From contig CAZVYS010000005.1 of assembly GCA_964630755.1 (NCBI GenBank), positions 1-43,225 on the forward strand: a stretch of 43,225 bases of DNA, in the 5' to 3' direction. Origin of the DNA: an uncultured Pseudomonadales bacterium (GTDB lineage Bacteria; Patescibacteriota; Microgenomatia; UBA1400; CG1-02-47-37). A model generated the notes under the pieces. That model made no database searches. It worked only from the letters and a program-made list of their open reading frames with translations, and was not told the DNA's origin. Positions 1 to 43,225 of the stretch are shown piece by piece (position 1 is the stretch's first letter; the number at the start of each line of letters is the position of its first letter). Both the position numbers and the translations under genes were made by a program.

Positions 1-20
1 GAGTTACTTAGAGAAATGCT

Positions 21-293
21 ATGAAAAGGAAAAGTAGTAAAGAGCCTAATCGAGTGGAAGCGAATCTTTTTTTTGTTTCTGAAAAAGAAATAAAAAAATT
101 AAATAAGAAACATCGAAAGCTAGATAAACCAACTGATGTTTTGTCATTTCCTTTAGGTCTAGCATTAGGACCAGATGGAGTGGTTAGATTAGGGGACATA
201 GTAATTTGTAAGGCTCAAGCTAAAAAGAAAAAACACTCAATTTCTTTTTTAGTTAAACACGGTATGTTGCATTTGTTAGGGGTTCATCATTAA
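21..293 (+). CDS. ybeY: rRNA maturation RNase YbeY (minimal form)
   Basis: LN..HR..DKPTDVLSFP, LGDIVIC and the HGMLHLLGVHH zinc motif; stop overlaps the dnaX start (TAATG). Confidence 0.9.
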   Translation: MKRKSSKEPNRVEANLFFVSEKEIKKLNKKHRKLDKPTDVLSFPLGLALGPDGVVRLGDIVICKAQAKKKKHSISFLVKHGMLHLLGVHH

Positions 294-1789
294 TGGCTTT
301 TTATTTAAAATATCGACCACAAAAAATAAAAGAGCTAGATTTAGAGTCGGTTAGACTGGCTTTAACTGAAGCATTAAAAGCAAAAGAAGTAGCGCATGCT
401 TTTTTATTTGTAGGCCCAAAAGGAACAGGTAAAACATCTAGCGCTCGAATTGTGGCTAGGTCTGTAAATTGTGTTAAGAGAAAAAGTAATCAAGGGGAAC
501 CGTGTTTAAAGTGTGAGATGTGTAAGAATATCTTGAATGCAAAAACTCTAGATTTAATTGAGATTGATGCAGCTTCTAATAGGGGTATTGATGATATTAG
601 GGATCTAAAAGCCAAGATCAATTTGACTCCGAGTAGGGCCAAGATTAAAGTCTATATTATTGACGAAGTTCACATGTTAACTACAGAAGCTTTTAATGCC
701 TTGCTTAAAACATTAGAAGAACCACCGAGTCATGCTATGTTTGTTCTTTGTACTACTGAGCCACAAAAGTTACCAGAAACGATTACCTCAAGATGTTTTA
801 GAGTTAGTTTTAATAAAGCAACTGAAAAGGAAATAGTTCGATCTTTAAGTAGAGTAGTAAAAGGAGAAAAGATCAAGATAAATAAAAAAGACTTGTTAGT
901 GATTGCTAATAAAGCTAATGGTAGTTTTAGAGACGCAGTTAAGATACTTGAACAACTAGCTTCTGTGGGGAAAAGCATTAGCCGAAAAAGGGTTAAATCA
1001 GTTTTAAAAAGAGGTCTTGAAGATGGCAGTATTGATGACTGGCTAGTTTTGATTATTAATCAAAAAGTGGACAAAGCATTAGATTGGTTAAGTCAGGTAG
1101 TTAACAAGGGAGCTGATGTAAGGCAGCTAGCTAGAGAATCAGTTGAAAGATTAAGACAATTGTTGATGATTAAGTTAGAAGTTGAAAAAGGAGATGATTT
1201 ATTCAAAGAGCAGACAGTTGAGGTAGTTAAGCAGTTAACTTTTTATTTTCATCAGGCTGCAAGAGAGATAAAAGGAGCGGTGATTGAAAGCTTGCCGCTT
1301 GAGTTGATGATAGTTGAGTGGTCATCTTTTAATAAAGACAAAGCTGCTGCTGCTGATGATGATGAAAGAGAAGCATTAGAAGAAGAAAAAGTACCTAAGA
1401 CAACTAATTTAAAAAAAAGCTCAGGAAAATTAAGTATAGCTAAAGTAACTGATAAATGGCAGGAAGTATTAAAAGCTTTAAAGCCACATAATCATAGCTT
1501 GGAAGCTTTACTCAAAGCGACTAAGCCAAGCGGTTTTGATGGGGGAGTTTTGGTTTTGGAAGTGTTTTATAAGTTTCATAAGGAAAGACTAGAAGATGAT
1601 CGGTATCGGCAACTGGTAGAAACAGTGGCTTCTGAAATTTTAAGTAAACCAGTAAAAGTAAGATATTTACTTGGGGATAAAGTTAGGACAGTGGAGAATA
1701 AAAATAGTCAGGATGATAATGTTTCTGGTAAGATAGATAAAGATATTATTAAAACAGCCGAAGAGGTTTTTGGAGTGGAGGTGAATTGA
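293..1789 (+). CDS. dnaX: DNA polymerase III subunit gamma/tau
   Basis: YLKYRP, Walker A GPKGTGKT, zinc cysteines, EIDAASNRGIDDIR, IIDEVHML, SRC motif. Confidence 0.97.
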   Translation: MAFYLKYRPQKIKELDLESVRLALTEALKAKEVAHAFLFVGPKGTGKTSSARIVARSVNCVKRKSNQGEPCLKCEMCKNILNAKTLDLIEIDAASNRGIDDIRDLKAKINLTPSRAKIKVYIIDEVHMLTTEAFNALLKTLEEPPSHAMFVLCTTEPQKLPETITSRCFRVSFNKATEKEIVRSLSRVVKGEKIKINKKDLLVIANKANGSFRDAVKILEQLASVGKSISRKRVKSVLKRGLEDGSIDDWLVLIINQKVDKALDWLSQVVNKGADVRQLARESVERLRQLLMIKLEVEKGDDLFKEQTVEVVKQLTFYFHQAAREIKGAVIESLPLELMIVEWSSFNKDKAAAADDDEREALEEEKVPKTTNLKKSSGKLSIAKVTDKWQEVLKALKPHNHSLEALLKATKPSGFDGGVLVLEVFYKFHKERLEDDRYRQLVETVASEILSKPVKVRYLLGDKVRTVENKNSQDDNVSGKIDKDIIKTAEEVFGVEVN

Positions 1790-1793
1790 ATTT

Positions 1794-2096
1794 ATGGCAT
1801 TTGATAAAGTAAAACAACTTGGTCAGCTTAAGAAAATGCGAGATCAAGCCATGGCTATTCAAAAACAACTAGCTCAAGAAGAGATAGCATTAGATGAAGG
1901 TGGTATTAAGATAGTTATTTCTGGTGATCAAAAATTAAAAGCTCTTGAAATAGACGGAATGAGTAATGCTAGAGTTCTAGATTTAATTAATAAAGCTATA
2001 AAGAAATCCCAAGAAGTGGCTGCTAAGAAGTTGGCTGAAATGAGCGGTGGTTTGACTGGTATGTTAAAAGGTCAAGGTCTTGGTGGAGGACAGTAG
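1794..2096 (+). CDS. ybaB: YbaB/EbfC family nucleoid-associated protein
   Basis: 100 aa, coiled-coil N-terminus then GGIKIVISGDQK; dnaX-ybaB-recR synteny. Confidence 0.88.
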   Translation: MAFDKVKQLGQLKKMRDQAMAIQKQLAQEEIALDEGGIKIVISGDQKLKALEIDGMSNARVLDLINKAIKKSQEVAAKKLAEMSGGLTGMLKGQGLGGGQ

Positions 2097-2098
2097 AT

Positions 2099-2890
2099 TT
2101 ATATAGTTTCAATCTTAATTTTGGTGCCGATCGGAGGGTGATCAAATTGACTTGAGGCATTTCCAGAACGTAAAAATACTTCCATAAATGGATCGTCTCC
2201 GCCCGAGCTTCCAGGAGCAAAAGCTAGATCACCAGATTTGACCTCAAAATTTCCGTTGGTATAGAAACCAGTTTGATAGATGTGATTAATAATAACTCTA
2301 GTTTTTGAGCCTGGTTTTAGCTTGACTGTTGAATAGCGAATAGTGGTTTTGATGTTGCCGTAAGAATCAATATGCATGATTTTGTTTTTAGGAATGTTGG
2401 CAATAGAGTCAACAGGTAGTTTTTTACCCAAAGTTTCTTTTTTTTGATCTTTTAAAATATTAACTACAGCTTGAGGGTAAAAGTCACGAGAGCGGAATTG
2501 CGAACCTTTGTTTGAGACTTTAATTTGATGAAATTCTTTAATATTATTTTTAATAAAACTAAAGCAGTGGCCTGCATCAACAGCACAAATTTCAACTCCA
2601 TTATCAAGTAAAGCATACTTTAGTTTTTCACCTTCGTTTTGGGATCTTTTTTGGGAATCGTCGGTTCGAGGAGCGGTGTTGCTAAATACAAACATGTTTT
2701 GACTGGGATTATATAAAGCCAGTTGAGCAATAATAAAGCCTGTATTTAAAGTAGAGAACGGGGGAGTGGAAATGGTATGAATTTCTGCCTGTGGAAGTAA
2801 GTTTTTAAAACGTTGGGCTACTTCTGCAAAAGCTAGATCACCAGTACCGTAGTCAGCGATAATGTGGATATAAGGATAGTTAGATTTCAC
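2099..2890 (-). CDS. SAM hydroxide adenosyltransferase / SAM-dependent halogenase family protein (DUF62-like)
   Basis: IADYGTGD, FRSRDFYP, HIDSYGNIKT and MEVFLRSGNAS match the two-domain family pattern; GTG start. Confidence 0.8.
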   Translation of the reverse strand: MKSNYPYIHIIADYGTGDLAFAEVAQRFKNLLPQAEIHTISTPPFSTLNTGFIIAQLALYNPSQNMFVFSNTAPRTDDSQKRSQNEGEKLKYALLDNGVEICAVDAGHCFSFIKNNIKEFHQIKVSNKGSQFRSRDFYPQAVVNILKDQKKETLGKKLPVDSIANIPKNKIMHIDSYGNIKTTIRYSTVKLKPGSKTRVIINHIYQTGFYTNGNFEVKSGDLAFAPGSSGGDDPFMEVFLRSGNASSQFDHPPIGTKIKIETI

Positions 2891-2896
2891 CTTTTT

Positions 2897-2925
2897 ATTG
2901 TAAAGGTAAGTAAAAGATACGTCAA
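2897..2925 (-). promoter_or_regulatory. sigma70-type promoter for the DUF62-like gene, probably leaderless
   Basis: Minus strand TTGACG-17 bp-TACAAT, 6 nt before the GTG start. Confidence 0.6.
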
Positions 2926-2932
2926 TGATCTG

Positions 2933-2941
2933 TGGTATACT
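2933..2941 (+). promoter_or_regulatory. extended -10 promoter for recR
   Basis: TGgTATACT 5 nt before the ATG; no Shine-Dalgarno. Confidence 0.55.
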
Positions 2942-2946
2942 GAGTT

Positions 2947-3549
2947 ATGAAACTTGCCCGTGCCGTGACCAGGTTGATTGAGTCTTTTGAGAAACTTCCG
3001 GGCATTGGTCCAAAGACAGCCCAAAGATTAGCTTTTTATTTACTTTGTAATCCACAAAAAGAACTAGATTTTTTTGCACATTCTTTAACTAGATTAAAAA
3101 AAGATACCAAAGAATGTGGAGTTTGTTTTAATGTGTCAGAATCAGACCCATGTTATATTTGCACGGATGGAAGTAGAGATAATAAAAAGATTTGCATGGT
3201 TGAACAACCTTTAGATGTGTTGGCGATTGAAAAAGGAGGGTTTTATAATGGGCAATATCATGTTTTAGGAGGAGCTATTTCTCCTTTAAATAATATAGGT
3301 CCTGAAGAGCTACATATTTACGACTTATTTCCAAGATTAAAAAATGGTAAAATTCAAGAACTAATTATTGCTACTAATCCAAACATGGAGGGTGAAGCAA
3401 CAGCCATGTATATTAAAAAAATGATTAATGACAAAAAAATAAAAATAAAAATCAATCGCCTCGGTAGAGGATTACCGATCGGGGCAGATTTAGAGTACGC
3501 AGATGAAGTAACATTAAGTAAAGCCTTTGAAGGTAGAAGGGAATACTAA
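2947..3549 (+). CDS. recR: recombination mediator RecR
   Basis: LPGIGPKTAQRLA HhH, C4 zinc finger, TOPRIM (ATNPNMEGEATA), GLPIGADLEYAD. Confidence 0.97.
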   Translation: MKLARAVTRLIESFEKLPGIGPKTAQRLAFYLLCNPQKELDFFAHSLTRLKKDTKECGVCFNVSESDPCYICTDGSRDNKKICMVEQPLDVLAIEKGGFYNGQYHVLGGAISPLNNIGPEELHIYDLFPRLKNGKIQELIIATNPNMEGEATAMYIKKMINDKKIKIKINRLGRGLPIGADLEYADEVTLSKAFEGRREY

Positions 3550-3561
3550 AGGATTACAATT

Positions 3562-4134
3562 ATGAAAATATATTTTTCAGCAGCTATTTTGTATAAAAAG
3601 AATAAAGAAGATACTTATCGAAAGATAATCTCGATACTTAAAAAAAATAATTATCAAGTGTTATCTTACGGAGTTTTGGATAAAGAAATTGATGTTATTT
3701 TAAAGCAAACAGATAAGCAAAGGATAGAGTTTTATAATAGTGTGATTAAGTGGATCAATGAGTGTGATTTAATGATCACTGAAGCCTCTTTTCCGTCTAC
3801 GATTCATATAGGGCATGAGATTAGCTTAGCGATTGAGAAAAATAAACCAGTGATCGCTTTACATGAAAAAGGAAAAGAGCCGTTTTTCTTAAAAGGTATA
3901 AATACAGATAAGTTGTTTTTAGTTGAGTATGACTTAGATAATTTGGAAAGAGAGATAAAGCAAGGCATTGATTATGCAAAAGATCAAATGGATACTAGGT
4001 TTAATTTTTTTATCTCTCCAAAGATAGGTAATTATCTAGATTGGATAGCGAAAAAGAAAAAGACTCCACGGGCAGTTTATTTAAGAAAACTGATTGAAGA
4101 AAACATGGAAGAGAATCAAGACTACAAAGGTTAG
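3562..4134 (+). CDS. nucleoside 2-deoxyribosyltransferase/DNPH1-like domain fused to a C-terminal ribbon-helix-helix domain
   Basis: KIYFSA, CDLMITEASFPST..GHEISLA..KPVIAL; C-terminal RFNFFISPKIGNYLDWIAK...RAVYLRKLIEE. Confidence 0.65.
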   Translation: MKIYFSAAILYKKNKEDTYRKIISILKKNNYQVLSYGVLDKEIDVILKQTDKQRIEFYNSVIKWINECDLMITEASFPSTIHIGHEISLAIEKNKPVIALHEKGKEPFFLKGINTDKLFLVEYDLDNLEREIKQGIDYAKDQMDTRFNFFISPKIGNYLDWIAKKKKTPRAVYLRKLIEENMEENQDYKG

Positions 4135-4361
4135 TTAAAGATAGATTTTAGCCAACTGAAAAAATTGAACTGAGAAGGGGATTGGGTTGAATCTTCATCT
4201 TGGTCGTCATTGTTATCGGTATCTTCATTTGGATGAATAGTAATAGTTACTTTAGTTTTTTGAGAAGTAGTGGTAAAGGTGTTGGGAAGATTGGCTAGTA
4301 AAACAAGACTGATAAAAGTTAGAGTAAGGAAAAATAATCGTCGCGGTTTGGGCATTATCAA
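4131..4361 (-). CDS. small secreted or membrane-associated hypothetical protein (start may be ATG 4355)
   Basis: Basic plus hydrophobic N-terminus, Thr-rich strand, acidic linker, amphipathic C-terminus FNFFSWLKSIFN. Confidence 0.55.
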   Translation of the reverse strand: MIMPKPRRLFFLTLTFISLVLLANLPNTFTTTSQKTKVTITIHPNEDTDNNDDQDEDSTQSPSQFNFFSWLKSIFN

Positions 4362-4439
4362 AGTATATCATAAGAATTTGAGGGTTGACAAAAATTATCT
4401 ATATGTATTAAATGTGTGTAATAAAGGGATCCTAAAAAA

Positions 4440-4928
4440 ATGAAAAACTTAAAACCGTGGCGTTACTTTATAGGGATATTTTTTGTAGGGTTAATTGGAT
4501 TGAGTTTTTTAATTGATCTAAAAGTGAGTCAGCCAGTTAAGGAAATTAGCATTAATAACTTAGAAGTGGTGAGTGAAGAAGATGGGCCGGTAGTTAGTTT
4601 TGATTTAGTTAATCATAGCGAAAAGCAACAAGAGATTTCTGAGCTTGAGGTTGGTTTAAATAACTTAGCTGGGATGACTTTAGATAGGGTCGATGTAAGT
4701 GAGCCAGTCGTACTTGAACCGGGCAATAAACGAAGAATCGAGATGGCTTGGGGTGATAAAGTGGGTGCAAAGGGGTGGTTGTGGACCAATATTAGACTAG
4801 AGGGTAGTCAAGCTCATCAACAGTTAAGTTTCAGTTGGCCTAAGTTAGATATAAGCTCACCAATGTCGCTACTAGCTTTTTCACCAGTGATTTTGTGGTT
4901 TGTAGTTAAACGTAGTTTTTTCACATAA
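4440..4928 (+). CDS. membrane-anchored Ig-like protein resembling the second domain of DUF916/DUF3324 proteins
   Basis: N- and C-terminal hydrophobic segments; SFDLVN...LEPGNKRRIEMAW parallels the LENSGN...LPEK...W and LKNTGN...FPGKE...W segments of the downstream genes. Confidence 0.55.
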   Translation: MKNLKPWRYFIGIFFVGLIGLSFLIDLKVSQPVKEISINNLEVVSEEDGPVVSFDLVNHSEKQQEISELEVGLNNLAGMTLDRVDVSEPVVLEPGNKRRIEMAWGDKVGAKGWLWTNIRLEGSQAHQQLSFSWPKLDISSPMSLLAFSPVILWFVVKRSFFT

Positions 4929-4984
4929 TCTTCACACGCTAGGGATAGTGTCTTCCTATAGTATTGACTACTAAATGCAGGGTC

Positions 4985-5014
4985 TTGACAAAGTGTTAAA
5001 AATATCACTATACT
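4985..5014 (+). promoter_or_regulatory. sigma70-type promoter for the WxL cluster
   Basis: TTGACA-18 bp-TATACT about 195 nt upstream of ATG 5209. Confidence 0.6.
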
Positions 5015-5120
5015 TTGATATAGTTGTTTTAAGTTTGATTTATTAATGACAGACTTATAGCAAACAAAAAAACCTAATATGACCGTGACATTAAAAAAGT
5101 TTGGGGATTTTTATTTTAAA

Positions 5121-5157
5121 GCACCGTAAGCTTAAAAAGCTTAAAGGTGTTTTTTTT
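5121..5157 (+). terminator. intrinsic terminator-like hairpin inside the 5' leader of the small WxL gene
   Basis: GCACC-GTAAGCTT-AAA-AAGCTTA-AAGGTGT followed by a T8 run. Confidence 0.6.
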
Positions 5158-5208
5158 ATTGAAAACACATATCTAACAAATAAAACCTTGAAAGGGGGTG
5201 AAAATAAT

Positions 5209-5829
5209 ATGACAAAAACAATCAAAAAATTAATCGCTACTGGATCTTCATTAGTACTGCTTGCTAATGCAGCTTCACCTATACTAGCTGTTGCTTTGAA
5301 TGATGATGTAACAACTGTAGTTAACCAAGGAGTTAATGCTGGTGCACTTACCATGCAAGCTCCTGATGATGTAACTATGGATGATGTTACTGTATCTTCA
5401 GATACACAAACAGTTGGCGGTGGCGCTTTTTCTGGCGATGGAGATAGTAACGAAGCTAACAACTGGAAAGTTGATGATGCTCGTGGACACAAGCCTACCC
5501 TTCGACCAGGATGGAGTTTAACAGTAGTTGCTGATGACTTTTCTGATGGCGATGCCGAAGAATCTGTTATTGACGTGACTAACTTAACAACTACTCCCAA
5601 CGATGCTGAAGCATTTTTTTCAGCTAATGTTGCTGATATGAGTTTAGGTGGCGCAGCTGCCTTTACTGATGCAGATGACGATGGTACATCAGATGCTAAT
5701 AGTGTAGCCTCTGCTCCTGCCACTAAAGGTAGGGGTCGTTTTCAGGGAGATGTGGGTTTAACCTTAGTGGTACCTGCAAATACAGATGCTGTTGAATACA
5801 GTACGACTTTGACATACACGGTTTCCTAA
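5209..5829 (+). CDS. small secreted WxL-domain surface protein (CscB-like)
   Basis: SD AAGGGGGTG before ATG 5209 (ORF-track start 5101 is probably too early); signal peptide; VDDARG...GWSLTV motif; C-terminal YSTTLTYTVS. Confidence 0.78.
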   Translation: MTKTIKKLIATGSSLVLLANAASPILAVALNDDVTTVVNQGVNAGALTMQAPDDVTMDDVTVSSDTQTVGGGAFSGDGDSNEANNWKVDDARGHKPTLRPGWSLTVVADDFSDGDAEESVIDVTNLTTTPNDAEAFFSANVADMSLGGAAAFTDADDDGTSDANSVASAPATKGRGRFQGDVGLTLVVPANTDAVEYSTTLTYTVS

Positions 5830-5834
5830 AAAAA

Positions 5835-5857
5835 CCGCCCCGACGATTAAGTCGGGG
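5835..5857. repeat. GC-rich palindromic element (family A); possible 3' hairpin of the WxL gene
   Basis: CCGCCCCGACGATTAAGTCGGGG, similar to 34947-34969. Confidence 0.5.
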
Positions 5858-5919
5858 GGACCCTAAAACCGTGACGTTTGGGCGCTAACATATTAGCAAA
5901 CTTAACAACTAAATGTCAA

Positions 5920-5956
5920 GAGAACCATTCCGGGATAACCCCCGGAATGGTTTCTC
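5920..5956 (+). terminator. strong hairpin directly before the large WxL gene
   Basis: 12-bp perfect stem AACCATTCCGGG/CCCGGAATGGTT with only a short T tail. Confidence 0.5.
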
Positions 5957-5962
5957 GCAGTC

Positions 5963-7456
5963 ATGAAAGAAATAATAATAGCTTTATTACTATTAAGTTT
6001 TTTTATTTTAGAAATTAAGTGGGGTAAAGCTGAAGAGCTTAAAGTCCATTTTAGCAATGCTAAATTTTGGTCTGGAACTGAGGTAATTAGTATAGCTACT
6101 GATAGTCAATTTAATCAGCTAACAAACAAGTTTAACAATCGGGAAAAATTGAATTTTAAAATAGAAAGTAGCCGAATCAAGTTATTAAAGGGTAAAAATT
6201 ATTTGAATCTCGAGGATAAGAACGGAAATAAACTTGAAAATAAAGCTCTCATAAAGAGAGAAGAGAATGGTTTATTTAAGGCAGAACTGGAACTATCTGA
6301 TCTTGAACCTGGACCATATTTTATATCAGTTAACATGAATGGTTATGGTAAGAGGCGAAAACTTGAAAGGCTGCTTTTTAAGCAAATCATAACAATAGAT
6401 GACCAAGAGGAATATTTAAAGTGGTTTCAGGCAGGAAAAGAGGACGAAATGAGCTTGGGTGTGGGTCAGAATCGACAGATGGGTTTTAAGCTGAGTTTGG
6501 GTAATGGTGAGGCAGTCTATTCAAATTTTAAGGTCAATGATTATTTAGGTAATCGGCAACAAATAGATAATTATCAAATTAGAGAAGTTGATGGAGTATA
6601 TTTAGTAGATTTGAATTTAAATGGCTTGGATTTAAATGACGATCAATGGTACTTTTTAAGCTATGATGTAACTTCAGAGACTGATAAGCGATATCGGGGA
6701 GCGAAAAGCTTTTATGTTAAGGATAGTTTGCCTGAGGCATTAATTGAGTTACCAGAAGATAAATCCGAGGTTAGTGGTCAGGTTGAGGTGAGGGGAACAG
6801 CTAAAGATGAGTTGTTTTATCATTATTACGTTGATGTTGAAGGTAAAAATGGGATTAGTTTGGTGGAAGGGATACAAACAAAATTAGTTGAAGAGGATTT
6901 GTTGGTTACTTGGGATACAGACAATTTTGACAAAGATAATTATAGTTTACGGTTGACAGTAGTAGATTGGGTGGGAAATCAGGGGCAAATGGAAGTTAGA
7001 GTTAAGTTAAAAGGACACACTAAGAAGTTTAGATTAGAAGTGCCTAGAAAGGTCAAGATGGAGGAAATTGAGGTGTTAACTTTTCCTCAAGTTAGTCATG
7101 GTCAGATGGGCAAAAACAATGGTAAAAAAGGAATTGAGGTTGAAGATGATCGAGGAGCTTACACTGGTTGGAGTGTGACTGGATCGATGACTGATTTTAC
7201 TAGCGATGAACAAGTGATTGAGCTTAATAATTTATTGATTCAACCTCAGAGACCGGTGGTAGTTAAAGGGCAGACTGAAGGCCTTCAGGCTGGAGGGTCG
7301 ATTCGGCCAAACGTTAATGAGATTTTTAGTTTTATGAATGCAGATACTGGTTATGGTAATGGTAAGTATAGGCAGCAGGTGTTATTGGATTTAGATATTA
7401 AGGCAAATATATCAGCTGGAGATTATCAATCACAATTAATAATTACTTTGCAATAA
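5963..7456 (+). CDS. large secreted multi-Ig protein with C-terminal WxL domain (CscC-like)
   Basis: Signal peptide; Ig-like segment (VSGQVEVRGTAKD...WDT...YSLRLTVVD..GN); C-terminal EDDRGAYTGWSVT...AGDYQSQLIITLQ. Confidence 0.72.
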   Translation: MKEIIIALLLLSFFILEIKWGKAEELKVHFSNAKFWSGTEVISIATDSQFNQLTNKFNNREKLNFKIESSRIKLLKGKNYLNLEDKNGNKLENKALIKREENGLFKAELELSDLEPGPYFISVNMNGYGKRRKLERLLFKQIITIDDQEEYLKWFQAGKEDEMSLGVGQNRQMGFKLSLGNGEAVYSNFKVNDYLGNRQQIDNYQIREVDGVYLVDLNLNGLDLNDDQWYFLSYDVTSETDKRYRGAKSFYVKDSLPEALIELPEDKSEVSGQVEVRGTAKDELFYHYYVDVEGKNGISLVEGIQTKLVEEDLLVTWDTDNFDKDNYSLRLTVVDWVGNQGQMEVRVKLKGHTKKFRLEVPRKVKMEEIEVLTFPQVSHGQMGKNNGKKGIEVEDDRGAYTGWSVTGSMTDFTSDEQVIELNNLLIQPQRPVVVKGQTEGLQAGGSIRPNVNEIFSFMNADTGYGNGKYRQQVLLDLDIKANISAGDYQSQLIITLQ

Positions 7457-7491
7457 TCCCGATTAAATGCGGGACAAGGGGGGTGAAAATA

Positions 7492-8397
7492 ATGAAAAAA
7501 ATACTAATTAGTTTATGCTTGCTTTTTGTAGCTGTAACTACAGTTAAGGCAGCCAGTTTCGGGGGCTTGGGGATTTATCCAACTAATCCAGTTGAAGATG
7601 TTCCATTATCTTCTTCTTGGTTTATATATAACTTAGTGCCTGGAGAAGAAAAAACTGACACGGTTACAGTTCAAAACACTAGCGAAGAGACTCTGTCAGC
7701 TAAAATTTACGCTGTTGATGGAACTACAACACGAGATGGAGCTTTTGCCCTTTTAAATGAGTCAGATCCTAAAAAGGATCTTGGTTCATGGGTGGATTTA
7801 CCTGTTACAAAAGTAACTTTGGCTCCAGGAGAAAATAGACAGATTAACTTTGATATTAAAGTGCCTAGTGGAGCTAAAGTGGGTAGTCATTTAGGTGGAA
7901 TTGTACTTGAAAACCTTAAGGTTGGTGAAGGTAAAGGAGTCGACGTGGTTACCCGAGTAGGGGTGAGAATATATGAGACAGTACCAGGTGTATTGGTTCG
8001 ATTGCTTGACTTAACAGATTTATCCTGGAAGTTAGTGAATGACAAAGTTAATTTAATGTTTAAGTTGGAAAATTCTGGAAATGTTCACTTAGATCTTAAG
8101 GGTAAGATTGAGTTTATAAACCAATTCACTGGTAAAGTCGTGGTTGAAGAAGAAGCTGATCTTAGAACTGTATTGCCAGAAAAACCAACTGAAGTACCCT
8201 ATGTTTGGCAAAAAACACCTTTGCTAGGTAGCTATGTAGCTCGGGTAACGATTGATTACGGTAATGAAGCCGAAATAATCGAGCGAGAAGTTCGCTTTAT
8301 GTATGTAACTAAAAAAGCGTTGACTCTAGCTGGAGTTGGTTTTGTAGTCTTGTTAGTAGCTAGAGCTATAGCAGCTAGCAAAAGAAAGAGAAGATAA
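7492..8397 (+). CDS. DUF916/DUF3324-type WxL-interacting protein (CscA-like), copy 1
   Basis: Strong SD before ATG 7492 (track start is GTG 7483); WFIYNLVPGE, V.N.S, VDGTTTRDGAF, GSHLGGI, VGVRIYETVPG, N.GNV; C-terminal TM and basic tail. Confidence 0.8.
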   Translation: MKKILISLCLLFVAVTTVKAASFGGLGIYPTNPVEDVPLSSSWFIYNLVPGEEKTDTVTVQNTSEETLSAKIYAVDGTTTRDGAFALLNESDPKKDLGSWVDLPVTKVTLAPGENRQINFDIKVPSGAKVGSHLGGIVLENLKVGEGKGVDVVTRVGVRIYETVPGVLVRLLDLTDLSWKLVNDKVNLMFKLENSGNVHLDLKGKIEFINQFTGKVVVEEEADLRTVLPEKPTEVPYVWQKTPLLGSYVARVTIDYGNEAEIIEREVRFMYVTKKALTLAGVGFVVLLVARAIAASKRKRR

Positions 8398-9636
8398 ATG
8401 AAGAAGTGGTTAGTAATAGCCATATTATTATTGATCGGGATGGGCCCCGTTCCACGATTGTGGGGCGGGGCGGGGGCCCAGGAAGCTGGCGGTTTGGGGA
8501 TTATTCCGGCAGTAGTGGATGCTAATGATCCAAATGGATCTTGGTTTGTGTATGAGCTTGAACCTGGAAAAACTATCAATGAAAAAGCGGCAGTTATTAA
8601 TCTGTATGACGAGCCAGTTGAAGTAGAGGTTTATCCAGTTGATGCTACAACTACTAAAGATGGGGCTTTTAGTTTAAAGCAGAAAAATGATGAGATAGAG
8701 TCTGTGGGTGGATGGGTTGAGGGATTGCCATTAAAACTTAGTTTGCAAGCTAAAGAACGTCAGATTATTGATTTTAGTTTTACTATTCCAGAAGGAACTG
8801 AGCCTGGTGATTATTTAGGTGGTTTGGTGGTCCAAAAGGTCAGTGTAGATGAAACCAAGATGCAAGTAAAGACTGTGGTTAGGACTGGAGTAAGAATTTA
8901 TTTAACAGTTCCAGGTGAAGTTAAGCGGGAGATTGAGGTAACTAAACTAGAGTTTAAGAAAATTAAGGGTAAATACAAGTTGCTTTTAAGTTTAAAAAAT
9001 ACTGGCAATGTTCGACTTGAAAACATGCTAGTTAAGTTGAATTTAAAAAGTAAGTGGGGATGGCCGCCTGAGTCCAGGGCCTCCTATCCGCAAGCTGCAG
9101 TTATGTTTCCGGGAAAGGAAATTAGTCTGGAATTACCTTGGGAAAACTCAAAACCAATCTTAGGCCAGTTTGATCTTAAGATAGAAGTTATATTTGGAGA
9201 GATACTGAAGATTAATAAGAGCTTAAGTTTGTGGATGATAGATTGGTTGAAGTTAGGGATAGCGATAGGCAGCTTAATTGTTTTAATCGTATGGTTTAAA
9301 TTAACGGCTAAGAAAAGAAAGCAAAAAAAGCTTTTAAGACAAAAACAAAAAATAGAACGAAAGAAAATGATTGGCTTTTCAACTAACAATAGAAAGTTGA
9401 AAAAACATGGAGATGAGGTTGATTGGTTACTAAAAGAAATTCGAGTGATTATAAGAGAAGAGCTTCAAGAGATGGCAAGGAATGGTCAGCTAGATGATTT
9501 TAAGAAGGGTAGTCGTAAGAGATTAAAAACACCAAGGGGTTTAAAGTTACCAAGAGGAATTCATAGTGAAGCTGTTTCTAACGGGAATAAAAAGAAGTTC
9601 TTCTTTAGTAAACTTAAGCAAAAGAGTAAGAAGTAG
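8398..9636 (+). CDS. DUF916/DUF3324-type WxL-interacting protein, copy 2, with long basic cytoplasmic tail
   Basis: Paralogous motifs WFVYELEPG, VDATTTKDGAF, GDYLGGL, TGVRIYLTVPG, NTGNV; TM helix then about 110 Lys/Arg-rich residues. Confidence 0.8.
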   Translation: MKKWLVIAILLLIGMGPVPRLWGGAGAQEAGGLGIIPAVVDANDPNGSWFVYELEPGKTINEKAAVINLYDEPVEVEVYPVDATTTKDGAFSLKQKNDEIESVGGWVEGLPLKLSLQAKERQIIDFSFTIPEGTEPGDYLGGLVVQKVSVDETKMQVKTVVRTGVRIYLTVPGEVKREIEVTKLEFKKIKGKYKLLLSLKNTGNVRLENMLVKLNLKSKWGWPPESRASYPQAAVMFPGKEISLELPWENSKPILGQFDLKIEVIFGEILKINKSLSLWMIDWLKLGIAIGSLIVLIVWFKLTAKKRKQKKLLRQKQKIERKKMIGFSTNNRKLKKHGDEVDWLLKEIRVIIREELQEMARNGQLDDFKKGSRKRLKTPRGLKLPRGIHSEAVSNGNKKKFFFSKLKQKSKK

Positions 9637-9639
9637 TGA

Positions 9640-9672
9640 CAAATCATGGGACGATCGTCCCATGAAAATGAT
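9640..9672. repeat. 33-bp direct repeat, copy 1, with a perfect 22-bp palindrome; overlaps the promoter of the PaaX-like gene
   Basis: CAAATCATGGGACGATCGTCCCATGAAAATGAT; palindrome at 9644-9665; runs into TGaTATACT at 9669-9677. Confidence 0.95.
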
Positions 9673-9683
9673 ATACTTAGTTA

Positions 9684-10448
9684 ATGGCTAAGAAGTATAA
9701 GATTATTGACAGAGTATTAATTGGAGTGACTATATTAGATGAATTATTGGATCAAACTGTTGGAGCTGGTTCTAGAGCTTATCATGCTAGAAAATTAGCT
9801 TTTTGGACGCCGCCGAATTACAAAGGGACTAATCTTAATCAAGCAATTAATCGGATGTTAAGAACCGGATATTTGCACAAAGAAATTGTTAAGGGTGAAC
9901 CAGTTTTAAGAATAACTAGAGGAGGAAAAAAAAGACTAAAAAGAGACTTTTCATATTTTAGAATGCAGGATAAAAAATGGGATGGTTATTGGCGATTAGT
10001 AATTTTTGATATCAGTGAGAAAAAAAGATATCTAAGAAATTCATTAAGAAGAAAATTAAAGGAACTAGGTTTTGGAATGTGGCAAAAGAGTATTTATATT
10101 TCACCTTTTGATTTTGAAGAAGATATTTATGAATTTTTGTTGAGTAAGAAATTATTAGGAATGGCTTATGTGTTAACTGCTAGACATAGATTAATGGGGG
10201 ATGCAAAACAGTTGGCTAGCCAAGTTTGGCCTGTTGAAAAAATCAATAAAGAATATGAAAAACTTGATGATCAATTAAAAAAACTAGAAACTGGGATTGA
10301 AAAAGCGATTTTATATCAGAAACTAAAACAAATAAATGAAGATTACTTACAATTATTACTATTAGATCCTTGTTTGCCAAAGCAGTTACTACCAAATAGT
10401 TGGTATGGATTTAAAATAAAAAAGAAGTTATTAAATTTCTTTAAATAG
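9684..10448 (+). CDS. PaaX-family protein (winged HTH, Cas2-like central domain, PaaX C-terminal domain)
   Basis: AINRMLRTGYL...ITRGG; WDGYWRLVIFDISEKKR..R..LR..L..LGFG..QKSIYISP; DPCLPKQLLPNSW. Confidence 0.85.
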   Translation: MAKKYKIIDRVLIGVTILDELLDQTVGAGSRAYHARKLAFWTPPNYKGTNLNQAINRMLRTGYLHKEIVKGEPVLRITRGGKKRLKRDFSYFRMQDKKWDGYWRLVIFDISEKKRYLRNSLRRKLKELGFGMWQKSIYISPFDFEEDIYEFLLSKKLLGMAYVLTARHRLMGDAKQLASQVWPVEKINKEYEKLDDQLKKLETGIEKAILYQKLKQINEDYLQLLLLDPCLPKQLLPNSWYGFKIKKKLLNFFK

Positions 10449-10453
10449 TGATT

Positions 10454-10486
10454 CAAATCATGGGACGATCGTCCCATGAAAATGAT
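10454..10486. repeat. 33-bp direct repeat, copy 2, identical to copy 1
   Basis: Same 33-mer 5 nt after the stop codon; palindrome at 10458-10479. Confidence 0.95.
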
Positions 10487-10556
10487 TGGTTTTAGATAGT
10501 TGATTTGTATGTTAGGATGGATATTGTTAGATATTTTTGTAAATTGATAAATTTAT

Positions 10557-11063
10557 ATGCCTAAACAAATAGTTAGAGATGTATTTGGTGAGCTTTTAGA
10601 AACTGGTAAAGCTACAGCCAAAGCAGGCAAAAAGGCGGCTTCAGATATTGCTTCACAAACTGCAAAGACTGTGGCCGGTCATAAACCAAGATCTGGTGAT
10701 AGTTCTGCTTGGCTTGAAAGAGCAAAAGCTAAAAAAAAGGTAGGAAGACAGTCTAAGCAGCAGACAGAAGAACAAGCTAGAGGTGAGCAAATACAAAAAA
10801 TGCAAGAGATGGATAAGAAACAATCTCAACAAGCATATAATCAAATCCAAGATCAAATTAAACTAATTCAACAAAGAAGAGCTCAACAGCCAAGAAAGTA
10901 TGTGACTGGAAAGGCAGACTTTGATGATGAGCAGGTAAAAGACCCAGAAACATTTTTTGAAAAGATGAAAAAGAAAAAAGAGGAGATGAAAAATAAAATA
11001 TTACCTTGGACTAAAAAGAAAGGAATGGGTACTGGTGAGATTAGAAGGGGAGCATCTGGATGA
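10557..11063 (+). CDS. hypothetical Lys/Gln-rich coiled-coil protein
   Basis: 168-aa ORF whose stop overlaps the cysS start (ATGA). Confidence 0.65.
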   Translation: MPKQIVRDVFGELLETGKATAKAGKKAASDIASQTAKTVAGHKPRSGDSSAWLERAKAKKKVGRQSKQQTEEQARGEQIQKMQEMDKKQSQQAYNQIQDQIKLIQQRRAQQPRKYVTGKADFDDEQVKDPETFFEKMKKKKEEMKNKILPWTKKKGMGTGEIRRGASG

Positions 11064-12484
11064 AGTTATATAATTCTTTAACTTCTAAACTTGAAGAGTT
11101 TAAGCCATTAAGACAGGATAGAGTAGGGGTTTATACTTGTGGGCCAACGGTTTATGACTATGTTTCAATAGGTAATTTTCGGACTTACTTTTTAGGAGAT
11201 TTAGTAGTTAGAGCTTTAAGATGGCTTGATTACAAGGTTAGTTATATTATGAATATTACTGATGTTGGACATTTGACTGGAGATAATTTAGGGGATGCTG
11301 ATACAGGCGAGGATAGGCTTGAGAAAGGAGCTAAAAGAGAGGGAAAGACAGCTTTTGAGATTGCAAAGTTTTATACTGATGATTTTATTAAATCATTTTT
11401 AAAACTAAATTTAGTTAAACCAGAAAAATTTACATTAGCAACAGAATATATTAAAGAACAAATAGAGTTACTTAAAAAGATTGAATCAAAAGGCTTTACG
11501 TACAGAATCGATGATGGGATATATTTTGATGTAGTTAGTTTTGAAAAGGCGGGGAATAAATATGGACAGTTGTCTACTTTGGATGAGATTAGTAGTCATG
11601 GGGTAAGAGTAAAACAAAACAAACAAAAAAAAGATTCAAGGGATTTTGCTTTGTGGAAGTTTTCGCCTAAAGACAAGAAAAGGCAGATGGAGTGGGAGAG
11701 TCCTTGGGGAGTTGGATTTCCTGGTTGGCATTTAGAATGTAGTGCCATGAGCATGAAGCATTTGGGAGAGCAGTTTGATGTTCATGTTGGCGGTGAAGAC
11801 TTAAGGTCAACTCATCATCCAAACGAGATAGCACAGAGTGAAGCTGCCACTTTGAAAAAGCCGTTTGTTAAGTATTGGCTTCATGGTGCTTTTTTAAAGG
11901 TCGATGGTGGTCGAATGGGAAGAAGTTTGGGAAATACTTATACTCTTCAAGATTTAAAGGAAAAAGGTTTTTCTGCAATGGATCTTAGGTATTTTTATTT
12001 AACAGGACATTATCGAAAGCCACTTAACTTTACTTTTAGGTCGATTAGGGCTTCAAAAGAAGCTTATTCTAAGTTAAAATCTGCGGTGGTTGGTTGGCAA
12101 GGAGCTAAGACAAGGACAAAACTTTCAGAGGAGAAGTTGCAGAAACTTCAAGGCCTGGCCTTGAAGTTTAGGCAGGCAGTGGAAAATGATTTAAACATGC
12201 CACAAGCGTTAGCTACGGTATGGGAGATGGTCAAATCAAATATTCCTGATTATGATAAATATGAATTGATCAGTGGTTGGGATAGAGTTTTAGGCTTAGA
12301 TTTAACTGAAGTTTCTAAAAGCGAAGTCAAGATTCCAGAAGAGGTTATTAAGTTAGCTGAGAAAAGAAAACAATTTCGGCAAGAAGAAAAATGGGATAAA
12401 GCTGATGAGGTTAGAAGAGAAATTGAGAATAAAGGATATTTGATAAAAGATTTAGGATCGGAATTTGAAGTAATGCAAAAATGA
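11060..12484 (+). CDS. cysS: cysteine--tRNA ligase
   Basis: YTCGPTVY, NITDVGH, DFALWK, SPWG.GFPGWHLECSAMS, HHPNEIAQSEA. Confidence 0.97.
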   Translation: MKLYNSLTSKLEEFKPLRQDRVGVYTCGPTVYDYVSIGNFRTYFLGDLVVRALRWLDYKVSYIMNITDVGHLTGDNLGDADTGEDRLEKGAKREGKTAFEIAKFYTDDFIKSFLKLNLVKPEKFTLATEYIKEQIELLKKIESKGFTYRIDDGIYFDVVSFEKAGNKYGQLSTLDEISSHGVRVKQNKQKKDSRDFALWKFSPKDKKRQMEWESPWGVGFPGWHLECSAMSMKHLGEQFDVHVGGEDLRSTHHPNEIAQSEAATLKKPFVKYWLHGAFLKVDGGRMGRSLGNTYTLQDLKEKGFSAMDLRYFYLTGHYRKPLNFTFRSIRASKEAYSKLKSAVVGWQGAKTRTKLSEEKLQKLQGLALKFRQAVENDLNMPQALATVWEMVKSNIPDYDKYELISGWDRVLGLDLTEVSKSEVKIPEEVIKLAEKRKQFRQEEKWDKADEVRREIENKGYLIKDLGSEFEVMQK

Positions 12485-13851
12485 GTGAGGGTATTCAAAA
12501 ACTTTCAAGACGAGATTTTGGCAAGGGAGCAGGGATACTTACCGCTTCTGTTATATTGGGTCCATTAGTAGAAAAAATATTTTCCAATAAAAAGATACGA
12601 GCTGAAAAACAAGTTGGCAAAGAAGAGTTGATAATCCAAGAAGTAGACGGTAACAGAATTTATCTAAATAAAAACAGAATTCCAGTTAGGTGTGAGACAA
12701 GAGATGGGCAAAAGATTTTATTTGATCTAAAAGAAACTGAGAAAGCAAGACAAAAAGCCATAGATTCAAAAGACAGTCAGGTATTGAAATTAATCTCAGT
12801 TATTCAGGAAGAAAAGAAATATATTGAAAGTTCTGTTCAACCAAGAACAACTGAGCTGCCAAGTGATGTTTTATCTGAAGAAGAATTAGGTCAAAAAGGA
12901 GTGAAGATAATTCAAGCAGAAGCTACACAACTACATATTAGAAAAGGAGCTTTTGAAAAAAATGAGCCTTTAGAAGAGTTTAATAATAGTGATAGAAAGT
13001 TGATGGTAGTTTTGGTTGATGGTCCATATTTATTCCAAAGATTTTTAAGTGATCAAAAATATGATGAAGTTAGAGAAGCAGCGCATGGAATTGACTCAGG
13101 GAATATATCTTATTATGGTGATAAGTACGATCAAGTGACTCCAGAAGTGATGAGCGAAATTAGACAAAAAGAAATTAAAAGATTAAAGAATGATGTTTCA
13201 AGTATAAAAAAAGATCAAGAAGGATTAACTAGTTATTCTATAGTAAGAGAGAGGATGCAAAAAGATTTGGTGTATTTTGAAAGCAGGATAAAAGCATTAG
13301 AAGATGGTGTATTAACTGATGAAGATCTTGCCCTTTATTTTTCAGTTGGAATAAATCGCTTTTATGCTCAAGGTTGGTATAAAGAAAATTATCAAGGTAA
13401 AACATTAATATTTATGGCAGTTACTCAAAGAAAACCTAGGGATTTATTTTCGATTTATTTTGACTCAGATGGTAAATGTCAAGCAACTTCTTACAAAGAT
13501 ACCGTGATGGCATTGCATAAAGGGTCAAAGCCAAGATTAGAACAAACACACCCAGAACCTGTTAAACCTTTATCAGGAGAGGTATCTCATCCTGGATGGG
13601 TAGTTCGACATGAATTAAAACATGACAAAACTAGATTAGAGCCTAATTCTTCATATGATGAAGAAATGATGGATCAGTTAGTGATTGAAGATTTAAGTGT
13701 AGCTTATGAAATTTGGCGGAATTCTCTGTCTGGTAAAAAATCAAATGGAGATGAGAAATATCATTTTGTGTTTAGCTTGCCTGAAGACGAGGGTGGTGGA
13801 TATATACTAACTCAAAAACAGCCAAAAGTAGAGAAAAAAGCGGTGACTTGA
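12481..13851 (+). CDS. hypothetical exported protein with twin-arginine-like N-terminus and HExxH motif
   Basis: SRRDFGK plus hydrophobic stretch; VVRHELKH followed by acidic residues. Confidence 0.6.
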   Translation: MSEGIQKLSRRDFGKGAGILTASVILGPLVEKIFSNKKIRAEKQVGKEELIIQEVDGNRIYLNKNRIPVRCETRDGQKILFDLKETEKARQKAIDSKDSQVLKLISVIQEEKKYIESSVQPRTTELPSDVLSEEELGQKGVKIIQAEATQLHIRKGAFEKNEPLEEFNNSDRKLMVVLVDGPYLFQRFLSDQKYDEVREAAHGIDSGNISYYGDKYDQVTPEVMSEIRQKEIKRLKNDVSSIKKDQEGLTSYSIVRERMQKDLVYFESRIKALEDGVLTDEDLALYFSVGINRFYAQGWYKENYQGKTLIFMAVTQRKPRDLFSIYFDSDGKCQATSYKDTVMALHKGSKPRLEQTHPEPVKPLSGEVSHPGWVVRHELKHDKTRLEPNSSYDEEMMDQLVIEDLSVAYEIWRNSLSGKKSNGDEKYHFVFSLPEDEGGGYILTQKQPKVEKKAVT

Positions 13852-13877
13852 CATTGGGAGTTTAATTCCTTTATGAT
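13848..13877 (+). promoter_or_regulatory. sigma70 promoter for ppsA, probably leaderless
   Basis: TTGACA-18 bp-TATGAT, 6 nt before GTG 13884. Confidence 0.62.
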
Positions 13878-13883
13878 ATCCGA

Positions 13884-16448
13884 GTGGCCAAAAAACAGCC
13901 TTTGATATTATCAGTTAGTGAGCGTGTAAAACTAGACCTAGAAATACTGGGAGGTAAGGCCTACAATTTATTCAAGATGTCGAGTATTGGCGGAGTAAAA
14001 GTACCGCCTTTTTTTGTGGTTTCTTCTGTGTTGTACCGGAAACTTTTAAAAGTAGATGAAGCTAGGCAAATTAGAGAAGACATTGTTAGTTTAAAAAAGA
14101 GTAGCTTGAGCCAGATTGAACGGAAAGCAAAAAAGATTAGACAATTTTTCCATAAGATTGAGCTAGATGATGAAGATCTTGAGTTAATAAAAAAAGCTTA
14201 TCAGCAATTAGGCCATAATTGTCCAGTGGCAGTTAGATCTTCAGCTACTTGTGAAGATTTACCTGAAGCTTCGTTTGCTGGCCAGCAAGATACTTATCTA
14301 AATATTCGGGGAGAAAAGGAAGTGGTTAAAGCAATTAAGAATTGCTTGGCGTCTTTGTTTACAGTTAGGGCCATAGTTTACAGAAATGAGCAGAAGATTA
14401 GTCATAAAAAAGCGGCTTTGTGTGTAGTGGTTCAAGAAATGATCGAGTCAAAAGTATCCGGAGTTTGTTTTTCAGTTGAGCCAACTACTGGTTTTCCAGA
14501 GGTGGTTAGAATAGACGCGTCTTATGGATTAGGTGAAGCCATTGTTCAGGGTTTGGTGACTCCAGACGCTTTTATGGTATCTAAAAAAGGCTTTATTCTA
14601 CAAAAAGAACTAGGCCAAAAAGAAAAGCAGATAATCTATGCTTCAAAAGAAATTAAAACAGTAAATGTGAGTGATAAGATGGCAAAAGAGTGGTGTTTAA
14701 CAGAAAAGCAGGTTTTAAAAATAGCTAAACAAGTAATCCTCTTAGAGGATTATTACAAGCATTTTGTAGATGTTGAGTATGCGATTGACAACAAAGACAG
14801 GATTTTTATCGTACAAGTTAGGCCAGAAACTAAATGGCAAGTATTAAAAAACAAGAATCCATATTTAATTCCGATTAAAAAAGCCAGAATTACAGGATTA
14901 GGTAATTTAAAACCTGTTATTACTGGTTTAGGAGTATCTCCAGGGGCAGCTAAAGGAAAAGCTGTGTTTTTAAAAAGAGGAGATCCTTTGGCAAAGGTTA
15001 AACGAGGGGATATATTAATGGCTCGAAGAACTGATCCAGATTTGGTTCCAGCCATGCAGATTAGTGGCGGTGTGGTAACAGCCAGCGGAGGAAGAACTTC
15101 TCATGCGGCTATTGTTTCTCGAGAACTAGGAATTCCGGCAGTGGTAGGAACACAAGCGATTGACGAGTTAAAAAAATTAAATGGGAAAACTTTAACTATT
15201 GATGGTGGCAGTGGTGCTGTTTATGATCAAGAATTAAAATTAGTTAAGGACGCAAAAGACATTGATGTAAAAAAATTACCAAAGACAAAAACCAGAGTTG
15301 GGTTGATTTTGGCGGATATTAACCAAGCCTTTAAGTTAAGTAAGTTAGCAGAAAATGATTTTGAGGTTGGATTGCTTAGGGCAGAGTTTATGTTAGGTCA
15401 GATAGCGGTTCATCCGAGAGCCTTAGATGAGTTTGATAGTGGAAAACTGAAAAACAAATCTAGTGAAGTTTATAAGCAAGTTAAGCAATCTTTAAGATCA
15501 CGGGGTTACACAAATGGGAAAAAATATTTTATTGAGTCCTTGGCGTCGGGCTTGGGTAGTTTTTCAACTGCTTTTAAGGGTCGGTCCGTGATATATCGAA
15601 CCACGGATTTTAAGACAAATGAGTACAAGGATCAATTAATTGGTGGAGCTTTTTATGAGCCTGATGAAGAGAATCCAATGATTGGAGATAGGGGAGTAGG
15701 TAGATATATACAACTTAATAATTTAAAGTTTTTGGGTTGGGAGCTTGAAGCTATAAAGTTAGCCAAAAGCAAATATCAGGCAAAAAATTTAGAGATAATG
15801 TTGCCATTTATTAGAACATTAACTGAAGCCAAGATGGCACTTGATTATATTTATACCAAGATAAATAAAAAGGAATTTAAGATGATTGCCATGGCTGAGA
15901 TTCCATCAAATGCTATGTTGGCTTTGGAGTTTTTAAAGCTATTTGATGGTTTTTCGATTGGTAGTAATGACATGACTCAACTTACTTTGGGGGTGGATCG
16001 AGATAATGAGAAATTGCAGCCTACTTATGATGAGCACGATCCAGCTGCAATAATGGCTTTTTTAACGACTATTTTTGCAGGCTTAAAGTTAAACAAAAAA
16101 GTTGGCTTTTGTGGTCAAGGAGTATCTGATAGCGTGATTATTGCCGGACTGGCTAGCATTGCCGGGATTACTTCAGCTTCAGTAGTGCCAGATAGATATT
16201 TGCAAACTAAAAACTTGATAGCTAAGCTTGAAAAACAAAAAGTTAAAGTTAAAGATTTAGGTAAATGGTTAAACTTACAGTTTAAAAAGAGATTAAGAGA
16301 AACCAAGAAAACTAAAAATGGAATGCAAGTTATTAAAGCTAAGATTTATGCAGATCTTGATTGGAATCGAGTAGTAAAAGCTTCAATGCAGTTAGCTGGT
16401 TTTAACAGTTTTACTGATCTACAAAAAAGAATTGATAAACGTGGCTAA
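13884..16448 (+). CDS. ppsA: phosphoenolpyruvate synthase (pyruvate, water dikinase)
   Basis: GGKA, VAVRSSATCEDL..ASFAGQQDT, phospho-His GGRTSHAAIVSRELGIP, EENPMIG.RG, FSIGSNDMTQL, CGQ. Confidence 0.95.
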   Translation: MAKKQPLILSVSERVKLDLEILGGKAYNLFKMSSIGGVKVPPFFVVSSVLYRKLLKVDEARQIREDIVSLKKSSLSQIERKAKKIRQFFHKIELDDEDLELIKKAYQQLGHNCPVAVRSSATCEDLPEASFAGQQDTYLNIRGEKEVVKAIKNCLASLFTVRAIVYRNEQKISHKKAALCVVVQEMIESKVSGVCFSVEPTTGFPEVVRIDASYGLGEAIVQGLVTPDAFMVSKKGFILQKELGQKEKQIIYASKEIKTVNVSDKMAKEWCLTEKQVLKIAKQVILLEDYYKHFVDVEYAIDNKDRIFIVQVRPETKWQVLKNKNPYLIPIKKARITGLGNLKPVITGLGVSPGAAKGKAVFLKRGDPLAKVKRGDILMARRTDPDLVPAMQISGGVVTASGGRTSHAAIVSRELGIPAVVGTQAIDELKKLNGKTLTIDGGSGAVYDQELKLVKDAKDIDVKKLPKTKTRVGLILADINQAFKLSKLAENDFEVGLLRAEFMLGQIAVHPRALDEFDSGKLKNKSSEVYKQVKQSLRSRGYTNGKKYFIESLASGLGSFSTAFKGRSVIYRTTDFKTNEYKDQLIGGAFYEPDEENPMIGDRGVGRYIQLNNLKFLGWELEAIKLAKSKYQAKNLEIMLPFIRTLTEAKMALDYIYTKINKKEFKMIAMAEIPSNAMLALEFLKLFDGFSIGSNDMTQLTLGVDRDNEKLQPTYDEHDPAAIMAFLTTIFAGLKLNKKVGFCGQGVSDSVIIAGLASIAGITSASVVPDRYLQTKNLIAKLEKQKVKVKDLGKWLNLQFKKRLRETKKTKNGMQVIKAKIYADLDWNRVVKASMQLAGFNSFTDLQKRIDKRG

Positions 16449-17736
16449 AAAAAAGCTTAATTTGTCAGATTATTATCAGAGTTTAAAGCCTTCACCTTTA
16501 AGAGGGGCAAGGCAGATCGCTTCTAAAAGAAAAGATAAGGTAAAGATTATTGATTCGTCAATTGGTAGTGTGGGATTGCCAACAAATTCTGAGATTCAAA
16601 AAAGAATGAGAACTTTAATGGGTGGTTTTAAAGATAAAGCTTTACCTTATACTTCAACCGAAGGAACTGATGAAGCAAAACAAGCGTTTGTTAATATTTA
16701 TAGAAGTTTAGGAGTAGATATTAAAGATAAGCTGATACATATTACAGCTAGTGGATCTTTAGGAATGCAGTATGTAATGCTAGGATTGTGTGAGAAAAAC
16801 AAGCCTTTGGCAGGATTTTCGCCGATGTATGCTAACTATTTAAGTTATGGAAAGCGTTTTAATTTACCAGTGGTTAGTTTAAAAAGAGTTTTAAACGATA
16901 ATGGGGTATTTACTATTCCAGGTAAAAAGGAAATTGAGTCTTTTATTAAAAGGACTAGGCCAGCTGCTTTGCTAGTTATTCCGGCTGATAATCCAACTGG
17001 AGCCTACTTTGATCAAAAAAAGATTGACTTTTTAGCCAAGCTTTGTGTTAAGTATAAGATGTGGTTGGTGAGTGATGAAGCTTATTTTGGCTTGTATTAT
17101 CAGGGTAAAAAAGATGTTAGTAGTATTTGGAGAGTAACAAATAAACAAGTATTGGGAATTGAAGGGAGAAGAATTGGAATTCACTCGGCTTCAAAAAATA
17201 TGAATGCTTGTGGGTTAAGAATTGGAGCAGTAATTACTGATAATGAAGAATTTCATCAAAAAGCAGTTAATTGCGCTAGTGCAGATTTATGCGCTGGAAT
17301 TGTTGACCAGTATTTGTTTGGAGCCTTAGCAAATGCAAGTCAAGTAAAAATTAGAAAGTTTTTAGCTGATTTAAGATTACATTATTTTGAGATGCTGTCT
17401 CGATTTAGAGATAAGTTAATAAGTTTAAATCCAAGATTAATTGTTAGTATGCCAGAAGCTTCAATTTACTCAGTAGTAGATTTTAAAAATGCCACTCCTA
17501 AAGATTTTAAAGCCTTGGATTTTATTAATTGGGTGGCAGAAAAAGGCAAGGTAATGATAAATGGTAAACCATATATTATGATTGGGGCTCCGATGAGTGG
17601 TTTTTATCAGGTGGGGAAGAATGAGAAAAATCCAGGCGATACTCAGATGCGAATCGCTTTTGTTAGAAGTAAAAAAGAAATGCTCCTTGGAGCTGAGGTG
17701 TTAGCTAAACAGCTAGAGTTGTACTTGAACCGTTAG
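16441..17736 (+). CDS. PLP-dependent class I/II aminotransferase
   Basis: DNPTG, SDEAY, HSASK...GLRIG with the PLP lysine; start (GTG 16441 or TTG 16432) overlaps the end of ppsA. Confidence 0.88.
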   Translation: MAKKKLNLSDYYQSLKPSPLRGARQIASKRKDKVKIIDSSIGSVGLPTNSEIQKRMRTLMGGFKDKALPYTSTEGTDEAKQAFVNIYRSLGVDIKDKLIHITASGSLGMQYVMLGLCEKNKPLAGFSPMYANYLSYGKRFNLPVVSLKRVLNDNGVFTIPGKKEIESFIKRTRPAALLVIPADNPTGAYFDQKKIDFLAKLCVKYKMWLVSDEAYFGLYYQGKKDVSSIWRVTNKQVLGIEGRRIGIHSASKNMNACGLRIGAVITDNEEFHQKAVNCASADLCAGIVDQYLFGALANASQVKIRKFLADLRLHYFEMLSRFRDKLISLNPRLIVSMPEASIYSVVDFKNATPKDFKALDFINWVAEKGKVMINGKPYIMIGAPMSGFYQVGKNEKNPGDTQMRIAFVRSKKEMLLGAEVLAKQLELYLNR

Positions 17737-17829
17737 TTTATCTTTTCCTTGAGTGACTTCTTATATATTAGAATTATAGGATGAATTGTTGTATAATAGA
17801 GTTATTAACTAAATAAAAAAATAAAACCG

Positions 17830-18852
17830 ATGACAACTCCAGAGGCACAAACAAGTGCAGATACTATATCTAGTGATGTTCTAGTAGCAAAAGAAGCAAG
17901 CTTAGGTGTTTTAGATCAGGTACATACTTATATTATAGGTCCTAAAAGATGTGGTACGACGATTTTACTGAAAGCCGTGGGCCAGAATGAACTAATTGAA
18001 AAAGCTGTGTTAGAATCAATGCAAGAGTTTAGAGCAAAAACTTTTGAAGAAGGATTGGAGAATATTAGTAATTTACTTGGTGAATTTGAAGGGCCAGTGG
18101 TAGCAAAAGATGTGGCCTCAAGCATTTTGACTGACGAGCATTATTGGCCAGAGGTGGAAAAAAGAGTTGGGAACGTGTTGATGGTAGTGAAAGAACCGAC
18201 TTTATCTTTAAGATCGTTTGTAATTAGATTAATTAATGATAAACTATTTGGTTTTGGAAGCAATGAAGCTGATGAAGAAACTATTTTAGAAAATATAGGA
18301 AACATAGATTTACAAATCTGGTTAGATCAAGGCTGGAATCGATTAGCTAAATTAGTAGAGATGACTGATAAGCCAGAATTAAAAGATAAGCTGACAATTG
18401 TTAGTTCTTTAAGCTTGAGACTGAATCCAGAAGGAGTAATGCAAAGATTGTGTGAAAGATTAAGTTTGCCTTTTAGTATGGATATGGTTGATGATCTGAC
18501 AAAAGTAACAGAAGAAAGCTTACTTTGTACTCCAATTAAATATCCTCCAAAAGGCATGCTAGATGAGAAAAGATGGAGAGAAGCAATTGAAAATAAAAAA
18601 GTTTTATTAGACGGATATTGGACTCCTGCCATAGAGAGTACAAAAATTAAGCCGCTAGATATAGATACGGATGGGTCAGTTGATTTAAGTTTTTTTACTC
18701 CAGGCATGTTTAATTATTACGAAACAGTCGCAAGGCCAGTTTTTGAACAAATCGTTAAGAATCCAGCTAATGTTAGCAAACCACAAACTCAGGCAGAGTG
18801 GGATTTGTTAGAACAAATTAATCCACTTGAAGTTCAGGCTTATCAGGAATAG
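17830..18852 (+). CDS. sulfotransferase-like P-loop protein
   Basis: IIGPKRCGTTIL (PSB loop-like) and LRLNPEGVMQRLCERLSLPFSMDM. Confidence 0.6.
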   Translation: MTTPEAQTSADTISSDVLVAKEASLGVLDQVHTYIIGPKRCGTTILLKAVGQNELIEKAVLESMQEFRAKTFEEGLENISNLLGEFEGPVVAKDVASSILTDEHYWPEVEKRVGNVLMVVKEPTLSLRSFVIRLINDKLFGFGSNEADEETILENIGNIDLQIWLDQGWNRLAKLVEMTDKPELKDKLTIVSSLSLRLNPEGVMQRLCERLSLPFSMDMVDDLTKVTEESLLCTPIKYPPKGMLDEKRWREAIENKKVLLDGYWTPAIESTKIKPLDIDTDGSVDLSFFTPGMFNYYETVARPVFEQIVKNPANVSKPQTQAEWDLLEQINPLEVQAYQE

Positions 18853-18881
18853 GGATAATGATTGATATATAATTGGGTTGT

Positions 18882-19928
18882 ATGAGTTTATCTATTGGGA
18901 TTGTTGGGTTGCCAAATGTAGGGAAATCTACTTTGTTTAATGCGCTATTAAAGCGGCAGGTGGCTGATGTAGGGGAGTATCCGTTTACGACCATTGAACC
19001 AAATACTGGCGTGGTTGAGGTAAAAGATGAGAGATTGGGTAAACTGGCGGAGGTATTGAGGATAGGGAAGGTTGTACCTGCAGCAGTTAAGTTTATTGAT
19101 ATAGCCGGACTTATTAAAGGGGCGCATCAAGGCGAAGGGCTTGGAAATCAGTTTTTGGCTCAAATCCGGGGGGTGGATGCAATTTTACATCTAGTTCGCG
19201 GTTTTAGTAATAAAAATACGCCTCATGTGTCTGGTCAAGTTGATCCGGTTTTGGATATTAGTATAGTTAATTTAGAACTGACTCTAGCTGACTTTGAAAC
19301 AGTTAGTAAGATTTTAACTAAAGAAAAAAAACTAGATAAAGATAAACGAGTAGTACTTGAAAAGTTATTGACTCAACTAAAAGCAGGTAAAGCAGCCAAA
19401 GAGGTTAAGTTAGAAAAAGAAGAGAAAGAATTAGTTAGAGATTTAAATTTACTAACTTTAAAACCAATGCTTTATGCTTTAAATTTAGACGAAGGAGCAG
19501 TGGGTGAGTTTAAGCAAAAAAAAGATATGCCTCCGGTAATGTTATTGTCAGCTAAGTTAGAGGCAGAAATTAATGAGTTAAAAAAAGATGAGAGATTAGA
19601 GTATTTAAGTCAACTTGGTTTAAAAGAGTCTCTTCTTGATCGGTTGATTAAGGAGTGCTATCAGTTACTTGATTTAATTACTTTTTTTACGGTGGTTGGT
19701 GGTAAACAAGCTCAAGCGTGGCCACTTAAAAAGGGCAAAGCGGTGATTGAGGCGGCGGAAATTATTCATACTGACTTTGCCAAAAACTTTATTAAAGCCG
19801 AAGTAATCAAGGTAGATAAATTAATTGGTCTTGGTTCTTGGGGAAAAGCAAAAGAAAAAGGCCAGCTAAGATTAGTATCTAGAGATTATGTAGTAAAAAA
19901 TGGAGATGTAGTGGAGATCAAAACTTGA
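18882..19928 (+). CDS. ychF: redox-regulated ATPase YchF
   Basis: GIVGLPNVGKSTLFNAL, YPFTTIEPN, DIAGL, GEGLGNQFL, TGS domain; probable start is ATG 18882. Confidence 0.96.
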   Translation: MSLSIGIVGLPNVGKSTLFNALLKRQVADVGEYPFTTIEPNTGVVEVKDERLGKLAEVLRIGKVVPAAVKFIDIAGLIKGAHQGEGLGNQFLAQIRGVDAILHLVRGFSNKNTPHVSGQVDPVLDISIVNLELTLADFETVSKILTKEKKLDKDKRVVLEKLLTQLKAGKAAKEVKLEKEEKELVRDLNLLTLKPMLYALNLDEGAVGEFKQKKDMPPVMLLSAKLEAEINELKKDERLEYLSQLGLKESLLDRLIKECYQLLDLITFFTVVGGKQAQAWPLKKGKAVIEAAEIIHTDFAKNFIKAEVIKVDKLIGLGSWGKAKEKGQLRLVSRDYVVKNGDVVEIKT

Positions 19929-19969
19929 ATCTTGCAAAACTTTTATTTATTAGTTAAGATACAGCATCA

Positions 19970-20251
19970 ATGAGAAAATACGAATTTGCCTTGGTCCTGA
20001 AGGAATCGACTGGGAAGGACGAAGCTAAACTAAAAAAAACAGCTACATCTTTAGTGGAGCAGGTTAAAGGCAAGATAACTAAATCTAATATATTAGGAGT
20101 AAGGCAATTTGCTTACATGGTAAAGAAGCAAAGTAAAGGCTCTTATGGAATTTTTAAGGTGGAGTTGCCTGAAAATTCAATTGGTGAACTTGATAAACAA
20201 ATTAGATTAAATGAAGAGATATTAAGATATTTATTAGTTAAGGAGGAATGA
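19970..20251 (+). CDS. rpsF: 30S ribosomal protein S6
   Basis: MRKYE, G.R.FAY...K, ILRYLLVK; rpsF-ssb-rpsR synteny. Confidence 0.93.
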   Translation: MRKYEFALVLKESTGKDEAKLKKTATSLVEQVKGKITKSNILGVRQFAYMVKKQSKGSYGIFKVELPENSIGELDKQIRLNEEILRYLLVKEE

Positions 20252-20252
20252 T

Positions 20253-20819
20253 ATGTCGAGTCGTTCGCTTAATAAAGTAATATTAATTGGTAATTTAACC
20301 CGAGATCCGGAGTTAAGATACACCCCACAAGGAACTCCTGTTTGTACATTTGGTTTAGCTACTAACAGATCCTGGCAGCCATCAGCTGGAGGAGAAAGAC
20401 AAGAAGAAACAGAGTTTCATAGAATTGTGTCTTGGAACAAGTTGGCTGAATTATGCTCTGAACTTTTGTTTAAAGGAAGAAAGACATTTGTTGAAGGTAG
20501 ACTTCAGACCAGAAACTGGACTGATGCTCAAGGCCAAGAAAGGACAACTGTCGAAATTGTGATTGAAAATATGATAGTTTTGGATTCTAAGAGAAAAGAA
20601 GATCAAGCTAGTGGTCAGTATCAAACTAATTATCAAGCTAGTGGTAGTCAAACTACTGATGATGTTCAAGTAGTTGAAGACATTGATGATCAGGTTGAGG
20701 AAAAACCAGCAAAGAAAACAGCTAAGAAAGTCAAAAAATCAACCAAGAGTAAAGCCAAAAAAACTACTAAAGCAAAGACAGCATCATCTAAAGTAAATCC
20801 GGATGATATTCCCTTTTAA
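20253..20819 (+). CDS. ssb: single-stranded DNA-binding protein
   Basis: LNKVILIGNLTRDPELRYT, VEGRLQTR, C-terminal DDIPF. Confidence 0.97.
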   Translation: MSSRSLNKVILIGNLTRDPELRYTPQGTPVCTFGLATNRSWQPSAGGERQEETEFHRIVSWNKLAELCSELLFKGRKTFVEGRLQTRNWTDAQGQERTTVEIVIENMIVLDSKRKEDQASGQYQTNYQASGSQTTDDVQVVEDIDDQVEEKPAKKTAKKVKKSTKSKAKKTTKAKTASSKVNPDDIPF

Positions 20820-20824
20820 TTTAT

Positions 20825-21031
20825 ATGCGAAAAGGTAGATTAAAGTGTTACTATTGCACTAATAAACTTAAACCTGATTATAAAGAATTTGAGGTGTTAA
20901 AAAAGTTTGTGTCGGATAGAGGTAAAATATTAAGCAGAACTCGATCAGGAGTTTGTGCTAAGCATCAACGAATTCTGGCTAAAGCAATTAAGCAAGCTAG
21001 GCATTTAGCTTTTTTACCTTTTGTAGCCTAG
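20825..21031 (+). CDS. rpsR: 30S ribosomal protein S18 (Zn-binding type)
   Basis: CYYC, DYK, SDRGKIL, GVCAKHQR, AIKQAR. Confidence 0.95.
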   Translation: MRKGRLKCYYCTNKLKPDYKEFEVLKKFVSDRGKILSRTRSGVCAKHQRILAKAIKQARHLAFLPFVA

Positions 21032-21057
21032 CACCTTTGTAAAGATCGGGTATAAGA

Positions 21058-22290
21058 ATGAAGATAAACCTGAAACAAATCAGGGTGGGGGCAGTCATTA
21101 TCAGTTTTATGCTGGTAGCGGGATTTGTGGGTTATAGAATTGGAAGGCAGGAGATTCAATTTAAAGCTGGATTACCTATTAAGGTGGATCGTTCTCAGTC
21201 AATAGATAAGCAGTCGGTGAATTTAACTATGTTTTGGCAAGTGTGGGATAGGTTAGGTGAGAGATACTTAATTAAGGAGGATCTTGATTCTCAAGAGATG
21301 ATATGGGGAGCAGTTAAAGGTATGACAGCTTCTTTAGGAGATCCGTACACAGTCTTTTTACCACCAGAGCAGAATAAGTCAGTTGAAGAAGAATTAAATG
21401 GTTCGTTTGAGGGAGTGGGGATTCAACTTGGTTTTGTTAATGGTAGTTTAGGAGTAATTGCTCCTTTGACTGGAATGCCAGCTGAAGCAAAAGGAATTAA
21501 AGCTGGTGACTTGATTTTAAAGATTAAAGATGACAAAAAAGGCATAGAGATAGAAACAGCTGATATGTCATTGCCAGAAGCTGTTAAACATATTCGAGGG
21601 CCTAAAGGGACTCCTGTAATTTTGACAATTTTTCATGAAGGAGCTACAGAAACAAATGATATTGAGGTTGTTAGAGATACAATAGTGATAAAAAGTGTAG
21701 AACTTGAATGGAAAGAAAATAGGCAAGTAGCTTATGTTAAGTTAACAAGATTTGGTGGACGAACAGAGGCAGAATGGGAAAACGTAGTTAAAGAGGTTGT
21801 TGATAACAAGCAAGTTAAAGGAATGGTTCTTGATTTAAGAAATAATCCAGGAGGTTATCTTAACGGAGCAGTTAGATATGCAAGCGAGTTTTTAGGCAGA
21901 GGCAAGGTTGTGGTTAAACAAGCTGATGCAAGTGGATCGGTAGAGACATATAGTGTTAATCAAAAAGGGAGATTGTTAGATATACCAATGACAGTCTTGA
22001 TTAATAAAGGGAGCGCTTCATCATCTGAAATATTAGCTGGAGCCTTGCGTGATCATAATCGAGCTACATTAGTTGGCGATAAATCATTTGGTAAAGGAAC
22101 AATACAAGAAGCCTTAGATTTAAGTGAAGGAGCTGGACTTCATGTAACAACAGCAAAATGGTTATTGCCTGAAGGACAATGGGTTAATGAATCAAAAGGA
22201 ATCACGCCTGAGGTAGAAATTGCCGATGATCTTGAGACGAAAGAGATCGATGAACAGCTTGAAAAAGCAATAGAGGTAGTGTTAAAGTAG
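21058..22290 (+). CDS. S41 family C-terminal processing peptidase
   Basis: LGDPYT, PDZ domain, DLRNNPGG, SASSSEI, FGKG. Confidence 0.93.
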   Translation: MKINLKQIRVGAVIISFMLVAGFVGYRIGRQEIQFKAGLPIKVDRSQSIDKQSVNLTMFWQVWDRLGERYLIKEDLDSQEMIWGAVKGMTASLGDPYTVFLPPEQNKSVEEELNGSFEGVGIQLGFVNGSLGVIAPLTGMPAEAKGIKAGDLILKIKDDKKGIEIETADMSLPEAVKHIRGPKGTPVILTIFHEGATETNDIEVVRDTIVIKSVELEWKENRQVAYVKLTRFGGRTEAEWENVVKEVVDNKQVKGMVLDLRNNPGGYLNGAVRYASEFLGRGKVVVKQADASGSVETYSVNQKGRLLDIPMTVLINKGSASSSEILAGALRDHNRATLVGDKSFGKGTIQEALDLSEGAGLHVTTAKWLLPEGQWVNESKGITPEVEIADDLETKEIDEQLEKAIEVVLK

Positions 22291-22308
22291 AAAATTGTTA
22301 AGTGATTT

Positions 22309-22713
22309 ATGAAAGTAATAATAAAAAAAACCAAAGAAGTTAAAGAGGTGTCTTTGGGTTATGCAGTTAATTTTTTGCTACCTAAAAATTTAGCAGTGGT
22401 GGCCACTAAGACGAAACTGGCAGCTTTAAAGAAAAAAGAAGTTGAAGCCAAGCAGCAAAAAAAAGCCTCAAAAATGAAAGATAGGCAACAGGCGGAGAAA
22501 CTAGATGGCAAGGTGATAACTTTGAAAGTTAAGGCTGGAAAGAGTGGCAAAGTTCATGGCAGTATTACCAAAAAAGAAATAGCCAAAGAGTTTGATATTC
22601 TAAAGACTAACATAGTTTTAGAAAAACCGATTAAAAAGGTTGGTGAACATGAGATTAAGCTAAAGTTTGGAAAGGTTTCAGCTAAGGTTAAGTTAAAATT
22701 GGTGGCAGAATGA
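22309..22713 (+). CDS. rplI: 50S ribosomal protein L9
   Basis: MKVI, GYAVNFLLPK.LA, GKVHGSIT, PIKKVGEH. Confidence 0.93.
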   Translation: MKVIIKKTKEVKEVSLGYAVNFLLPKNLAVVATKTKLAALKKKEVEAKQQKKASKMKDRQQAEKLDGKVITLKVKAGKSGKVHGSITKKEIAKEFDILKTNIVLEKPIKKVGEHEIKLKFGKVSAKVKLKLVAE

Positions 22714-23852
22714 AGAAATGGCCAAACATATTAGCACTAATAGTGGTTTTAATAGTAGGCATTATTGGCGGAGTGGTTGGTGGTCGATGGTTTCCAGAAA
22801 ATAAAAACGCAATTAGTAATGAAAAAACAGAGGTTCGTGAGATTTTAAAAGAAGAAAACGCAGTTATTGATGTGGTAGATAAGGTAACTCCGTCAGTAGT
22901 GACGGTTGGAGTTAAAAAAACTGAAACGTTTATTAACCGAGATTCGTTCTTGTTTGACCCGTTTGGTTTTTTTGGTAACTCTAATCAACCTCAGGTTGAA
23001 GAAAGGAATATTGAGCAAGATATTGGCTCTGGATTTATTCTTTCAGAAGACGGTTTAGTAGTGACTAATAAACATGTAGTAAGCGATCTTAAGGCTGAGT
23101 ATCGAGTAATTACTTATAGTGACGAAGAACTTAAAGTAGAAAAGATTTATAGAGATCCAGTTAATGATTTAGCTATTTTAAAAGTTAGCCCAACTCAATT
23201 GTTTAGATCGATCGAGTTGGGAGATAGTGATAATTTAAAAGTTGGACAAGTAGTGGTTGCTATTGGAACTGCTTTAGGAGAATTTAGATCAACAGTAACT
23301 ACTGGGGTAATTTCTGGTTTGGGTCGCGGAATTGATGCTGGTACGCCATTTGGGGGAGTGAGTGAAGAACTAAACAACGTGATTCAAACAGATGCAGCTA
23401 TTAATCCAGGGAATTCAGGCGGACCGCTGTTAAACTCATCCGGAGCAGTAATCGGAGTTAATGTGGCGGTGTCTCAGGCTGGAGAAAATATTGGTTTTGC
23501 GATTCCAATTAACATTGTTAAAGATTCAATTGATACGTTTGAAGAAACGGGTAAGTTTTCTCGAGCTTTTTTGGGCGTCAGATATCAAATGATTGATAAA
23601 AGAACGGCCATTTTAAACTCTGTGCCACAAGGAGCTTATTTAGTGGAAGTGATAGAAGATTCACCAGCAGATAAAGCTCAACTAAGAGAAAACGATATTG
23701 TGACAGAATTTAATGGAACTTTGGTAACAGAAAAACAAAGCATAGCTGAGTTGATTGGTAAAAGTAAGATAGGGGATGAAATTGTTTTAAAGGTTTATCG
23801 TGACGGAGAAACTATGGAAGTTAAAGTCAAGCTTGAAGAAGTTTCACAATAG
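22710..23852 (+). CDS. HtrA/DegP-family serine protease with one PDZ domain
   Basis: GSGFI, TNKHVV, DLAILK, IQTDAAINPGNSGGPL. Confidence 0.94.
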   Translation: MKKWPNILALIVVLIVGIIGGVVGGRWFPENKNAISNEKTEVREILKEENAVIDVVDKVTPSVVTVGVKKTETFINRDSFLFDPFGFFGNSNQPQVEERNIEQDIGSGFILSEDGLVVTNKHVVSDLKAEYRVITYSDEELKVEKIYRDPVNDLAILKVSPTQLFRSIELGDSDNLKVGQVVVAIGTALGEFRSTVTTGVISGLGRGIDAGTPFGGVSEELNNVIQTDAAINPGNSGGPLLNSSGAVIGVNVAVSQAGENIGFAIPINIVKDSIDTFEETGKFSRAFLGVRYQMIDKRTAILNSVPQGAYLVEVIEDSPADKAQLRENDIVTEFNGTLVTEKQSIAELIGKSKIGDEIVLKVYRDGETMEVKVKLEEVSQ

Positions 23853-24720
23853 GAAGTAAGTTTCCTTCAAGAATTTTATCAAGATTTTTCCATGACTTTT
23901 GGACGCGGTGGTCAGTGACTCGGTTTTGAGGATAGTTGTAAGTTCTAATTTTTTCGGCTCTCATACCTCGACCAACTGCCTGAGATCGAGCATCTTTGAT
24001 CTCTGCCTGTTTTTTATCTTGCTGGATTTGATAGAGTTTGCCTCTAAGTAGATCAAAAGCTATTTTTCGGTTTTGTTCTTGGGTGCGTTGGGTTTGGGAT
24101 TCAATCACAATTTCAGTGGGTAAGTGTTTAAGTCTAACTGCAGTTGAGACCTTATTAACGTTTTGTCCACCTGAGCCTGAAGATCTATAAAAAGTAATTT
24201 GAATATCTTTAGGATCAATTTTAATTTCTGTTTCTTTAATTTCTGGTAGAACAGTTACTGTGGCAGTAGAGGTATGAATCCGACCATGAGATTCAGTGGT
24301 AGGAATTCTCTGGACTCGGTGAACTCCAGCCTCATGTTGAAATAACTGAAAGGCTTTTTTGCCTTTGATTTTGATCATGCCCTTGTCTAGAGGAGTGATT
24401 TGTAGATTTTGAGAGTCAGCAAAGCGAGTATACATTTCCAGTAAATCGTCAGCCCAGATTTTAGCTTCTTCACCACCTGCGGCAGATCTAACTTCTATTA
24501 TGGCGTTACCTTGACGGGTGTGAGTTCGATCAAGATGATTTTCTTTTTTCTCGATATTCCCGTTCCGGATCGGAGATGAATCAAGGAGTTTAAGCTGTTT
24601 TTTTAACTCAGCAATTTCTTGCTTAGCTAGTTCTTTTAGTTGAGGATCGTCAAGGGAAGCTTTGGCTTTGACTAGTTTATGTTTAAGCCTTTTTATTTCT
24701 TCGTTAAGATAGTTGTTCAT
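23827..24720 (-). CDS. prfA: peptide chain release factor 1 (short N-terminal domain)
   Basis: [19 protein letters not shown] (PxT), [22 protein letters not shown]; follows rpmE. Confidence 0.95.
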
Positions 24721-25031
24721 TTTTTTCGCTTTTCGGCTTGGATCATTTCCTTGAGAGTAGTAGGTTTAGCTTGATCTTTTTCGACTTGAAGATTTTTCCG
24801 ATCAGATTTTTTAACAAAAACTTTCTTTTTAGCTACAGCTTGTTTCTTTTGAAATTTTTCAACTCGGCCCATAGTGTCAATGAACTTCATTTTACCAGTG
24901 AAAAATGGATGACAAGCATTGCAGATCTCGACCTGGATGGTTTTCTTGGTTGAGCCAGTGGTAAATGTGTTACCACAAGCACAAGTGACTTGACAGTCGT
25001 TATAGTATTTTGGATGAATCCCTTTTTTCAT
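24717..25031 (-). CDS. rpmE: 50S ribosomal protein L31 with C-terminal extension
   Basis: MKKGIHP.Y, CACG, C..CHPFFTG, GRVEKF. Confidence 0.96.
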
Positions 25032-25067
25032 AAATTGACTTTATTCTACAGCTTTGGATTATATCAG

Positions 25068-25973
25068 TTATTTAAGTCTCTTTCTAGGTCTTATTTCAGC
25101 TAAAAAGACACCAAAAGAGATAATGACTACAGCTAAGATTTGACCCCAGGTGGGCATTTCTTTTAATAACCAGAAAGCAACTGGAATAGCTACCACTGCT
25201 TGTAAATATTGGAAAAGAGAGGCTTCTGAAGCCTCGATTAAGTCTTGGCCATAGATGCGAGTGGTTAAAGCAATAATTGAACCTGGAATAGCCATGTAAA
25301 AACTAGCTAGAGCCACCGAGGGAATGGTGAGTAAGGAGATTGGGGTAGGGGTTTGGGTTAGTTTTAGATAAAAAGCAAAGGAGATTAAACAGATTAAGTA
25401 ACTGGTAGAGGTGACAAACATTTTAGGTACTTTATAGTAGTGTTTTTTAATAACTAGATAATAAGTAGTGGCTAGAAAGTTATAGAGTAAAATAATTAAG
25501 TTACCAGAGAAGGAAAAAGTAGTTAAAAGTGATTGACCCCTAAAGATGGGTTCAAATACTAGTAGTAAAGTGCCTAAGAAGCTAATAATCAAGCCAATCC
25601 ATTCTCGCTTTTCTTCTTTTTCTTTTAAAAAGAAAATACCGCCAAGAGTAACTAAGATCGGGCTGGTGGCAGCAATTAAAGAAGCTTCGATAGCAGAAGT
25701 TTTGGTTAAGCCGATGTATAGAATGCTTAAGGCCACTGGAGCGCCAAAAAACTCGATTAAAATAATTTTAAGAAGCTTTTTTAAGCTAGGTTTAAGCTTT
25801 TTTAGATAGTAGATTAAAACCGGAAAAGTTAAGGGCGCAGCAATTAGATAGCGAAAGTATAGAAACTGAAAAGGGGAGATGTGGTCAAGAGAAGGCTTAA
25901 TAACAGGAAAAGCCGCACCCCAGATTAAAGTAGTAGTTAGTAAAGCTAGATAGGCTTTGGTTCGTTTGGGCAT
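25068..25973 (-). CDS. EamA/DMT family transporter
   Basis: About 10 TM helices, IWG..F, two EamA repeats ending in LKE. Confidence 0.88.
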   Translation of the reverse strand: MPKRTKAYLALLTTTLIWGAAFPVIKPSLDHISPFQFLYFRYLIAAPLTFPVLIYYLKKLKPSLKKLLKIILIEFFGAPVALSILYIGLTKTSAIEASLIAATSPILVTLGGIFFLKEKEEKREWIGLIISFLGTLLLVFEPIFRGQSLLTTFSFSGNLIILLYNFLATTYYLVIKKHYYKVPKMFVTSTSYLICLISFAFYLKLTQTPTPISLLTIPSVALASFYMAIPGSIIALTTRIYGQDLIEASEASLFQYLQAVVAIPVAFWLLKEMPTWGQILAVVIISFGVFLAEIRPRKRLK

Positions 25974-25982
25974 TAACTAGTA

Positions 25983-27296
25983 TTATTTCAGTTTTGAGAT
26001 GACTTTATCAAGAGGGAGAGTGGTTTGGATTTTTGCTTTCATGTCTTTTAAAGTGACTAGATTCTTTTTGATCTCATCTTCACCAATGATCAAAACATAT
26101 GGAATGTTTTTATTGTCAGCGTATTTTAGTTGTTTGTTTAGCTTTTCAAGCTCCGGATAGAGCATGGCGCTGATATTGTTCTTTCGAAGTTTATCAGCAG
26201 TAACTAAACTTTTCTTAAAAGTTTTATCATCAAACCAAGTAACTAATATTTTTACTGGAGTAGTATCGATTTTGATCATTTTTCGATCTTTAATAACTTC
26301 AACAATTCTTTCGATGCCAAATGATCCGCCGGTAGCTGGGATCTGTTTGCCAGTGCCAAGCAGGTTGCCAATGGTGTTGTCATAGCGTCCGCAACCAGCA
26401 ACTGAACCAATATTTCCCTCGAGAATTTCAAATTCCCAGATGGGTCCAGTATAGTAGGCTAGGCCTCGGGCGATAAAAGGGGCAAACTGATAAAACTTGG
26501 GATTGATCTTAACGGTCTTAAAGTATTTAAAAATGGTTTCTAGTTCGCTTAAACCCTCAACAGCTTCAGGGATTTGTTTCATTTGGGTTTTAAATAGTTT
26601 GATTAAATCATTAGTTTTGCCAGTGGTAGTGATGATTGAGAGAACTTTATCAGCTACATTTTCTGATATTTTTCTTTTTTCGATTAGCTCTTTTTTAACT
26701 TTTTCTTTGCCAAGTTTTGGCAGTTTGTCGATTGACAAGCAGATAGGGATAAAATCAGAGTCTTTGGCACCAGCGTATTTGATTAAACCATTTAAAAACT
26801 TACGATTGGAGATGTTAGCTACAAAGCCTTTAAAGTTTAGTTTTTGCATCACTTCGATACCCATCTGAATAAATTCTGCATCAGTAATAACTGAGGCAGT
26901 GCCGATAGTATCAGCATCACATTGAGTAAATTCGCGGTAACGACCTTTTTGAGGCTTGTCAGCACGCCAGACTGGTTGAATTTGGTAGCGTTTGTAAGGA
27001 AAAGTTAACTTATTAATGTTTTCAGCTACAGCTCTACACATAGGGATCATTACTTCGTATTTGAGCATGATGTCTCTATTGCCTTGATCTTTAAAGCGAT
27101 AAAATAGTTTAGCTGCTTCTTCGCCAGCTTCACCTTGGAAAATATTAGTGTATTCTAAAGCTGGAGTTTGTAAGGGTTCGTAACCGTAACTCTCAAACAC
27201 CTCTTTAAAGGCGTTAATAACAAATTCTCGTATTCTAATATCTTCGGTAAAGAAGTCTCTGAATCCAGCTAGTTTTTGGGCTTTTAGTTTATTCAT
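25983..27296 (-). CDS. hisS: histidine--tRNA ligase
   Basis: GFRDF, WRADKPQKGRYREFTQCDAD, RGLAYYTG, GRYD, GSFGIERI, anticodon domain. Confidence 0.97.
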   Translation of the reverse strand: MNKLKAQKLAGFRDFFTEDIRIREFVINAFKEVFESYGYEPLQTPALEYTNIFQGEAGEEAAKLFYRFKDQGNRDIMLKYEVMIPMCRAVAENINKLTFPYKRYQIQPVWRADKPQKGRYREFTQCDADTIGTASVITDAEFIQMGIEVMQKLNFKGFVANISNRKFLNGLIKYAGAKDSDFIPICLSIDKLPKLGKEKVKKELIEKRKISENVADKVLSIITTTGKTNDLIKLFKTQMKQIPEAVEGLSELETIFKYFKTVKINPKFYQFAPFIARGLAYYTGPIWEFEILEGNIGSVAGCGRYDNTIGNLLGTGKQIPATGGSFGIERIVEVIKDRKMIKIDTTPVKILVTWFDDKTFKKSLVTADKLRKNNISAMLYPELEKLNKQLKYADNKNIPYVLIIGEDEIKKNLVTLKDMKAKIQTTLPLDKVISKLK

Positions 27297-27333
27297 ATTT
27301 ATTAGTTTACCATAGTTTATTTTATATTTATTT

Positions 27334-27358
27334 ACCTTCAGGGATGATCCCTGTAGGT
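27334..27358. repeat. REP-like palindrome (family B), diverged copy
   Basis: ACCTTCAGGGATGATCCCTGTAGGT. Confidence 0.65.
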
Positions 27359-27400
27359 GTGTGAAAAGATTGTTCTTGAGGTGCTTTGGTCATATTTCAG

Positions 27401-27424
27401 CCTGCAGGGACAGACCCTGCAGGT
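27401..27424. repeat. REP-like palindrome (family B)
   Basis: CCTGCAGGGACAGACCCTGCAGGT, identical to 30195-30218. Confidence 0.9.
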
Positions 27425-27427
27425 GGA

Positions 27428-28378
27428 TTAAATTAGTATTTGGTTGTTTTTTAAGATGGGTTTATTGTCGACTAAAAGACTTGGATTAAGAATAATGCCA
27501 TCTGAGTGAAAGGGGATCGAGATTTTTCCGCCAAAACCCTGGTTGTTGCCTAGGGCTATATGGCAAGTTCCATATACTTTTTCAGCCTCTAATACCTCTG
27601 GAGAGAGCTTGCAATTAGGATTGGTACCAATACCAAGTTCTGCAATGATTTTAGCTTTGGGACTGACTTTTTGAATTAGTTTGTTTAAGGTTTTAGCGGC
27701 TTTTCCGCCAGTAATTGAGTAAGCAACTCCGTTTTTGACAAGTAACTTAATCGGTTTATCTAGAACAATATCTGCAAATGCGCCGTCAAAAACAATGGTT
27801 CCGTTGGTTTTTTCCTCAACTGGGGCTACAAAAGCTTCACCAGCTGGTAAGTTACCAAAATCACCAGGTTTGGTAAATAGACCAGTGTCTGCGATAGCTG
27901 GGCGGTTGGTGATGTCTAGATTTAGATTAGTTCCACCAGGAGAGGTGATAGTAACCTTATTGCCAGTAGTTAAGATTTTGGCTAGTTTTTGACTGATTTT
28001 AGCTATTTTTGAATAATTTCCAGCTAAGGTTCGAGTAACCATATCTTGAGTAATACCAGGCATAGAAGCGATTCTACAACCAGCTAGATTTGCTTTTTTT
28101 CGAGCTTGGGTATGAGAGAGTGAAAAAGTAGTGACTAGTAAAGCAACATCTGATGCAGCCATTTTTTTGGCTATCTTTGTAGGTGGTTCCTGAGCGTTTT
28201 CTGTCATAGTGTCAAAAGAAATTAGCTTAGCATTATTAGTAATTTCTTTAGCTGCTTTTAGAAATTTTTCAGCCAATGATTTTTGATCCGGATCGGTAAT
28301 GATGAGGATTGATTCGTTAGGTTTTAAAGCCATGCATTGGTTCATGACGTTTTGAAAAGCTGATAATGTTTTTTTCAT
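27428..28378 (-). CDS. aminopeptidase, M29/aminopeptidase T-like family
   Basis: GNLPAGEAFVAP, AELGIGTNP, LEAEKVYGTCHIALG.N...GG, HSD. Confidence 0.85.
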   Translation of the reverse strand: MKKTLSAFQNVMNQCMALKPNESILIITDPDQKSLAEKFLKAAKEITNNAKLISFDTMTENAQEPPTKIAKKMAASDVALLVTTFSLSHTQARKKANLAGCRIASMPGITQDMVTRTLAGNYSKIAKISQKLAKILTTGNKVTITSPGGTNLNLDITNRPAIADTGLFTKPGDFGNLPAGEAFVAPVEEKTNGTIVFDGAFADIVLDKPIKLLVKNGVAYSITGGKAAKTLNKLIQKVSPKAKIIAELGIGTNPNCKLSPEVLEAEKVYGTCHIALGNNQGFGGKISIPFHSDGIILNPSLLVDNKPILKNNQILI

Positions 28379-28391
28379 AAGTATTATTATA

Positions 28392-29675
28392 CTAGGGAAG
28401 TTGATTAGTAGTTAAGGCTTTGATGCCTAATTTTAAAAATTTCCAGTAACTTGGGTTAAAAAATTTAACGTACATAGGTATTGTTTTTAAGATAGAAAGA
28501 TTTGAAATTTTTCCAAATCTTTTAGCATTAAATCTAGAAAGATCGTAAGGAGAACCTTTTCTAAAGATCATTTCAGCTAAGGATCGTCCAACTAGGGGAG
28601 CGAATTTATAGCCAGTACCACAAAAACCGGCAGCAATATATGTATTTTTATAGCCAGGCAAAAGTGAGACAATAAAGTCATTGTCTGGGGTCATTTGATA
28701 AAACCCAGATTCGATTTTAGCTAGTTTAATTGGTTTAAGTGAGGGCAGGCATTGATTAATAAAATCTGCTTGAGACTTGATTTGATTTTGTTTTGGAGGG
28801 CAAAGACCTGATTTAGTTAGTTTGGCTCCAAAAGGATCAAAGTAGGCAATCTTTAAACCTGGAGTTTTTTTATAGGTAGGGTGACCATAGATACCAACGT
28901 CAAGATAAGCAAAAACAGGTAACTTTTTAGCTTGAAAGTTTTTAATTTGTTTTTTTGGAACTTTAAAATACTTTAGTTTTTGCTTAACTGGGATAACTGG
29001 TAGTTTTAACCATTGGCCACCTTTTAGATTGTTTAGCATTTCTATAGTCCAAGCTCCAACAGTTAAAGCTAGTTTTTTGGTGAGTATTACTTGACCAGAT
29101 TTTAGAGTAATTTTAGTAATGTCTTTATCAGGTTTGATGTTAATTACTTTGGAGTTTTGCTTGATAGTAACTTTATTTTTAAGCAGCTTAGTAAGTAACT
29201 TAAAAATTGTAGGGATGTAAAGAAAACCAGCATCAATATCTAGGCAACTAAGGTCAGCTTTAAATTGAGGAAAACTTTTCGATAGTTTTGAATTGTTGGT
29301 GAATTTTTTTACTTTGAATCCAAGAGACTTCATTACTTTGTAGCTAGACATGGTGTAAGTAGAGCTAAGATTAGGGGTAGTGTTTTTTTTGGCAATGTTT
29401 AAGACGCCAGATTTAATAATAAATTCTTGTTTTGACTTTGTTTCTAGTTCTTCCCAAAGTTTTTTGGATTCAGAAGCTAGGCGGGAGTAGTAAGGATCAA
29501 GATAGTCGTTTCTGATAGATCTTGAAAATCCAGATGAACCAGCGTATTTATTACCTATGGTACGCTTTTCAAGCAAAAGAATCTTTTTATTGAAAAGACT
29601 TGCATAGTAGGCGGTAAATAAGCCCATGATGCCACCACCAACAATAACTAGATCGTATGGTTGTTTTTTTATCAT
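28392..29675 (-). CDS. FAD-dependent oxidoreductase, sarcosine oxidase/SolA-like (DAO family)
   Basis: GGGIMG, GSSGFSRSIR, YQMTPDNDFIV, GFCGTGYKFAPLVG. Confidence 0.88.
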   Translation of the reverse strand: MIKKQPYDLVIVGGGIMGLFTAYYASLFNKKILLLEKRTIGNKYAGSSGFSRSIRNDYLDPYYSRLASESKKLWEELETKSKQEFIIKSGVLNIAKKNTTPNLSSTYTMSSYKVMKSLGFKVKKFTNNSKLSKSFPQFKADLSCLDIDAGFLYIPTIFKLLTKLLKNKVTIKQNSKVINIKPDKDITKITLKSGQVILTKKLALTVGAWTIEMLNNLKGGQWLKLPVIPVKQKLKYFKVPKKQIKNFQAKKLPVFAYLDVGIYGHPTYKKTPGLKIAYFDPFGAKLTKSGLCPPKQNQIKSQADFINQCLPSLKPIKLAKIESGFYQMTPDNDFIVSLLPGYKNTYIAAGFCGTGYKFAPLVGRSLAEMIFRKGSPYDLSRFNAKRFGKISNLSILKTIPMYVKFFNPSYWKFLKLGIKALTTNQLP

Positions 29676-29707
29676 ATTTTTCCTTTTTACTTGATATTAG
29701 TAGGCAT

Positions 29708-29730
29708 AAAAAAACCCGCGAAAGTGCGGG
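29708..29730 (-). terminator. attenuator terminator
   Basis: Minus strand CCCGC-ACTTTC-GCGGG-T7, about 30 nt upstream of the flavoprotein ATG. Confidence 0.8.
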
Positions 29731-29759
29731 GTAGGGAAGTACTTAATAAGTTTTATTAG

Positions 29760-29828
29760 TTACAGCCGATTTAGCCCGCACAAAAGTGGGGCGTGATGAG
29801 AAATTGATAATTTATTTGATTTTGTCAT
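29760..29828 (-). CDS. putative His-sensing leader peptide MTKSNKLSISHHAPLLCGLNRL
   Basis: 22-aa uORF with tandem CAT CAC directly before alternative pairing segments. Confidence 0.65.
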   Translation of the reverse strand: MTKSNKLSISHHAPLLCGLNRL

Positions 29829-29834
29829 ATTTTA

Positions 29835-29886
29835 TATATATTAACGTGTTAATACGCTAATATATACTAAAAAAATAATTTGTCAA
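29835..29886 (-). promoter_or_regulatory. promoter with overlapping palindromic operator (candidate HisR/YerC site)
   Basis: TTGACA at 29886-29881; TATATATTAGCGTATTAACACGTTAATATATA (29866-29835) matches its reverse complement at 28 of 32 positions. Confidence 0.68.
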
Positions 29887-29894
29887 GTGGATAA

Positions 29895-30155
29895 TTAAGT
29901 TAAACGTTTAAGAATTAATTTATAACCACCTTTGCCATGTTTGAGCCAATGAGAAACTCGAGTAACTGTAGTGGTAGAAGTTTTAGTAAGTTTAGCAATC
30001 TTGGCATAGGGGAGGCCTTGATGTAATAGTCTTGCGATTTTAAATCTTTGAGTGATAGTTTTAATTTCTTTAATGGTGAGTAGATCTCTTAGAAACGTAG
30101 CTACTTCTTTTTCTGTTTTTAGTTTAAGAATAGCTTGGTATAGTTTAGAAGACAT
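29895..30155 (-). CDS. TrpR-like YerC/YecD (HisR) family regulator
   Basis: LY.AIL.L....E...FLRDLLT..E.....QR, Y..IA..T..STTTVTRV..WL..G.GGY. Confidence 0.92.
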   Translation of the reverse strand: MSSKLYQAILKLKTEKEVATFLRDLLTIKEIKTITQRFKIARLLHQGLPYAKIAKLTKTSTTTVTRVSHWLKHGKGGYKLILKRLT

Positions 30156-30192
30156 GATGAATAGATTATATCAAAAAGGTTAGGAATTAATT

Positions 30193-30219
30193 AACCTGCA
30201 GGGACAGACCCTGCAGGTT
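30193..30219. repeat. REP-like palindrome (family B)
   Basis: AACCTGCAGGGACAGACCCTGCAGGTT, 11-bp arms. Confidence 0.9.
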
Positions 30220-30223
30220 GAAA

Positions 30224-31399
30224 TTATTCTGTTTCGGCGGATTCAGTGGCTTCGGCAGAGTCAGTGGCTTCGTTTTGATTGGTTGGTTCTAGGGCAGCTG
30301 GATTATTTTTACCAGGAATAACTAAAATATTTTTAACTTCATCAATATCTCCGTTTTGGTCTAGAGTAGCAATAGCGAATAGATTATCATCTAGCTCAAG
30401 GTCTTCAACTTCTGGATCTTCAATATCTTTAATGTCTAGATTGGTTTTCAAGTTGACTGTTAGTCGTTTGTTGTCAACAACTACTTTATTGCTATCGATT
30501 TCTTCGATTTTGCCGGTGATTAGCTGTCGAACCTGAGGAGATTTGGGTGGTTCTATTTGGAGAATTCTTTGAGCTTGAAGTGATTCAGAATCTTTATAAA
30601 CAAAACCAAAACAAATCAAGAAATCTTCTACTTTTAGGTCTTTAAGATCAAGGGTGGTTTTGCCTTTTGATTTAACAATTTGAGTTGAGTCTTTTAATGT
30701 AATGGAGCTAGTAAAGGATTTGTATTCAAGTTCAATTGAAGATTGACCAATATTAGTTATTTGACCAATAAAAGCTTTTTTCTTTGGAGTATTAGACTCA
30801 ATTAGAAGTTCATCTTTAATAGTTTCGATGCCTACTTCAGCTGTATCTTGAAGTCGTTCTTTAATTTTATCGGTGATTGACGAATCAGTTGCTTTTTCAG
30901 TTTCATTATCTTGAGCATGAGCAACTGGAACAAGATTAAATGAAGTAGGCTCTTCTAAATCTTCTAGTTCAATCTTTGTAGTGCTGTAAGTTAAGATTAA
31001 AGTTTTTGACTCGGTTTTATTAGTTTCATCTGTAGCGATAATAGTTAGCTCGTTAAAACCATTAATGAGATCTAGATTAAAAGAAAAGATTCCTTCTTTA
31101 TCGGCAGTAATAAGTTGATTATCTGTTTCAGAAATTAGAGCGATTACTGCTTCTGGCCAAGCTATCCCAGATAAAGTTATCTTACTTTGATCAATTAAAT
31201 CGAAATTTTGGTGAGACGTAATACTTAATTTTTTAGCTGTTTTTGCTAAAGGGGGACTAGGAACTGTATCAGTTTGGTTTTCAACTTGTTTTTTAACTCT
31301 GATTTTATTAATTGATTTATTGGCAGTATAAATTCCTAAGGTTATGATTAAACCAAGAATTAAACCAGAGACAACAGCAACAATTACTTCTTTTTTCAT
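30224..31399 (-). CDS. membrane-anchored hypothetical protein with Ig-like and OB-like (DUF5666-like) repeats
   Basis: N-terminal TM; ITLSG...G.FSF.L.L..G.N.LTIIATD; two G.I..I....T.I...DL.V.D units; ATDSA/ATESA tail. Confidence 0.65.
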   Translation of the reverse strand: MKKEVIVAVVSGLILGLIITLGIYTANKSINKIRVKKQVENQTDTVPSPPLAKTAKKLSITSHQNFDLIDQSKITLSGIAWPEAVIALISETDNQLITADKEGIFSFNLDLINGFNELTIIATDETNKTESKTLILTYSTTKIELEDLEEPTSFNLVPVAHAQDNETEKATDSSITDKIKERLQDTAEVGIETIKDELLIESNTPKKKAFIGQITNIGQSSIELEYKSFTSSITLKDSTQIVKSKGKTTLDLKDLKVEDFLICFGFVYKDSESLQAQRILQIEPPKSPQVRQLITGKIEEIDSNKVVVDNKRLTVNLKTNLDIKDIEDPEVEDLELDDNLFAIATLDQNGDIDEVKNILVIPGKNNPAALEPTNQNEATDSAEATESAETE

Positions 31400-31478
31400 A
31401 TTTATATAGGTCTCGAGGACTATACACTACTTAAGAATTTATTGTCAAGAAAATGTTAATGTGATACCATGAAACGCT

Positions 31479-32156
31479 ATGGAGATAATCTATTTAGGGC
31501 ACAGCTGTTTTCTATTAAAGAACAGAGAAGTTAAAGTGGTCTTGGATCCATTTGCAGATTCTGTTGGGTTTAAGCAGGCTAAAATAGCGGCAGACATTGT
31601 CACTATTTCTCATGATCACAAAGACCATAATGATTTATCTTTGGTTACTGGAGAGCTAGCCTCGACTAGCTTGAGCCTAGGCGGGCCAATGGTGATTAAT
31701 GGACCAGGAGAGTATGAAATTAAACAAGTAAGTATAACTGGCATTAGCAGTTTTCATGATAAGAATAAAGGTAAGGATCGAGGTAAAAATACCATGTATG
31801 TGGTCGATATCGATGATATTAGAGTGGCGCATTTAGGAGATTTAGGGCATAAGTTAGATGATAAACAACTAGAAGAGCTGGATGGAGTTGATGTTTTACT
31901 AGTACCAGTTGGTGGAGAGTTTACGATTGACTCAAAAGAAGCTCAAGAAGTTATTGGTCAAGTGGGAGCAAGTATTGTTATCCCAATGCATTATAAGACT
32001 AGTCAGCATAGTAAAGCATTTGGTAAACTTGCACCAGTTGAAGATTTTGTTAAAGTAATTGGAAAAGAAGTAAAAAAAGAAGACAAACTTAAACTTAAAA
32101 AACTGGACCTGCCTGAGGAGATGGAAGTTTATATTCTAAATAAGTATGGCAGGTAA
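31479..32156 (+). CDS. MBL-fold metallo-hydrolase
   Basis: YLGHSCF, DPF, SHDHKDH, GPGEYE, HLGDLG, PVGG, IPMHY. Confidence 0.92.
   Translation: MEIIYLGHSCFLLKNREVKVVLDPFADSVGFKQAKIAADIVTISHDHKDHNDLSLVTGELASTSLSLGGPMVINGPGEYEIKQVSITGISSFHDKNKGKDRGKNTMYVVDIDDIRVAHLGDLGHKLDDKQLEELDGVDVLLVPVGGEFTIDSKEAQEVIGQVGASIVIPMHYKTSQHSKAFGKLAPVEDFVKVIGKEVKKEDKLKLKKLDLPEEMEVYILNKYGR
31656..31685. repeat. 30-bp GC-rich element (family A) lying in-frame inside the MBL gene
   Basis: Reverse complement CCCGCCT-AGGCTCAAGCT-AGTCGAGG shares both ends with 34946-34969; encodes LASTSLSLGG. Confidence 0.6.
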
Positions 32157-33465
32157 GGTTAGAATACCGCCTCAAAGCATTGATGCAGAACAATCAGTCT
32201 TAGGCAGTTTGCTAATAGATAAAGACGCTGTTGCGGAAGTGGCTGCTTTTTTAAAGGGGAGTCATTTTTATCAGGAAAAACATGGCTTGATTTTTGAAGC
32301 AATACTAGAACTATTTGAGCAGCGAGAACCGGTAGACGTGGTGACTGTAAGCGAGAAACTAAAAAAGAAAAAAGCTTTAAAACAGGTAGGAGGAGCAAGT
32401 TACTTAACAGATTTAGTTAATAGAGTGCCAACATCGGCTCACGTTGAAAATTACGCTAAGATTGTTAAAGATTTAGCCACTAAAAGAGAGTTAATTAGCC
32501 AAGCTTCAAAGTTGGTCGAAGACTCGTTTGACGAAGGTCAGGAGCTAGACGGAATTCTAGATAAGGCAGAGAAATTAATCTTTGGTTTGAGTCAACAACA
32601 TCTAGCTAAAAACTTTATTCCAATTAAAGATGCTTTAGCAGAATCTTTTGACAGATTAGATGAACTGCACAAACAAGCTGGAGGGATTAGGGGAGTGCCT
32701 AGTGGATTTAAGGATTTAGACGATGTGTTGGCTGGTTTTCAAAGAAGTAACTTAGTTATTTTAGCGGCTAGGCCAGGTATGGGAAAAACTTCTTTAGCGC
32801 TAAATATTGCGCAACATATAACAGTTGATCACAAAATTCCGGTTGGGTTTTTCTCTTTAGAGATGAGTCAAGAGGAGTTGGTGGATAGATTATTAGTGGC
32901 TCAAGCAGACATTGATGCTTGGAAATTAAAAACTGGCAGGTTAAATGAAGAAGATTTTACTAAATTATCTGATGCCATGGGTGAGTTAGCTGAAGCGCCT
33001 TTGTATATTGATGACACTCCAGGAATGAGTATTATGGAGATGAGAACAAAGGCGAGAAGATTGCAAGCCGAGTATGGAGTTCAGATGTTGGTAGTGGATT
33101 ATTTACAACTAGCTCATGCTAGAAACTTAGAAAATAGAGTTCAGGAAATATCCGAAGTATCAATGGGATTAAAGAATTTAGCTCGTGAGCTTAGAGTGCC
33201 AGTTTTGTCGCTCAGTCAGTTATCTAGGGCAGTTGAGCACAGGGGAGTTAAAAAACCACAACTGGCTGATTTAAGAGAATCTGGAGGAATTGAACAAGAT
33301 GCAGATGTGGTGATGTTTCTTTACCGAGAAGACGATGAGAATTTAGAAAATTATAAACTAAATATAGCTAAGCACAGAAATGGTCCATTAAGACAGATAG
33401 ATCTAAGATTTAGAGGCGATCGGATTAAGTTTTACGGAGTGGAAAAAAGACTCAAGGAGAAATAA
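32146..33465 (+). CDS. dnaB: replicative DNA helicase DnaB (no intein)
   Basis: PPQSIDAEQSVLG, AARPGMGKT, FSLEMS, VDYLQL, SQLSR, DLRESGGIEQDAD, KHRNGP. Confidence 0.98.
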   Translation: MAGKVRIPPQSIDAEQSVLGSLLIDKDAVAEVAAFLKGSHFYQEKHGLIFEAILELFEQREPVDVVTVSEKLKKKKALKQVGGASYLTDLVNRVPTSAHVENYAKIVKDLATKRELISQASKLVEDSFDEGQELDGILDKAEKLIFGLSQQHLAKNFIPIKDALAESFDRLDELHKQAGGIRGVPSGFKDLDDVLAGFQRSNLVILAARPGMGKTSLALNIAQHITVDHKIPVGFFSLEMSQEELVDRLLVAQADIDAWKLKTGRLNEEDFTKLSDAMGELAEAPLYIDDTPGMSIMEMRTKARRLQAEYGVQMLVVDYLQLAHARNLENRVQEISEVSMGLKNLARELRVPVLSLSQLSRAVEHRGVKKPQLADLRESGGIEQDADVVMFLYREDDENLENYKLNIAKHRNGPLRQIDLRFRGDRIKFYGVEKRLKEK

Positions 33466-33693
33466 ATGATTAAGATGTATGGGACTAATTGGTGTGGAGA
33501 CTGCAAAAGATCTAGAGCTTTTTTTAAGGAGAAAGGTGTTGAGTATGATTTTATCGACATTGATAAGAATGAAAAAGCAATGAATTATGTAAAAAAAATA
33601 AATCAGGGCAATAGTAGTGTGCCAACGATAGTGTTTGAAGATGGTAGTGTGTTGGTTGAGCCGAGTAATGAGGAATTAGGCCAGAAACTATAG
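33466..33693 (+). CDS. glutaredoxin-like protein (NrdH/mycoredoxin-like)
   Basis: WCGDC, SVPTIVF.DG..L.EPS. Confidence 0.88.
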   Translation: MIKMYGTNWCGDCKRSRAFFKEKGVEYDFIDIDKNEKAMNYVKKINQGNSSVPTIVFEDGSVLVEPSNEELGQKL

Positions 33694-33758
33694 TCTTATA
33701 GATATATAGTTATAGGTTGTTTTTTTTGATTTTTTAGGTATAATGATGTGTTTAAGTT

Positions 33759-34862
33759 ATGGTTTTAGAGAGTAAATCAGAAATCATTAGCATAGATGAG
33801 CCATCAAGAGCTGAAAAGTGGCTTAATAATTTGGCGGATTTTGCTAGGCAAGACCTGCCATATTTAATTTTAGGGGCTGGATTAAGAATAGTTTCTCATA
33901 TTGGCTTGGCTCAAACCGAAGCAGCTGCAGTTAATACTGACCATTTGATTGCTTTAGGATTTGGGGCGTCTTTTTCAAGCTTTAGATTGTTACAGACAGT
34001 TAAAAGTATAAATATTGGAAATAGAGGTAGAAAGATGGTGGATGATTTATCAATGTTTTTTGCAAAAACTTCTTTAGTCTTTCTTGGAGCTGGGGCAGCT
34101 GGCGTAGTAGTTGATTCAGGTATATTTCAACCTGATGCTTCAAATTTGTCGTCTCAACCAATTAGTGGCTTAGATCATGATGTAGAATTAAATAATCCAA
34201 AACCAGACTTATTAGATTTGATTGACCAACCAGAGGCTGGTATCAATATTACTCAACAACCAGAAGAATTGTTGGTTGACCCGCATCAGAAATTGACCCA
34301 AGTTTTAGCAGATTTAGATGGATCAAAGATAGTGCGTGGTGATTCAAATTGGAGTGAAATTTATGAAGTTTTAGATGATATGCAGAAAGAACTGGGAATC
34401 GAGAAAGAAGAGCTTAATACTGCCACTCAAAACTTTGTTAATGCTTTAAAAGAAATCGGCAAGTTAGAATCAGTTCATCCTGGAGAGGATCCAAAAGGCT
34501 TAGAAGGACTTGATCCGGAATGGGTACCTAGAGCTATTGATCTTAAGATAGAAGTAGCTGAGCCCATTAGCGTAGCCACAGCTGATATGCCTCCGGCTGA
34601 AGCTATGGATGCAGATCTTGAAGCTTTTTCTAGAAATGTAGTCACTGCAGATCAGAAATGGCGAAGTAAATGGGAAGTTTTTCTGGCCCTATTTAAAAGG
34701 CACTATCCACATTTATCTGACCAAGAAGCCAATACAAGCGTTTCTAGATTAATTGGCAGATTAGAATTTGCTTGTCGAGTTAAGTTAGGTCAGTTGCCAG
34801 GAGATTTTTCTAGTGTAACTTCAGAAGATATTGCAGCCTCAGTGGTTAAGAATAATAATTAG
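33759..34862 (+). CDS. hypothetical membrane protein, possible degenerate LysM-like domain
   Basis: Two to three N-terminal hydrophobic segments; IVRGDSNWSEI...VHPGE. Confidence 0.55.
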   Translation: MVLESKSEIISIDEPSRAEKWLNNLADFARQDLPYLILGAGLRIVSHIGLAQTEAAAVNTDHLIALGFGASFSSFRLLQTVKSINIGNRGRKMVDDLSMFFAKTSLVFLGAGAAGVVVDSGIFQPDASNLSSQPISGLDHDVELNNPKPDLLDLIDQPEAGINITQQPEELLVDPHQKLTQVLADLDGSKIVRGDSNWSEIYEVLDDMQKELGIEKEELNTATQNFVNALKEIGKLESVHPGEDPKGLEGLDPEWVPRAIDLKIEVAEPISVATADMPPAEAMDADLEAFSRNVVTADQKWRSKWEVFLALFKRHYPHLSDQEANTSVSRLIGRLEFACRVKLGQLPGDFSSVTSEDIAASVVKNNN

Positions 34863-34946
34863 TGCCAGAGGTGGGAATCGAACCCACACGGGATAAATCC
34901 CACACGATTTTGAGTCGTGCTTGTCTACCAGTTTCAACACTCTGGC
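34863..34946 (-). tRNA. tRNA-Leu(CAA)
   Basis: Acceptor GCCAGAG/CTCTGGC-A, anticodon arm CACGA-CTCAAAA-TCGTG, long variable arm, GGTTCGATTCC; CCA not encoded. Confidence 0.96.
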
Positions 34947-34969
34947 CCGCCTGACGATATCAGTCGAGG
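34947..34969. repeat. GC-rich palindromic element (family A) abutting the tRNA 5' end
   Basis: CCGCCTGACGATATCAGTCGAGG. Confidence 0.55.
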
Positions 34970-35001
34970 TAAGCTTGACAGTTTCTGTATAATTCTACCA
35001 T

Positions 35002-35559
35002 ATGATCAACGTTAATCAGTTAAGAAATGGCCAAACGTTTGAAGAAGATGGTGTGCCTTTTTTGGTTTTAAGGTATGAGTTTACTAAGATGGGGAGGGGA
35101 ACTGGTAATGTAAAGGTCAAGGTTCGTAACCTTGAGTCAGGAGCAGTAACTACAAAAACATATATTACAGGCAATAAGGTTCAGGATATAAAGCTTAATA
35201 AAAAAAAGATGCAGTATCTTTATCAAGATGCAGATAATTGTATGTTTATGGATCCAGTAAGTTTTGAGCAAGTAGAAATTGCTGTCAGTATCTTAGGTGA
35301 CCAAGTGAGGTTTTTAGTCGATGGGATGAAAGTTGATGTTTTGTATTGGGAGGAAAAACCACTAGCTGTTGATTTACCGGTTAAGATGGTGTTTGAAGTC
35401 AAAGAAACAGATCCAGGCGAAAAAGGTAATAGTGCAGCTAAAGTAACCAAACCTGCTGAGTTAGTTAATGGATTAAAGGTGAGAGTGCCTTTGTTTATCA
35501 ATCCTAAAGATAAAGTTAGAGTTGATACTAGAACTGGGGAGTACGTAGAGCGAGCGTAA
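35002..35559 (+). CDS. efp: elongation factor P
   Basis: KMGRG loop, MQYLY.D, FMD..FEQ, TDPGEKGNSA, VPLFI, VDTRTGEYVERA. Confidence 0.97.
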   Translation: MINVNQLRNGQTFEEDGVPFLVLRYEFTKMGRGTGNVKVKVRNLESGAVTTKTYITGNKVQDIKLNKKKMQYLYQDADNCMFMDPVSFEQVEIAVSILGDQVRFLVDGMKVDVLYWEEKPLAVDLPVKMVFEVKETDPGEKGNSAAKVTKPAELVNGLKVRVPLFINPKDKVRVDTRTGEYVERA

Positions 35560-35977
35560 CTATTAGGATTACGGCGAGGATTTGTAATATTAATCCCCAA
35601 GGAAGATTGAGTTTATTGTGGTGAAAGCTTTGAAATTCTTTTATATTTGAAAAAGGGAAAAAATTCCAGTCAAAGATATGATAAGGACCTTCGAGCCAGT
35701 CAGGTAGTTGTGCCATAAACATCATGGAAAACAAATACCAGCTTGGGACAGAAGACTTAAAAAACAAGTAACCAGCCAAAAAACCAATAAAAGCATCAGA
35801 TAATGAAAGGAAAATAATTTTAAGCTTTGATCTTTTAACCTTTCGGGTACTAAAATCCCAATGAGGAAAGTAATCAGCAGCTACGTGAGATACTAAACTT
35901 AATGGGTAACCGATGTAAGGGTTAGGAATTAATTTGGCTAGAGAAGCACCGATTAGAGCATGTGAGGCATCAAGCAT
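35528..35977 (-). CDS. small membrane protein, possible metal-dependent hydrolase
   Basis: SHALIGA, SHVAADYFPHWD, LPD and HH motifs. Confidence 0.65.
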   Translation of the reverse strand: MLDASHALIGASLAKLIPNPYIGYPLSLVSHVAADYFPHWDFSTRKVKRSKLKIIFLSLSDAFIGFLAGYLFFKSSVPSWYLFSMMFMAQLPDWLEGPYHIFDWNFFPFSNIKEFQSFHHNKLNLPWGLILQILAVILIVTLALRTPQF

Positions 35978-36003
35978 GAAATATATTGTATACTAATAAC
36001 ATT

Positions 36004-36885
36004 ATGTGGCCAACATTAGTTTCGATCGGACCATTAGCGATTCAGTCGTTTGGATTTGTTTTAGCAGCTTCTGTTTTTTTTGGTGGTTTTGTGTGGTGGC
36101 AAAAGGGGAGGGAAGAGGGTTTTGACGAAGAAGAGTTAATGGATATTTGGTTATTAGCTGGTGTACTGGGATTGGTTTTTGGGAGAGGGTGGTATATTTT
36201 AGCCAACTGGGATTTTTTTAGTGGTAGTTTCTATAAGATGATGTTTTTGACTAAATATCCAGGATTAGCTTACGAAGGAGTTTGGATTGGAGCAGTTTTG
36301 ATGATTCTTATTCAGGTAATTAAGAAAAAATGGAACTTTTTTAAGTTAGCAGAAACTGGTTTATTTGCTTTTTTAATTGTTGAGATGTTTGGCTGGTTGG
36401 GGAGTTTTTTGGCTGGTTCAAGTATTGGGAAAATGACTACTTGGTGGTGGGGGATAAAATTTCCCGGAGTAGATGGAAAAAGAATACCAGTTCAACTGTT
36501 TTTTATAGTTTCAATAGGATTATTGTTTAAAATAATAAAAAGTTGGGAAAAGGAGTATCGAAGCTTTAAATGGTACAAATCTGAAAAAGGAGAAGCTAAG
36601 TCAGGATTTTTGGTAGCTTGTTATTTGATAGGGCTAGGATTATTAACATTGTTATTAGGATTTTTTCAGCAGTTACCCAATATTCTATGGATTTTTAGTT
36701 CAAGACAATTATTTGGAATAGCAATGTTTTTATCAGGTAGTTTGTTGCTGCTTGAGAGATCAGGCATAACAATTAAAAAAGCTAGAAAGCAAGAACCTAA
36801 AAAGCCAGTAGTTAGTAAAATAGAAAGAAACAAAAAAGTTAAATTAACTAAAAAGCGAAGAAAGAAAGGCTTTGACTTTAAATAA
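36004..36885 (+). CDS. lgt: divergent prolipoprotein diacylglyceryl transferase-like protein
   Basis: MWPTLVSIGPLAIQSFG, GR..YI, G.FL.G...GK.T..WWGI.FP...R.P.QL; probable start ATG 36004. Confidence 0.72.
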   Translation: MWPTLVSIGPLAIQSFGFVLAASVFFGGFVWWQKGREEGFDEEELMDIWLLAGVLGLVFGRGWYILANWDFFSGSFYKMMFLTKYPGLAYEGVWIGAVLMILIQVIKKKWNFFKLAETGLFAFLIVEMFGWLGSFLAGSSIGKMTTWWWGIKFPGVDGKRIPVQLFFIVSIGLLFKIIKSWEKEYRSFKWYKSEKGEAKSGFLVACYLIGLGLLTLLLGFFQQLPNILWIFSSRQLFGIAMFLSGSLLLLERSGITIKKARKQEPKKPVVSKIERNKKVKLTKKRRKKGFDFK

Positions 36886-36896
36886 GGAGGTATAAG

Positions 36897-37262
36897 ATGC
36901 CTATAAAATTTCCATTAAAAGTTCTATTACCAGTTAGAAAGCATTTAAAAGCAGAAGAAAAAAAACTAAAGAAAAGAAAACAAGCCCTTGAAAAAGAAGA
37001 TCCATTTAACGATGTAGATAGAGTAAATGACAATGCTGCTATTGATACTGATGCGGCTGAAGAAGCCGGGCATGATAGAATTACAGCCTTAAAGCAAGAA
37101 ATAGATAAAACCTTGATAAATATTAGAAAGACATTAACTAAGATTAAACTAGGCAAATTTGGATTGTGTGATGATTGCAAAAAATTAATCAATACTGATA
37201 GATTAGCAATAGATCCAACAGTAAGTCAGTGTATTAAGTGCGTTAAGAAACAAAAAAAATAA
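36897..37262 (+). CDS. TraR/DksA C4-type zinc finger protein
   Basis: Coiled coil with acidic tip; G.FGLCDDC...I..DRL...P....CIKC. Confidence 0.88.
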   Translation: MPIKFPLKVLLPVRKHLKAEEKKLKKRKQALEKEDPFNDVDRVNDNAAIDTDAAEEAGHDRITALKQEIDKTLINIRKTLTKIKLGKFGLCDDCKKLINTDRLAIDPTVSQCIKCVKKQKK

Positions 37263-37264
37263 TT

Positions 37265-37966
37265 GTGTTTTTAAATATTAAGATAATTTACGAAGACGAG
37301 CAGTTGTTGGTGATTAATAAGCCAGCTGGGATGATAGTTAATCAGTCAGCTACAACTAAAGATAAAAAAACCATTCAGGATTGGTTAGTAGAAAAAGGCA
37401 TAGGTCTAGAAACAGAAAGAAATGGAATTGTTCATCGATTAGATAAGGGTACAAGCGGTTTGTTGATAATTGCAAAAGACAACAAGAGTTTAAAAACTAT
37501 TCAGTCTCAGTTTAAGAATAGATTAGTAAAAAAAGAATATCTAGCCTTAGTGCATGGGAGATTAGAACCAGCCAAAGGAAGTATAAAAGCTCCGATCACT
37601 CGCAATCCGTTTAATCCTCAAAGGTTTGGAGTGTTTGTGGGAGGGAAAAAAGCAGAAACTGAATATGAGCTACAAAAGGTTTATCAAAGAAATAATCAAA
37701 CTTATAGCTTAGTTAAGCTTAAGCCAGTTACTGGTAGAACTCATCAACTAAGAGTTCATTTAAAGCACCTTGGTTATCCAATTGTGACCGATGAATGGTA
37801 TGGAGGAAGAAAAAAATACAAACAAGATTTGAATTGGTGCAGTAGACTATTTTTAGTAGCTGTGAAGATCGAGTTTAAAAATCCAAAAACAGGTAAGCAG
37901 ATTAGCCTTGAGGTAAAGTTAGACCAAGAGTTGAAAATAGTGCTCGATAGTTTAGAAAAGGATTGA
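37265..37966 (+). CDS. RluA-family pseudouridine synthase
   Basis: NKPAG, VHRLDKGTSG, K.Y.ALV.G, TGRTHQLRVH. Confidence 0.94.
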   Translation: MFLNIKIIYEDEQLLVINKPAGMIVNQSATTKDKKTIQDWLVEKGIGLETERNGIVHRLDKGTSGLLIIAKDNKSLKTIQSQFKNRLVKKEYLALVHGRLEPAKGSIKAPITRNPFNPQRFGVFVGGKKAETEYELQKVYQRNNQTYSLVKLKPVTGRTHQLRVHLKHLGYPIVTDEWYGGRKKYKQDLNWCSRLFLVAVKIEFKNPKTGKQISLEVKLDQELKIVLDSLEKD

Positions 37967-38052
37967 TGTTTGGCTCTAAACAAAATTGAGAATTTGGTTA
38001 GCAGTGGGAAATAAAGAAAAAATAATTTATTTATGATATAGTTTGATACATT

Positions 38053-38958
38053 ATGATAAGAAGTAAAAAAACACCAAGGTGGAAAAAGGAACAAAAGAAA
38101 AGAAAAAAACAACTTAACAGGGCACAGATGGCTTTGGGAATAGGATTTTTAGTTTTCTTAATCAGTTTAGTGGGAATAAACTATTTATGGCAAAAAGCAA
38201 AAAATAGTATTTGGAACGGGAAATCAAGACTGGCAGTAGTGATAGTAAATAATGACTTGCTTAAGGTAGATGTGGCTGTACCAAATCAAAAGACAATATT
38301 AAGCTTTAAGCTTAAAGATAATGTACTAGTTAAAGTCCCGTTTGAGTTTGGAAATTATCAACTAGGAAAAGTGTTTGAACTAGGAAAGCTTGAGGATCAA
38401 GGAGGTTTTTTGTTAACTAGAACGAGTCAAGATTTTTTGGGGTTGGGGATCAAAGGTTATCAAGTTGGAAGGTTTACTAACCTTAGTTGGTTAGATAAAT
38501 TAAGATGGTGGTGGTTTGATAAAATGATCTCAGATCAGACAACTAAAATTAACTTAGTTGAAGAAGCTAGTTTTAGTACTGAAGCTCAAGTTGATGGCTC
38601 AGTGGTTTATCTTGGCAGTCAAATATTAATCGATGATTTAGTTAATGAGTATTTATTTGATGAGGAAATTGTAAATGAAGGGTTAGGAATAGCAGTGATA
38701 AATATAAGTGGGAAAGCTGGAGTGGCTCAAACTGCTTCTAGGATCATTAGTAATTTAGGTGGGGAAATTAGAATGCTTGATAATGGTGATCTAAATGAGA
38801 AATCTAGTATTTTGGTCTCTGAAAAAAAGTGGCTAAATAGCAAGACAGTCGAGAAGCTTGCTAGGGATTTTAATATTACAAAGTTAGCGATAGGTGATAC
38901 TAGTGAATTTAGGGCAGAAATTGTGCTAAAGATTGCCAAGGATTATCTTAAGTTTTAA
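38053..38958 (+). CDS. membrane protein with LytR C-terminal-like domain
   Basis: N-terminal TM; IAVINISGKAGVA...G...N...IVLKIAKDY. Confidence 0.68.
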   Translation: MIRSKKTPRWKKEQKKRKKQLNRAQMALGIGFLVFLISLVGINYLWQKAKNSIWNGKSRLAVVIVNNDLLKVDVAVPNQKTILSFKLKDNVLVKVPFEFGNYQLGKVFELGKLEDQGGFLLTRTSQDFLGLGIKGYQVGRFTNLSWLDKLRWWWFDKMISDQTTKINLVEEASFSTEAQVDGSVVYLGSQILIDDLVNEYLFDEEIVNEGLGIAVINISGKAGVAQTASRIISNLGGEIRMLDNGDLNEKSSILVSEKKWLNSKTVEKLARDFNITKLAIGDTSEFRAEIVLKIAKDYLKF

Positions 38959-38995
38959 AAAGGAGTATAATTATTCTATCAGGAAGATTTGTTTT

Positions 38996-39712
38996 ATGTC
39001 AGGTCATTCTAAGTGGTCAACCATCAAGCATAAAAAAGCAGTTGAAGATCAAAAAAGAGGAAAAATTTTTACTAAGCTTGGAAAAGCGATTAGTTTAGCG
39101 GCACGTGATGGTGGAGATGATCTTAGTAGCAATTTTAAGTTAAGGCTAGCAGTTGATAAGGCAAAGCAGCTGAATATGCCAAAAGATAATATAAAAAGAG
39201 CTATAGAAAAAGGAGCGGGAACTGCAAAAGGAGCTAGTTTGAATGAAGTTACTTATGAAGGTTATGGTCCAGGAAAGGTAGCAATAATTATTGAGGTAGT
39301 AACGGATAATAAAAATAGATCAGCGGCAGAGCTTAAGTCATTTTTTGATAAGAATGGGGGATCAATGGGTAAGCCTGGTTCGGTTAGTTTTTTATTTGAT
39401 CGGTTAGGGTTAATAGTAGTTAAGAAAACGGATCAAATAGACGACCAAATATTAAAACTAATTGATTTAGGTATTGAAGAAGTAGAAGAAAAGAGTGAGG
39501 GGATTGAGATTCTAGTTGAAGCTAATAAGTTGTCAGAAGTGAGAGCACAGATGGAAAAAGAAAAGCTTGAAGTGATCAGGGCTGAATTAACTTATGTTCC
39601 AAAGGTAAAAATCAAGACGAGTGAAGATCAAGTTAAGAAAGCAACTAAGTTTTTAAATTTATTGAACGATTTTGACGATGTTTTAAATATTTATACCAAT
39701 CTAGATGTTTAA
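38996..39712 (+). CDS. yebC: YebC/PmpR family protein
   Basis: MSGHSKWSTIKHKK, N.KLR.A...AK..NMPKDNI.RAI, YEGYGP, TDNKNR. Confidence 0.95.
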   Translation: MSGHSKWSTIKHKKAVEDQKRGKIFTKLGKAISLAARDGGDDLSSNFKLRLAVDKAKQLNMPKDNIKRAIEKGAGTAKGASLNEVTYEGYGPGKVAIIIEVVTDNKNRSAAELKSFFDKNGGSMGKPGSVSFLFDRLGLIVVKKTDQIDDQILKLIDLGIEEVEEKSEGIEILVEANKLSEVRAQMEKEKLEVIRAELTYVPKVKIKTSEDQVKKATKFLNLLNDFDDVLNIYTNLDV

Positions 39713-40478
39713 GCTAACAAAAAGAACTAAAATGTCAATTACAGCATTAGTGTTGTGTTTTGGTTTAGTTGGGGTGCAGTTAGTTGACATTGAAGCTAGA
39801 TATCAAGCAATCGGTATATTGGCTGGAGTGGCCTATGGTTTATCGGCTTGGTCGTTGTTTGAGGATTTAAAAGGAATTGAGTGGCTAACTTGTTTAATAT
39901 TGCCGGTTCTGTACCCTGTTTCAGTGGCGCTGTTTTATTTTTTGTTGCCAGAAAGATTGTTGAGTAGAGTAATAATTCTTTCGATATTTGGTGTTGGTAT
40001 GTATGCTTTGCTGTTAACGGAGAATATTTTTAATGTAGCTAGTATTCGAACAATTCAGTTACTTAGGGCAGCTCATGCAGTTGGATTTCTGTTAACTCTA
40101 TTTGTGGCTTTTTTCCTTTGGGATACTATTTTTTCGTTTAAGCTGTCAGCTCAATGGAATGCTATTTTTGTGTTAATTACTAGTTGGCTTTTGAGTATTC
40201 AAGCTTTGTGGAGTGTTAATCTTGAGGAAAAATTAACTAGAAGAGTATGGCAAAATTCACTGGCTATTAGTTGGGGATTAACAGCTTTAAGCTTGGCAAT
40301 TAGTTATTGGCCAGTAACTATCACTATTGCTTCTTTGTTTTTAGTGACCGGATTATATGTTAGTCTCGGGTTAGTGCAAAACAACTTATCAGGTCGGTTA
40401 TTTAATAAGACTATTAAGGAATATTTGTGGGTTGGCGTGGCTGTATTTGTAATTGTTTTTTTACTAGCTAGTTGGTAA
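39705..40478 (+). CDS. hypothetical multi-pass membrane protein
   Basis: About 9 TM segments; ENIFNVASIRTIQLLRAA; overlaps the yebC stop. Confidence 0.75.
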   Translation: MFKLTKRTKMSITALVLCFGLVGVQLVDIEARYQAIGILAGVAYGLSAWSLFEDLKGIEWLTCLILPVLYPVSVALFYFLLPERLLSRVIILSIFGVGMYALLLTENIFNVASIRTIQLLRAAHAVGFLLTLFVAFFLWDTIFSFKLSAQWNAIFVLITSWLLSIQALWSVNLEEKLTRRVWQNSLAISWGLTALSLAISYWPVTITIASLFLVTGLYVSLGLVQNNLSGRLFNKTIKEYLWVGVAVFVIVFLLASW

Positions 40479-40716
40479 TAAAAAAAAGAATAGCAGTCAA
40501 AGAAGGGGAGTAGTATTTTCTTTTTACAAAAGATAATAGTCCTATAGTATCTAAGTCCTATAATAAAATGACCTTTTTTCACGAAATGCCCAGTTTCTTT
40601 TCACAAAATAGCTTTTTAATAGCTCATTTTTAAGAAGTCAACCTCTGTTATTTTCTCCATTAGGTTGTGATATCAATCTTTCTTTATTGTATAGTTTGAT
40701 ATAGTTACGTAATTGA

Positions 40717-40725
40717 TGTGGATAA
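40717..40725 (-). promoter_or_regulatory. DnaA box
   Basis: TGTGGATAA, the reverse complement of TTATCCACA. Confidence 0.5.
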
Positions 40726-40892
40726 CTACTAGAGAGTAGAGGTAGGGCTTAGCTGTTTTGAAATGATTAGCAGAAATCAATTAGGTCTTTGGGTTTCAGG
40801 AGAGGATAAAGTAACTTACTTAAGTAAAGATACTCCCTCTCAGAGAGTGGTGTACTAAATAAGTAGTTAGGGGTTTGTTTCGGGTATGCATT

Positions 40893-40920
40893 ATGTCGCA
40901 CAATGTATCTTTTGCGACTA
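40893..40920. other. candidate dif-like tyrosine-recombinase site
   Basis: ATGTCGCACAA-TGTATC-TTTTGCGACTA, 11-6-11 layout with inverted arms; 1.6 kb from a xer gene. Confidence 0.55.
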
Positions 40921-41280
40921 AGACTCTATGGCCAAGGGAAGGGGTTGTTTTTGATATATTTAATAAATATATGGCGGCTTTGAAAATAAAAAATAAAATT
41001 ATTGTGGCAATTTAAGCAAAACTGCCCTACTTGTAGAGTTTGTTAGTTTTTTCTATTTCCGAATATCTTACGAAACTATCATACCAGTCCCCAATCTAAC
41101 AAAAGAAATCAAAAGCTTGCGGAGATTTAATTACCTATTAGAATTTAGTGGTTTTCGTTGCAAACCGATCAAATTAGGGTAATTGCTAAGTAATCAGTAA
41201 AAACTGGAATAGCTGAATATACTAATATAAAGAAACCTTTATTAGAAAGCCTCTAGGCGCGTTTTCTTGAGGTAAAATGG

Positions 41281-41922
41281 TTATATTTGGCCTTTAAATT
41301 CAGCTAAATATTGATTTACAAAGGTTTTTAAGAACTTGGTTCGTGGCTTTGAGAGTTTTTTGGCGGTTTTGGTGTTTAAGATTTTTGGAATATGTAAAAG
41401 CTTTTCAAAAATGTGATTAATGGCTGTAGTGCTTTTACCAGTTTTTAAGTATTGAGAGTGATTGGGTTTTAGCTTTGGGTGGAAGATGGGCATGTTGGTG
41501 GCGCCAGCGTGAGCGAAGATGCGAGTGATAATAGTGGCTCCTAAAGCGTCTAAGTTATCAGCATCCTGAATGATTTTTTCTTCGATAGTGGTTGGTTTTG
41601 ATTTAGTAGTGTAGCGATGTTTAAGTATGCAGTTACAAACTGATTGAATAGTATTTTTCGGAACATTTAACTTGGTTAAGATTTTTTTGGCGGTTTTGGA
41701 GCCATTTAGGTGATGGTTTTTACGGCTTCTAGGAACTTCGATGTCATGTAGCCAGGCGGCTAACTCTAAGACTTTTGGATTTCCCCCTTCGATTTTAGCA
41801 AGTTTTAAGGCGAGATTAGCCACTCGATAAGCATGCCAGTAGTCGTGTCCAGTTGACTCGTTACTTAGTTTTCTTCTGACAATTTGCTTGACTTTTGTAA
41901 TAGTAGCTGAGTGAGAAGGCAT
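41281..41922 (-). CDS. HD-domain phosphohydrolase
   Basis: GHDYWHAYRV, AAWLHD, HRY, IQDADNLDALGA..I.R; probable start ATG 41922 with TAAAAT 7 nt upstream. Confidence 0.88.
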   Translation of the reverse strand: MPSHSATITKVKQIVRRKLSNESTGHDYWHAYRVANLALKLAKIEGGNPKVLELAAWLHDIEVPRSRKNHHLNGSKTAKKILTKLNVPKNTIQSVCNCILKHRYTTKSKPTTIEEKIIQDADNLDALGATIITRIFAHAGATNMPIFHPKLKPNHSQYLKTGKSTTAINHIFEKLLHIPKILNTKTAKKLSKPRTKFLKTFVNQYLAEFKGQI

Positions 41923-42393
41923 TAAAGGTATTTTAACTGATTTCCGAAGAATATGCAAAGAAATGGATAGTTTCTTGAGGTTAGCTGAGGAAATTAATGA
42001 TAGGTTTGTATAGGTCATAATAGATCAAAGTGGATCATAGTTCTTGTTAAGAAATTTGCTTTAGATCCCCTAGTTAAGTTGAGTAGAAATCTTAGTAAGG
42101 TAGTAATATATGAATGAAACGAACACAAAAGTGAGCAGATTAAGATTTTTTAAAGAAAATTTTAAAAAAAGGAAATTGTGGTTAAAAAAGTTAAAAATTA
42201 ATTAGTTAATTTTTAATATAGTTTATTTTTTAAGTTTTTATGTCGCACAATATTGCAATGATAATTAAAATTTGATACTATGAAATTAGTTAAAAATTTA
42301 ACATGTTAACAATTATTGGTTGTTAATTAGTCCCCTGCTTTTTAATAAATGGAGAGAACAAGGTTGATTAAAAACAAGCCAAAGTTGATTATT

Positions 42394-42476
42394 TTATCCA
42401 CAAACTTGGCCTGTAGTATTGCATTCTATGATATCAAAAAGGGTTGATATATCAACTAAATGCCAAGTTATCCACA
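42394..42476 (+). promoter_or_regulatory. two perfect DnaA boxes around a 14-bp palindrome upstream of xer
   Basis: TTATCCACA at 42394 and 42468; GTTGATATATCAAC at 42443-42456. Confidence 0.6.
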
Positions 42477-42494
42477 TATTAGCAAAACATAGAT

Positions 42495-43225
42495 ATGACT
42501 GCTAAGCAAAAAACACCAACAAATAGCGAAAAAGAGCTAGTTAGATTGATTGAAGATTATTTGGAGTATTTGGAGATCGAAAGAAATTGTTCGCCATTAA
42601 CTAGAAGAAACTATAAACATTATTTACTGAGGTTTGAGGCTTTTATTACTGATTTTACTAGAAAATTTAAGATAGAAAACTTGAAGTTAGAACAAGTTAC
42701 AAAGTATAGAGTTTTTTTAGCTAGATACTTAACTAACAGAGGTGAGCCTTTGTCTAGAGCCACGCAGAGTTATCATGTGATTGCTTTAAGGTCCTTTTTA
42801 AAGTTTTTGATTAAAAGAGATGTTAAAACACTGGCTCCTGAGAAGATAGAGTTGCCTAAAACTGAGTCAAAATCCTTAAAATTCTTGAGCAGCGAACAAG
42901 TAGAAAGGTTGTTAAGTTCGCCAGGGATGTCTACTATAAGCCAGTTAAGAGATAAAGTGATATTAGAAGTGCTTTTTTCAACAGGTTTAAGAGTTTCTGA
43001 AATGACCAAGCTTAATCGAGACGAGATAGATCTAGATAGAAGAGAATTTGGAGTGATTGGTAAAGGAGGTCGGCCAAGGGTAGTTTTTTTAAGTAAAAGA
43101 GCCTGTAAATGGATAAAAACGTACCTAGATAACAGACAAGATGATTGGCGGCCAGTTTTAGTTAGATTTAAAGGTAAAGTGGATGAAGCTAGCCAGGGTG
43201 AGAAAATGCGGCTTAGTCCCCGATC
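42495..43225 (+). CDS. XerC/XerD-type tyrosine recombinase, truncated by the window end and absent from the ORF track
   Basis: Manual translation: MTAKQK...YLEYLEIERNCSPLTRRNY...ALRSFLKFL...RDKVILEVLFSTGLRVSE...GKGGRPRVVF. Confidence 0.93.
   Translation, partial: MTAKQKTPTNSEKELVRLIEDYLEYLEIERNCSPLTRRNYKHYLLRFEAFITDFTRKFKIENLKLEQVTKYRVFLARYLTNRGEPLSRATQSYHVIALRSFLKFLIKRDVKTLAPEKIELPKTESKSLKFLSSEQVERLLSSPGMSTISQLRDKVILEVLFSTGLRVSEMTKLNRDEIDLDRREFGVIGKGGRPRVVFLSKRACKWIKTYLDNRQDDWRPVLVRFKGKVDEASQGEKMRLSPR

Follow-up and report, generated by a model that had tools for sequence, protein, structure and literature searches.

A PaaX-like gene set between two copies of its own palindrome in a Patescibacteria genome, a candidate self-regulating accessory cassette

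PaaX of Escherichia coli and Pseudomonas (PDB 8a39; TIGR02277) is a phenylacetyl-CoA-responsive repressor with a three-part fold, composed of a winged helix, a Cas2-like dimerization domain and a helical C-domain. For the E. coli protein, the review PMC9493321 gives the operator TGATTC-N27-GAATCA and describes autorepression at the promoter Px, where PaaX hinders RNA polymerase sterically and occludes it. Cas2 and VapD have a ferredoxin-like fold with a β1 Asp, then a K/R motif, and form homodimers with the Asp at the interface. In REPtrons, genes for RAYT (IS200-like Y1 transposases) are bracketed by cognate palindromes (REP), of which extra solo copies occur, some of them within coding DNA. 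The CI repressor gene of lambda lies between OR and OL, operator sets that can pair by looping and that are both promoters of divergent lytic operons.

The locus described here is on a 43,225-nt stretch of DNA from an uncultured, ultra-small member of the Patescibacteriota (contig CAZVYS010000005.1, positions 1-43,225, called the window below). It contains a gene for a 254-aa PaaX-like protein that is bracketed by two exact copies of a 33-nt sequence, CAAATCATGGGACGATCGTCCCATGAAAATGAT, their starts 814 nt apart and each containing the perfect 22-bp palindrome TCATGGGACGATCGTCCCATGA, just as the original prediction had described. The whole window holds no further match to the 33-nt sequence at up to three mismatches, and none of 100 dinucleotide-preserving shuffles contained one (mean 0.00). 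The features of the locus are as follows.

8398-9636, plus strand: upstream WxL-interacting-protein-like gene
9634-9639, plus strand: TAGTGA directly before copy 1, its TAG being the stop of the upstream ORF
9640-9672, no strand assigned: repeat copy 1, proposed 5' operator, with the palindrome at 9644-9665 and the dyad core CGATCG
9668-9676, plus strand: extended -10-like box TGATATACT, which includes a TG and stands 7 nt upstream of the ATG
9684-10448, plus strand: PaaX-like gene, 254 aa, with winged helix, Cas2-like PaaX_M and PaaX_C
10446-10451, plus strand: TAGTGA, its TAG being the stop of the PaaX-like gene, 2 nt (TT) before copy 2
10454-10486, no strand assigned: repeat copy 2, proposed 3' operator, identical to copy 1

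The dyad center of copy 1 lies 29 nt upstream of the ATG of the PaaX-like gene, and the right one of its outer arms, AAAATGAT, shares bases with the -10-like box. The dyad center of copy 2 lies 20 nt beyond the end of the stop codon, and 70 nt separate the end of this copy from the ATG of the next gene (10557). The TAGTGA that had been said to stand just before each copy does so at copy 1, but at copy 2 it is offset by the two intervening nucleotides.

Pfam assigns PaaX_M (1.4e-22; aa 97-177) and PaaX_C (5.3e-07) to the 254-aa protein, with a weak match to Cas2 and no other domains. The N-terminal PaaX domain of Pfam had no match in the protein, and a winged helix is visible in its AlphaFold2 model (H35-61, E64-77; pLDDT 87.5, pTM 0.82). 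The best Foldseek matches, aligned over 252-271 columns, were 3kfw (4.1e-9), E. coli PaaX 8a39 (8.1e-9) and 3l09. Cas2 chains, with a probability of 0.98-1.00 over 72-82 columns, and MarR came next, and VapD chains were also among the matches. Against the TIGR02277 equivalog model, however, the protein scored 79.8 bits and its paralog on contig C12 70.2, below the cut-off of 264.55. The Cas2 model TIGR01573 gave 26.8 bits against a cut-off of 24.5, with coverage confined to aa 104-139 (β1-α1), and Cas2 models of PADLOC matched down to 1.2e-07; beyond such partial Cas2 models the defense-system libraries returned nothing for this protein. Pfam, TIGR01573 and Foldseek thus agree with the original prediction on a Cas2-like middle domain, although here, unlike in Cas2, it forms one chain with a winged helix and PaaX_C. 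Asp109, in the β1 strand VIFDI, is conserved at 90% or more in A1 and is followed by the K/R motif as in Cas2 and VapD, whereas canonical PaaX proteins are without the Cas2-type β1 Asp, E. coli PaaX and 3kfw included.

The modeled homodimer, whose predicted interface is the Cas2-like domain (residues 103-109 and others), reached an ipSAE of 0.54 (0.54, 0.53 and 0.54 in separate runs) compared with 0.00 for the best of three controls, with contact agreement of at least 58% and partner pLDDT of at least 80. In the calibration of this tool, 20 of 30 solved homo-pairs attained the mark, as did 1 of 23 single chains, and since PaaX and Cas2 dimers have already been solved, the pass may reflect resemblance to those structures.

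The neighbors of the PaaX-like gene in the window are the WxLIP-like gene, a gene for a 168-aa protein and cysS. In contrast to PaaX, there are no paa catabolic neighbors, and PaaA_PaaC (PF05138) had no match in the entire genome, which is 97.1% complete, so that the absence of phenylacetate genes noted earlier for the window extends to the genome. Cas1 (Cas_Cas1) was likewise unmatched in this genome. The 33-nt length of the repeat is CRISPR-like, and the TIGR01573 score exceeds its cut-off, though over the short segment given above; a degenerate CRISPR-like array beside a Cas2, a chance duplication or an assembly artefact might accordingly be considered as sources of the pair, and we give these next to no credence. 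The suggested likeness to CRISPR fails, as there are two copies only, with a whole gene between them instead of an array, and no Cas1 in the genome, and the shuffles and the recurrence of the layout in related genes (below) speak against chance. Logan contigs from two studies show no differences from the window in this region, and an independent 1051-nt contig of run X3 spans copy 1 with both its flanks and enters copy 2; therefore the artefact envisaged in the original prediction is unlikely. No Logan contig crosses copy 2 with both flanks. A joint of 10453 to 9640 in the Logan contigs of runs X1 and X2 might be taken to favor an artefact, but it is what the collapse of a 33-nt repeat in a k=31 contig graph produces. 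It was the sole candidate for the circular junction that had been anticipated, and we give it no weight either way on whether a circle exists.

Patescibacteria have very few regulators, and up to eight PaaX-family matches were found per genome of roughly 0.9 Mb. Sixty of 117 scored related genes, about half, have a gene-specific flank pair (z ≥ 5), each pair with its own sequence. Within the order of the source bacterium, 41 genomes were sampled and 64 of their PaaX-like genes scored, of which 27 have the pair, after removal of one row for lack of a tblastn match (L033) and of three with flanks too short (L059, L088, L092). A wider sample of GTDB genomes yielded 33 of 53 PaaX-like genes, its 80 loci having included 14 duplicates of earlier loci and 13 that were skipped (ORF <170 aa or flank <70 nt). 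The family thus differs from PaaX in having many paralogs per genome, each with its own site. Presence of the bracket follows the [FY]D[IV] motif, being seen in 59 of 94 genes with the motif and in 1 of 23 without it, although kin among these are not independent. The association is with the Cas2-type β1 Asp, a residue that a pure repressor would not need, and in this respect it goes against a repressor. One "core" orthogroup (L012-L018, L058, L061 and L062) has the motif without a detectable bracket, which is also awkward for a repressor, as is the lack of a -35/-10 pair at copy 1.

The source genome has one other PaaX_M gene (C12:21960-22727), and this too is enclosed by a palindrome of its own. 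That palindrome differs from the one in the window, measures 34 bp and is the longest perfect one anywhere in the genome; its second copy carries two mismatches. The type 1 (window) and type 2 (C12) palindromes have the core ACGATCGT in common. When 875 ORFs of the genome were ranked by flank-to-flank similarity, the two PaaX_M genes came third and fourth with scores of 70 and 61 (median 18, 99th percentile 46.5), and 8 of the top 15 were RAYT-like genes with REPs. The idea that each palindrome is cognate to its gene is therefore upheld by the C12 paralog as well as by the 60 bracketed relatives.

Across these relatives the sites are tripartite, with outer inverted arms around a CG-rich dyad core of 6-10 bp and variable spacers. 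The two copies of a pair agree in arms and core but not in the spacers, which in many cases lack self-complementarity (for example L034, L074, L083, L084, L085), a pattern that would fit contacts of a protein dimer on duplex DNA and not a hairpin. Outer arms are held in common by related proteins: arms of the ATCAT...ATGAT type are retained among the syntenic orthologs (the window gene, L008 and L009), and in L034, L035 and L057 the arms ACACTT...AAGTGT are retained with a changed core. According to PMC9493321, the operator of E. coli PaaX is made of widely spaced inverted arms, a pattern that the putative operators here would fit in sequence. The sites of the present family differ from it in their conserved CG-rich dyad core and in the second copy 3' of the gene.

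The 5' dyad center is located at a median of 34 nt upstream of the ATG (IQR 27-51; 15-60 nt in 47 of the 60), and a -10-like hexamer with at least five of six matches follows 33 of 60 5' copies, compared with 18 of 60 3' copies. In the window, copy 1 runs into TGATATACT, and the same box stands behind the site of the syntenic ortholog L009, in line with the extended -10 that had been noted at copy 1. A sigma-70 scan that requires a -35/-10 pair called no promoter at copy 1. Judging from the position of the box, an mRNA starting from TGATATACT would be leaderless or nearly so. The 3' copy is usually on or just past the stop codon, with its dyad center within -20 to +30 of it in 31 of 60 genes. 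As a general rule, a role as promoter and operator of the next gene was rejected for the 3' copy, given that this gene is convergent to the PaaX-like gene in L034 and L035 and that distances vary. Ordinary regulation does not explain the 3' copy, with this convergent gene in L034 and L035 and, in the window, the 70 nt between copy 2 and the next ATG, and this weighs against a repressor.

It is conceivable that the palindromes act as nucleic-acid hairpins, either as terminators or stabilizers at the 3' ends of the upstream gene and the PaaX-like gene or as RNA processing sites for the Cas2-like (RNase-fold) domain, an explanation that we consider very unlikely. Both copies come after a stop codon on the plus strand and fold as RNA into a 9-bp GC-rich stem (-18.5 and -15.6 kcal/mol; z -3.65 and -2.09), the third type 1 copy of the genome (C26:2314) retains its palindrome in that a T>C change is matched by an A>G change, and Cas2 and VapD chains are among the fold matches. 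The 5' copy, on the other hand, would fall outside a transcript that starts at the adjacent -10, and in most bracketed relatives the spacers are non-complementary and differ between copies, which makes poor hairpins and fits a protein footprint. An intrinsic terminator was rejected, with no U-tract after either copy and no terminator-like site called in 9300-10800. A known RNA family was also rejected, as only two Rfam matches at E ≤ 1 were obtained, both far below the gathering score and neither over the repeat copies.

The explanation that we favor, with a probability of roughly 55%, is that a dimeric PaaX-type repressor and two cognate operators make up a self-regulating accessory cassette. 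A dimer of the PaaX fold would recognize both flanking copies of its own tripartite palindrome, and gene and sites together would constitute a self-contained unit. As the 5' copy overlaps the -10 region of the gene itself, a bound dimer would shut off this promoter, much as E. coli PaaX does at Px. A second operator would be provided by the 3' copy at the stop codon; when bound, it may either loop with the 5' site across the gene of about 0.8 kb or serve as a roadblock insulating the inserted gene from its neighbors. Binding, repression and looping or roadblock are what we infer. Points in favor are the recurrence of gene-specific pairs in the source genome and in relatives, the tripartite form and the position of the sites, the outer arms common to related proteins, the paired change that preserves the palindrome on C26, the fold and the modeled homodimer. 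This explanation builds on one of two alternatives in the original prediction, an autorepressor with two operators, and the form of the site fits a PaaX-type operator beside a -10. The arrangement would resemble that of lambda CI, whose gene likewise lies between its own operator sets, which can pair by looping, but here the 3' site usually coincides with the stop codon, and a gene does not have to follow it.

Comparison with relatives suggests how such a cassette might behave in genomes. At the 168aa-cysS locus a PaaX-like gene is present in the source genome (G000), G011 and G003, and there is none at this place in 9 of 11 relatives holding the locus. In six of the nine empty loci the upstream stop overlaps the next ATG or is at most 21 nt from it, with no palindrome; the WxLIP context of the window is found again in G010, one of these six, and of the two congeners G002 and G011 the former is empty and the latter filled. 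The C12 cassette lies between dprA and topA, its left arm supplying the last codons of dprA, and is found there in G000 alone; the two genes are directly adjacent (≤35 nt) in 5 of the 12 relatives examined. The empty sites have neither gene nor palindrome, so that the gene is gained and lost together with both its sites. Neither a single repeat nor a clear target duplication was seen at the empty sites, where base-exact boundaries are unattainable at this divergence, and the missing single repeat does not bear out recombination through the gene's own palindrome into a pre-existing site. Hence the empty-site alleles foreseen by the original prediction do exist in relatives, but without the single repeat, and its proposal of insertion or excision through the palindrome was not sustained. 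The asymmetric parts of the two copies also run in the same direction in some genes and in opposite directions in others.

These loci could also be read as selfish or mobile cassettes consisting of one gene. In this case the protein would bind the palindromes as element ends and the pair of Asp109 residues at the dyad of the dimer would nick or cut the CG-rich core, the cutting driving insertion, excision or spread by gene conversion, with autoregulation as a side function. We consider this unlikely. It would account for the behavior of gene and palindromes as one indel unit at the 168aa-cysS and dprA/topA loci, for the three separate places that the filled genomes occupy on the cysS tree and for the link between the bracket and the Cas2-type Asp. 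In the homodimer model, moreover, the dyad core would be where the Cas2-like dimer interface sits, and the closeness of the 3' copy to the stop codon would make for a compact IS-like unit. Nevertheless, the PaaX-168aa-cysS synteny extends over three genera at 53-57% identity and also fits old vertical descent with losses; the two copies are not uniformly oriented to each other; the palindromes number only three or four per genome; the protein has no fold known from transposases or recombinases; and, as said, the empty sites lack a single site and the only circular-looking joint is a collapse of the contig graph. Within-genome paralogs are at most 52.7% identical in the 16 multi-copy genomes, and with no pair above 53% there is no sign of recent copying, contrary to the spread that had been proposed. 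Near-identical copies and a clear target duplication between filled and empty sites, as expected of an insertion sequence, are thus both missing. The one-gene cassette of the original prediction accordingly survives as far as gene-specific palindromes and empty alleles are concerned, but not with respect to insertion through its own palindrome or recent copies.

The RAYT genes of the same genome, which include a true one with a Y1_Tnp match (1.8e-08), show an analogous REP-bracketed layout, a point in favor of a selfish cassette, and 34 generic REP-like hairpins were counted in the genome. The window protein, with PaaX_M and PaaX_C as its Pfam domains, is however not an HUH/Y1 enzyme, its palindromes occur in three or four copies instead of tens, and the non-complementary spacers of many family members argue for recognition of duplex DNA rather than of a hairpin. 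Type 1 has three sites in the genome and type 2 has four, which rules out a genome-wide REP-like repeat and, as the original prediction required of its palindrome, leaves a single further type 1 copy, on C26. The solo sites are located in the linker of a glycosyltransferase, where a MiaB-like gene is split and within sequence coding for a signal peptide, none of them at an obvious promoter. A "regulator" with so few sites would therefore have almost no regulon, another point against a repressor. Clean insertion of the solo sites was rejected, with no net insertion in alignments to homologs of the MiaB-like protein, the glycosyltransferase and the 378-aa protein, and this too speaks against a selfish cassette.

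Exact scanning of the genome contig collection for the 22-mer palindrome gave 0 matches, and metagenome contigs gave one (L053), a contig of 60% GC without a PaaX gene that shares a 27-nt identity with the repeat. The 20-mer palindrome matched three GC-rich MAGs, none with a PaaX gene near the match, and 0 viral contigs; in the two MAGs labeled Caldilinea it sits within a longer perfect palindrome. We read these matches outside the source genome as probably unrelated hairpins, although this does not account for the 27-nt identity in L053.

The recurring bracket layout points to a self-contained gene module that comes and goes and is so far undescribed. Full-text searches of openly accessible articles found no paper describing the layout or linking PaaX with Cas2 or with Patescibacteria. 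If these are self-bracketing repressor cassettes, as we favor, they would provide a ready catalogue of orthogonal protein-operator pairs and a first handle on transcription control in bacteria that cannot yet be grown alone. A bolder variant, somewhat more doubtful than a selfish cassette as such, is that Asp-retaining proteins combining a winged helix with the Cas2 fold define, as its active component, a new class of selfish cassettes consisting of one gene. The winged helices would then hold the outer arms, the Asp pair would lie over the CG-rich core and cut or nick it, and the gene with both sites would insert between, or persist among, tightly packed host genes. Such a protein would be a free-living relative of Cas2 with specificity for a DNA site. 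That the Cas2-type Asp helps to cut or move the cassette is about as doubtful as this class itself, but if the residue is catalytic it would show the job of a Cas2-like domain outside CRISPR and would bear on the origin of the adaptation module.

The PaaX-like gene of the window lies between two identical copies of a 33-nt repeat, 814 nt apart, each containing a perfect 22-bp palindrome:

7483-9636: two tandem WxL-interacting-protein-like (WxLIP-like) genes (PF06030), each with a signal peptide and, at its C-terminus, an anchor-like basic tail
9640-9672: 33-nt repeat, copy 1
9684-10448: PaaX-like ORF of 254 aa
10454-10486: 33-nt repeat, copy 2, an exact match to copy 1
10557-11063: gene for a 168-aa Lys/Gln-rich protein with no Pfam match

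A scan of the window allowing up to 3 mismatches found no further copy, 100 shuffles gave 0 matches, and the protein matches PaaX_M (1.4e-22), PaaX_C (5.3e-07) and, weakly, Cas2, which bears out the original prediction of an exact repeat pair around a PaaX/Cas2-fold gene. The TAGTGA said to stand just before each copy is present at both, its TAG being the stop codon of the ORF ahead; it immediately precedes copy 1 but is 2 nt away from copy 2. The right arm continues into TGATATACT, 7 nt upstream of the ATG, a box also present in the ortholog at locus L009. An artefact of assembly is close to excluded, as Logan contigs from two studies show no differences from the region and one (run X3) bridges copy 1. 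The 168-aa protein has a conserved C-terminus, ..LPWT.K.GMGTGEI.RG.SG.

Collecting PaaX-like genes across relatives, as had been proposed, showed that such brackets recur. A protein search of the order gave matches in 28 of 41 genomes (the window's own, G000, counted; at most 8 matches per genome), and every matched locus was fetched. With a bracket defined as a 5'/3' flank pair at z of at least 5 against 40 shuffles, 27 of the 64 genes scored were bracketed, as were 33 of 53 in a wider sample of GTDB genomes drawn with protein alignment A2 (after removal of 14 duplicates and of 13 loci whose ORF or flank was short), or 60/117 together. In all bracketed genes the palindrome pair is the gene's own, its sequence differing from gene to gene; by record label they include Microgenomates, Parcubacteria, Saccharibacteria and some Verrucomicrobia and Thermodesulfobacteriota. 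One PaaX-like gene (G014:C108:1833-2564) carries two in-frame TAA codons and is probably a pseudogene, with its flank pair still present (L060, z 9.2).

G000 (1.02 Mb, 61 contigs, 37% GC, 97.1% complete; the window comes from its contig C5) carries a single further PaaX_M gene, C12:21960-22727, which lies between dprA and topA and has a palindrome family (type 2) whose arms differ from those of the window family (type 1) and whose core, ACGATCGT, is common to both:

C12:22723-22756: type-2 palindrome of 34 bp abutting the start of the C12 gene, the longest perfect palindrome of G000
C12:21937-21970: second type-2 copy, 2 mismatches, over the stop codon of the C12 gene
C16:19973 and C4:37001: further type-2 copies
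C26:2314: third type-1 copy, within a glycosyltransferase gene, kept symmetric by a paired T>C / A>G change

Genome-wide scattering of the repeat was checked, and the sites number only 3-4 per type. At C4:36668-37719 (L036) a solo type-2 palindrome marks the exact point where a MiaB-like methylthiotransferase breaks into two ORFs, UPF0004 (121 aa) and Radical_SAM (229 aa); the nearest homolog of this enzyme, in G016, is a single 372-aa frame. CGATCG occurs 74 times in G000, fewer than the roughly 118 that base composition predicts, 7 of 9 ACGATCGT sites fall within the two palindrome families, and orphan palindromes centred on CGATCG lie at C20:11389 and C39:2237.

As a control, flank-to-flank similarity was scored for every G000 ORF that reached 100 aa and had sufficient flank, 875 in all. 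In this ranking the two PaaX-like genes came 3rd and 4th (scores 70 and 61; median 18; 99th percentile 46.5), and the top 15 otherwise comprised 8 RAYT-like genes with REP hairpins and 5 other genes. REP-type elements also occur in and beside the window:

27335-27361, 27401-27427 and 30195-30221: GC-rich REP-type hairpins, CCTGCAGGGACAGACCCTGCAGG
C5:44404-45060 (L226): RAYT-like gene (Y1_Tnp, 1.8e-08), immediately beyond the window

G000 holds 34 generic REP-like hairpins, some in frame within RAYT ORFs. On a 60%-GC metagenome contig lacking a PaaX gene (L053:2059-2085), 27 bases identical to the window site form a 28-bp perfect palindrome; the 20-nt core lies within a 40-bp perfect palindrome in two MAGs labelled Caldilinea (L055, L056) and stands alone in L054.

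When the two copies of each gene are aligned, a tripartite site emerges: the inverted arms on the outside (about 6-10 bp) and the CG-rich dyad core (6-10 bp; CGATCG, CGGCCG, GCGATCGC, CGGTCG, CACGTG, CATATG and others) are conserved between the copies, while the spacers that separate arms and core vary and are often not self-complementary. Such a site would make a poor hairpin but has the shape that a symmetric dimer bound to duplex DNA should leave as its footprint. Its form is similar to that of the operator given for E. coli PaaX in the review PMC9493321, TGATTC(N27)GAATCA. That the palindromes are hairpins or terminators, which would suit the perfect palindrome of the window, is improbable given the split sites of the family. 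Arms go with protein kinship, ATCAT...ATGAT types being common to the window, L008 and L009, and ACACTT...AAGTGT to L034, L035 and L057. Among the 60 bracketed genes the 5' dyad centre precedes the ATG by a median of 34 nt (IQR 27-51), the 3' centre follows the stop codon's end by a median of 22 nt (IQR 5-47; 31/60 within -20 to +30), and a -10-like hexamer (at least 5/6 matches) follows 33 of the 5' copies versus 18 of the 3' copies.

The AlphaFold2 model of the protein (pLDDT 87.5, pTM 0.82) matches 3kfw (4.1e-9), E. coli PaaX (8a39, 8.1e-9) and 3l09, its N-terminus matching MarR-type winged helices and its middle domain Cas2 chains. It falls far under the NCBIfam PaaX equivalog cut-off (79.8 vs 264.55) and passes that of Cas2 (26.8 vs 24.5) over aa 104-139 only. 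Unlike E. coli PaaX and 3kfw, it has an Asp at the position of Cas2 beta1 (VIFDI), and in alignment A1 this residue, Asp109, shows conservation of 90% or more. Brackets accompany 27/45 genes with the motif against 0/19 without in the order set, and 32/49 against 1/4 in the GTDB set, counts that include non-independent kin. A homodimer model, with an interface in the Cas2-like domain that includes residue 109, passed its controls: it reached an ipSAE of 0.54, whereas the best of 3 controls scored 0.00 (contact agreement between runs at least 58%, partner pLDDT at least 80; in calibration the ipSAE mark was reached by 20/30 solved pairs and 1/23 single chains). PaaX and Cas2 dimers are already solved, however, so the score may express likeness and not proof. 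Neither PaaA/PaaC nor Cas1 was found in G000 at 97.1% completeness, and a CRISPR reading is likewise close to excluded.

It is very probable that the protein recognises its own flanking sites. In the best-supported mechanism, to which we give a probability of roughly 0.55, the protein would be a dimeric repressor of the PaaX type that acts at two cognate operators and makes up with them a self-regulating accessory cassette, in which the 3' site might serve looping, roadblock or insulation.

The distribution of the cassette bears on its mobility. The 168-aa gene and cysS form a locus in 12 of 14 family genomes. In just three of them, G000, G011 and G003, a PaaX-like gene immediately precedes the 168-aa gene (behind a WxLIP-like gene in the first and recR in the others); the remaining nine have none at that place. 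In G005, G009, G002, G013 and G008 the stop codon of recR either overlaps the following ATG or is at most 21 nt from it, and in G010, which shares the window's context, the WxLIP-like gene ends 14 nt from that ATG. Empty sites thus exist in relatives as anticipated, but the single repeat expected there does not, no palindrome being found at any of the six. Congeners G002 (empty) and G011 (filled) have other orthologs 84-89% identical. The three filled genomes occupy three separate positions in the cysS tree, which requires three gains or more, or else several losses. Between dprA and topA the cassette occurs in G000 only; among 12 relatives' loci (L109-L120) the two genes are directly adjacent in 5 (G010, G013, G008, G005, G004), other inserts occupy 5 and 2 are uninformative. 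The left arm of the C12 cassette encodes the final codons of dprA (..EELHI before the stop, versus ..EELPLV and ..EELLES). At both loci, then, the gene is present or absent along with its two sites.

The 168-aa gene is immediately ahead of cysS at every locus examined, and rearrangements and inserts concentrate at the junction that precedes the 168-aa gene. The cysS tree (window 11060-12484) places G000 with G009, G005 and G008, versus genus g2 as nearest by dprA identity (75-79%), possibly a trace of recombination in the region around cysS. G001, G002 and G003 carry another bracketed PaaX-like paralog just upstream of dprA.

The main rival, a selfish or mobile cassette with a catalytic Cas2-type Asp, appears unlikely. 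Active transposition is opposed by paralog identities within a genome of at most 52.7% (16 genomes), the few site copies, the relative orientation of the two copies, which is direct or inverted depending on the gene, and solo sites that show no net insertion when aligned against homologs.

Relatives carry the public names 'hypothetical protein', 'phenylacetic acid degradation operon negative regulatory protein' and 'CRISPR-associated endonuclease Cas2'. Full-text literature searches found no paper joining PaaX with Cas2 or with Patescibacteria, broader searches gave nothing relevant, and in complete genomes paaX is, according to the cited portion of PMC13186573, rare outside phenylacetate clusters. 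If the nuclease or mobility reading were true, the system would be categorically new.

Follow-up and report, generated by a model that had tools for sequence, protein, structure and literature searches.

A putative double histidine-starvation switch heading an operon whose products are poor in histidine, in an uncultivated, tiny-genome bacterium

A 43,225-nt stretch of DNA (the window) was analysed, and we conclude with moderate confidence that its minus strand carries a two-level histidine-starvation switch that heads an operon of histidine-poor proteins and whose accessory genes (the cargo) help the cell to cope with histidine scarcity. The coping role is assigned to the cargo because no his pathway was found in the organism. 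At the first level, HisR with histidine would bind palindromes covering the -10 box together with the initial ~25 nt of the transcript, thereby blocking the TTGACA/TATATT promoter. At the second level, transcripts that have started would be read by a ribosome translating a 22-codon leader. When His-tRNA is ample, the ribosome would reach the stop codon and cover segment 2, the CCCGC/GCGGG-U7 terminator would form, and transcription would end at about position 29708. When His-tRNA is scarce, the ribosome would stall at CAU-CAC and cover segment 1; the freed segment 2 would pair with the 5' arm of the terminator and allow read-through. This would express the MSOX-like flavoprotein together with the M29-like peptidase, and transcription probably passes a non-terminating hairpin repeat into the sole hisS gene and the EamA transporter gene. 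The flavoprotein may oxidatively strip the N-substituent from an amino-acid derivative (our best guess, and the most plausible substrate, is an N-alpha-alkylated histidine), and the peptidase may free histidine from peptides. The features are listed in Table 1.

Table 1. Features of the switch and its genes (window coordinates; -, minus strand)
Feature	Coordinates	Strand	Basis or remark
hisR (yerC-like), TrpR-family repressor, 86 aa	29895..30155	-	PF01371, TIGR02531 and PDB match
Sigma-70-like promoter TTGACA-16-TATATT	29859..29886	-	11/12 consensus matches
Putative HisR operator, two overlapping 18-bp 8-2-8 palindromes	29838..29863	-	palindrome and conservation
Leader ORF, 22 codons and stop, peptide MTKSNKLSISHHAPLLCGLNRL	29760..29828	-	ATG at 29828, stop 29762-29760
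Regulatory His codons CAT-CAC of the leader ORF	29793..29798	-	
Segments 1 (GCCCCAC, 29786-29792) and 2 (GTGCGGGC, 29774-29781)	29774..29792	-	hairpin just 3' of the His codons
Segment 3 and terminator	29708..29733	-	CCCGC 29726-29730, GCGGG 29715-29719, T7 29708-29714
MSOX/MTOX-family FAD amine oxidase-like protein, 427 aa, 1 His	28392..29675	-	PF01266 4.1e-35
M29-like aminopeptidase homologue, 316 aa	27428..28378	-	PF02073 1.1e-08, partial match
Dispersed hairpin repeat CCTGCAGGG-ACAGA-CCCTGCAGG	27401..27423	.	between peptidase gene and hisS
hisS, 437 aa, 0 His	25983..27296	-	sole histidyl-tRNA synthetase gene found in genome
EamA/DMT transporter	25068..25973	-	conserved hisS partner

The TTGACA promoter reported in an earlier note on this DNA was confirmed. 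It is the top-scoring of 22 promoter-like sites between positions 23500 and 30400. Since 22 such sites is the chance level (shuffled sequences gave 19.3 +/- 5.2), weight is placed only on the quality of this site and on its conservation: in relatives a TTGACA/TATATT pair likewise precedes the operator. The operator had been described as a 32-bp near-palindrome, which is a fair description of a perfect 7-2-7 core (TATTAAC/GTTAATA, 29839-29854) nested in 21-nt arms that are 81% complementary. In the window the core pattern has a single occurrence, where 0.03 would be expected. The putative operator covers the -10 box and the transcript start (+1), and as a ~20-bp palindrome at the target promoter it resembles the operators of the HisR family. 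Its consensus in relatives is RTRTTARC-NN-GYTAAYAY. The core reads ATTA-N6-TAAT here and ACTTTA-N6-TAAAGT in some class-level relatives; the core given in the main text of a published HisR study is TTTA-N6-TAAA (PMC9413887). No convincing further operator was found genome-wide, the matches with 0-1 mismatch being the locus itself and one intra-ORF site.

A leader with two His codons followed by segments 1, 2 and 3 and a terminator had been claimed, and every element lies at the claimed place. The segment 1:2 hairpin is part of the full-leader MFE fold, and segments 2 and 3 can pair over 10 nt at 90% (29724-29733 with 29772-29781). The leader folds better than 200 of 200 shuffles (z = -3.25). 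When a ribosome is modelled on the His codons, the 2:3 pairing takes over, at -17.5 kcal/mol compared with -8.5 kcal/mol for the terminator hairpin. The tandem CAT-CAC within a short ORF of 22 codons is the arrangement expected of an attenuator sensing histidine, and the modelled terminator and antiterminator would exclude each other depending on ribosome position. Among 75 terminator-like sites genome-wide, this is the only one preceded, within 60 nt, by the end of a short ORF that carries HH, and no further HH leader was found elsewhere in the genome. Rfam His_leader (RF00514) gave no match at E <= 10; the leader element resembles hisL in operation and stands outside that family. The short ORF and hairpins are supported as a conserved His-codon attenuator. 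With two His codons only, and no adjacent His codons in 3 of 16 leaders of the order-level sample, the sensitivity of the switch may be low.

The ribosome-stalling geometry proposed from the single sequence holds up in relatives. In the order-level sample, operator, short ORF and terminator were present at 16 of 20 scorable HisR loci, and 13 of these 16 leaders have at least two adjacent His codons (HH or a longer run) at the same position; the remaining three read HQH, HQ and HY (two with a single His). In the class-level sample of 31 further HisR loci, read by eye, 19 have a His run: six in a separate leader, six in a long leader with a hairpin covering the RBS, and seven in the tail of the HisR protein. 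YHQ alone is found at one more long-leader locus of this sample. Unequal AT-rich spacers shift the arms in a leader alignment, and the duplex was therefore scored per sequence against shuffles. The stretch 3' of the His codons pairs with the 5' arm of the terminator beyond 500 shuffles (p < 0.05) in 20 of 21 leaders, a statistic that, like the others across relatives, overstates independence. Both antiterminator strands co-vary between lineages, e.g., GCGGG/CCCGC vs GGAGG/CCUCC. Conservation of the leader peptides is limited to the His codons, and the subsequent residues change in step with the RNA pairing. HisR identities span 48-89% over the loci that retain the promoter, the operator, the His codons and the two alternative pairings.

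The yerC/hisR-like gene predicted on the minus strand encodes a protein of 86 aa that matches Pfam Trp_repressor (PF01371, 1.1e-25) and NCBIfam yecD_yerC (TIGR02531, 87.3 bits, above the cut-off of 42.2) and falls below the cut-off for TrpR proper (TIGR01321, 27.1 bits vs 67.25). It thus has both the TrpR-like fold and the YerC/YecD signature. The closest PDB relative is the Eubacterium eligens HisR (3g1c, 5.7e-15). The gene is linked to histidine genes across relatives: hisS lies downstream of hisR in most loci, and in three genomes (G053, G042 and G291) hisR orthologues lie directly 5' of hisG and further his genes. According to the main text of PMC9413887, histidine is the co-repressor in the sole HisR protein tested, that of R. 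gnavus, which binds DNA only with histidine. By family membership, histidine is presumably the co-repressor here as well.

The products of the regulated genes are strikingly poor in histidine. From the first cargo gene to hisS, 53 His were counted in 17,617 residues across loci (0.30%), and 27 of 52 proteins are His-free; neighbouring genes have 110 His in 5,887 residues (1.87%; Mann-Whitney p = 1.8e-9). In this genome the HisRS contains no His in its 437 residues, and the flavoprotein, with one, is at the 3.4th percentile of 795 long ORFs. The flavoprotein family shows the same property: of the 17 aligned members, 14 contain 0-2 His. This depletion gives indirect support to the direction of the switch, i.e., low histidine turning it ON.

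The flavoprotein was compared with characterized amine oxidases. Its AF2 model (pLDDT 80.9) shares a common fold with MSOX, MTOX and NikD, the top Foldseek matches (2.8e-31, TM 0.72-0.80), and the best PDB match by sequence is 1zov (4.7e-28). The N-terminus is FAD-binding as in MSOX. MSOX R49, R52, K265, Y317 and K348 correspond to R52, R55, K275, Y326 and K357 here, and R52, R55, K275 and K357 are invariant in 17 orthologues. We take MSOX R49, R52 and K348 to be the carboxylate-binding Arg/Lys, and K275 presumably has the role of K265, so that the sequence is consistent with a carboxylate-binding site and a Lys265 equivalent. The differences are also considerable. Identity to MSOX, MTOX and NikD is 22-24%, H45, H269 and H345 of MSOX are Ser, Phe and Thr, and there is an extra helical C-terminus of ~40 residues. 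In the 1zov alignment C315, which we take to be the covalent 8-alpha-S-cysteinyl FAD site of MSOX, is Gly324. The scores against TIGR01377 (193.6 bits, cut-off 479.65) and NF008425 (186.7 bits, cut-off 257) are below threshold. Because the scores are far under the MSOX/MTOX cut-offs and the covalent-FAD cysteine is absent, MSOX/MTOX chemistry should not be transferred to this protein. A query of genome contigs with the single flavoprotein found no relative; relatives were found with an alignment of the 17 orthologues. At three loci without hisS (L059, L061 and L062), orthologues with 56-58% identity are preceded by this combination of operator, leader and terminator, and in L060 the order is flavoprotein-hisS-EamA. 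A flavoprotein fragment was also seen in L063, where the neighbourhood is uninformative. Judged by the orthologues kept behind operator and leader without hisS, the flavoprotein is a real target of the switch. Its extreme His depletion and the repeated His control of its orthologues favour a role in salvage.

The cargo slot between hisR and hisS varies even among closest relatives, and some of its contents bear on whether salvage is the right description. Regulation may be as described while the cargo makes, modifies or removes derivatives or analogues of histidine, such as D-His, N-methyl-His, N-acetyl-His or urocanate, when His-tRNA charging falls. Histidine ammonia-lyase (HAL) lies directly behind the same predicted low-His-ON switch in five genomes (G001, G029, G017, G325 and G086), which argues against a simple salvage reading. 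A His-racemase-like protein (NF052224, 94.8 bits) was found in the slot. One locus (G207) has a racemase-like domain (by eye) with a Pfam GNAT domain, followed by an M15 D-specific dipeptidase; two others (G013 and G251) have the same GNAT protein of ~460-500 aa with M15. A SAM methyltransferase gene is directly 5' of four flavoprotein orthologues (L058, L059, L061 and L062), and MSOX-family enzymes can also be biosynthetic, e.g., NikD. The GNAT and methyltransferase cargo looks histidine-consuming or histidine-modifying rather than histidine-releasing. It would be costly, however, to spend histidine under scarcity, and the M29, M20, M24 and M15 peptidases and AstE/AspA deacylases that also occupy the slot fit the release of amino acids. 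Neither HAL nor a racemase-like gene nor a methyltransferase partner was found in this genome. We regard such a non-salvage role as doubtful. As a speculation from equilibrium values, HAL running in reverse (urocanate and ammonia to histidine) would offer an escape from the HAL paradox.

The operon layout raises the question whether the switch serves hisS alone. The flavoprotein, aminopeptidase, hisS and DMT transporter genes are present downstream just as the earlier note had them. Its caveat that the peptidase gene and hisS may have their own -10 boxes did not stand, as these boxes are not above chance. Setting hisS and the transporter apart as independently promoted genes does not hold either, since hisS overlaps or directly adjoins the cargo genes in relatives, where it forms the conserved end of the unit. 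hisS is present at 11 of 16 order-level loci (the other five end too early) and at 9 class-level loci, and EamA follows within two genes of hisS at 10 of the 11. An M29-like peptidase gene is directly 5' of hisS in two genomes (G006 and G005) and present in a third (G001). In the window a gap of 131 nt between peptidase gene and hisS contains an inserted dispersed hairpin repeat without a T-run on its 3' side. A second copy is at 30195-30217, upstream of hisR, and the genome has 12 copies (<=4 mismatches). This strong hairpin may cause a transcript stop or processing before hisS. The conserved gene order runs from hisR through the switch and a variable cargo to hisS and EamA, and thus the switch would head a hisS operon with inserted accessory genes. 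In an alternative reading the switch provides ordinary synthetase feedback on hisS, and the flavoprotein and peptidase genes are passengers unrelated to histidine in a permissive slot. This would agree with hisS, usually with EamA, as the constant element behind changing cargo, with the toxin-antitoxin pairs that the slot also contains (Phd/ParE in G013 and G001, Gp49/HTH in G041), and with the His leader before a hisS paralogue in bacilli described in the text of PMC2965389. We consider it unlikely: in three genomes flavoprotein orthologues with no hisS behind them retain an operator for HisR and a His leader, their family is almost His-free, and the cargo is enriched in histidine-acting proteins such as HAL and the His-racemase-like protein.

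The absence of biosynthetic his genes, from which a likely auxotroph had been predicted, was borne out. hisD, hisG and IGPD gave no match in this genome (97% completeness), and the sole His_biosynth match is a hisF/hisH paralogue pair adjoining a gene that we take to be a sugar amidotransferase. Among 61 order-level genomes hisD was found in three, none of which has an HH leader, and in none of the 16 genomes that keep the switch. A decaying leader left over from a deleted his operon, with an unrelated gene behind it, had been named as a refuting outcome; such an origin is highly improbable for the locus. It would suit this origin that hisR is directly followed by hisG and more his genes in G053, G042 and G291, and that G026 has hisD on its hisR contig. 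The switch is nevertheless kept, down to its alternative pairings, at 16 of 20 loci with varied cargo, across wide HisR divergence and in genomes without detected hisD, and the downstream products are His-depleted. Moreover, the his-bearing relatives use a T-box-like leader and not a His-codon leader: it precedes tRNA-His and hisGDC in G053 and G042, and a T-box-like sequence (read by eye) precedes hisG-hisD in G291. The Rfam T-box model gave a weak match in L026 (27.3 bits vs 93).

Least probable of all is a chance ORF or small functional peptide next to a plain hisR terminator: the leader has no Shine-Dalgarno sequence (likewise absent for hisR, the peptidase gene and hisS) and Rfam gave nothing at gathering score (weak Trp_leader matches only, 20.1 and 24.5 bits), but a strong promoter sits between hisR and the short ORF, peptide conservation is confined to the His codons, and HH, present in 1.45% of the genome's ATG ORFs of 8-45 codons, is found in 13 of 16 orthologous leaders. 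A RiPP-like peptide precursor was also considered for the short ORF and was dropped on the same pattern of conservation.

The favoured reading, a starvation switch over cargo that copes with scarcity, provides enzymes without an assigned role in uncultivated tiny-genome bacteria with a regulatory label: they would be made once histidine runs out. Survival under scarcity in such amino-acid-auxotrophic cells becomes testable with a few purified proteins. The near-absence of histidine from the regulated proteins, including the HisRS, is an independent and easily computed marker that could map starvation regulons in other auxotrophs. Tentatively, the hisR-hisS stretch could be a catalogue of undescribed, almost His-free histidine-scavenging enzymes under HisR and attenuator control in ultra-small His-auxotrophic bacteria. 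Here it would comprise a cysteine-less MSOX-like oxidase that removes from a histidine derivative its N-alpha substituent, be it methyl, carboxyalkyl/opine-type or glycated, and, with the M29-like peptidase and EamA, forms a new salvage route feeding a His-free HisRS.

The E. coli trp operon has the TrpR repressor at the promoter and the trpL attenuator with two regulatory codons; the enterobacterial hisL attenuator is Rfam RF00514, and in E. coli pheM-pheST leader-peptide attenuation controls a synthetase gene. The arrangement here would be a histidine counterpart of the trp double lock, placed on a synthetase gene and shifting accessory enzymes and not on a biosynthetic pathway. It resembles trp in combining a TrpR-family repressor with a leader peptide having tandem regulatory codons (two, as in trpL), and trp and hisL alike in the 1:2 / 2:3 / 3:4 hairpin geometry. 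It differs from trp in that histidine would be sensed, through a different effector pocket, from hisL in that the leader has no sequence or Rfam relationship to it, and from both in that non-biosynthetic genes of an auxotroph are controlled. HisR regulons, as set out in the main text of Ashniev et al. 2022 (PMC9413887), comprise his biosynthesis along with transporters for His, in Firmicutes and a small number of other phyla. They share with our locus the small TrpR-family protein, the ~20-bp palindromic operator with an nTTA-N6-TAAn core, and hisR beside his genes in relatives keeping them; here operator and attenuator lie on one transcription unit without a biosynthetic gene. The main text of that paper does not mention hisS or Patescibacteria, and its eight supplement texts do not mention these or Candidatus, Microgenomates or Parcubacteria. 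HisR and His leaders are both published, and in the literature we found neither described for this lineage or cargo. A cognate-codon leader peptide over a synthetase gene is common to our locus, to pheM-pheST and, from the text of Naville and Gautheret 2010 (PMC2965389), to the His leader before hisS*/hisZ in bacilli. Compared with these two systems, the present one adds a repressor and has one to five accessory genes between leader and hisS.

On the minus strand of the window, the hisR-like repressor gene, promoter, operator, His-His leader, hairpins and terminator described in the earlier note were all borne out (see the table). The solved structure closest to the window HisR is 3g1c, which the available text of Ashniev et al. 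(PMC9413887) names as HisR of Eubacterium eligens. By chance, 0.03 palindromes of the 7-2-7 pattern would be expected in a sequence such as the window. The proposed attenuator geometry also held when the leader was folded: it beats 200 of 200 shuffles (z = -3.25) and an antiterminator alternative is predicted, in which the terminator 5' arm pairs with the 3' strand of the first hairpin (10 nt, 90%). When a stalled ribosome was mimicked by masking the RNA as far as 10 nt beyond the His codons, the predicted fold flipped to the antiterminator (-17.5 kcal/mol vs -8.5 kcal/mol for the terminator hairpin). A scan of the genome (1.02 Mb) found 75 terminator-like sites, and the terminator of this leader is the only one preceded, at a distance of no more than 60 nt, by the end of a short ORF with HH. 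The leader did not match Rfam His_leader. We consider it very probable that the regulatory device is real. The genome also encodes a second, longer TrpR-family paralogue, and most relatives again yield TrpR-family matches that are weaker (about 26-38% identity).

Coordinates of the features in the window, elsewhere in its genome (G000) and in loci of relatives
Feature	Location	Strand	Remarks
hisR, 86 aa, YerC/YecD-type TrpR-family	window 30155..29895	minus	Pfam Trp_repressor 1.1e-25; TIGR02531 87.3 bits, above cut-off
Promoter-like site TTGACA-16-TATATT	window 29886-29859	minus	top-scoring in region, directly behind hisR
Operator palindrome, perfect 7-2-7	window 29839-29854	minus	nested in 21-nt arms, 81% complementary
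Leader ORF, 22 codons	window 29828-29760	minus	CAT-CAC = codons 11-12
First hairpin	directly 3' of CAT-CAC codons	minus	
Terminator CCCGC/GCGGG-T7	window 29730-29708	minus	
hisS (HisRS)	window 25983-27296		
GC-rich hairpin repeat CCTGCAGGG-ACAGA-CCCTGCAGG, 23 nt	window 27401-27423 and 30195-30217		12 genome copies
Cluster of five repeat copies	G000 C5:43451-47415		just past window end
Second TrpR-family paralogue	G000 C11:19832-20074		55 bits to PF01371
hisF/hisH paralogue pair	G000 C31:3-1009		at contig edge
Phd/YefM-ParE insertion	L041 (G013) 772-1321; L042 (G001) 713-1272		
GNAT-M15 type locus	L041 1594-3737		also L081, L087

Sixty relatives at the order level were searched with the regulator. 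Together with the window this gave 23 orthologue-grade loci, three of which stop at a contig edge, leaving 20 scorable. Sixteen of these keep the order operator, a short ORF and a hairpin with a T-run. In two (G053 and G042) a weak T-box-like leader precedes tRNA-His(GTG), behind which lie hisG-hisD-hisC and other his genes; in G026 hisD is on the hisR contig, and one locus shows nothing recognisable. The T-box-like match in locus L026 scores 27.3 bits, far under the Rfam threshold, and the others were read by eye. In the relatives that retain histidine biosynthesis (L053 = G053, L055 = G042, L072 = G291), hisR is followed by the operator and a T-box-like RNA; in G053 and G042 the tRNA-His(GTG) gene lies immediately 5' of hisG. 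The homologue check for His-rich leaders came out in favor of the earlier note, with at least two adjacent His in 13 of the 16 leaders (HH in nine, HHH in two, HHHHH and HHYH in one each); the others have HQH (one) or a single His (two; HQ, HY). The leader peptide is otherwise unconserved, and the residues past the His codons track the G-rich RNA strand. In 20 of 21 leaders, the 48-nt stretch that follows the His codons complements the terminator 5' arm better than 500 shuffles do (p < 0.05 each; Fisher 9e-26 for relatives that are not independent). The paired strands vary by lineage (GCGGG/CCCGC, GGAGG/CCUCC, GGGCGG/CCGCCC, GGCGGGGUGA/UCACCCCGCC). The two nearest relatives, G013 and G001, have a Phd/YefM-ParE toxin-antitoxin pair inserted between hisR and the promoter-operator-leader, and the switch behind it is intact.

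At the class level the regulator is found in 36 of 301 genomes (E <= 1e-14), and 31 new loci were classified by eye. Six have a separate His leader and terminator, three of them divergent from hisR. Six others have a longer leader with HH or HHH near its end (mostly ..LHHxL), then a hairpin that masks the AAGGAGG of the gene behind it; one further locus, L084, is laid out alike but has YHQ only. One family of the class (L070, L079, L083, L088, L089) has a leader of about 28 codons ending ..HH(T/R)L and behind it a hairpin that lacks a T-run and covers, with one strand, the AAGGAGG before the first gene. The RBS-covering hairpin of this variant points to regulation of translation instead of termination. 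In seven loci a His run (HH to HHHH) is located in the C-terminal tail of HisR, with a terminator behind six of them and no clear terminator in the fold of the seventh, L082. L074, L080, L086, L087, L091, L093 and perhaps L082 have no separate leader, and in the hisR 3' end plus 130 nt the last hisR codons complement the 5' arm of the directly adjoining terminator. Given the His tail and this complementarity, the repressor gene appears to double as the leader ORF of the attenuator. Among the remaining loci one has a T-box-like leader before hisG, two run straight on to hisS and in eight nothing was seen.

Order-wide, hisR and the switch are followed by between one and five variable genes, then by hisS and EamA and often by rpmE and prfA. 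hisS is present in 11 of the 16 leader loci, and the remaining five stop short of its expected place; in 10 of the 11, EamA comes at most two genes later. In G006, G005 and G021 there is a 4-nt overlap between hisS and the gene before it. Nine loci of the class sample have hisS no more than five genes away. From this conserved gene order, the unit is best described as an operon of hisS that has a slot for accessory genes. The slot in the window holds the flavoprotein and an M29-like peptidase. Elsewhere it holds His-racemase-like proteins (NF052224 94.8 bits, CntK 90.2 bits, both under cut-offs), histidine ammonia-lyase (HAL), M29, M20, M24 and M15 peptidases, beta-lactamase-family proteins, AstE/AspA-like deacylases, IU-nucleoside hydrolases with PRTase-HAD fusions, GNAT fusions and proteins of no known family. 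The G207 slot encodes a protein with a racemase-motif-like N-terminus (by eye) and a Pfam GNAT domain, followed by an M15 D-Ala-D-Ala-dipeptidase-like gene; G013 and G251 share the same GNAT protein of about 460-500 aa with M15. In the window a 131-nt gap precedes hisS and contains one copy of the dispersed 23-nt hairpin repeat. Since no T-run was seen after the hairpin in this gap, read-through from the switch into hisS is likely. This hisS is the only HisRS gene found in the genome and therefore some basal expression must exist. Two repeat copies flank the hisR-flavoprotein-peptidase block, the second just upstream of hisR; further copies are on C4, C14, C16, C3 and C11.

The absence of biosynthetic his genes was upheld genome-wide: no hisD, hisG or IGPD match was found at 97.1% completeness. 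The sole His_biosynth match is a hisF/hisH paralogue pair beside a gene that is presumably N-acetyl-sugar amidotransferase-like; the pair was taken to be of the polysaccharide-cluster type and rejected as histidine biosynthesis. hisD is found in three of 61 order-level genomes, none of which has an HH leader.

Composition provides an independent signal, as the products of the unit are poor in histidine. One of the 427 flavoprotein residues is His, which puts the protein at the 3.4th percentile of 795 long ORFs (their mean is 1.83%). HisRS has none among 437, the peptidase three among 316 and EamA two among 301, and the next genes rpmE and prfA contain 1.9% and 3.0% His. From the first cargo gene to hisS, 16 loci have 53 His in 17,617 residues (0.30%; 27 of 52 proteins His-free) vs 110 in 5,887 (1.87%) for neighbouring genes (Mann-Whitney p = 1.8e-9, relatives not independent). 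HisRS (window, L041-L056) has no His in six of 11 genomes and one in five. Counted by eye, the aligned part of MSOX (1zov) has 15 His vs one in the flavoprotein, which has Ser, Phe and Thr in place of MSOX H45, H269 and H345. Enzymes made under starvation have been described as sparing in the cognate amino acid (PMC4209129, available text), and histidine is the co-repressor of R. gnavus HisR in the available text of PMC9413887. Depletion, attenuator geometry and the R. gnavus analogy all agree, and fit a unit that would be ON when histidine is scarce.

Among the 60 relatives the only clear flavoprotein homologue is in G056 (28% identity, E = 2e-15), with short marginal matches in G016 (E >= 2e-4). 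When proteins were searched more widely, about 20 orthologues of equal length came up (51-61% identity), the named ones from Patescibacteria, Roizmanbacteria or Gottesmanbacteria. Five full-length orthologues were retrieved with DNA (L058 to L062). In L059, L061 and L062 hisR is divergent, and the shared spacer has the same operator, leader (HH, HQ, HH..H) and terminator, followed by a SAM-methyltransferase-like gene and the flavoprotein, with no hisS behind. L060 reads flavoprotein-hisS-EamA and L058 stops inside the methyltransferase gene. In L059, hutH-hutU lie tail to tail with hisR. Since three loci combine switch and orthologue without hisS, the family is seen, in the loci compared, to travel with the switch independently of hisS. 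The flavoprotein is probably a member of a histidine-starvation regulon.

Its AF2 model (pLDDT 80.9) predicts an MSOX/MTOX/NikD fold, and the best Foldseek matches are MSOX (2.8e-31, TM 0.72-0.80) and MTOX. Equivalents of MSOX R49, R52, K265, Y317 and K348, which we take to bind the substrate carboxylate and activate oxygen, are kept in the flavoprotein and invariant in 17 orthologues. Unlike MSOX, the flavoprotein lacks the covalent-FAD cysteine and it scores far under the curated MSOX and MTOX cut-offs; sarcosine or N-methyltryptophan oxidase by membership was therefore rejected. Its substrate is probably an amino-acid derivative, of which it would oxidise a secondary or cyclic amine; given the regulation, the most economical guess is an N-alpha-substituted histidine. 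The role in histidine salvage proposed in the earlier note is plausible, and we hold it only tentatively. In G001, G029, G017, G325 and G086 (L042, L048, L050, L070, L084), HAL comes straight after this switch; it is hutH-grade (522 bits on a truncated copy vs cut-off 524) and His-poor (three to four His in about 505-510 residues in L042, L048 and L050). HAL behind a low-histidine-ON switch counts against a pure salvage picture, as do the GNAT and methyltransferase partners, from which histidine release is not obvious. None of these cargo genes was found in the genome of the window.

Published accounts of HisR, its palindromic motif and His attenuators cover Firmicutes and a small number of other phyla; the attenuators were looked for and detected only in the absence of HisR and T-box control (PMC9413887, available text). 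The main text of that paper, as available, contains neither 'hisS' nor 'Patescibacteria', and its eight supplementary text files contain none of 'Patescibacteria', 'Candidatus', 'hisS', 'Microgenomates' and 'Parcubacteria'. For bacilli, a 2010 paper predicted a His leader ahead of a hisS paralogue and hisZ (PMC2965389, available text). We found no publication on this arrangement in Patescibacteria, with literature coverage that is incomplete and leaves absence unproven. The E. coli trp operon combines a TrpR-family repressor with a two-codon leader. The switch in the window has the logic of the trp operon, carried over to histidine and to a synthetase operon.
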